Shown here: in pieces, positions 1 to 10,031 of the stretch
Layout: the number at the start of each line of letters is the position of its first letter
How positions within the stretch are numbered: position 1 is the first letter of the stretch
Source of the DNA: a virus
UHGV virus genome: UHGV-0117372
DNA length: 10,031 bases
Direction: 5' to 3' (one strand)
The notes under the pieces: model-generated
What the model saw: the letters and a program-made list of their open reading frames with translations, nothing else
Database searches by the model: none
Told to the model about the DNA's origin: nothing
Program-made: the position numbers and the translations under genes

Positions 1-145
1 TTTCATCCACTTATTTCAGGCTTATGTAATTGGCGGTGATTCTACAGCAACTTGGATGCTTTAGCAGTTCGGACATTAGGCTACGAATGACCTGCCTAGA
101 GGTTTGTTAAGCCGCAAAGTGCTGGTGCTTTATGCCTGTGAAGTT

Positions 146-176
146 TATAATTGTGTACACATAACGAGTACACGAG
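146..176 (+). promoter_or_regulatory. Putative phd-doc promoter and operator: -10 hexamer followed by palindromic Phd/Doc binding sites
   Basis: Perfect TATAAT at 146-151, then a perfect 10-bp palindrome TGTGTACACA at 152-161 and a related GAGTACACGAG element at 166-176, ending 7 bp before the phd start. The layout fits the autoregulated P1 addiction operon; operator identity is from memory and not verified by alignment. Confidence 0.5.
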
Positions 177-182
177 GTATTT

Positions 183-404
183 ATGCAATCCATTAACTTC
201 CGTACCGCGCGCGGCAACCTTTCTGAAGTGCTCAACAATGTTGAGGCCGGGGAAGAGGTTGAAATCACCCGCAGAGGCCGTGAGCCAGCAGTAATTGTCA
301 GCAAGGCTACTTTCGAAGCCTACAAAAAAGCGGCGCTGGATGCTGAATTTGCATCCCTGTTTGACACCCTGGACTCCACCAACAAGGAACTGGTTAACCG
401 ATAA
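183..404 (+). CDS. phd: Phd antitoxin (prevent-host-death), 73 aa
   Basis: The 73-aa ORF ([26 protein letters not shown]...) matches P1 Phd as I remember it, in length and sequence. A GAGG RBS lies 5 nt upstream and the stop overlaps the doc start (TAATG). Confidence 0.95.
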
Positions 405-784
405 TGAGGCATATATCACCGGAAGAACTTATTGCGCTTCATGATGCGAATATAAACCGCTACGGCGGCCTGCCGGGAATGTCTGATCCGGGTAGGGCAG
501 AGGCCATTATCGGGAGAGTTCAGGCCAGAGTTGCCTACGAAGAGATCACCGACCTTTTCGAAGTCTCCGCCACCTACCTGGTGGCTACAGCGAGAGGGCA
601 TATATTCAATGATGCCAATAAGCGTACCGCGCTAAACAGTGCGCTGCTATTTCTACGCCGTAACGGGGTGCAGGTATTTGATTCACCTGAACTGGCAGAC
701 CTTACCGTAGGGACTGCGACTGGCGAGATATCTGTATCTTCTGTCGCCGACACGTTACGTAGATTGTATGGTTCTGCGGAGTAG
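404..784 (+). CDS. doc: Doc toxin (death-on-curing), Fic-fold kinase, 126 aa
   Basis: The 126-aa ORF carries the Fic-type motif HIFNDANKR (HxFx[D/N][A/G]NKR). Its length and sequence are consistent with P1 Doc, and it is translationally coupled to phd. Confidence 0.95.
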
Positions 785-788
785 ATTA

Positions 789-968
789 ATGGCACGCAAA
801 TACAACAAATTGTCCCGTGAAGCGTTAAAGATGCTTCTTGATGGCGTGAGTCGCCGCGAGGTAAAGCAATACCTGGTTGGTAAGCAAATTGGTGCCAGGA
901 CCGCTATTGCTGTGTTATGCCGTCAGGAAATGGTTGTGCTTAAACAGAGAATGCCGGGCAGCAGATAA
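789..968 (+). CDS. Small post-doc protein (about 60 aa) with a possible LuxR/GerE-like helix-turn-helix; probable P1 PdcA equivalent
   Basis: The ORF runs in frame from ATG 768, but ATG 789 has a GGAG RBS 8 nt upstream and lies clear of the doc stop. The sequence LSREALKMLLDGVSRREVKQYLVGKQIGARTAIAVL resembles a LuxR-type HTH pattern. Position directly after doc matches the P1 pdc genes; assignment by synteny only. Confidence 0.55.
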   Translation: MARKYNKLSREALKMLLDGVSRREVKQYLVGKQIGARTAIAVLCRQEMVVLKQRMPGSR

Positions 969-995
969 AGCCCAATCAGTGATGAAAGGTGTGAT

Positions 996-2039
996 GTGAA
1001 AGCCATTATTACTCCCTTTGTACAAAAAGAGCTTGGCGTCGCCACATTCAAAGTGGATCAGGAAGTCAGAAAGCTGGTGGAGGCTGGCCGTAAATTTATT
1101 ATGGAGCCGGTACCGCGTGAGTTAATCGAGCACATGGACGACGGCCTCGTTGTTTCCGAGCAAACTATGGCAACAAATGAGGCGTTGCAGCCGTTTTTTA
1201 ACAGCGATGAACTGTTTCGCCGTATTGGTGGAATTGACTCGCTGATGGCGTGGTTGCGCAGGAAAGAGGGGCAATGCCAGGCCGCAGATCGTAGTTGGTG
1301 TGACAACCATATTGTCCACGCTGAACGAGACAATAGCGCGGTGTTGTTGTGCTGGCATCACGATAACCATTACCGGATGCGTGGTTTTAATGAGCTGAAA
1401 GAAACGCTGCATAATAATCGCGTTAACTGGATACTGGATGTCGCCCGTCAGGAAATGGGGCTTTCAGATGACCATGATTTAAGTATTCAGGAACTGTGCT
1501 GGTGGGCTTTCATGCGCAACATGATGCACCTGATGCCGGAAGAAGTCTGCCGCATATCAATAAATAAGATGAAGGCTACTCCGCAGGATAGCGGACCTCT
1601 GAAAGAGGCGGATATTCGTCCGTATGACGATCGCGCTACAGCATATGTTCAGATGATGGAAGAACGCGCTGCGCCGATGCGTGCAAAAGTATGCCCTGTG
1701 GATGTTGACTCCGACCCTGGCATGGCGCATTTCAAAATACCAAAACTGCAATCGCTAAAATTACCTGAGTACATGGACTTTGTTGCTTCCCGTCCATGCT
1801 GTGGGTGTGGAGCTGCGGGAGCTGGCGCTCACATTACGCCTTATATAGTTCGTCATAGTCGATTATGCGCGCATGACATTTATGCTATTCCTCTGTGCCA
1901 GTCATGCCAGCGTGATATTGAGCGTGACCGCGATAATTGGGAGAAAACACACGGCAGGCTGGCGATGCATCAACGATTGTTCTTTGATTACGCGCTTGGA
2001 GTCGGCGTTATCACAAGTCATTCGTCGAGCGTTAGATAA
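996..2039 (+). CDS. Post-doc protein, 347 aa, Cys/His-rich, unknown function; probable P1 PdcB equivalent
   Basis: Long ORF from GTG 996 with an AAAGG RBS-like sequence upstream. Two Cys/His clusters ([15 protein letters not shown]...CWHHDNHY and [27 protein letters not shown]...CQSCQ) suggest metal binding. Same strand and operon context as phd-doc. Confidence 0.7.
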
Positions 2040-2040
2040 A

Positions 2041-2082
2041 ATTGCTCTAATGTGTTGCTATTTCTTTAATCGAGGGTATTAT
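2041..2082 (+). promoter_or_regulatory. C1-operator-like site overlapping a sigma-70 promoter upstream of lpa
   Basis: ATTGCTCTAATGTGTTG at 2041-2057 matches the P1 C1 operator consensus ATTGCTCTAATAAATTT (recalled from memory) at 13 of 17 positions, with the first 11 perfect. It overlaps a -35 TTGCTA (2055-2060) and a -10 TATTAT (2077-2082) separated by 16 bp. Confidence 0.5.
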
Positions 2083-2127
2083 ATTCCACGTTGATTAGTT
2101 GACATGGGCTAATCAGTAGGTGACAGG

Positions 2128-2580
2128 ATGTTACTTAACTGGCAGGGACGCCACTTCATGGAAATAAATCACTCACGAATAACATCGTACGAGATTGCGG
2201 ATTACATGATCCGCACTAAATCTCTTCTATCAGCGAAAGAACTCGCAGCAATTCTTGAAAAGGAATACCCGCATCTGGATGTCGATAAGCGCGACGTTTA
2301 TCTGCGCTTAAAGGCTATCGCTGTGTCTAAGTATTCGTCTGTTTTGATTGATGACAGTACACGCCCACGTAGATTTCAGATCCACTCTCTGAATCCTGAA
2401 TTCTTTCGCCGCAGCCGCGCGCCGCGCCGGTTTGATGAAAAACTCCAGAACGAACTCTATATGACGCAGGACGAAAAGGAACGCCGGGAGCACCAGCCTT
2501 GGGTAATGGCGCGTCAATTTTTCAATAAGGTGGTCCGTCAGCACCGTCATTACGGTAATGCCACATCCGCACGTATCTGA
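2128..2580 (+). CDS. lpa: Late promoter activator Lpa (P1 gp10-like), about 150 aa
   Basis: A 150-aa ORF sits between the pdc genes and pacA, as lpa does in P1, behind an operator-overlapped promoter. An alternative start at ATG 2158 (MEINHSR) cannot be excluded. Identification rests on synteny and size. Confidence 0.75.
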   Translation: MLLNWQGRHFMEINHSRITSYEIADYMIRTKSLLSAKELAAILEKEYPHLDVDKRDVYLRLKAIAVSKYSSVLIDDSTRPRRFQIHSLNPEFFRRSRAPRRFDEKLQNELYMTQDEKERREHQPWVMARQFFNKVVRQHRHYGNATSARI

Positions 2581-2665
2581 TTGATTGCTTGCCCGTTCCG
2601 GGCCTTTTGACATGTGACTTTCGTTACCCTCGCGTCAAAAAGAGTTTTTACGAAAGGAAGCATAA

Positions 2666-3859
2666 GTGACCTGGGACGATCACAAGAAGAATTTTGCTCG
2701 CCTGGCGCGAGATGGTGGTTACACCATCGCACAGTATGCCGCCGAGTTTAATCTTAACCCTAATACCGCACGTCGTTATCTCCGTGCCTTCAAAGAAGAC
2801 ACCAGGACAGCGGACAGCCGCAAGCCAAATAAGCCAGTCAGGAAGCCACTAAAAAGCATGATCATTGATCACTCTAATGATCAACATGCAGGTGATCACA
2901 TTGCGGCTGAAACAGCGGAAAAACAAAGAGTTAATGCCGTTGTCAGTGCCGCAGTCGAGAATGCGAAGCGCCAAAATAAGCGCATAAATGATCGTTCAGA
3001 TGATCATGACGTGATCACCCGCGCCCACCGGACCTTACGTGATCGCCTGGAACGCGACACCCTGGATGATGATGGTGAACGCTTTGAATTCGAAGCTGGC
3101 GATTACCTGATAGATAACGTTGAAGCGCGGAAGGCCGCGCGCGCTATGTTGCGTCGGTCCGGGGCCGATGTTCTGGAAACCACTCTTCTGGAAAAGTCTC
3201 TTTCTCATCTCCTTATGCTGGAGAACGCCAGGGATACGTGTATTCGCCTGGTGCAGGAAATGCGCGATCAGCAAAAAGACGATGATGAAGGTACTCCGCC
3301 TGAATACCGTATCGCGAGCATGCTAAACAGCTGTTCCGCGCAGATAAGCAGTCTGATCAACACCATTTACAGCATCCGGAATAACTATCGAAAAGAAAGC
3401 CGGGAGGCGGAAAAGCACGCTTTGTCTATGGGGCAAGCTGGCATTGTTAAGCTGGCATATGAACGAAAGCGTGAAAATAACTGGTCAGTGCTGGAAGCAG
3501 CTGAATTCATCGAGGCGCATGGTGGGAAAGTTCCGCCCCTGATGCTGGAGCAAATCAAAGCCGATCTGCGTGCTCCTAAGACCAATACCGATGATGAGGA
3601 AAGGCAAACAGCCGTCGGTGGCCCTTCTCTTGACGATCTGGACAAAGTTGCGCGAGAACGGGCCGCCAACCGCCGCGCCGATGCCGCATTGTGGATTGAG
3701 CAGCGTAGGGAAGAAATCGCCGATATCGTTGATACAGGCGGTTATGGAGATGTTGATACTGAAGGTGTATCAAACGACCCATGGCTGGAACAAGACCTGG
3801 ACGAAGACGAGGAGGAAGACGAAGAAGTTACCCGCAAGCTATACGGGGATGATGATTAA
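2666..3859 (+). CDS. pacA: Terminase small (pac-recognition) subunit PacA, 397 aa
   Basis: GTG start with an AGGAAG RBS. The N-terminal region is HTH-like, the C-terminal tail is acidic (DEDEEEDEE), and the pac hexamer clusters lie inside the 5' part of the gene as in P1. The stop overlaps the pacB start (TAATG). Confidence 0.9.
2859..3045. other. pac packaging site: two clusters of Dam-methylatable TGATCA/G hexamers
   Basis: Left cluster has four TGATCA at 2859-2864, 2866-2871, 2878-2883 and 2893-2898. Right cluster has TGATCG 2989-2994, TGATCA 3001-3006, TGATCA 3012-3017 and an extra TGATCG 3040-3045. The spacer holds an IHF-like AAACAAAGAGTTA at 2921-2933. This matches the published architecture of P1 pac (4 + 3 hexamers within about 160 bp). 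Confidence 0.85.
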
Positions 3860-5343
3860 TGGCCAGAAGTTGCGTAACGGATCCTCGTTGGCGCGAGCTG
3901 GTGGCGCTATATCGTTATGACTGGATTGCTGCCGCTGATGTTTTGTTCGGCAAAACACCTACCTGGCAGCAGGATCTGATTATTGAGTCTGTGCAGGAAC
4001 AGGGTAGCAAGACATCTGTTTCGTCTGGTCACGGTACCGGGAAATCAGACATGACTTCTATCATGATCATGTTGTTCATAATCATGTATCCCGGTGCCCG
4101 CGCCATTATCGTTGCGAACAAAATTCAGCAGGTAATGACCGGTATATTCAAGTACATCAAGATAAACTGGGCTACTGCCACCAGCCGTTTTCCATGGCTT
4201 GCTGATTATTTTGTTCTGACAGAAACCGCTTTCTATGAGGTTACTGGTAAAGGTGTATGGACTGTAGTACCGAAGGGCTTTCGTCTGGGAAGTGAAGAAG
4301 CTCTCGCCGGTGAACACGCAGATCATCTTCTGTATATTATCGATGAAGCCTCCGGTGTCAGTGATAGAGCTTTCGGTATCATCACCGGTGCTCTTACCGG
4401 ACAGGATAACCGCATCTTATTACTGTCACAGCCTACACGCCCAAGCGGCTATTTCTACGATACTCACCATAAACTGGCCAAGCGTCCTGGTAACCCAGAT
4501 GGCGTTTATACGGCGATCACGCTTAACAGTGAGGAATCACCGCTGGTAACGCCAGAATTTATCAAAATGAAGCTGGCGGAGTACGGCGGGCGTGATAACC
4601 CTATGTACATGATTAAGGTGCGCGGCCTATTCCCTAAATCACAGGACGGCTTCCTTCTTGGACGTGATGAGGTTGAACGTGCAACGCGGCGGAAAGTTAA
4701 GATTGCCAAAGGATGGGGCTGGCTTGCATGTGTGGACGTTGCTGGTGGTACGGGACGGGATAAGTCAGTTATCAATATCATGATGGTGTCCGGCCAGCGA
4801 AATAAACGCCGTGTAATCAACTATCGAATGCTGGAATACACAGACGTTACAGAAACGCAGCTTGCCGCCAAAATTTTCGCAGAATGTAATCCTGAGCGAT
4901 TCCCCAATATCACCATAGCGATAGATGGCGATGGCCTGGGTAAAGCAACAGCGGATCTGATGTACGAGTATTATGGTATTACCGTACAGCGTATACGCTG
5001 GGGTAAAAAGATGCATAGCCGTGAAGATAAGAGCCTGTACTTTGATAAACGTGCTTATGCCAACGTTCAAGCCGCAGAGGCCGTAAAATCTGGTCGTATG
5101 AGACTGGATAAGGGTAATGAAACTATTGAGGAAGCGTCGAAAATCCCTGTAGGGATTAACTCCGCAGGTCAATGGAAGGTGATGAGTAAGGAGGATATGA
5201 AGAAAAAACTCAACCTGCACTCACCAGACCATTGGGATACATATTGTTTCGCTATGCTGGCGGATTATGTTCCCCAGGATGAAGTGCTTAGCGTCGAAGA
5301 CGAAGCGCAGGTTGATGAAGCTCTGGCATGGCTTAATGAATGA
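3859..5343 (+). CDS. pacB: Terminase large subunit PacB, 494 aa
   Basis: Walker A-like GHGTGKS near the N-terminus and a DEAS-type Walker B region ([10 protein letters not shown]). Length matches P1 PacB and the gene is translationally coupled to pacA. Confidence 0.93.
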
Positions 5344-5345
5344 AC

Positions 5346-5389
5346 ATTTGCTCTAATAAATTGTGTTTTTTAGCTACCGATGTTACATT
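5346..5389 (+). promoter_or_regulatory. C1-operator-like site (Op51-like) overlapping a candidate promoter for the immI-like module
   Basis: TTTGCTCTAATAAATTG at 5347-5363 matches the C1 operator consensus at 15 of 17 positions. It overlaps a candidate -35 TTGTGT (5361-5366) and -10 TACATT (5384-5389) with a 17-bp spacer, starting 3 bp after the pacB stop. Confidence 0.55.
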
Positions 5390-5395
5390 GAACCT

Positions 5396-5517
5396 GACCT
5401 CTTGCGCCTTGAGGCATTTTCGGTTTATGCTTATCAGGCACCTCATTAAAACGGGTGCCGGGATTGGCCTCCCGCTTAAGTCTAAGGCGATACAGACGCC
5501 GCTCGCGTCTTTTTTTT
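5396..5517 (+). ncRNA. Candidate structured small RNA or leader (c4-like antisense RNA analogue?) ending in an intrinsic terminator
   Basis: No convincing ORF with an RBS. Stem-loops at GGCACC 5437-5442 / GGTGCC 5454-5459 and CGGGA 5459-5463 / TCCCG 5470-5474, then a terminator hairpin. The loop TTGGCCT (5464-5470) is complementary to AGGCCAA (5600-5606) in the icd leader. Boundaries are approximate and the RNA is not demonstrated. Confidence 0.3.
5494..5517 (+). terminator. Rho-independent terminator or attenuator
   Basis: Stem AGACGC (5494-5499) pairs with GCGTCT (5505-5510) around a 5-nt loop and is followed by a run of T to 5517. Confidence 0.5.
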
Positions 5518-5682
5518 GTATCGGCGTACACGCACACCTCTACAATGGTGGGCTGTATGGGGCTACCTTCGGGTAGGCTGGTTACCTTGGACGCCAGTAA
5601 GGCCAACTCCGTACAGTCCACCGCCAGCAAGATTGGTCTCTTCTGCGGTGGTTACATACCAACGTCTAAGGAGGCTGCCAAT

Positions 5683-5904
5683 ATGGCTACTATCCCTACC
5701 CCAACTCATCCTGAATTTATCTGGCGCTTTTACTCCTGCCAAAAACGTCACTATCACTTCGTTATTGCACCAACAGAAGATGAGGCCCGCTCTCAGCTTC
5801 CTGACGCCCCATGTATTTTCTCTGCCCGTTTTTCCACTGATTCACGCAATTCTCTCAGTTACTGGTGCCTCCCTGTTAACGCTTCTGTTCAGGAGGGGCT
5901 ATGA
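5683..5904 (+). CDS. icd: Icd-like host cell division inhibitor, 73 aa
   Basis: ATG 5683 has a strong AAGGAGG RBS 8 nt upstream. The 73-aa product (MATIPTPTHPEFIWRFYSC...EDEARSQL...) has the FIW...EARxQL pattern of Icd-like proteins. Its stop overlaps the ant start (ATGA), as icd and ant1 do in P1 immI. The 149-aa ORF in the track is this frame extended upstream across the terminator. Confidence 0.7.
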   Translation: MATIPTPTHPEFIWRFYSCQKRHYHFVIAPTEDEARSQLPDAPCIFSARFSTDSRNSLSYWCLPVNASVQEGL

Positions 5905-7019
5905 GAACGTCATTAGTCACCCGTGAAGAGATGATCGAGGCAATTGAACAGCACACTGCCTGTATCAGCACCAGGGATATTCCCAGTGTTATAGCCAACT
6001 ACTTCATGATCACTAAACAACTTTACCGGAGAAAGGACAAGAACGCGGTTCACCGTATCCTGCTGTCTGATATTCGCGAATACCTGCTCGAACAGGGTCA
6101 TCTGAATTACGCAACCGTCGCAGCCGAAGCACGCAAGGAGGCACACAGAATGAAAGCAACTAACGTTAAATCAGAAAAAATTCATGCACCTTCAGTTCAG
6201 GAATCGGAGCTGGTGGTTGTTCAGAATCAGTCTGATGAAATTCCCGTTCTGGAATGGCAGGGAGTGCGTGTAGTGACAACCGAGACTCTTGCTAGAGGGT
6301 ATGGGACAGAAACAATCCGTATTCGCCAAAATCATCATGAGAACAAAGTACGCTTTGTTGAAGGGAAGCACTTTTTCAAAGTTGAAGGAGAATCATTGCG
6401 CGAGTTGAAGCACAGAGTAGCTTTAAACTACTCTGTAAAAATTGCTCGCAATGTTCGCTCACTCACCCTCTGGACAGAACGCGGCGCAGCCCGCCACGCT
6501 AAAATGCTCGAAACCGATCAGGCATGGGCATTCTTTGAAAAACTGGAAGACAGCTACTTCCGACAAAAAGAACAGCAACCGATCGCAATCCCCCAGACGC
6601 TTCCTGAAGCCCTACGCCTGGCTGCCGAACTGGCTGAACAAAAGCAACTTCTGGAACAGAAAGCCCACCAGCTAAATCAGCAGCTGGTGGCCGCCGCTCC
6701 TAAAGTCGATTTTGCCGACCGGGTATCAGTAGCTAAAGGGATCCTGATTGGGAATTTTGCAAAGGTTGTTGGACTTAAGCAAAACGCGCTGTTTGTCTGG
6801 TTACGGGAGAACGGCATCCTGATAGCGTCCGGTGGACGTAAAAATGTGCCGTTCCAGCAGTACATCAACGCGGGGTATTTCACGGTGAAAGAAGTGGTGC
6901 TGGATGATGAAGATGGCTACCAGATACGGTTGACGCCTCAATTAACGGGTAAAGGCCAGCAGTGGTTGACGCGTAAACTGCTCGATGCTGGCTTGTTAAA
7001 ACCGGTGGCAGCTGAATAA
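5901..7019 (+). CDS. ant: Antirepressor Ant (ORF6N plus KilA-C/ANT domains), 372 aa, with an in-frame internal start at 6151 giving a 289-aa form (Ant1/Ant2-like)
   Basis: The central region VLEWQGVRVVTTETLARGYG...FVEGKHFF fits the ORF6N antirepressor N-domain, and the C-terminal region (KVDFADRVSVAKGILIGNFAKVVG...) fits the KilA-C/ANT domain. AGGAGG precedes ATG 5901, and AAGGAGG sits 8 nt before the in-frame ATG 6151, mirroring the P1 ant1/ant2 nested pair. Confidence 0.8.
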   Translation: MRTSLVTREEMIEAIEQHTACISTRDIPSVIANYFMITKQLYRRKDKNAVHRILLSDIREYLLEQGHLNYATVAAEARKEAHRMKATNVKSEKIHAPSVQESELVVVQNQSDEIPVLEWQGVRVVTTETLARGYGTETIRIRQNHHENKVRFVEGKHFFKVEGESLRELKHRVALNYSVKIARNVRSLTLWTERGAARHAKMLETDQAWAFFEKLEDSYFRQKEQQPIAIPQTLPEALRLAAELAEQKQLLEQKAHQLNQQLVAAAPKVDFADRVSVAKGILIGNFAKVVGLKQNALFVWLRENGILIASGGRKNVPFQQYINAGYFTVKEVVLDDEDGYQIRLTPQLTGKGQQWLTRKLLDAGLLKPVAAE

Positions 7020-7026
7020 TGGAAGA

Positions 7027-7048
7027 ATGCCCGGTTGATGCCGGGCAT
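7027..7048. terminator. Bidirectional hairpin between convergent ant and c1
   Basis: Perfect 8-bp stem ATGCCCGG / CCGGGCAT with a 6-nt loop, placed 8 bp after the ant stop and 4 bp before the c1 stop. Flanks are moderately T-rich on both strands. Confidence 0.55.
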
Positions 7049-7051
7049 AAT

Positions 7052-7903
7052 TTATTGCGCGCTTTCGGGGTTGTCGTTTACTGGCTGCCCCTTCTTGGTT
7101 TTACGACTGCGCGTAACTGATGCGGCTGACTTAACCTTTTTCTCTTCGCGAGTGATGGCAATTTGTTTTTTTACATTTTCAATATCTGCCAGGCGATATA
7201 TTTTTGCTTGCGGCCAGCGGTCGCAGATGATCGGTTCTATGGAGTCATAAAGGCTAAATTTTGCTTTTTCGAATTCACCGTTGATGATAATTCCATCACG
7301 GAGAGTTTCATCGCAGATAAACACGCCACACAGTGGCACATGGTAACTAACTGATTTACCATCATTGTAGTTAGGGCTACTGGAAATGTAGTGGACGCGC
7401 AGCATTGTTTCGCTAAAGCCGTGTACGCGCATACGGAATTTTTCATCCTCCGGGTACTGCCTCATTAGCTCTTTTGTTGCTTCCAGGTTCTCTATGTATT
7501 TCGCACTGTGCTCATTGATCCCCGCGCTTTTTTGGATGCGAATGTCCTTATCAATCAGATGAATAATGCGGCCAGCGGTCATGTTGACGCTGTTCACAGC
7601 TTCTGTCTGATAAGTTGTAACCTTGCGCACACCGCGAAGGATGTTAGGCACTGGATATAAAATAGTCTTTGGGATATTGAGGTCTGGGTACTGTTCCAGT
7701 TCCCGCGCCATTAAAGTCCATTTATCAATTTCAGCCTGAATGCTGTCAGTTTCTTTGAACGGTAGAACGACAACCGGGCGTACAGGACGACCGTCGCTGG
7801 CTGTATCAACGTGTTGGGCGCGTGCAACAGCTTTTTTTAGAAAGAGATCCCTGAAGCTGACGAACTCCTGGTACAGTTGTTCGCCGTAGACATAATTTAT
7901 CAT
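7052..7903 (-). CDS. c1: C1 repressor of lysis (immC), 283 aa
   Basis: The 283-aa ORF starting MINYVYGEQLYQEF matches P1 C1 in size and N-terminus as remembered. A GGAGGAGG RBS lies upstream on the minus strand and coi is directly upstream. Confidence 0.93.
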   Translation of the reverse strand: MINYVYGEQLYQEFVSFRDLFLKKAVARAQHVDTASDGRPVRPVVVLPFKETDSIQAEIDKWTLMARELEQYPDLNIPKTILYPVPNILRGVRKVTTYQTEAVNSVNMTAGRIIHLIDKDIRIQKSAGINEHSAKYIENLEATKELMRQYPEDEKFRMRVHGFSETMLRVHYISSSPNYNDGKSVSYHVPLCGVFICDETLRDGIIINGEFEKAKFSLYDSIEPIICDRWPQAKIYRLADIENVKKQIAITREEKKVKSAASVTRSRKTKKGQPVNDNPESAQ

Positions 7904-7997
7904 TGATCCTCCTCCAGAATTGACATGGTCAATAACGCCCGGCTGAGAAAACCGGTCATTACTGACCTATATTATAGAGGGATCAAACAAAAATAAT

Positions 7998-8014
7998 AGA
8001 TTTATTAGTGCATT
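7998..8014 (-). promoter_or_regulatory. C1-operator-like site between coi and c1
   Basis: The reverse complement of 7998-8014 (AATGCACTAATAAATCT) matches the C1 operator consensus at 14 of 17 positions. A weaker site with a perfect TTGCTCTAA core lies inside coi at about 8170-8186 (11 of 17). Confidence 0.4.
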
Positions 8015-8223
8015 TATTGTGAGTCTAACTGGTTAGTTGCCATGAGATATTCGATTGTGTCAGTGAGGTCATCCAGGTCGTCTTGGGTGATGCGGTACTC
8101 CTGATTGGATATCTTTGAGTAGTGTTCAGCAATGGCGCGGGCTGCGTCGGTTTCGGCAGGGTCTACAGATAAAGCGTTAGAGCAATGTCTAACGTCGTCG
8201 ATGGTTGGTTGAATGAAAGCCAT
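8014..8223 (-). CDS. coi: Coi, C1 inactivator, 69 aa
   Basis: The 69-aa ORF (MAFIQPTIDDVRHCSNALS...) lies directly upstream of c1 on the same strand with a GAGG RBS. Size and position match P1 coi. Confidence 0.88.
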   Translation of the reverse strand: MAFIQPTIDDVRHCSNALSVDPAETDAARAIAEHYSKISNQEYRITQDDLDDLTDTIEYLMATNQLDSQ

Positions 8224-8341
8224 AATTATGCCTCACTGTATTGACAACACAGAGCCTGAAGCTCTGACCTACTGTTTCACCCATGATCCATGCTGGGGTA
8301 ATCTAACAACATTGCGCTGTGTGTAAGATGAGCAATGCATA

Positions 8342-9328
<987 letters not shown>

Positions 9329-9685
9329 GACTATATTTTGTACAGCAGTGGAGAAGGATGAGAGACCAGCAGTTCATTAACAGGGACTCCTTTTTGCTTA
9401 AGCGGCTCAATGGTTCTTTCTATATAAACCGTATTCCAGAGTGTTATCGCCGCCGTATGTAGTGTCAGCGCCGGTGGCGTGGTAACGCTGATCCTCCCAC
9501 CCCCAGATCCCTGATTTCATTCAGCCGGTGCATGAAGGATGCTCGCCCAAGGGCCTCACCCTTATTCAGCCCCGCCTGTATGCATCGGCCTAAGCCTTTA
9601 TCGCAAAATCAGTCCAGCATAAACAGCGTCCGATCTCTGCAGAAAATCGCCCTCAGCGCTACGAGTTTGAACGCATTTACTCTGT

Positions 9686-10031
9686 TTATAGGTAACATTC
9701 GCTCCACGATATAATGATATCGGCAACGTATTCAGCATCCTGAGCATGTGTCAGAAGGTGATCAGCCTTACCCAGGGAAATGAAACTCTTGGGATGCTTA
9801 GCTGCTTTGAATATTTTCTCGGCCTGATCAATTAACACGGTATCATCTTCAGTCGCATGAAAAATCAGCAGAGGTTTGTTCATGGCGAACACCTTATGAG
9901 CGATTTTGTGTTCCTGAATATTGTCCAGCATCTGTTTCTTTAACGTAAATACCCGCCCGGCCAGCTCAATGGGATAGGCTCCATGCTGGTTAATGTTTTC
10001 AACATCATCCTTAAAAAGACGTTTTACGTGT
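9686..10031 (-). CDS. Partial CDS (C-terminal part), alpha/beta-hydrolase-fold-like protein; N-terminus lies beyond the window end
   Basis: The minus-strand frame is open from the window edge to the stop at 9686 (…KDDVENINQHGAYPIELAGRVFTLKKQMLDNIQEHK…LLIFHATEDDTVLIDQ…GKADHLL…). The D…GxxDHLL pattern resembles the catalytic Asp/His region of alpha/beta hydrolases. The family call is tentative. Confidence 0.45.
   Translation of the reverse strand, partial: HVKRLFKDDVENINQHGAYPIELAGRVFTLKKQMLDNIQEHKIAHKVFAMNKPLLIFHATEDDTVLIDQAEKIFKAAKHPKSFISLGKADHLLTHAQDAEYVADIIISWSECYL

Follow-up and report, generated by a model that had tools for sequence, protein, structure and literature searches.

The open reading frame at positions 996-2039 of a 10,031-nt stretch of viral DNA (UHGV virus genome UHGV-0117372; the whole stretch is called the window below) encodes a protein with two clusters rich in Cys and His and lies just behind the phd-doc addiction genes. 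A preliminary description of the sequence left this protein unrecognised, compared the clusters to zinc-binding or HNH-like nuclease motifs and, through the placement of the gene, implied a link to the addiction module. The locus raises three questions: what the gene is, whether its product can be expected to cut DNA, and to which of its neighbours it belongs.

Identity of the gene

The open reading frame is, with near certainty, pdcB of a P1-like phage-plasmid, an already catalogued gene. It is 96.6% identical to P1 pdcB over 1044 of 1044 nt (about 97% at the amino acid level, with only a few substitutions), and the pdcB genes of P1, P7, JL22, RCS47 and SJ46 match it over the full length at 96.4-97.5% nucleotide identity. 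The boundaries are exactly those annotated in the P1 RefSeq record (NC_005856); P1 PdcB (YP_006573, gene pdcB, P1_gp107) and Upf95.7 of P7 represent the same gene, with identical length, start and stop. Its place between pdcA and Olpa/Plpa-lpa in a P1-like replicon likewise reproduces the P1 order, phd-doc-pdcA, pdcB, Olpa-Plpa-lpa-pacAB, and the first 9310 positions of the window are 99.7% identical to a P1-like E. coli plasmid. The GTG start is common to the orthologues of P1 and of three further loci (L009, L012 and L013), and orthologues down to 37% identity retain it together with the N-terminus MKA(V/I)ITPF. The plasmid of the window departs from P1 past pacB, where it carries a c4-ant module and a truncated IS5-like element. 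The features discussed here are listed in Table 1.

Table 1. Coordinates of pdcB, its protein regions and associated elements, in the window and in comparison loci
Feature	Sequence	Position	Strand	Remarks
phd	Window	183-404		Upstream of pdcB
doc	Window	404-784		Upstream of pdcB
pdcA	Window	768/789-968		Upstream of pdcB; alternative starts
Shine-Dalgarno-like GAAAGG	Window	984-989	+	6 nt 5' of the pdcB GTG; plausible, read from sequence
pdcB CDS	Window	996-2039	+	347 aa; GTG start; TAA stop at 2037-2039
N-terminal segment, aa 1-57	Window	996-1166	+	pLDDT 50-68; MKAxITPF..ELG motif conserved
Helical and zinc-knuckle module, aa 58-160	Window	1167-1475	+	Cluster 1 at nt 1275-1370; putative ligands C94, C102, C119, H122
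Middle region, aa 161-255	Window	1476-1760	+	ELCWW helix (E166, C168, W169, W170), then low-confidence linker
C-terminal His-Me/HNH-type zinc finger, aa 256-340	Window	1761-2015	+	Cluster 2 at nt 1797-1922
C1 operator Olpa	Window	2041-2057	+	P1 annotation; starts 2 nt past the pdcB stop; one base differs from P1
Promoter Plpa (element 2041-2082)	Window	-35 at 2055-2060, -10 at 2077-2082	+	P1 annotation; promoter scan gives the same hexamers
isrK-like RNA	Window	5438-5515		60.8 bits
C4 antisense RNA	Window	5541-5628		75.9 bits
ORF6N/KilAC antirepressor	Window	5901-7019		372 aa; follows C4 RNA
IS5-like (ISKpn26 family) transposase ORF	Window	8411-9328		Only 305 aa
ref of P1	L002	2077-2637		Intact HH motifs
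phd-doc-pdcA and pdcB stub	L014 (NZ_LC520288.1)	1688-2842		IncF plasmid; stub unannotated, codons 1-114
D6-type locus (pdcB homologue)	L004	376-1940		Pre-late-regulator placement
YdfU-type locus	L003	4712-7897		Pre-late-regulator placement
YdfU-type locus	L005	2633-5749		Pre-late-regulator placement
YdfU-type locus	L007	5645-7878		Pre-late-regulator placement

The seemingly unrecognised protein is therefore P1 PdcB, which falls in DUF968 and His-Me finger group 7 and carries the RefSeq product name 'HNH endonuclease'. The P1 RefSeq/GenBank record itself describes it as 'unknown protein function; 25 pct identical to putative E. coli protein P76162', the latter being YdfU. The remark that its function is unassigned holds good, as the literature searched contains no paper giving PdcB or YdfU a function.

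Family membership

PdcB represents the P1 lineage within YdfU/DUF968, a family of temperate-phage proteins. Residues 161-337 match Pfam DUF968 (PF06147) over model positions 1-171 of 171 with 170.5 bits (E=4.5e-50; gathering threshold 27.8 bits), and DUF968 is matched by 40 of 40 aligned homologues as well. The full-length protein matches PHROG 96, labelled 'HNH endonuclease' (E=1.2e-128), and a match to PHROG 11007 spans residues 2-134. DUF968 and DUF1364, the latter represented by YbcO (PDB 3G27), together form group 7 of the His-Me finger superfamily (PMC5714182). The colinear layout of the DUF968/YdfU proteins, an N-terminal CQ...LCWHHDN module, an ELCWW helix and a C-terminal zinc finger, is found in PdcB. 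YdfU of the E. coli Qin prophage and lambdoid DUF968 proteins (~330-350 aa) are colinear with it throughout and share the first two of these motifs and the four zinc ligands of the C-terminal finger; they have DDPHH and H-x3-H catalytic motifs, both of which PdcB lacks. An HMM search of 1.84 billion cluster representatives returned 828 proteins at E<=1e-3 and 55 at E<=1e-30, the top matches being mostly colinear proteins of about 320-370 aa, and tblastn found a PdcB match in 1283 plasmid records.

Other searches were less productive. PdcB gave no match in NCBIfam, none by phmmer against PDB sequences and none to the PADLOC defence-system HMMs at E<=0.01; the sole PDB match of the family profile was YbcO (E=1), and no Rfam RNA family matched inside 996-2039. 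A NinB/Orf-like (RAGNYA) N-terminal domain was considered for PdcB and rejected, as no NinB match was detected. Gram-positive phage 'DUF968' proteins have been described as fusions of a NinB/Orf-like N-terminal part to HNH (Curtis et al., 2014; PMC4118853). Since PdcB lacks a detectable domain of this kind at its N-terminus, the 'Orf-HNH fusion' description is inapplicable to it, and it stands outside that group (Pfam HNHc_6). Three long proteins (P0087, P0133 and P0135; 582-807 aa) have YdfU-type sequence in their first 160-250 residues followed by tail-fibre-like sequence; instead of true fusions, these may be assembly chimeras or gene calls that read through a prophage junction.

Protein architecture and the two Cys/His clusters

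The full-length model of PdcB is of moderate confidence (pLDDT 73, pTM 0.50), does not make the zinc sites explicit and falls to pLDDT 41-67 across residues 190-255. The strings quoted in the preliminary description are present at residues 94-125 (cluster 1) and 268-305 (cluster 2, CCGCG...HITPYIVRH...CAHD...CQSCQ). PdcB contains 12 Cys and 16 His, and each cluster holds 8 Cys/His per 35 residues. Because 15% of shuffled PdcB sequences give one equally dense 35-residue window (p=0.15), Cys/His composition by itself is unremarkable, and the reality of both clusters rests on conservation in the aligned sequences and not on composition. In the 40-sequence alignment C94, Q95, C119, N141, E166, C168, W169, W170, C268, H293, C301 and G320 are invariant. 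Zinc-ligand behaviour is also seen at C102 and H122, each of which is Cys or His, and at C271 and C304. This ligand-type conservation supports the zinc-binding look ascribed to both clusters. Conservation of the Cys/His residues is nonetheless uneven: C94, C119, C268, H293 and C301 never change, but H105, H108, H279 and H287 vary.

The N-terminal cluster is, as modelled, a conserved Cys/His zinc module. When residues 58-160 are modelled alone the pLDDT rises to 90.4; C94 and C102 precede a hairpin (residues 106-119), C119 lies at its end and H122 is in the next helix. This beta-beta-alpha layout is like that of the C-terminal finger, but its fold match to HNH is weak.

In the C-terminal finger the predicted zinc ligands are C268, C271, C301 and C304. 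The first two precede strand 1 (281-284), C301 ends strand 2 (297-300) and C304 opens the helix (302-310), which is the beta-beta-alpha-metal arrangement of the His-Me/HNH fold, with a C-x2-C ... C-x2-C/H site flanking the hairpin. The best structural match to PdcB is P1 Ref (3PLW; score 8.1), followed by the HNH domains of IscB and Cap5 (5.5 each), EcoKMcrA and YbcO (3G27; 5.4 each), ScoMcrA (5.2) and Gme HNH (4.3). These matches to Ref, HNH domains and YbcO mark cluster 2 as a real HNH/His-Me zinc finger. Profile comparison with hhalign agrees, pairing the finger at 94% probability (E=1.5e-7) with the phiNM1 Gp16 nuclease domain and at 82% with P1 Ref, and Gp16 itself exceeds the DUF968 threshold over its residues 136-200. 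The C-terminal finger of PdcB is homologous to the nuclease domains of Gp16, Ref and YbcO.

These relatives differ from PdcB in instructive ways. Gp16, a RecA-interacting HNH nickase of a Staphylococcus phage (Pfam HNHc_6, PF16784; PMC12817073), has a homologous C-x2-C ... C-x2-H finger and is the sole relative found in the group with mutational data on both zinc and catalytic residues. Ref, a RecA-dependent HNH endonuclease (RecA_dep_nuc, PF16786), is a 186-aa protein with a disordered basic N-terminus and a single finger; unlike PdcB it has intact HH and HH motifs, belongs to another Pfam family and has its own C1 operator. YbcO (DLP12/phage 82; PF07102/DUF1364) is a single domain of 96 aa that retains the catalytic pattern AH...CSACHDEID. 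P1 carries two members of the His-Me group, Ref with its intact motifs and PdcB with a degenerate centre.

Degeneration of the catalytic centre

Mutagenesis of Gp16 provides the reference for reading the centre of PdcB. In Gp16, C148, C181 and H184 were tested as zinc ligands, C145-x2-C148 being the first CXXC pair, and H157, H185 and H189 were tested as the nuclease centre (PMC12817073). In the alignments all four zinc positions of Gp16 fall on Cys in PdcB (C145 on C268, C148 on C271, C181 on C301 and H184 on C304), and none of the three catalytic histidines falls on His (H157 on I280, H185 on Q305 and H189 on E309). However, H157A, H185A and H189A relieved the toxicity of Gp16 in part only (PMC12817073), so these histidines are no all-or-none proxy for function.

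Residues were counted in 80 near-full-length cluster representatives, 66 from outside the P1 clade and 14 from within it (>=60% identity). The strand-1 pair is HH in 57 of the 66 non-P1 proteins; in the P1 clade it reads RI, QI, HI, NI or PY, with the second His in none of 14. This second residue is the general-base position (I280 in PdcB, the second His of DDPHH), occupied in the clade by Ile (12/14) or Tyr (2/14). Position 305 is His in 63 of 66 non-P1 proteins and Gln in 14 of 14 P1-clade proteins, and position 309, again His in 63 of 66, is A, E, S, V or R throughout the clade (14/14). By contrast, C268, C271, C301, C304, H293 and D294 are mostly kept among the 66 and kept in all 14. PdcB accordingly has neither the general-base His at the end of strand 1 nor the helix metal-ligand His/Asn of the H-x3-H motif after the second zinc pair, both of which His-Me catalysis calls for. 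The HH pair is also absent from the D6-type homologue (P0020, 37% identity) and from an intermediate protein (P0056).

Two details temper this picture. His279, present in the window and in P1, lies one residue before the general-base position and varies within the P1 clade; a one-residue shift of the alignment would restore one of the three histidines in the P1/window sub-clade. Furthermore, H293 and D294 are invariant, and a metal ion might conceivably be held by Q305 together with E309 or D307. As far as sequence comparison goes, PdcB is nevertheless probably dead as a nuclease, and the 'HNH endonuclease' label of the databases is probably wrong for the P1 lineage. The HNH-like nuclease motif of the preliminary description survives in part: an HNH fold is indeed found at cluster 2, but the catalytic histidines are replaced in 14/14 P1-clade representatives and H279 and H287 are unconserved. 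That intuition was right for the fold and probably wrong for catalysis.

Selection and dispensability

pdcB is under strong purifying selection. Pairwise dN/dS within the P1 clade is 0.09-0.15 for the whole gene and 0.075-0.097 for the C-terminal finger where dS is not saturated. Among P1-like phage-plasmids, about 20 genes have been reported to show extreme conservation, and pdcB is one of them (PMC9603915). Since the zinc ligands are kept and dN/dS is low while the catalytic histidines are replaced, the simplest reading is a selected, nuclease-dead scaffold. In the laboratory the gene is dispensable: CRISPRi knock-down of pdcB gave an efficiency of plating of 0.68 and was scored as nonessential (PMC10695390), and phage carrying pdcB::kan remains viable, with stable lysogens (PMC10067587; PMC10999674).

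Genomic context

In the window, phd-doc and pdcA lie directly upstream of pdcB, as had been described, and lpa, pacA and pacB lie downstream. No terminator-like site is called between pdcA and pdcB. Olpa and Plpa mark the 3' end of the pdcB transcription unit, and as lpa has its own C1-controlled promoter, pdcB must be read from upstream promoters; it is probably transcribed from promoters such as Pphd, separately from lpa. The start of pdcA is more likely the ATG at 789, which lies past the doc stop and gives 59 aa, than the one at 768 of the P1 annotation, which gives 66 aa and overlaps doc. Residues 8-66 of the longer form align to the full 59 positions of PHROG 3345, and PdcA is also 59 aa long where it was called independently, in L013 and in IncF plasmids. 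PdcA has no significant HTH family match in Pfam or NCBIfam, so that the 'small HTH protein' of the preliminary description is a putative label.

Comparison across loci separates pdcB from its upstream neighbours. All P1-clade members (64-79% PdcB identity) keep pdcB-lpa-pacA-pacB, followed by c1 where the locus reaches that far. phd-doc-pdcA stands upstream only in P1 proper and in L013; elsewhere among the P1-clade loci unrelated genes take this place, and pdcB-lpa-pacA-pacB-c1 is kept without phd-doc in L009, L011 and L012. The D6-type homologue in L004 is directly upstream of an Lpa homologue, without doc. Conversely, an IncF plasmid (L014) has phd-doc-pdcA followed by a stub of pdcB with 80.7% amino acid identity that adjoins a type I R-M gene and IS5, and many other plasmid records match roughly the first 114 pdcB codons only. 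The phd-doc-pdcA cassette thus seems to travel without an intact pdcB. Conserved co-occurrence with phd-doc is lacking on both counts, and the implied link to the addiction module does not hold up across lineages: divergent P1-like plasmids keep pdcB-lpa-pacAB without phd-doc, and the IncF plasmid has a stub only. 'Post-doc' is a positional name, the accident of one lineage, and the conserved neighbour of pdcB is lpa-pacAB downstream.

The wider family shows a related arrangement. Canonical YdfU-type genes occur in lambdoid nin regions beside RusA or KilA-N/Rha genes, either directly upstream of a Q-type antiterminator gene (PF03589) or two genes from it. Genes of the YdfU/PdcB family precede the late regulator in two unrelated systems, Q in lambdoid prophages and Lpa in P1/D6-like elements (Table 1). 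The conserved relation in lambdoid and P1-like phages is that of a 'pre-late-regulator' gene.

Possible roles of PdcB

The reading that we consider rather probable is that PdcB, as the P1-lineage YdfU/DUF968 protein, is a selected, nuclease-dead and zinc-stabilised accessory protein that binds DNA or RecA-DNA. Its lambdoid-prophage relatives, with the intact centre DDPHH ... HD ... C-x2-[CH]-H-x3-H, are likely to nick or cleave DNA as products of the nin/recombination region. Within the P1 clade, Ile/Tyr stands in place of the general-base His, Gln in place of the metal-binding His after the second zinc pair and a non-His residue in place of the His at +4, and the zinc ligands and fold are held under strong purifying selection. 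PdcB would bind two zinc ions and act without cutting DNA. Its closest characterised relatives are Ref and Gp16, and on their model it may bind DNA or a RecA-DNA complex. The gene is dispensable for lytic growth and lysogeny in the laboratory, and its accessory role would not be apparent under such growth. A more specific version, whose chance we put somewhat short of even, makes PdcB a catalytically dead descendant of a lambdoid YdfU-type HNH nuclease, kept in P1-type and D6-type phage-plasmids always directly upstream of lpa, as a binding-only 'pseudo-nuclease' whose targets would be, for example, branched or RecA-coated DNA or a host or rival-phage factor. If this is true, PdcB could influence recombination and the SOS response, or how the element competes with lambdoid phages bearing the active form.

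PdcB could instead be an active HNH endonuclease or nickase that uses a non-canonical set of residues, for example H293/D294 with Q305/E309, and cuts host or phage DNA, perhaps with RecA as Ref and Gp16 do. The PHROG 96 match and the identical RefSeq label speak for this, as do the fold and sequence homology to the Ref and Gp16 nuclease domains and the invariance of H293-D294 across the family, and strong purifying selection on the finger fits an enzyme too. The database labels, however, are carried over from the family; the general-base position is Ile or Tyr in every P1-clade representative and the metal-ligand positions are Gln and non-His in every one, while about 60 of the 66 relatives have all three histidines. 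To our knowledge, every characterised His-Me nuclease has a general-base His (colicin E9, I-PpoI, Serratia nuclease and Cas9 among them). We regard an active nuclease as unlikely. The conserved gene block gives some attraction to a role in packaging or the late switch, in which PdcB, as a (dead) HNH protein, would team up with the PacA/PacB terminase or with the late activator Lpa, comparable to the terminase-assisting HNH proteins of cos phages, gp74 of HK97 being one: pdcB-lpa-pacA-pacB is kept throughout P1-like plasmids, the D6-type homologue also directly precedes lpa, and behind the lambdoid relatives the late regulator gene Q follows directly or is two genes away. Yet plating and lysogeny are normal when pdcB is knocked down or carries an insertion, whereas lpa, pacA and pacB are essential; the C1-controlled Olpa/Plpa separates pdcB from lpa and implies different regulation; and the lambdoid phages have their terminase genes far away from this gene. 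Terminase-associated HNH proteins fall in Pfam HNH (PF01844), a separate member of which stands beside the terminase in L003. Such a helper role appears improbable.

Least probable is that PdcB, with PdcA, is an accessory or regulator of phd-doc that modulates toxin action or plasmid stability. The immediate succession of phd-doc-pdcA and pdcB with no terminator-like site between the last two, the overlap of pdcA with the end of doc in the P1 annotation, and a preprint on P1vir transcriptomes that places pdcB among maintenance/toxin-antitoxin genes would fit it. Against this, P1-like plasmids at 64-70% PdcB identity keep pdcB-lpa-pacAB while unrelated genes replace phd-doc-pdcA, the D6-type homologue precedes lpa without doc, the IncF cassette ends in a pdcB broken off at codon 114 (with the same partial match in many plasmids), and the wider family resides in lambdoid nin regions and not beside toxin-antitoxin genes. 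PdcB is most unlikely to be part of the phd-doc addiction module.

The consequences are those of a useful annotation-level refinement, modest in scope, and no major concept is changed. pdcB is already known both as a gene and as a family member. What is new here is the lineage-specific loss of the catalytic centre, described in no paper found. P1-like phage-plasmids are widespread carriers of resistance genes, and the finding of lost catalytic histidines on a selected zinc scaffold would correct the 'HNH endonuclease' label that is spreading as a RefSeq product name. It steers experiments on the PdcB lineage towards binding partners and away from cleavage, and YdfU-type and PdcB-type proteins would offer a natural active/inactive pair for the study of this nin-region family.

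Other elements of the window

The segment 5438-7019 forms an immI-like c4-ant module between pacB and c1, composed of the two RNAs and the antirepressor gene of Table 1. In the divergent P1-like loci L009, L011 and L012, c1 comes after pacB, at a distance of no more than about 30 nt. Homology to P1-like plasmids ends at about 9310, and 9250-10031 matches an alpha/beta-hydrolase region of large E. coli plasmids. The end of the window looks like an IS-mediated junction between P1-like DNA and other plasmid DNA.

Follow-up and report, generated by a model that had tools for sequence, protein, structure and literature searches.

A conserved stem-loop at the 5′ end of the lpa mRNA in P1-like phage-plasmids

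Introduction

Lpa is the master switch of all late genes of phage P1, those for heads, tails, packaging, and lysis, and to our knowledge control of its gene has so far been described solely at the level of transcription, as C1/Lxc repression at the operator Olpa. What, then, is the inverted repeat that lies between the lpa promoter and the annotated start of the gene and encloses a TTGACA hexamer? An earlier note on this DNA proposed either a second regulatory site or an mRNA hairpin that modulates translation of the activator. Here, we examine the repeat in a 10,031-nt stretch of a viral genome (UHGV-0117372; hereafter, the window) and compare it with its counterparts upstream of other lpa genes.

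Results

The lpa control region of the window matches that of P1

Over bases 1900–2600 the window shares 98% identity with phage P1 and with the related P7, SJ46, and RCS47, and the genes follow one another in the order pdcB (996–2039), lpa, pacA, and pacB; judged by its sequence, the window is a P1-type phage-plasmid. The lpa product belongs to Pfam family PF25716 (BPP1_LPA; E = 1e-56). The GenBank record of P1 gene 10, M95666, lists a C1 repressor binding site, −35 and −10 elements, a start site, an RBS, and the gene 10 CDS, to which AF234172 gives the names Olpa and Plpa in place of Op94 and P94. From 2031 to 2135 the window aligns with P1 at every base save one, and these annotated elements therefore coincide with it base for base except at operator position 2054, which is G in the window and A in P1 (ATGTGTTG versus ATGTATTG); the same G variant is found in two IMG/VR loci, L060 and L084. 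The operator-overlapped promoter that the earlier note had picked out corresponds to the annotated Op94/Olpa and P94/Plpa and was already known. Both GenBank records leave the inverted repeat and any leader structure unannotated, and both begin lpa at the upstream of two in-frame ATG codons. The start site of M95666, “G at 4030”, is position 791 of our P1 locus L001 and position 2090 of the window (Table 1).

Plpa has 9 of 12 consensus matches and a 16-nt spacer in a promoter consensus scan. A matrix built from annotated C1 operators, which are 17-bp asymmetric sites (ATTGCTCTAATAAATTT), assigns Olpa 17.9 bits, the second-best score in the window. Additional strong matches lie 3′ of pacB, at 5347–5363 on the plus strand (21.3 bits) and at 8014–7998 and 8186–8170 on the minus strand (13.8 and 10.2 bits), and are presumably operators of the c1/coi immunity region. 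The promoter scan also returned an opposite-strand site at 2105–2078 (ATGTCA, a 16-nt spacer, and a perfect TATAAT; 10 of 12 matches) that overlaps the Plpa −10 element and the loop of the hairpin described below; its −35-like part is unconserved in other lineages, and the site is probably a chance match.

Table 1. Positions of features in and around the lpa leader (window coordinates, except for the last three lines, which name the locus concerned)
Feature	Position	Strand	Sequence or description	Basis
C1 operator Olpa (formerly Op94)	2041–2057	+	ATTGCTCTAATGTGTTG	Annotated in M95666 and AF234172; P1 alignment; C1 matrix
Sigma-70 promoter Plpa (formerly P94)	2055–2082	+		GenBank annotations; consensus scan
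Plpa −35	2055–2060	+	TTGCTA	Transferred from P1 annotation
Plpa −10	2077–2082	+	TATTAT	Transferred from P1 annotation
lpa mRNA transcription start	2090	+	G	M95666, “Transcriptional initiation site of Pr94, G at 4030”; P1 mapping
HP1	2091–2116	+	5′-terminal RNA stem-loop	Fold; covariation in 11 lineages; RNAalifold consensus
HP1 5′ arm	2091–2100	+	Perfect core 2092–2098
HP1 loop	2101–2106	+	GACAUG
HP1 3′ arm	2107–2116	+	Perfect core 2109–2115
TTGACA hexamer	2099–2104	+	Top of HP1 stem plus loop	Lacks a −10 partner; unconserved outside the P1 type
Annotated RBS	2115–2121	+		Transferred from P1 annotation
HP2	2117–2137	+	UAGGUGACA-GGA-UGUUACUUA	MFE folds in 8 lineages; RNAalifold
lpa (gene 10) CDS as annotated in P1	2128–2580	+	150 codons plus stop	ORF list; annotations; Pfam
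HP3 (predicted)	2140–2153	+	UGGC-AGGGAC-GCCA, 4-bp stem and hexaloop	Folds; RNAalifold
Second in-frame ATG	2158–2160	+	Residue 11 of annotated Lpa	Sole start codon in all lineages
D6-type leader hairpin, L005	1450–1500
D6-type leader hairpin, L103, L116, L121, L122	~555–606
Distant leader hairpin, L139	355–406

The repeat is transcribed and lies at the very start of the lpa mRNA

A repeat search of the control region found a single perfect 7-nt inverted repeat, TGATTAG/CTAATCA, with arms 10 nt apart. The left arm and the TTGACA hexamer lie where the earlier note had placed them, whereas the right arm occupies 2109–2115 and not, as it had stated, 2110–2116. Read as RNA, the repeat is extended by G-U pairs to a 10-bp stem, which we call HP1, with a ΔG of −9.3 kcal/mol and a z score of −4.05 relative to dinucleotide shuffles. 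It occupies +3 to +26 of the lpa mRNA: G2090 precedes the extended stem by 1 nt and the perfect core by 2 nt. A transcription start downstream of the repeat, to which the earlier note had looked as evidence against a role, is not what the P1 annotation gives. In the DNA, the repeat is the counterpart of an RNA stem-loop that opens the lpa transcript.

Perfect repeats of this size are common. Shuffled versions of the 10-kb window contain 6.5 ± 3.1 perfect 7-bp repeats with loops of 3–12 nt (22 overlapping matches are observed), and a shuffled 87-nt control region contains one or more of them with a probability of 0.027. In the window sequence by itself the repeat is marginally unusual and only suggestive, and a functionless chance repeat has to be weighed against what other lineages show. 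Rfam covariance models gave no match up to E = 10 on either strand of 1950–2300. An intrinsic terminator or attenuator was considered and rejected: neither strand of 2091–2125 has a terminator-like site, and the stem is followed by GUAGGUGA.

HP1 is maintained by compensatory changes

We assembled lpa loci from annotated phages and plasmids, from IMG/VR, from assemblies found by protein search to encode a diverged Lpa, and by pattern scans. The set comprises about 85 P1-type loci and ten further distinct leader types whose Lpa is ~64–90% identical to that of the window, making eleven distinct lineages with the P1 type included (Lpa 64–100% identical). Further searching added no lineage: a scan of genome contigs returned near-identical loci only, a profile scan of viral contigs returned 80 near-identical P1-type loci that are informative for polymorphism only, and pattern scans with the block that follows HP1 (HP2–HP3; see below), run on metagenome and viral contigs, returned only P1-type variants and lineages already in the set.

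The C1 operator and the TTGCTA ... TAT(T/C)AT promoter are kept in all eleven lineages, and a hairpin stands 6–7 nt past the −10 hexamer in every one of them, built from arms of differing sequence (Table 2). In a MAFFT alignment, which is not fitted to structure, 88.9% of the cells of a 9-pair HP1 helix are paired and six of the nine pairs show double, compensatory changes; L133 lies one column out of register in this alignment, which renders the counts conservative, while the eleven lineages are related and most share a TTGG..CCAA stem base, so the cell counts overstate the number of independent compensatory events. Neither the observed pairing nor the covariation score was reached in any of 500 column shuffles, and sliding the 3′ partner by 1–3 columns reduces pairing to 10–48%. 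A covariance-model alignment, being fitted to the structure, raises the values to 95.4% of cells paired and eight of nine pairs covarying. RNAalifold predicts the helix independently and adds a pair with nucleotide +1 in 10 of 12 sequences. The hairpin is stable in each lineage (−6.8 to −16.0 kcal/mol; z scores of −2.6 to −6.5) and leaves 0–2 unpaired 5′ nucleotides, counted outside the P1 type from start sites inferred from the −10 spacing.

Table 2. Arms of HP1 in representative lineages
Lineage	5′ arm	3′ arm
P1/window	TTGATTAG	CTAATCAG
JK004	TTGGTTGGG	CTCAACCAA
L089	TTGGTTGAG	CTCAACCAT
L128	TTGGCTGAG	(G)TCAGCCAA
L092	TTGGTTAACC	GGTTAACCAA
L131	TTGGTTGACC	GGTTAACCAA
pCFSAN058588	TTAGCTGAG	CTCGACTAA
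L133	GCAGCTTAAGC	GCTTCAGCTGC

Arm sequence, loop sequence, and loop length (4–10 nt) all vary among lineages while complementarity is kept, a combination that points to RNA pairing rather than to a protein-DNA site. The comparison indicates that selection acts on the pairing and position of HP1 rather than on its sequence, and the RNA structure is very probably real and selected. Of the two proposals in the earlier note, the mRNA hairpin is the one that the data favor: the element is transcribed, according to start mapping in P1, and changes across the eleven lineages as a selected RNA hairpin does.

Among 84 P1-type loci (63 of them distinct), the leader from 2090 to 2157 has one variable site in 68, the loop base 2101, whereas the operator/promoter segment 2040–2089 has 18 in 50, mostly in the spacer and discriminator; the 3′ end of pdcB and lpa have 12.7 and 6.7 variable sites per 100 nt, respectively. 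This pattern implies that the lpa leader is under purifying selection, next to a hypervariable promoter. That the repeat is a functionless product of chance, as the shuffled counts would allow, is very hard to reconcile with a hairpin retained at the same place in 11 of 11 lineages through compensatory changes and with a stem devoid of polymorphism beside so variable a promoter.

In the locus L137, whose Lpa is 42% identical, the upstream region is different and lacks a comparable hairpin. P1-like lpa fragments occur in contigs labelled as a Bacillota MAG and as Bacillus sp. (among L008; P0025; P0044, P0054, and P0058; and the plasmid hits H94 and H95), which looks like contamination. In several Escherichia coli records the first ~58 lpa codons are fused to a gene for a KilAC antirepressor domain, an arrangement that indicates recombination within lpa.

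Readings of the repeat as a DNA element

A palindrome next to a repressed promoter could also bind a protein, be it C1 at a second operator, C1-Lxc, Lpa, or a host factor, and its TTGACA could be the −35 element of a second promoter. CTAAT, the core of the C1 operator, is present in both arms, and TTGACA is a perfect −35 hexamer. Yet the best C1-matrix score anywhere on the repeat is 1.2 bits (9 of 17 matches to the consensus), a value equalled by ~1% of window positions, compared with 17.9 bits for Olpa and 21.3 bits for the site at 5347. The hexamer, for its part, has no −10 element at 16–18 bp, where the sequence reads TGACAG, GACAGG, and ACAGGA; the scan found no plus-strand promoter using it; and it is absent from all non-P1 lineages, while the P1-type locus L061 has TTTACA. 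Together with arms, loop, and loop length that change among lineages as complementarity persists, the signature of RNA pairing, these results make a DNA-level role of either kind very unlikely. Neither the second regulatory site envisaged in the earlier note nor a role of its hexamer is supported, and we judge TTGACA to be a chance match without a promoter role.

Resemblances to the Lpa-dependent late promoters bear on the same question. Seven annotated late promoters yield the consensus (g)AC-AAGTGACTT-N4-TAnnnT. The HP1 loop region (2099–2106) shares the 8-mer TTGACATG with a stretch just upstream of the late promoter LPpac (2607–2614), where the 8-mer overlaps the −22 box (2612–2620) ahead of a −10 element at 2625–2630. 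Despite this shared 8-mer, the HP1 loop region matches the −22 box at only 3 of 9 positions; the flanks of the two copies do not match, and we judge the sharing to be probably due to chance. A separate resemblance lies beyond HP1: AGGTGACAG at 2118–2126 matches six of the nine −22-box positions, and its counterpart in other lineages, AAGTGACAG, matches seven (AAGTGAC). An Lpa-dependent late promoter at this place was rejected, as TTACTT stands 4 nt on instead of TAnnnT; the match could be due to chance or could mark a site of Lpa autoregulation, a DNA-level Lpa box.

HP2, HP3, and the lpa start codon

From +1 to the second ATG, the predicted fold of the leader in most lineages is a row of three hairpins, which the RNAalifold consensus also shows. 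HP2 carries the annotated SD, AGGUGA (2118–2123), in its 5′ arm and GGA (2126–2128) in its loop, and the annotated AUG (2128–2130) spans the loop and the 3′ arm. Its seven core pairs are paired in 100% of cases, and the three that vary do so solely by G-U-compatible substitutions. The hexaloop of HP3 would display AGGGA (2144–2148), an SD for the second AUG located 9 nt before 2158; HP3 is predicted from folding energy and invariance only, its stem being unvaried in the 12 sequences. The entire block 2118–2153 is nearly identical in nucleotides across all lineages.

This conservation is, in most lineages, not that of a coding sequence. The “ATG” at 2128 is ACG in L125–127, L092, and L131 and AAG in L089, and is lost by a 1-nt deletion in L128–130 and L133; in L092 and L131, an additional 1-nt insertion breaks the frame from the upstream “ATG”. 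With this codon lost or out of frame, the stretch 2118–2153 is non-coding in most lineages and the ATG at 2158 is the only universal start. For JK004 and pCFSAN058588, gene callers and GenBank choose the second ATG as the start of the gene, and the Pfam BPP1_LPA domain starts at residue 15 of the 150-aa Lpa and at residue 1 of D6 Lpa; a search of the PDB for a solved Lpa structure that would define the N terminus found none. On this comparative evidence, ATG 2158 is the probable ancestral start of lpa and possibly the real start in P1, in which case the 150-aa annotation of P1 Lpa may overstate its length by 10 residues, or the gene may give rise to two isoforms.

Distant relatives use a different leader

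The D6-type lpa genes (~30% identity) and that of L139 (24%) lack the three-hairpin leader, and the P1-type covariance model matches neither. Their leaders hold instead one strong hairpin, of −15 to −23 kcal/mol, in which the SD forms the 3′ arm (Table 1). As in P1, the hairpin of D6-type leaders lies immediately upstream of lpa, a gene of the same family, and after a C1-operator-like sequence. The difference lies in the 3′ arm, which is the SD itself in the D6 type (GGGGGA, GGAGGGA, or GGAGGUG), whereas HP1 of P1 does not touch the SD. Compensatory differences between lineages are also seen in these distant hairpins. The sequences suggest structural repression of lpa translation in the D6-type clade; structured leaders recur in the lpa family and work differently.

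Discussion

HP1 as a probable 5′-terminal stabilizer

The most likely function of HP1, to which our analysis gives an even chance or slightly better, is that of a 5′-terminal stem-loop that stabilizes the lpa mRNA. E. coli RppH and RNase E require single-stranded 5′ ends, which explains the stabilizing 5′ structures of ompA and papA (PMC3997798). A terminal hairpin is expected to slow 5′-end-dependent decay because both enzymes need a single-stranded 5′ end. We posit that transcription from the C1-repressed Plpa would begin at G2090 and that nucleotides +2 to +27 of the lpa mRNA would form the 10-bp hairpin, so that no more than one nucleotide stays unpaired at the 5′ end; this structural cap would slow decay by RppH and RNase E, and the slower decay would in turn allow a short spell of derepression at the promoter to supply the Lpa needed for late-gene activation. 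Stabilizing hairpins are expected ~0–4 nt from the primary 5′ end, and the HP1 stem starts at 2091, next to the start annotated in P1 at 2090; the MAFFT alignment, the covariance model, and RNAalifold agree that pairing rather than sequence is selected.

HP1 shares with hp1 of the ompA 5′ UTR and with the papA structure (Emory/Bouvet/Belasco; PMC3997798) a position 0–2 nt from the 5′ end, a conserved structure without a conserved sequence, a location upstream of and apart from the ribosome-binding site, and an enterobacterial host with RppH and RNase E. It differs in that its stem is shorter and more A-U rich (−9.3 kcal/mol in P1), in that the gene concerned is a phage regulator, and in that two more conserved hairpins come after it. 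As an element, HP1 belongs to a well-known, ordinary class. We found no description of the repeat in the papers searched, though the original P1 papers (Lehnherr et al. 1991/1992; Lobocka et al. 2004) may mention it.

HP1 and translation initiation

HP1 could instead alter ribosome loading at the lpa start by (i) steric hindrance, (ii) coaxial stacking on HP2, or (iii) alternative folds of the leader. Its last nucleotide, 2116, is 2 nt before the annotated SD, and it adjoins HP2, which holds that SD and the ATG at 2128; the SD-pairing hairpins of D6-type and L139 leaders attest to structured translational control in the family; and the L128 leader has an alternative long-range MFE fold. What speaks against this reading is that HP1 has no SD and no start codon in any of the P1-like lineages, including the window, and so is not an SD-sequestering hairpin; that the universal start at 2158 and its SD are ~30 nt downstream, past HP2, with the SD exposed in the HP3 loop; that in the RNAalifold consensus neither HP1 arm has a conserved alternative partner downstream; and that HP1 varies freely in sequence while HP2 and HP3 do not, a poor fit with a specific pairing partner. 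We regard an effect on ribosome loading as unlikely overall. Direct translational control is the less likely form, because HP1 lacks an SD and AUG and the conserved initiation region lies past HP2, and a helper role in folding of the leader is possible. HP1 abuts HP2, so a role in leader folding or translation is not separable from the stabilizing role that we prefer.

HP2 and HP3 as a possible binding site

The near invariance of HP2 and HP3 raises another alternative, namely that HP1 is a structural insulator or scaffold that lets these hairpins fold for a trans-acting factor such as CsrA, with regulation residing in HP2/HP3. The two hairpins are almost unchanged across lineages whose Lpa is only 64–70% identical, even where the stretch is non-coding. 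Invariant GGA motifs stand in both loops, 20 nt apart, at 2126–2128 in HP2 (ACAGGAUGU) and within 2143–2150 in HP3 (CAGGGACG). The latter, C-AGGGAC-G, is an exact CANGGANG in a hexaloop closed by C-G and overlaps the SD. The CsrA SELEX consensus is RUACARGGAUGU, with GGA in a hairpin loop (PMC2896534, PMC6849547), and the HP2 sequence GUGACAGGAUGU agrees with it at 9 of 12 positions. Paired GGA loops of which the downstream one is the SD are likewise a feature of CsrA/RsmE leaders such as those of glgC, pgaA, and ColE7 cel (PMC2896534); the plasmid-borne ColE7 lysis gene, cel, is repressed by CsrA (PMC2896534) and shows that CsrA can control a gene carried by an extrachromosomal element.

Against these similarities, the extra purine of the SELEX consensus is missing from HP2, and the motifs in HP2 and HP3 are common by chance in the window: CA(N)GGA occurs 36 times on the plus strand versus 21 expected and CANGGANG 4 times versus 2.6 expected, so that a motif match carries little weight alone. 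A literature search returned no paper linking CsrA to lpa, and the likeness to CsrA targets concerns HP2/HP3, not the inverted repeat. Because an insulating role also leaves the constant start of HP1 at the transcription start unexplained, we consider it improbable as the account of HP1. A 2025 preprint describes transient over-induction of lpa in an hfq mutant, which hints, though not specifically, at a post-transcriptional input. Rather than competing with mRNA stabilization by HP1, HP2 and HP3 may be combined with it: the lpa leader would then be an undescribed module in which HP1 stabilizes the transcript and HP2/HP3 bind CsrA, a global regulator of the host, or another RNA-binding factor with sequence specificity that gates translation of Lpa from 2158, a proposal that we put forward tentatively and with considerable doubt.

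Implications

If such a module exists, the early-to-late switch of P1 would be tied to the physiological state of the host, and the textbook start of the 150-aa protein at 2128 would be wrong or secondary. HP1 sits in a leader that has gone unrecognized and is under strong constraint, on the mRNA of the activator that governs the late genes of a model phage, and comparison of this leader flags a probable misannotation of the start codon in the reference genome. P1-like phage-plasmids are common carriers of resistance genes in Enterobacteriaceae. The leader is relevant to their study and to the engineering of P1 phagemids, and supplies mutants to test. Given a conserved, covarying hairpin at the 5′ end of its mRNA and two invariant ones after it, how much Lpa is made, and when, would be governed by message stability and translation as well as by repression of the promoter.

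Follow-up and report, generated by a model that had tools for sequence, protein, structure and literature searches.

The 1.7-kb segment at positions 5344-7051 of UHGV virus genome UHGV-0117372 is probably a second, self-contained immI-type cassette: an antisense-RNA-gated antirepressor switch located beside the gene of its target repressor. The window analyzed here is the whole stretch of this genome, 10,031 nt in length. P1 immunity, which is composed of immC, immI, and immT, is a textbook system that was defined on one laboratory phage. The segment contains a complete operator-leader/sRNA-icd-ant unit of the immI type between pacB and the convergent c1 gene (Table 1), as a preliminary description of this DNA had claimed.

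The module is absent from reference P1. BLAST places P1 homology at window 137-5341 (approximately 92.6% nucleotide identity) and 7053-8342, with 5342-7052 as the extra segment. In the reference record (NC_005856), the pacB stop at 93206 and the c1 stop at 93231 are separated by 24 bp, while the canonical immI lies at 48.1-49.7 kb, adjoining sim and kilA-repL and about 44 kb from the pacB-c1 module. The preliminary description gave this map correctly: pacB and c1 are contiguous in P1, immI is elsewhere, and the reference phage, when checked for icd-ant genes between pacB and c1, has none there. It also correctly placed the start of the module 3 bp past the pacB stop and its end close to c1, although the ant-to-c1 gap measures 32 nt from stop to stop rather than 33, a trivial difference. 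A hairpin in this gap (fold -18 kcal/mol, z = -4.08) is probably a bidirectional terminator common to ant and c1. The event may have been either an insertion or a deletion in the P1 lineage; with both junctions aligned to P1, only about 9 of the 17 c1-proximal spacer bases match, and pacB and ant both end in GAAT(A/G)A.

Table 1. Features of the pacB-c1 module and its flanking genes, in window coordinates.
Feature	Position	Strand	Basis or detail
pacB, terminase subunit, left flank	3859-5343	+	ORF list; annotated pacB/terminase in relatives
C1 operator-like site TTTGCTCTAATAAATTG	5347-5363	+	2 mismatches to P1 C1-operator consensus ATTGCTCTAATAAATTT
Putative C1-controlled promoter, -35 TTGTGT (5361-5366), extended -10 TGtTACATT (5381-5389)	5361-5389	+	Aligned to annotated P1 promoter
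Putative constitutive leader promoter, -35 TTGCGC, 18-nt spacer, -10 TATGCT	5402-5431	+	Aligned to Stx-phage and D6 cassettes
isrK-type leader sRNA	5438-5515	+	Rfam RF01394, 60.8 bits (gathering score 50)
Leader decoy box a1, TTGGCCT, in hairpin loop	5464-5470	+	Mapped onto P1 annotated boxes; a1:a' covariation
Leader decoy box b1, GTCTAAGG	5480-5487	+	Mapped onto P1 annotated boxes; b1:b' covariation
Leader intrinsic terminator, plus run of 8 U	5494-5510	+	Terminator scan
C4-type antisense RNA	5541-5628	+	Rfam RF01695, full-length, 75.9 bits (gathering score 45)
C4 box b', CCTTGGAC, in 10-nt loop	5585-5592	+	Mapped onto P1 annotated boxes
C4 box a', AGGCCAA, in 8-nt single-stranded linker	5600-5606	+	Mapped onto P1 annotated boxes
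C4 target region	5633-5674	+	Mapped against annotated P1 a2/b2 sites
Target box a2, TTGGTCT	5633-5639	+	Box mapping; pairs with a'
Target box b2, GTCTAAGG	5664-5671	+	Box mapping; pairs with b'; overlaps icd Shine-Dalgarno AAGGAGG (5668-5674)
icd homologue, 73 aa	5683-5904	+	82% aa identity to P1 Icd
ant, 372 aa, Ant1-like	5901-7019	+	56% overall identity to P1 Ant1; KilAC domain
Ant2-like in-frame start (Met84) within ant	6150	+	Preceded by AAGGAGG; KEAHRM motif conserved
GC-rich 9-bp hairpin between convergent ant and c1	7027-7048		Terminator scan
c1, primary repressor, presumed Ant target and operator regulator	7052-7903	-	99% aa identity to P1 C1

The operator aligns with P1 Oc4/Op51 and is kept in all 38 distinct copies, single-base variants aside; the chance expectation for operator sites with three or fewer mismatches in the whole window is 0.04. 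The adjoining promoter is a putative positional homologue of P1 P2c4 (P51a), and its -35 element overlaps the operator, which provides at the sequence level the C1 operator over a 5' promoter expected of immI. The leader promoter is aligned to Stx-phage cassettes that contain a clear TTGACT-17-TATATT promoter. Leader transcription putatively starts near 5438, where the Rfam isrK model begins. A generic sigma-70 promoter scan of 5250-7150 called no promoter in the leader region (5344-5440), so both promoters are proposed by alignment alone.

The leader RNA scores above the isrK gathering threshold and ends in an intrinsic terminator, as an isrK-type RNA should, and P1's own leader reaches only 35.1 bits on the same model. 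Its fold is no more stable than that of shuffled sequence (z = -0.96), and its assignment therefore rests on the Rfam score and a1/b1 covariation. Two of the three leader hairpins are invariant among copies and hence uninformative for covariation. The C4-type RNA has a predicted fold of -41.6 kcal/mol (z = -3.64) with 11 compensatory stem pairs. Its acceptor-like stem and 3' CCACC motif are conserved, and RNase P may release it from the transcript. The a1, b1, a', b', a2, and b2 boxes are in register with the annotated P1 sites, and an Rfam search of the window returned no family besides the isrK and C4 types.

Among 58 copies there are five combinations of boxes, with Watson-Crick or G-U complementarity in 231 of the 232 pairings; the window type has a single G-U pair in each of a2:a', b1:b', and b2:b'. 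In a set of 20 distinct cassettes, pairing of the a and b helices reaches 99-100%, and each helix shows 4-5 compensatory positions. Pairing of a1/b1 to a'/b' is 99-100% with 9 compensatory positions, and pairing of a2/b2 to a'/b' in the same set is 100%, also with 9. When the partner is slid by 1-3 columns as a control, pairing falls to 28-50% of all cells in the structure counted. The three-way compensatory change of a1/a'/a2 and b1/b'/b2 in five combinations points to continued selection on RNA pairing, and the conservation of the module indicates that it is kept by selection.

Box sequence also separates the module from the canonical locus. Cognate duplexes have calculated energies of about -9 kcal/mol for the a boxes and -12 to -14.5 kcal/mol for the b boxes, whereas the window C4 against the canonical targets of P1, P7, 673R5, and JL22, and the reverse pairings, give only -1 to -5 kcal/mol. 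By these energies, the C4 boxes of the module are orthogonal to canonical P1 and P7 immI in both directions. The preliminary description suggested that divergence of Icd and Ant might imply a different immunity specificity; the boxes do differ, but specificity would be set by the C4 boxes and their targets rather than by the proteins. The b'-plus-a' string of the window was not found outside P1-like elements, and all 29 of its IMG/VR matches lie downstream of pacB.

Icd matches the NCBIfam model phage_ICD_like at 49.8 bits (cutoff 25) as well as phrog_1426, and of 55 assessable copies 54 retain the full 73 aa. The stop codon of icd overlaps the start codon of ant (ATGA, 5901-5904), and this overlap together with the P1 precedent suggests translational coupling, with icd translation probably gating ant. 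In the P1 record, a2 and b2 are annotated as sites of "repression of icd ant translation" and icd as "apparently required for expression of ant" (NC_005856).

Ant is composed of a P1-like N-terminus, a central ORF6N domain, and a C-terminal KilAC domain, and comparison with P1 Ant confirmed the antirepressor homology on which the preliminary description depended. Its Pfam matches are ANT/KilAC (4e-31, 107.9 bits, cutoff 25.3) and ORF6N (2e-19, 70.1 bits, cutoff 27.8), and it matches phrog_63, "anti-repressor Ant", at 1.9e-131. Identity to P1 Ant1 is 62% in the N-terminus, 20% in the center, and 86% over the C-terminal 143 aa. The ORF6N center (aa 113-229) is unrelated to that of P1 Ant1, which has no ORF6N signal even at E ≤ 10, and the target specificity of this Ant could thus differ from that of P1 Ant1. 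Binding and inactivation of C1 by Ant are inferred from homology. The protein is 370-372 aa long in 33 of 40 copies. A PDB sequence search found no solved relative of Ant, NCBIfam has no model matching it, and a Pfam search of Icd, C1, and Coi gave no match.

The module occurs at the pacB-c1 site, not at the canonical sim/kilA-repL position, in all 55 IMG/VR loci (94 bp after pacB in each) and in every annotated relative. In all 33 IMG/VR loci where the module is uninterrupted and the contig extends as far as c1, that gene lies downstream. Three intact phages, RCS47, JL22, and vB_EcoM-673R5, have a canonical immI beside kilA in addition to the module, and a second matching place is present in 26 of the 30 best plasmid matches. 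Between the alternatives of a modular swap and a second immunity module that the preliminary description raised, these phages favor a second module over a relocation, whereas the closest complete relative of the window carries the module only. About 290 of roughly 700 P1-like plasmids carry the module (approximately 40-45%), 317 have the P1-type junction, and it is found in 279 of 5,426 complete E. coli genomes (approximately 5%).

By these counts the module is less unusual than the preliminary description implied, and its proteins are already annotated in GenBank. Venturini et al. 2019 (PMC6906374) noted an "ant" gene at the pacB-c1 site in a single sentence. A literature search on a second immI or on C4 diversity in P1-like elements found only that paper and a D6-like note, and no published description of the RNA circuit of the module was found.

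The module is a further member of a known switch class. It shares with P1 and P7 immI the order of its parts: a C1 operator lies over the first promoter, the leader bears a1/b1, the C4 RNA has the same fold, and a2/b2 cover the ribosome-binding site of icd. The icd gene, which encodes 73 aa, overlaps ant, and ant has nested starts for Ant1 and Ant2 and a C-terminal KilAC domain. In all of these, specificity is carried by short complementary boxes that vary between heteroimmune phages. In contrast to P1, the RNA part of the module is only 43-52% identical and belongs to the isrK rather than the c4-a1b1 subtype, the center of Ant is an ORF6N domain, and the module co-exists with canonical immI in intact phages. 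Its boxes bear no sequence relationship to those of P1 or P7. A recent duplication of canonical immI was rejected as its origin because of the low identity of the RNA part and the unrelated Ant center.

The closest RNA relatives of the module belong to other elements. The leader and C4 of Stx/lambdoid isrK-C4 cassettes (e.g., P13374 and PhiR12_3) are 79% identical to those of the window, and the D6 copy, from the icd-ant unit near ref, reaches 87% identity with the variants of JL22 and RCS47. The Stx and D6 cassettes score above the gathering thresholds of the two Rfam models, and each has its own compensated boxes. Unlike the module, they lack a C1 operator and lie in other genomic contexts; the Stx phages also have no separate icd, and the b2/ribosome-binding-site box directly precedes a Rha-type regulator ORF. 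By sequence affinity, the module is a mosaic of a P1-like operator, a leader and C4 nearest those of the Stx-phage and D6 cassettes, and an ORF6N domain in the center of Ant.

More distant parallels are found in P4 and P22, which likewise use as an immunity factor a small processed or antisense RNA that pairs with short complementary sites on either side of it. In P4, the CI RNA (with seqA, seqB, and seqC) causes transcription termination of replication genes, and there is no antirepressor. In P22 immI, the antirepressor gene ant is controlled by sar, a cis-antisense RNA that is unrelated in sequence. The isrK-orf45-anrP locus of Salmonella Gifsy-1 also contains an isrK-model leader with an intrinsic terminator; after it come a structured RNA released by processing, a small ORF, and an antirepressor whose translation is coupled to that ORF. 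It differs from the module, in which the promoter region bears an operator for P1 C1, icd takes the place of the small ORF, and the antirepressor resembles P1 Ant. Acting in trans, the short IsrK leader stimulates translation of the small ORF that follows it and of the coupled antirepressor (Hershko-Shalev et al. 2016, PMC4825925). Leader trans-activation and Hfq binding are known for Gifsy-1 only, and P4 is also cited in the same paper (PMC4825925).

The proposed mechanism draws on experiments with P1 immI and Gifsy-1 IsrK. In a lysogen, the constitutive promoter would produce a leader-C4 transcript from which C4 would be processed. C4 would then bind a2/b2 and block icd translation, and no Ant would be made since ant depends on icd translation; C1 at the operator would also shut the upstream promoter. 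On entry into a cell without matching C4, either a naive cell or one lysogenic for a P1 relative whose C4 types differ, Icd and Ant would be made. The Ant1/Ant2 pair would inactivate C1, which would favor lytic growth or induce the resident element. The short terminated leader with a1/b1 would probably act on C4 as a decoy or activator, like IsrK in trans. Given the orthogonality of the boxes, an element with both modules would have two independent locks: as a resident, it would silence more incoming types, and as an invader, it would escape any resident that lacks either key.

An alternative for the host replicon is that the module is its only immI, having replaced the canonical one or survived it, and persists as a remnant switch on what has become a degraded derivative of P1. 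This is a real though less probable possibility. The closest complete relative of the window is NZ_CP145673.1 (99.7% identity over window 1-9310), an IncY/IncX1 plasmid with capsule-gene cargo and many IS elements, in which no phage structural genes, canonical immI, or kilA-repL were found. Within the window, imcA is interrupted by an IS5, and this IS is truncated at about 9310, where it is joined to DNA typical of F-type plasmids. The closest relative is degraded, and the switch in the replicon of the window may no longer control a lytic cycle. However, this alternative concerns the host replicon and not the identity of the module, all three sequenced phages with the module also carry canonical immI, and most full-length plasmid matches have a second matching place. 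Moreover, the window has intact ORFs and boxes, and the same sequences recur unchanged on plasmids of about 95-128 kb with two matching places.

It is also conceivable, but improbable, that the circuit is regulated as described while Ant targets a repressor encoded by some other element, for example a lambdoid/Stx prophage, for cross-induction rather than P1 immunity. The ORF6N center of Ant matches many PHROG anti-repressor families, unlike P1 Ant1, and the leader/C4 resembles cassettes upstream of Rha-family regulators in about 170 Stx/lambdoid phages, which are closer than the P1 immI leader. In Salmonella, cross-induction of prophages by antirepressors acting in trans is reported (PMC3121763). 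Against such a target, the module has a C1 operator at the P1 Op51 position and adjoins c1 in every copy, its C1 is nearly identical to P1 C1, and the terminal regions of its Ant are shared with P1 Ant1, the Ant2 start included. That the module is a non-functional duplicate in decay, or an insertion that hitch-hikes without any current role, is very improbable. Some copies elsewhere are truncated, interrupted or split by insertion, or tandemly duplicated, ant and c1 are fragmented in the 673R5 record, and about half of P1-like plasmids have no module; yet the three-way compensatory change of the boxes requires continued selection, icd and ant are mostly intact, and the operator is conserved in all variants.

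A second immI-type cassette matters because nearly half of natural P1-like plasmids carry this additional, orthogonal switch beside c1, and its RNA specificities number five or more. Should it function as proposed, heteroimmunity depends on two loci, which bears on which P1-like plasmids co-exist, displace, or induce one another; many of the plasmids concerned carry resistance genes such as SHV-2 or CTX-M. On the same premise, the module, present in about 5% of wild E. coli, is relevant to the use of P1 for transduction or delivery into such strains, and it offers natural sets of orthogonal antisense/target pairs. A broader and quite tentative proposal is that a combinatorial RNA barcode, distributed across two orthogonal C4 loci, determines immunity among natural P1-like phage-plasmids. 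The module would then be an extra lock for the resident and an anti-immunity weapon for the invader, whose second Ant would escape unmatched residents, and frequency-dependent selection would keep box types diverse. The boxes of D6 are exactly of the JL22 type, which suggests that box types would be common to several phage families and that silencing or induction could occur between unrelated plasmid-prophages. In the same proposal, late pacAB transcription, with no terminator between pacB and the leader, could also yield the a1/b1 decoy and lock in lytic commitment.

In all the records inspected, the C4 RNA either has no annotation or lies under spurious CDS calls, such as an "ash family protein" pseudo-CDS in RefSeq and short hypothetical ORFs. 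A 78-aa ORF at 5340-5576 and similar hypothetical ORFs were rejected as genes; they overlie the operator, promoters, and leader, and the PHROG match is marginal (E = 3e-4). The missing or spurious C4 annotation in these records is a correctable error.

Judged from its open reading frames and annotated relatives, the window is a segment of a P1-type phage-plasmid, and its C1 is 99% identical to that of P1. BLAST against reference P1 (NC_005856) aligned window positions 137-5341 and 7053-8342, while 5342-7052 had no counterpart. In NC_005856, 24 bp separate the stop codons of pacB (93206) and c1 (93231), and immI (Oc4, c4, icd, ant1/2) occupies 48.14-49.73 kb. The preliminary description had given a P1 map with contiguous pacB and c1 and a distant immI, and had placed an antirepressor module between the two genes of the window; the reference map and the alignment therefore bear out both that map and the coordinates.

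Features of the window; genes outside the module were assigned from the ORF list and annotated relatives
Feature	Window coordinates	Strand	Detail
phd	183-404
doc	404-784
pdcA, pdcB, then lpa	2128-2580 (lpa)
pacA	2666-3859
pacB	3859-5343
Module	5344-7051		between pacB and c1
C1 operator-like site	5347-5363		TTTGCTCTAATAAATTG
Candidate leader promoter, -35	5402-5407		TTGCGC
Candidate leader promoter, -10	5426-5431		TATGCT
isrK-type RNA	5438-5515		upstream of C4
a1	5464-5470		TTGGCCT; leader hairpin loop
b1	5480-5487		GTCTAAGG; leader
Leader terminator hairpin	5494-5510		followed by eight U
C4 antisense RNA	5541-5628		full-length
b'	5585-5592		CCTTGGAC; C4 loop
a'	5600-5606		AGGCCAA; C4 linker
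a2	5633-5639		TTGGTCT; downstream of C4
b2	5664-5671		GTCTAAGG; overlaps icd Shine-Dalgarno AAGGAGG (5668-5674), 8 nt before ATG
icd	5683-5904		73 aa
ant	5901-7019		372 aa; ATG overlaps icd stop (ATGA)
Ant2-type internal start	6150		ATG of Met84 in KEAHRM, preceded by AAGGAGG
Predicted terminator	7027-7048		between convergent ant and c1
c1	7052-7903	minus
coi	8014-8223	minus
IS5/ISKpn26 copy	8343-9310		after coi

The module is very probably an immI-type cassette in its architecture. Its operator-like site differs from the C1 operator consensus at 2 positions, where sites with three or fewer mismatches are expected by chance at only 0.04 per window, and it aligns with P1 Oc4/Op51. Rfam models identify the C4 RNA (75.9 bits; gathering score 45) and an isrK-type leader (60.8 bits; gathering score 50), closed by an intrinsic terminator. 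P1's own leader gives the opposite pattern, with 51 bits for c4-a1b1 and only 35 bits for isrK; the two leaders are homologues that belong to different subtypes. C4 has a predicted fold of -41.6 kcal/mol (z = -3.64). Icd is 82% identical to P1 Icd and scores above the NCBIfam Icd-like model cutoff. Ant contains ORF6N and KilAC domains, and its PHROG assignment is family 63, 'anti-repressor Ant' (1.9e-131); its internal start is kept in canonical Ant1 proteins. The 9-bp, GC-rich hairpin downstream of ant (-18 kcal/mol, z = -4.08) is a putative terminator by terminator scan and fold.

In the P1 record, a1, b1, a2, and b2 are annotated as C4 targets. Reverse-complementing these targets located P1 a' (CUGUCAA) in a single-stranded linker of C4 and P1 b' (UCACUAAC) in the second hairpin's loop, and the same positions were then read in the window C4. 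The resulting boxes are spaced similarly to those of P1. A survey of 55 IMG/VR loci, found through a conserved leader motif, and three annotated phages gave 58 assessable copies with five box combinations; of their 232 box pairings, 231 consist entirely of Watson-Crick or G-U pairs. The sole mismatch belongs to a recombinant with a1 of another type. This natural recombinant is L043 (IMGVR_UViG_2778261639_000014; module copy at about 5042-5309, minus strand), which joins a TTGAGAC-type a1 to a GTTCCAA/TTGGAAC-type a'/a2; its ant is also diverged (81% over a fragment).

Covariation was counted over 20 distinct cassettes, comprising 17 module variants, D6, and two lambdoid phages (alignment A4). 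The a1:a', b1:b', a':a2, and b':b2 helices are each 99-100% paired with 4-5 compensatory positions. With the 3' partner displaced by 1-3 columns, pairing across the whole counted structure was seen in only 28-50% of cells. None of 500 shuffles reached the observed covariation, a test inflated by related sequences; the slid-partner control, together with the many independent box types, is the stronger evidence.

The canonical a target/a' is TTGACAG/CTGTCAA in P1 and TTAGCAG/CTGCTAA in P7 and RCS47, and the b target/b' is GTTAGTG/CACTAAC in P1 and GATTGTG/CACAATC in P7 and RCS47. JL22 combines a of P1 with b of P7, while 673R5 (vB_EcoM-673R5) combines a of P7 with a third b type. None of these canonical boxes resembles the module boxes. 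Cognate duplexes have energies of about -9 (a) and -12 to -14.5 (b) kcal/mol, whereas window C4 with canonical targets, and the reverse, reach only -1 to -5 kcal/mol. These predicted pairings show the module to be orthogonal to canonical immI. Within the module family, types B1 and B3, one base apart, partly cross-pair at b, with no cross-pairing at a.

The preliminary description had left open a second immunity module or a modular swap. vB_EcoM-673R5, JL22, and RCS47 each carry canonical c4-icd-ant1/2 adjoining kilA as well as the module between pacB and c1, and 26 of the 30 best plasmid matches have at least two matching places; the module is therefore additional in intact elements. The closest complete relative of the window, NZ_CP145673.1 (99.7% identity over 1-9310), is an IncY/IncX1 hybrid plasmid that carries capsule genes as cargo and numerous IS elements, in which no phage structural genes, canonical immI, or kilA-repL were found. 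That the window's own replicon has the pacB-c1 module only is conceivable but somewhat doubtful. The right end of the window reflects IS-mediated rearrangement: P1 homology ends at 8342, where the IS5/ISKpn26 copy, with its inverted repeat GGAAGGTGCGAATAAG at 8343, interrupts imcA at the position also occupied in RCS47. The IS breaks off at about 9310, and the sequence joined to it (9311-10031) is an alpha/beta-hydrolase region common on F-type plasmids; the window's replicon is therefore rearranged.

Sequence divergence indicates that the module arose as an old paralogue or by recombination, and not through recent duplication of canonical immI. Nucleotide identity to P1 immI is 55% in the operator and promoter, 43% in the leader, 52% in C4, and 73% in icd. 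Along Ant, nucleotide and protein identities are 64% and 62% at the N-terminus, 39% and 20% in the centre, and 79% and 86% at the C-terminus; a domain search of the P1 Ant1 centre gave no ORF6N signal. Among variants of the module (the window Ant compared with those of L002 and L010), the termini are 96-99% identical and the ORF6N centre only 69%, making the central domain the portion of Ant that evolves fast or is exchanged.

The nearest relatives of the module's RNA part are found in D6 and in about 170 lambdoid phages, Stx-converting ones among them; these lambdoid phages carry cassettes upstream of Rha-family regulators, with leader and C4 about 79% identical to the window's. In Stx phage P13374, an Rfam sRNA-Xcc1 match (3523-3606, 79.6 bits) lies downstream of the isrK-C4 cassette, near antB2 and antitermination genes. 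The icd-ant unit near ref in D6 shares 87% identity with the module variants of JL22 and RCS47 and has exactly JL22-type boxes; one C4 specificity is therefore common to elements of different phage families. The D6 isrK-C4-icd unit (NC_050154, 4251-5672) is followed by a Rha-type Ant, and another icd-like region lies near 21 kb of D6.

The analysis demonstrates architecture, complementarity, covariation, orthogonality, and co-residence with canonical immI. The full mechanism, proposed by analogy from P1 record annotations, the P1 immI literature, and a study of IsrK (PMC4825925), is likely. A constitutive promoter, whose candidate elements align with a clear Stx-phage promoter, would drive a leader-C4 transcript starting near 5438. 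C4 would be processed out, pair with a2/b2, and occlude the icd ribosome-binding site, and without icd translation ant would be neither translated nor read through. C1 at its operator would repress an upstream promoter whose -35 the site overlaps. In a cell without matching C4, Icd and Ant would be made, and Ant would inactivate C1. IsrK activates translation in trans (PMC4825925), and the terminated leader with a1/b1 probably titrates C4 or acts in this IsrK-like manner. With two orthogonal modules, a resident would silence more incoming types and an invader would escape residents lacking either C4.

The module belongs to the immI or isrK-C4-gated antirepressor cassettes and its mechanism is not new; its interest lies in the two-lock, combinatorial specificity that it would imply. 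GenBank and RefSeq label its proteins Icd-like and Ant (named Roi in some records). The RNA genes are annotated in none of the records inspected, being unmarked or under spurious CDS calls. Such calls lie at window positions 5557-5658 and 5340-5576. A RefSeq 'ash family protein' pseudo-CDS covers C4. Venturini et al. 2019 (PMC6906374) remarked on the region, naming RCS47; their 'two short hypothetical orfs' and ORFs of the JL22 record overlie operator, leader, and C4. Within the literature library searched, no account of the module's operator, leader, C4, box specificities, or orthogonality to canonical immI was found.

The module occupies a fixed site: the pacB 3' end lies 94 bp before the leader motif in 55/55 IMG/VR loci, and c1 lies downstream in the 33 whose contig reaches c1 with the module uninterrupted. 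The module accompanies each of the two allele lineages of pacB (about 83% and 99% identity to window pacB). About 290 PLSDB records have at least 80% of the module; a pacB/c1 junction probe matched 703, of which 317 have the contiguous P1-type junction. The module is present in 279 of 5,426 complete E. coli genomes.

The P1-like contig L029 (IMGVR_UViG_2698536372_000019) carries leader, C4, icd, and the 5' part of ant in two tandem copies 1,566 bp apart (motifs at 1115-1143 and 2681-2709, minus strand). The module is disrupted in L062 (IMGVR_UViG_646311924_000007, 7421-8731) by a ~1.3 kb insertion between icd and ant, and in compared sequence L064, near 12019, by loss of homology within icd. 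In the vB_EcoM-673R5 record (ON470615.2, 2053-4052), module ant (774 nt, 'Roi') and c1 are both annotated as fragments, which suggests that the deposited sequence contains frameshifts or sequencing errors.

Follow-up and report, generated by a model that had tools for sequence, protein, structure and literature searches.

The window analysed here, a stretch of 10,031 nucleotides in all, raises the question of what lies between positions 5390 and 5682, upstream of the icd gene, for which public records offer either no annotation or a spurious 'ash family' or hypothetical protein. A sequence-only reading had proposed a c4-type riboregulator in front of icd-ant, sequence-distinct from the one of P1. 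We consider it highly probable that this region governs, at the RNA level, an immI-type antirepressor operon of a P1-like phage-plasmid, and that it comprises a c4 RNA, a decoy and the targets of c4 in icd-ant. The sequences, the family membership of the RNAs, their structure and the co-variation of loops with targets carry this answer.

Genomic setting, putative operator and candidate promoters

The window belongs to a phage-plasmid like P1. Its closest sequenced phage, vB_EcoM-673R5, shows 98.6% identity and an E. coli plasmid 99.7%; most of the 10-kb window is present in at least 243 plasmids, and 116 E. coli records share the region at 99% identity or more. The gene order is phd, doc, pdcA, pdcB, lpa, pacA, pacB, the RNA/icd-ant module, c1 and coi. 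In P1 the c1 gene comes directly after pacB, and relative to P1 the module is an insertion. Unlike the immI of P1, it is flanked by pacB and c1 and does not adjoin sim and kilA-repL. That 'two short orfs and ant' are inserted at the pacB-c1 spot had already been noted, with the RNA unmentioned (PMC6906374). Phage vB_EcoM-673R5 also carries, at 42813-43021, a canonical immI that adjoins sim, matches both RF03163 and C4 and has different a/b letters (the short pairing sequences described below), so that this phage is predicted to encode two c4 RNAs. A match to the sok antitoxin RNA (RF01794, 89.7 bits) lies at 46474-46648 of the same phage, downstream of repL, and points to an addiction module of the hok/sok type.

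Directly after the pacB stop codon the + strand holds a C1-repressor operator-like site, TTTGCTCTAATAAATTG (5347-5363), whose 15-nt core TTGCTCTAATAAATT is matched exactly at 5348-5362 and is identical to the P1 core. The site aligns with the annotated P1 operator Oc4/Op51 and overlaps the upstream promoter, and to judge from its letters C1 would bind here. The putative upstream promoter, of the P51a/P2c4 type (5361-5389, + strand), was read from the sequence and from homology to P1. It has a -35 box TTGTGT at 5361-5366, a 17-nt spacer and a TG-extended -10 box TACATT at 5384-5389, and its placement relative to the operator is that of the annotated P1 P2c4. A second candidate, of the PisrK/P51b type (5402-5431, + strand), is composed of TTGCGC (5402-5407), an 18-nt spacer and TATGCT (5426-5431), and would start transcription near G5438. 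Diverse modules have a -35/-10 pair equally far upstream of the GCACC start, and in Gifsy-1 the published mutant numbering, counted from a mapped start, is reproduced by counting from the first base of the isrK match (PMC4825925). A strict consensus scan of 5250-5750 called no + strand promoter and missed both, which is why the two are kept only as homology-based or by-eye assignments. A separate promoter for c4 was also sought by eye between the terminator described below and position 5546; only a weak TTGTAT-18-TACAAT appeared, with its start inside c4, and it was discarded.

Downstream of the region, icd (5683-5904, + strand) encodes 73 aa that are 82% identical to P1 Icd and match NCBIfam phage_ICD_like with 49.8 bits. 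The start codon of the antirepressor gene ant (5901-7019, + strand) overlaps the icd stop codon (ATGA). Ant contains the Pfam domains ANT/KilAC and ORF6N and is 56% identical to P1 Ant1; it appears as a mosaic, with conserved ends like those of P1 Ant1 and a middle replaced by the ORF6N domain. The repressor gene c1 follows on the opposite strand (7052-7903, - strand; NCBIfam phage_rep_C1 equivalog, 612 bits), and its product is presumed to be both the ligand of the operator and the target of Ant.

The c4 and isrK-type RNAs and the question of a protein

The whole window was scanned with the Rfam curated thresholds (45 for RF01695, 50 for RF01394 and 46.7 for RF03163). Two full-length matches were returned, C4 and isrK, both within 5390-5682. 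The C4 match (RF01695, 5541-5628, + strand) scores 75.9 bits over model positions 1-87. An RNA of the C4 family is expected to be about 77 nt long, to be cut out of a larger precursor, its 5' end being generated by RNase P, and to act as a repressor in trans. By register with the annotated c4 of P1, the mature RNA would here extend from about 5547 to 5625.

Folded alone, c4 adopts the canonical shape with three helices (-41.6 kcal/mol, z = -3.5 to -4.1). In the minimum-free-energy structure a long closing stem surrounds the tetraloop helix P2 and the large-loop helix P3, which is followed by a single-stranded junction. Helix P2 (5563-5576, + strand), found by Rfam, fold and compensatory pairs alike, is the hairpin CTACC (5563-5567), TTCG, GGTAG (5572-5576), which the sequence-only reading had placed correctly, as it had the intrinsic terminator. 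The 12-nt loop of P3 exposes the specificity sequence b', CCUUGGAC(G), at 5585-5593 (core CCUUGGAC, 5585-5592), and the other specificity sequence, a' (AGGCCAA, 5600-5606, + strand), is unpaired in the junction. Compensatory changes were found in 16 of the 27 base pairs of c4 across 38 sequences, which bears out the helices in homologues. The 'two nested stem-loops' formerly described have to be reassigned: the hairpins at the 5' side (5438-5458 and 5459-5474) are adjacent, and the nested ones are P2 and P3 of c4. The c4 gene itself (about 5547-5625), the b' loop at 5585-5593 and the a2 site at 5633-5639 had not been located.

Upstream of c4 lies an isrK-type RNA, the terminated c4-a1b1 element (5438-5515, + strand), which matches RF01394 with 60.8 bits over model positions 1-77. 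It consists of hairpin 1 (5438-5458), hairpin 2 (5459-5474), a single-stranded stretch with b1 and a terminator, and its fold reproduces three hairpins in line with the isrK model. The intrinsic terminator (5494-5518, + strand) is part of that model and was also called, independently of the isrK match, by a terminator scan, as a stem-loop at 5494-5510 and then eight T. The terminator recognised earlier is, in fact, part of this separate upstream RNA, which carries the a1 and b1 sites. As a possible family for the element, RF03163 (c4-a1b1) was weighed too and rejected: at 5425-5478 it reaches 20.5 bits where 46.7 are required, and this low score is why we assign the element to isrK. The sub-threshold match aligns the same two 5' hairpins, and P1 and the canonical immI of vB_EcoM-673R5 do pass the RF03163 threshold. 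Almost no co-variation was seen in hairpins 1 and 2, in a sample collected with a pattern that lies inside those hairpins and in which their co-variation is for that reason not assessable.

The 3' strand of c4 has a second possible partner. In an alternative hairpin (5618-5651, + strand), identified by fold and co-variation, 5618-5624 pairs with 5645-5651, that is, with a downstream copy of the 5' strand, and a2 lies in the loop. This hairpin (-16.7 kcal/mol, z = -2.6) and the closing stem of c4 are mutually exclusive, and five of its seven pairs show compensatory changes across the 36 specificity types described below. In some types a U-run follows it and makes it terminator-like. One could read all these elements as a transcription attenuator working only in cis, in which the terminator 5494-5518 and the hairpin 5618-5651 decide on read-through into icd-ant without a trans-acting c4. 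The strong intrinsic terminator between promoter and c4 agrees with this, as does the competition between a co-varying hairpin and the c4 closing stem. Moreover, Weinberg 2010 observed that the closing stem of c4 (helix P1) sometimes shares its 3' half with a terminator hairpin, and the discussion of PMC4825925 has P4 immunity acting by premature termination. We nevertheless regard a cis-only attenuator as very unlikely, since a' and b' are unpaired in a stable, independently folding RNA and co-vary with two separate pairs of targets, since the homologous RNA is processed and acts in trans in P1/P7, P4, N15 and Gifsy-1, and since the alternative hairpin has no U-run in this window.

A trans-acting c4 thus remains our reading, and against it stands one more account of the same letters, in which they code for an 'Ash' family protein (Pfam PF10554), from AUG 5545 or from further upstream and in frame into icd, and the RNA is secondary. 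The sequence-only reading had seen no credible ORF here. This holds as far as coding signature goes, although mechanical ORFs do cross the region, at 5340-5576 and 5455-5904 on the + strand and at 5370-5630 on the - strand; the first and the last of these have no Pfam match and were rejected as genes. The ORF 5455-5904, however, scores 39.6 bits against PF10554 (threshold 26) over nt 5512-5718, and RefSeq has a pseudo 'ash family protein' at 5557-5658. Taken alone, the 46-codon stretch that begins at the AUG of c4 scores 23.2 bits, below that threshold, and AUG 5545 has no Shine-Dalgarno sequence. Of 38 sequences, 37 keep the frame of the AUG stop-free throughout c4, where 18 and 10 do so for the other two frames. 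In 31 of the 36 types the frame of the AUG stays open up to the downstream start codon, yet its relation to the frame of the downstream gene varies by type and the ORF stops early in the P1 and RCS47/D6 types. In the c4 alignment variability is much alike at the first, second and third codon positions (0.82, 0.75 and 0.85 bits), with no periodicity, and amino-acid identity is 53% where nucleotide identity is 69% (52% and 48% in the other frames), which is not the pattern of selection on a protein; the changes observed in c4 are compensatory base pairs. In Gifsy-1 a tagged 'ORF45' starting from the corresponding AUG has been detected (PMC4825925), which counts in favour of the protein.

The family itself deserves a comment. 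In P4 the PF10554 match (8330-8521, - strand) falls on an obsolete 'cI protein' CDS that contains the CI RNA (Rfam C4), and the real epsilon protein belongs to PF25738. Matches to PF10554, or to 'ash family protein' under its PGAP name, correspond to a translated c4/CI RNA gene, the leader and the first codons of icd or kil, and the 'Ash' family looks like being largely an RNA gene read as protein. We hold the 'Ash' reading of this locus to be highly unlikely and retain c4 as an RNA gene. The frame through c4, stop-free without a coding signature and here in frame with icd, may relate to the 'orf45' of Gifsy-1, and together with the alternative hairpin it suggests extra layers beyond the main model.

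Target sites and their co-variation with the c4 loops

Four sites on the + strand are complementary to c4, two upstream and two downstream of it. Site a1, UUGGCCU (5464-5470), occupies the loop of isrK hairpin 2 and is a perfect 7-bp complement of a'. The complementarity between TTGGCCT at 5464-5470 and AGGCCAA at 5600-5606 was part of the original proposal and is correct; its description of 5600-5606 as leader is not, as this is a' inside c4. Site b1, GUCUAAGG (5480-5487), forms 8 bp with b' including one G-U. In the icd leader, a2, UUGGUCU (5633-5639), forms 7 bp with a' including one G-U, and b2, CGUCUAAGG (5663-5674), forms 9 bp with b', overlaps the icd Shine-Dalgarno GGAGG (5670-5674) and lies 8 nt ahead of the icd ATG. 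The duplex energies are -11.6 kcal/mol for a1, -12.4 for b1, -8.8 for a2 and -14.5 for b2. Site a2, with its G-U, binds a' less strongly than a1 does (-8.8 kcal/mol as opposed to -11.6), and how decoy and target balance out is not predictable. The predicted fold of a longer leader from the upstream promoter (5396-5520) joins positions about 5405-5419 to the b1 region (about 5480-5489), which would open hairpin 2 (-40.8 kcal/mol, z = -2.1), so that decoy activity may differ between the transcripts of the two promoters.

The 8-nt direct repeat GTCTAAGG that had drawn attention to the locus occurs only at 5480-5487 and 5664-5671, which are b1 and b2, and its second copy overlaps the Shine-Dalgarno AAGGAGG (5668-5674) of icd (ATG at 5683), as had been noted. 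By themselves such likenesses are of limited weight: 0.14 matches of the repeat are expected by chance and 3 of 200 shuffles reach two, which makes it only moderately unlikely, and a 7-nt complementarity within 290 nt is chance-expected. We take both as real on the strength of 36 specificity types, in which these sites and the c4 loops co-vary.

These types come from a survey of 82 modules in viral contigs, collected by means of a 14-nt pattern that was taken from the invariant stretch joining the two 5' hairpins. The modules represent 36 combinations of b' and a' (29 b types and 14 a types), and in every one of the 36 types a1, a2, b1 and b2 track the letters of c4. Cognate helices are on average 8.9 nt long for b':b1, 10.4 nt for b':b2, 7.1 nt for a':a1 and 7.2 nt for a':a2, against 5.1 to 6.1 nt in non-cognate combinations, and b2 ends 3-11 nt ahead of the start codon in all 36 types. 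The a and b types are mixed across the contigs, one b' occurring with different a' and the reverse, which suggests recombination between the two sites. Two viral contigs each have two complete modules about 650 bp apart; a third has two isrK-type copies, and no c4 was found after either of them.

The a' (AGGCCAA) and b' (CCUUGGAC) of the module differ from the letters of P1, of D6 and of the RCS47 allele at the same locus, in all of which the targets have changed in step with the loops. The expectation of a sequence-distinct regulator is therefore right for the loop letters and their targets, which differ also from those of canonical immI, but not for the RNA as a whole, which is a full-length member of Rfam C4. 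Cognate duplexes reach -8.8 to -14.5 kcal/mol, whereas the c4 of the module with the canonical immI targets of vB_EcoM-673R5 gives only -2.2 to -5.5; given this weak pairing, the lineage appears to run two switches that do not cross-pair.

It may be asked at this point whether the module is an inactive relic of recombination, with pairings that were inherited and are not maintained. It is, after all, an insertion relative to P1, vB_EcoM-673R5 already has a canonical immI, and a2 has a G-U where a1 has a G-C. But all six specificity elements are still mutually complementary, icd, ant and their translational coupling are intact, the identity of 99% or more in 116 E. coli records and the occurrence of most of the window in at least 243 plasmids speak against decay, and in the RCS47 allele of this locus a and b have changed together, in coordination. 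A relic seems to us exceedingly unlikely.

A probable immI-type switch and its relatives

For a maintained immI-type switch, the following mechanism is proposed by analogy with the relatives described below. Two promoters would feed the region, the upstream one, overlapping the operator, being shut by C1 and the downstream one initiating near 5438. The terminator 5494-5518 would stop most transcripts and leave an IsrK-like RNA of about 80 nt, with a1 in a hairpin loop and b1 single-stranded. Transcripts reading through would carry c4 (about 5547-5625), which would be excised from the precursor, RNase P making its 5' end. Through b' in the P3 loop and a' in the junction, c4 would pair with b2 (5663-5671) and a2 (5633-5639) in the icd leader and block translation of icd, to which that of ant would be coupled. 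The ant gene of P1 is subject to Rho-dependent polarity. By coupling and polarity, a block of icd would keep the antirepressor off in the lysogen. The sites a1 and b1 would compete for c4 as a decoy, either in cis, within the precursor, or in trans, on the short RNA, and would set the threshold at which icd-ant escapes repression. Such a decoy is an old proposal for P1, recorded in the supplement to Weinberg 2010, where the a1b1 motif is also described (PMC2864571). The a/b letters would define immunity specificity and make the module insensitive to c4 from canonical immI or from the RCS47-type allele.

One close relative is the immI of P1 and P7, in which operator, two promoters, a1, b1, c4, a2, b2, icd and ant follow each other in the same order and at the same spacing. 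Matched against the annotated parts of P1 immI (Oc4, P2c4, P1c4, a1, b1, c4, a2, b2, icd and ant1), the layout from operator to ant agrees to within a few nucleotides. In addition, the c4 RNAs are of the same Rfam family, the operator core and the degree of Icd identity are as given above, and the ends of Ant are conserved. The differences are that P1 matches RF03163 and has no terminator detectable by the scan between b1 and c4, whereas the module is of the isrK type with a strong terminator, that the a/b letters of P1 are others, and that the middle of Ant is replaced here by the ORF6N domain. With an intrinsic terminator between b1 and c4, the module is in that respect of the P4/N15 type, behind an operator of the P1 type.

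The immunity region of the satellite phage P4 (seqA, CI RNA, seqC, kil) shows the same tandem of isrK and C4, with a/b sites repeated upstream and downstream. Its b2 overlaps the Shine-Dalgarno sequence of an Icd-like ORF that begins MATTLTPSHPEF, and the AUG of c4 is in frame with that ORF, as in the module. However, P4 has no C1 operator, its operon runs on into replication genes and not into an antirepressor gene, and its immunity is described as an antisense-dependent premature termination. In N15, itself a phage-plasmid, the anti-immunity locus immA (a small processed RNA, icd and antA/antB) gives isrK (62.4 bits) and C4 (78.8 bits) matches directly upstream of icd-like and Ant genes. That a small processed RNA controls the N15 antirepressor has been published (Ravin 1999, as cited in PMC4488713). 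The primary repressor of N15 is CB where that of the module is C1, and the specificity letters differ.

The strongest experimental backing is that of the IsrK/STnc1160 ('orf45')/AnrP locus of Gifsy-1 in Salmonella (34131-34329, - strand), where isrK, c4-a1b1 and C4 all match. Three RNAs have been reported from this locus: IsrK itself, which is short and terminated, an mRNA that arises by read-through, and STnc1160, a processed species of about 80 nt. IsrK in trans activates the downstream antirepressor (PMC4825925). If numbering starts at the first base of the isrK match, a1 is UUG28G29C30G31U and a' is AC159GCC162AA, and the positions changed in the compensatory mutants of that study, G28A/C162U and G31A/C159U, are exactly those of a1 and a', whose pairing the mutants prove in Gifsy-1 (PMC4825925). 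IsrK coincides with the c4-a1b1 match and 'orf45'/STnc1160 with the Rfam C4 match, the first AUG of 'orf45' (A107) being the AUG at the 5' end of c4. The locus differs from the module in having no icd, the antirepressor gene coming directly after b2, and its output is a Q-like antiterminator circuit. The published model was built on the 45-codon ORF and leaves c4 unmentioned, though it draws the analogy with the CI RNA of P4 (PMC4825925); beyond that analogy, our literature search found no paper linking IsrK/STnc1160 with c4.

The element thus belongs fully to both the C4 and the isrK family and is a regulator of a known kind, which supports the interpretation given by the sequence-only reading, and it would work like P1 immI, P4 immunity, N15 immA and the Gifsy-1 IsrK locus. 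The known principle is unchanged by the finding. What is new is an unannotated instance with a private specificity, which co-exists with a canonical immI and combines an operator of the P1 type with a leader of the P4 type. We are also tempted to put forward, tentatively and with more doubt than conviction, a wider reading that joins three points: two c4 switches that do not cross-pair in one lineage, a/b 'barcodes' that reassort, and an Ash family that is a translated RNA gene. Following this reading, the extra switch may be a mosaic, placed beside c1, of a P1-type operator and promoter and a P4/N15-type leader with an IsrK-terminated decoy and c4. The independent reassortment of a and b across enterobacterial phages would provide a large combinatorial set of private immunity 'barcodes', and the terminated a1b1 RNA would generally be an anti-antisense decoy.

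For annotation, the gain is a label for a hitherto unlabelled stretch in hundreds of P1-like resistance plasmids. The 36 natural specificity types are ready-made compensatory variants with which the decoy idea could be tested or mutually blind antisense regulators be built. For the phages themselves, the prediction is that this lineage has a second antirepressor switch of its own specificity, which would bear on superinfection immunity, on co-residence and on the induction of phage-plasmids that carry resistance.

Follow-up and report, generated by a model that had tools for sequence, protein, structure and literature searches.

Does the antirepressor gene at this locus yield one protein or two? 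The window, by which we mean the whole stretch of 10,031 nt analyzed here (from UHGV virus genome UHGV-0117372), contains an ant reading frame in which an earlier note had seen two nested starts, each with a strong ribosome-binding site and together arranged as in P1 Ant1/Ant2. Judging from sequence features and annotated relatives, we find that this one reading frame very probably yields two antirepressors, a long and a short one, and that the gene in all likelihood belongs to a complete extra immI-like module comprising a C1 operator, an a1/b1 leader, C4, icd, and ant.

Two starts in one antirepressor frame

The ORF listing places ant at 5901..7019 on the + strand (372 aa, ATG start), and the sequence at the long-form start reads caggaggggcTATGAgaacg. 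The ATG (5901-5903) lies behind an AGGAGG and overlaps the icd stop codon TGA (5902-5904) in an ATGA, as the earlier note had described. A second in-frame ATG (6150-6152) is codon 84, so that the proposed N-terminal extension of 83 residues is right. The AAGGAGG described 8 nt upstream of this internal start is also present, while the start itself lies at 6150 rather than at the claimed 6151. The signals of the two starts and their predicted products are as follows:

5891-5896, + strand: long-form Shine-Dalgarno AGGAGG, with a 4-nt spacer to ATG 5901
6135-6141, + strand: internal Shine-Dalgarno AAGGAGG, 8 nt before ATG 6150
5901..7019, + strand: long form, Ant1-like, 372 aa, calculated mass 42.47 kDa
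6150..7019, + strand: short form, Ant2-like, 289 aa, 32.76 kDa, with the same stop codon as the long form

These calculated masses agree with the approximately 42 and 32 kDa previously claimed for the pair. Counted over both strands, the 10-kb window has four AGGAGG-N3-10-ATG motifs versus 0.53 expected (1/200 shuffles reaches four), and all four of these strong sites fall on gene starts, namely icd (5683), ant1 (5901), the internal ATG (6150), and c1 (7903, minus strand). Among the 19 in-frame ATG, GTG, and TTG codons of the ORF, a 6-7-nt Shine-Dalgarno match at a distance of 4-11 nt is found only at codons 1 and 84.

The RNA has little structure around 6150 (−6.6 kcal/mol vs. −10.8 for shuffles, z +1.6); this region belongs to the 13% least structured sequence windows here, with the P1 equivalent among the 6% least structured. 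The ant1 start region is more structured than 83% of sequence windows, and its Shine-Dalgarno is predicted to pair with CCUCC (5868-5872) in the icd 3′ end; pairing with the icd 3′ end recurs in most window-type variants (66-nt contexts), and P1-type loci have another pairing at this start. Possible sequestration of the ant1 Shine-Dalgarno is weakly supported, because shuffled sequences are predicted to fold just as stably as the 80 nt around ATG 5901 (z −0.37).

Both domains foreseen in the earlier note were found by Pfam search: ORF6N (PF10543) at residues 116-202 (E 2e-19, 70.1 bits with a cut-off of 27.8) and ANT/KilAC (PF03374) at residues 260-361 (E 4e-31, 107.9 bits with a cut-off of 25.3). 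The long form has the order 83-aa N-terminal extension, linker, ORF6N, and KilAC domain, and phrog_63 ("anti-repressor Ant") matches it over its full length (E 2e-131). The extension gave a best E of 0.095 in Pfam and no match in NCBIfam or among PDB sequences; across Pfam, NCBIfam, PDB sequences, and PHROG, only phrog_63 covers it. All phages of the collection that carry the extension belong to Punavirus. A homologue search with the extension returned mostly fragments, and the short form returned, among the matches listed, only near-identical E. coli proteins. A poor AlphaFold2 model of the 372 aa (12-sequence alignment, pLDDT 45, pTM 0.27) gives no more than a hint of four helices (residues 8-87) and of a disordered linker (residues 88-116). 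Small ORFs also lie inside 5901-7019 in other frames and on the minus strand; neither the P1 annotation nor PGAP lists such an ORF there.

Conservation of the internal start and the extension

The earlier note had staked its reading on conservation of the internal Shine-Dalgarno in homologues. We find AAGGAGG-N8-ATG kept in 91/91 related loci, a figure that partly reflects ascertainment and shared ancestry because the locus sample is shallow, with essentially two extension lineages, and RKEAHRM itself was among the two peptides with which the loci were collected. The string AAGGAGGCACA[C/T]AG[A/G]ATG stands at codon 84 in all 91 loci (66 unique DNA sequences). Codons 79-81 are invariant across loci, and of 86 sliding windows none is less diverse at synonymous sites than the 7-codon window from codon 79 (0.024 vs. 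a mean of 0.119). Between the window and P1, the extension has 64% nucleotide identity, and the 19-mer at 6135 is its only block with at least 18/19 bases identical.

The start of the long form and the extension behind it are also conserved. The ATGA overlap with icd is kept in 90/91 loci, and the long-form Shine-Dalgarno is AGGAGG in the window and window-type loci, stronger than the GGGGGG of P1 and P1-type loci. Aligned without gaps to residues 1-83 of P1 Ant1, the extension is identical at 52/83 positions (63%, E 5e-40), and its reading frame is open where the other two frames contain 4-9 stops. Its dN against P1 is 0.28 with dS saturated, which argues that the long frame is translated; as judged by these substitution rates, the extension is under purifying selection against P1.

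The foremost alternative is that only the long form is made, with the internal site kept for the peptide RKEAHRM, by unchanged inheritance, or as a Shine-Dalgarno-like pause site. Residues RKEAHRM may indeed be constrained for protein reasons, and a comparison of only two deep lineages, collected in part with that very peptide, leaves room for this reading, as do public annotations of the window variant, which give one CDS (PGAP and phage records annotate only the long form). However, the codons AAG GAG GCA never vary, at a place where synonymous changes would abolish the Shine-Dalgarno, whereas in the rest of the extension just 40% of the positions with an identical residue also share the codon. 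Both lineages have open RNA around the site, and its P1 homologue is recorded as the start of ant2, complete with a ribosome-binding site of its own. We therefore consider production of the long form alone unlikely.

An immI-type module in the pacB/c1 gap

The ant frame closes a series of regulatory elements located between pacB (ends 5343) and c1 (ends 7052), where the P1 pacB/c1 gap is 24 bp. The parts of this module and its boundary with c1 are as follows:

5347..5363, + strand: C1-repressor operator-like site TTTGCTCTAATAAATTG at the module head, matching P1 Oc4/Op51
5361-5389, + strand: putative weak promoter (TTGTGT 5361-5366, 17 nt, TACATT 5384-5389), placed solely by alignment with P1 P2c4
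5438..5515, + strand: leader RNA element of the Rfam isrK type (RF01394, 60.8 bits, gathering score 50)
5464-5470, + strand: C4 target a1, TTGGCCT, in the leader, complementary to the C4 loops
5480-5487, + strand: C4 target b1, GTCTAAGG, in the leader, complementary to the C4 loops
5494-5510, + strand: stem that, with a T-run, forms the intrinsic terminator of the leader in a scan for terminator-like sites
5541..5628, + strand: C4 antisense RNA gene (RF01695, 75.9 bits, gathering score 45, E 7e-14, full length)
5585-5592, + strand: C4 b′ loop, CCTTGGAC
5600-5606, + strand: C4 a′ segment, AGGCCAA
5633-5639, + strand: a2 target TTGGTCT in the icd leader, homologous to the annotated P1 a2
5664-5671, + strand: b2 target GTCTAAGG, overlapping the icd Shine-Dalgarno, homologous to the annotated P1 b2
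5683..5904, + strand: icd, 73 aa, with AGGAGG at 5669-5674 upstream
7027..7048, no strand assigned: GC-rich hairpin of 9 pairs, a terminator-like site that separates the ant stop from the convergent c1 stop
7052..7903, minus strand: c1 repressor gene, annotated as C1 in RCS47 and in an identical plasmid, outside the inserted module

The operator-like site has two mismatches to ATTGCTCTAATAAATTT (two such sites in the window vs. 0.04 expected) and aligns, column by column, with the operator annotated in P1, marking it as a putative C1-controlled operator at the operon promoter. A consensus scan did not pick up the promoter at 5361-5389. Downstream, the leader element occupies the place of the P1 c4-a1b1 element RF03163. 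The C4 RNA is complementary to both of its targets in the icd leader: b′ CCTTGGAC pairs with b2 GTCTAAGG and a′ AGGCCAA with a2 TTGGTCT, with one G-U pair each, and the partners covary across loci in at least nine b′/b2 and at least five a′/a2 combinations. The icd product matches NCBIfam phage_ICD_like NF033153 (E 2.6e-13) and phrog_1426 (E 1e-45), is equal in length to P1 icd with a dN/dS of 0.10 against it, and is annotated by PGAP in the identical plasmid. A GTG ORF at 5455-5904 (149 aa, with a Pfam Phage_ASH match) was rejected as a gene, since it crosses the leader terminator and the C4 RNA gene. The hairpin at 7027..7048 is likely the terminator for the module, and by analogy with P1 the c1 product is the presumed target of the antirepressor.

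Many P1-like phage-plasmids of E. coli carry the module. Among known sequences, DNA identity to the window is 87-92% for JL22 and RCS47, 98.9% for vB_EcoM-673R5, and 100% for the sequenced E. coli plasmids CP056627.1 and NZ_CP145673.1, and at least 80% of the module is kept in 290 PLSDB plasmids. Many carriers also hold a canonical immI copy, which in three pairs of loci (L005/L008, L006/L009, and L007/L010) is found in the same contig or genome, and truncated or frameshifted copies exist (e.g., 673R5, with 257 aa, and L029). These two observations would fit a decaying, nonfunctional immI duplicate carried passively in the pacB/c1 gap, but the window has every part intact, many covarying combinations of C4 with its targets exist, the 290 plasmids retain most of the module, and the substitution rates of icd and of the extension stand against decay; we judge such a relic very improbable.

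Relatives of the module and its proposed working

The nested ant arrangement has been known in P1 since 1989, and the P1/P7 immI operon c4-icd-ant1/ant2 was reportedly described by Heisig and colleagues in that year and by Riedel and colleagues in 1993; for P1, we took the experimental basis from GenBank annotations and secondary citations. In the P1 genome (AF234172), icd spans 48470-48691, ant1 48688-49731, and ant2 48937-49731, so that its ATGA overlap and its offset of 249 nt (83 codons) equal those of the window. The original P1 immI record (X15639) annotates a ribosome-binding site at 774-780 and the ant2 start at 789, equal to the window in its 7-nt site and 8-nt spacer. These P1 annotations of ant1, ant2, and the internal site go back to the first experiments on the locus. 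P1 also has the same upstream order of C1 operator, a1/b1 leader, C4 RNA, a2/b2, and icd (73 aa), with ATGA leading into ant1. The claim that the window reproduces the P1 Ant1/Ant2 arrangement thus held for overlap, offset, ribosome-binding site, and spacer, and with the 63% identity of the extension the arrangement is homologous to that of P1 and goes beyond mere similarity.

The two loci nonetheless differ in several respects. The P1 immI module lies between sim and kilA (kilA-repL) and not in the pacB/c1 gap; its C4 specificity is different (b2 GTTAGTGA in P1 vs. GTCTAAGG in the window, and a2 TTGACAG vs. TTGGTCT); and its leader is of the c4-a1b1 type, whereas that of the window matches Rfam isrK and has its own terminator. 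The predicted products are 347/264 aa in P1 versus 372/289 aa in the window. The C-terminal KilAC domains are ~95% identical, but homology to P1 Ant2 does not run throughout the Ant2 part, where only the C-terminal ~150 residues align well: the middle domain (~98-225) is ORF6N in the window, whereas P1 Ant has neither ORF6N nor any Pfam match there. By this alignment, the window protein is not a simple P1 Ant orthologue. In P1, both polypeptides are known from GenBank notes and PMC8546580 to be made and to inactivate C1 as a complex; PMC8546580 describes Ant1 and Ant2 as an antirepressor heterodimer, the synthesis of which C4 RNA represses. Because the middle domain differs, complex formation and C1 binding are not simply transferable from P1 to the window proteins.

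Closer relatives are found among other P1-like phage-plasmids. RCS47, JL22, and pTZ20_1P, among others, carry an "ant" insertion of the same architecture at the same pacB/c1 locus; the records and papers for these elements give a single ant CDS and do not mention the C4 RNA, the nested short form, or the whole immI-type module. RCS47 and JL22 have other C4/target specificities, and their ORF6N segment is 60-70% diverged. Rfam and the published description also suggest a relationship with the isrK-orf45-anrP locus of the Salmonella prophage Gifsy-1. There, a leader RNA of the IsrK type, which has a terminator of its own, precedes a small ORF that ends in an AUGA overlap with the start of the antirepressor gene, and translational coupling has been shown experimentally (PMC4825925). 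That locus belongs to a lambdoid prophage; nested long and short forms are not reported there, and the role of a C4-like RNA is not so framed (PMC4825925).

Free-standing ORF6N-KilAC phage antirepressors (~245-275 aa), also represented by PHROG anti-repressor families, have the same two-domain body as the short form but are without the 83-residue extension, and hence without the nested two-product arrangement. In a search of all representatives, their residues ~2-15 align to query ~102-117 and the alignments continue to the C-terminus; since these homologues begin there, the predicted short form is a complete antirepressor-type protein. That only the short form works, with the 5901 start little used or unused and the 83 codons ahead of the short form serving chiefly as a spacer or for regulation, is extremely unlikely: thousands of ORF6N-KilAC relatives do without such an extension, and the Shine-Dalgarno at 5901 stands close to its start codon (4-nt spacer) with partial pairing predicted, yet the extension frame is open and its residues and substitution rates are constrained between lineages, the ATGA overlap is almost universally kept, and P1 Ant1 is reported in the active complex.

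Taken together, a highly probable overall explanation, and the best one, is an extra immI-type module with a long/short antirepressor pair. From the sequence and from P1 annotation and literature, we infer that both proteins are made, the long one coupled to icd and the short one initiated independently, and, by analogy, that they form a complex with C1 as the target. In the lysogen, C4 RNA would pair with a2 and b2 over the icd ribosome-binding site, leaving icd untranslated and ant silent through polarity. Once C4 control is relieved, icd would be translated, and termination at TGA 5902-5904 with restart at ATG 5901, whose Shine-Dalgarno may otherwise be partly base-paired, would couple the long form to icd translation. 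Other ribosomes would load directly at the open AAGGAGG-N8-ATG at 6150 to produce the short form. Both forms would have ORF6N and KilAC in common, differing solely in the presumably helical 83-residue extension, and may act as a complex that inactivates the C1 repressor, as Ant1/Ant2 do in P1. The module is not a new mechanism and is an expected relative of the known P1 c4–icd–ant system.

P1-type and ORF6N-type bodies both occur behind the same extension in related loci. One speculative possibility, to which we give rather little weight, is that the extension and internal ribosome-binding site form a portable "two-product adaptor" that recombines in P1-like elements onto P1-type bodies, ORF6N-type bodies, or the two in tandem, so that any body behind it would yield a long/short pair under an independently addressable C4. 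Two modules could then provide two routes of C1 inactivation, or one could act against a competitor's repressor, and the IsrK-type a1/b1 leader could serve as a trans decoy that titrates C4. If this is true, two modules with different C4 specificities and sensor domains would be separately triggered routes.

Hundreds of E. coli and Salmonella P1-like phage-plasmids carry the module, many of them with resistance genes. The practical gain lies in annotation, which at present gives an "Icd-like" and a single "Ant" CDS and leaves the C4 RNA, the a1/b1 leader, and the short form unannotated. Seen as a second complete immI-type switch that differs in C4 specificity and has had its middle domain swapped, the module accounts for the "ant insertion between pacB and c1" of comparative papers, and it suggests two independently controlled antirepressor routes, which bears on phage-plasmid induction and mutual exclusion.

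Two predicted starts in the ant frame

The ant open reading frame runs from 5901 to 7019 on the plus strand and encodes 372 aa, as the earlier note described, and its start codon (ATG 5901–5903) overlaps the upstream stop codon (TGA 5902–5904) as ATGA; the bases at the icd/ant junction read caggaggggcTATGAgaacg. The internal in-frame ATG is present at codon 84, although it lies at 6150–6152, one base earlier than the position first assigned to it (6151). Predicted masses are 42.47 kDa for the long form (372 aa) and 32.76 kDa for the short form (289 aa), in line with the earlier estimates. Each start is preceded by a strong Shine-Dalgarno sequence:

Shine-Dalgarno sequences of the two ant starts
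5891–5896, plus strand: AGGAGG, four bases ahead of ATG 5901 (long form)
6135–6141, plus strand: AAGGAGG, 8-nt spacer to ATG 6150 (short form)

Across both strands, the 10-kb window has four instances of AGGAGG-N3-10-ATG (0.53 expected), and each of them marks a start: icd at 5683, the long ant form at 5901, the internal ATG at 6150 and, on the minus strand, c1 at 7903. The ant frame contains 19 in-frame ATG/GTG/TTG codons, and a 6–7-nt Shine-Dalgarno match accompanies just two of them, codons 1 and 84. The product carries the anticipated Pfam domains, ORF6N (residues 116–202) and ANT/KilAC (260–361). The N-terminal 83 residues that distinguish the long form (the extension) have no match in Pfam, NCBIfam or PDB sequences, and an AlphaFold model of the protein (pLDDT 45) was too poor for use.

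Several observations support the internal start. The internal Shine-Dalgarno and ATG read AAGGAGGCACA[C/T]AG[A/G]ATG at codon 84 in 91/91 related loci, a sample of essentially two lineages collected with two probe peptides, one of which (RKEAHRM) is encoded across this very site. Codons 79–81 (AAG GAG GCA) are invariant in 66 unique DNA sequences; among 86 windows, the 7-codon one that begins at codon 79 shows the least synonymous diversity (0.024 vs. a mean of 0.119). Between the window and P1 the extension has 64% DNA identity, with the same codon at 40% of identical residues, and the 19-mer at 6135 is its sole block with at least 18/19 matches. The RNA near 6150 has little structure (−6.6 vs. 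−10.8 kcal/mol for shuffles): it ranks within the least structured 13% of windows here, and the homologous P1 site within the least structured 6%. Among 1.8 billion representative proteins searched, two-domain ORF6N-KilAC relatives are ~245–275 aa long and their residues ~2–15 align to query residues ~102–117, and the short form therefore corresponds to a complete ORF6N-KilAC-type protein with a ~25-residue leader. The extension occurs in only a few P1-like proteins among the best 150 representatives listed, and in the phage collection in Punavirus only.

Several signatures also indicate that the long form is translated: the extension is free of stops in this frame but has 4–9 in the other two, its dN relative to P1 is 0.28 at saturated dS, and 90/91 loci retain the ATGA overlap with icd. 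The long-form Shine-Dalgarno has a short spacer and is predicted to pair with CCUCC (5868–5872) in the icd 3′ end in most window-type variants, and the start site exceeds 83% of windows in structure. Because the 80-nt stretch there does not fold better than its shuffles do (z −0.37), we take this pairing as only a weak hint of translational coupling to icd.

The arrangement resembles P1 ant1/ant2 and is homologous to it in all tested features except the middle domain and genomic location. P1 (AF234172; icd 48470–48691, ant1 48688–49731, ant2 48937–49731) has the same 249-nt (83-codon) offset, the same 7-nt site and the same 8-nt spacer, and its immI deposit (X15639) annotates a ribosome-binding site at 774–780 and the ant2 start at 789. 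P1 Ant1 residues 1–83 are 63% identical to the extension without gaps (E 5e-40), and the C-terminal ~150 residues about 95% identical. In contrast, the middle domain is ORF6N in the window, RCS47 and JL22, while this part of P1 Ant lacks both a Pfam match and a convincing alignment. The P1 record describes icd as "apparently required for expression of ant". In the related Gifsy-1 locus isrK-orf45-anrP, whose leader, small ORF, AUGA and antirepressor follow the same layout as the window, experiments showed that the antirepressor is coupled via AUGA to the small ORF upstream of it (PMC4825925).

An immI-type module between pacB and c1

The window derives from a P1-like (Punavirus) phage-plasmid with the gene order pdcB, lpa, pacA, pacB, module, c1 (minus strand), coi, cre. 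Since pacB and c1 are only 24 bp apart in P1, the 1.7 kb found there (5344–7051) is an insertion relative to P1. Judged by its sequence, the inserted DNA makes up an entire immI-type operon, which besides ant contains:

Features of the module
5347–5363: C1-operator-like site, 2 mismatches to consensus, aligns with P1 Oc4
5438–5515: leader RNA, Rfam isrK match (60.8 bits), intrinsic terminator at its end
5541–5628: C4 antisense RNA gene (75.9 bits)
5683–5904, plus strand: icd (73 aa), NF033153 and phrog_1426 matches
7027–7048: hairpin after ant, last part of the module

Upstream of c1 there is a further site resembling the C1 operator (AATGCACTAATAAATCT, 3 mismatches; 7998–8014, minus strand), at a position corresponding to the P1 Oc1 operators. 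Two E. coli plasmids, CP056627.1 and NZ_CP145673.1, match the segment 5344–7050 at 100% identity, and 290 PLSDB plasmids contain at least 80% of it. Among phage records, vB_EcoM-673R5 (98.9%), RCS47 (91.7%) and JL22 (87.1%) come nearest. Public identical sequence is annotated as Icd-like and Ant. An insertion between pacB and c1 has been mentioned in the literature on P1-like elements, RCS47 included; we found no description there of the insert as an entire immI-type module that brings its own C4 RNA, nor of a nested short form kept in its ant. In the vB_EcoM-673R5 record ant is shortened to 257 aa under the name "DNA binding protein Roi" (L002 4499–5272) and c1 is split into fragments; both breaks are likely frameshifts or assembly errors.

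C4 RNA and its targets

The C4 RNA is complementary to paired sites both in the leader and before icd. Its b′ loop CCTTGGAC matches the octamer GTCTAAGG at 5664–5671 (b2), which overlaps the icd Shine-Dalgarno, and again at 5480–5487 (b1); its a′ segment AGGCCAA matches TTGGTCT at 5633–5639 (a2) and TTGGCCT at 5464–5470 (a1). At least nine b′/b2 and five a′/a2 combinations covary across related loci, P1's and P7-like ones among them, which is good evidence for a functional regulatory RNA. The covariation also shows that the module has a C4 specificity separate from P1's. C4/target combinations are shuffled relative to ant extension and body type (window 5541–5671, loci L001–L089), which suggests that immI specificities have diversified and recombined extensively in P1-like elements.

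The leader (5438–5515) contains both C4 targets, a1 and b1, and its own terminator, and the short terminated RNA could therefore be a C4 decoy. Rfam isrK, an Hfq-binding sRNA, matches exactly at the place of the P1 c4-a1b1 element (RF03163). A ~80-nt processed RNA from "orf45" was described in Gifsy-1 (PMC4825925), and the comparison suggests that isrK loci may be C4-type immI modules. Pfam Phage_ASH (PF10554, E 8e-10) matches over about 5512–5718 in the translation of a 149-aa GTG ORF (5455–5904) that crosses the leader terminator and C4 RNA gene into icd; this family probably models translated C4-type RNA genes, and c4 was deposited as a CDS in X15639.

Mosaic antirepressors and a proposed mechanism

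From its sequence relationships, the ant family is a mosaic with joints near the internal start. Behind the extension, 72 of 91 related loci have an ORF6N-class body and 14 a P1-class body. The window-type extension is also joined to a P1-type body (L080–L089; protein P0166), and the 467-aa protein P0165 carries extension, P1-type body, ORF6N and KilAC in tandem, with both bodies in one protein. In two proteins (P0034, P0035) the N-terminus is unrelated (PF25716) and the junction falls at ...DIREYLLEQGH..., after which RKEAHRM and Ant2-like sequence are retained. On an E. coli chromosome, a 138-aa ORF (P0025; L093 4001–4417) ends in a 72%-identical copy of extension residues 5–67, has no antirepressor body and adjoins ProQ-like, SSB and DUF927 primase genes that belong to an integrated element; ant genes are therefore not the only ones to hold the extension domain. 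The module and a P1-type immI-like copy occur together in three GTDB assemblies (L005/L008 on one contig, L006/L009, L007/L010), and some IMG/VR contigs hold up to three extension-bearing ant copies (L014, L046 and L080 on one contig).

Sequence anatomy, homology, conservation, covariation and selection are demonstrated above; for the two proteins, their coupling, their complex and its target in this variant, we infer the following scheme. In the lysogen, C1 and C4 would keep the module silent, C4 pairing with a2 and b2 to block icd translation and with it ant expression, as in P1. On relief, ribosomes that have translated icd would start again at 5901 and produce the long form, the short form would arise from independent initiation at 6150, and the two would form a complex that inactivates C1, by analogy with P1. 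It is conceivable, if rather unlikely, that the extension and internal start are a portable adaptor turning different antirepressor bodies into long/short pairs, in which case carriers of two modules would be able to inactivate C1 by two routes, each addressed independently.
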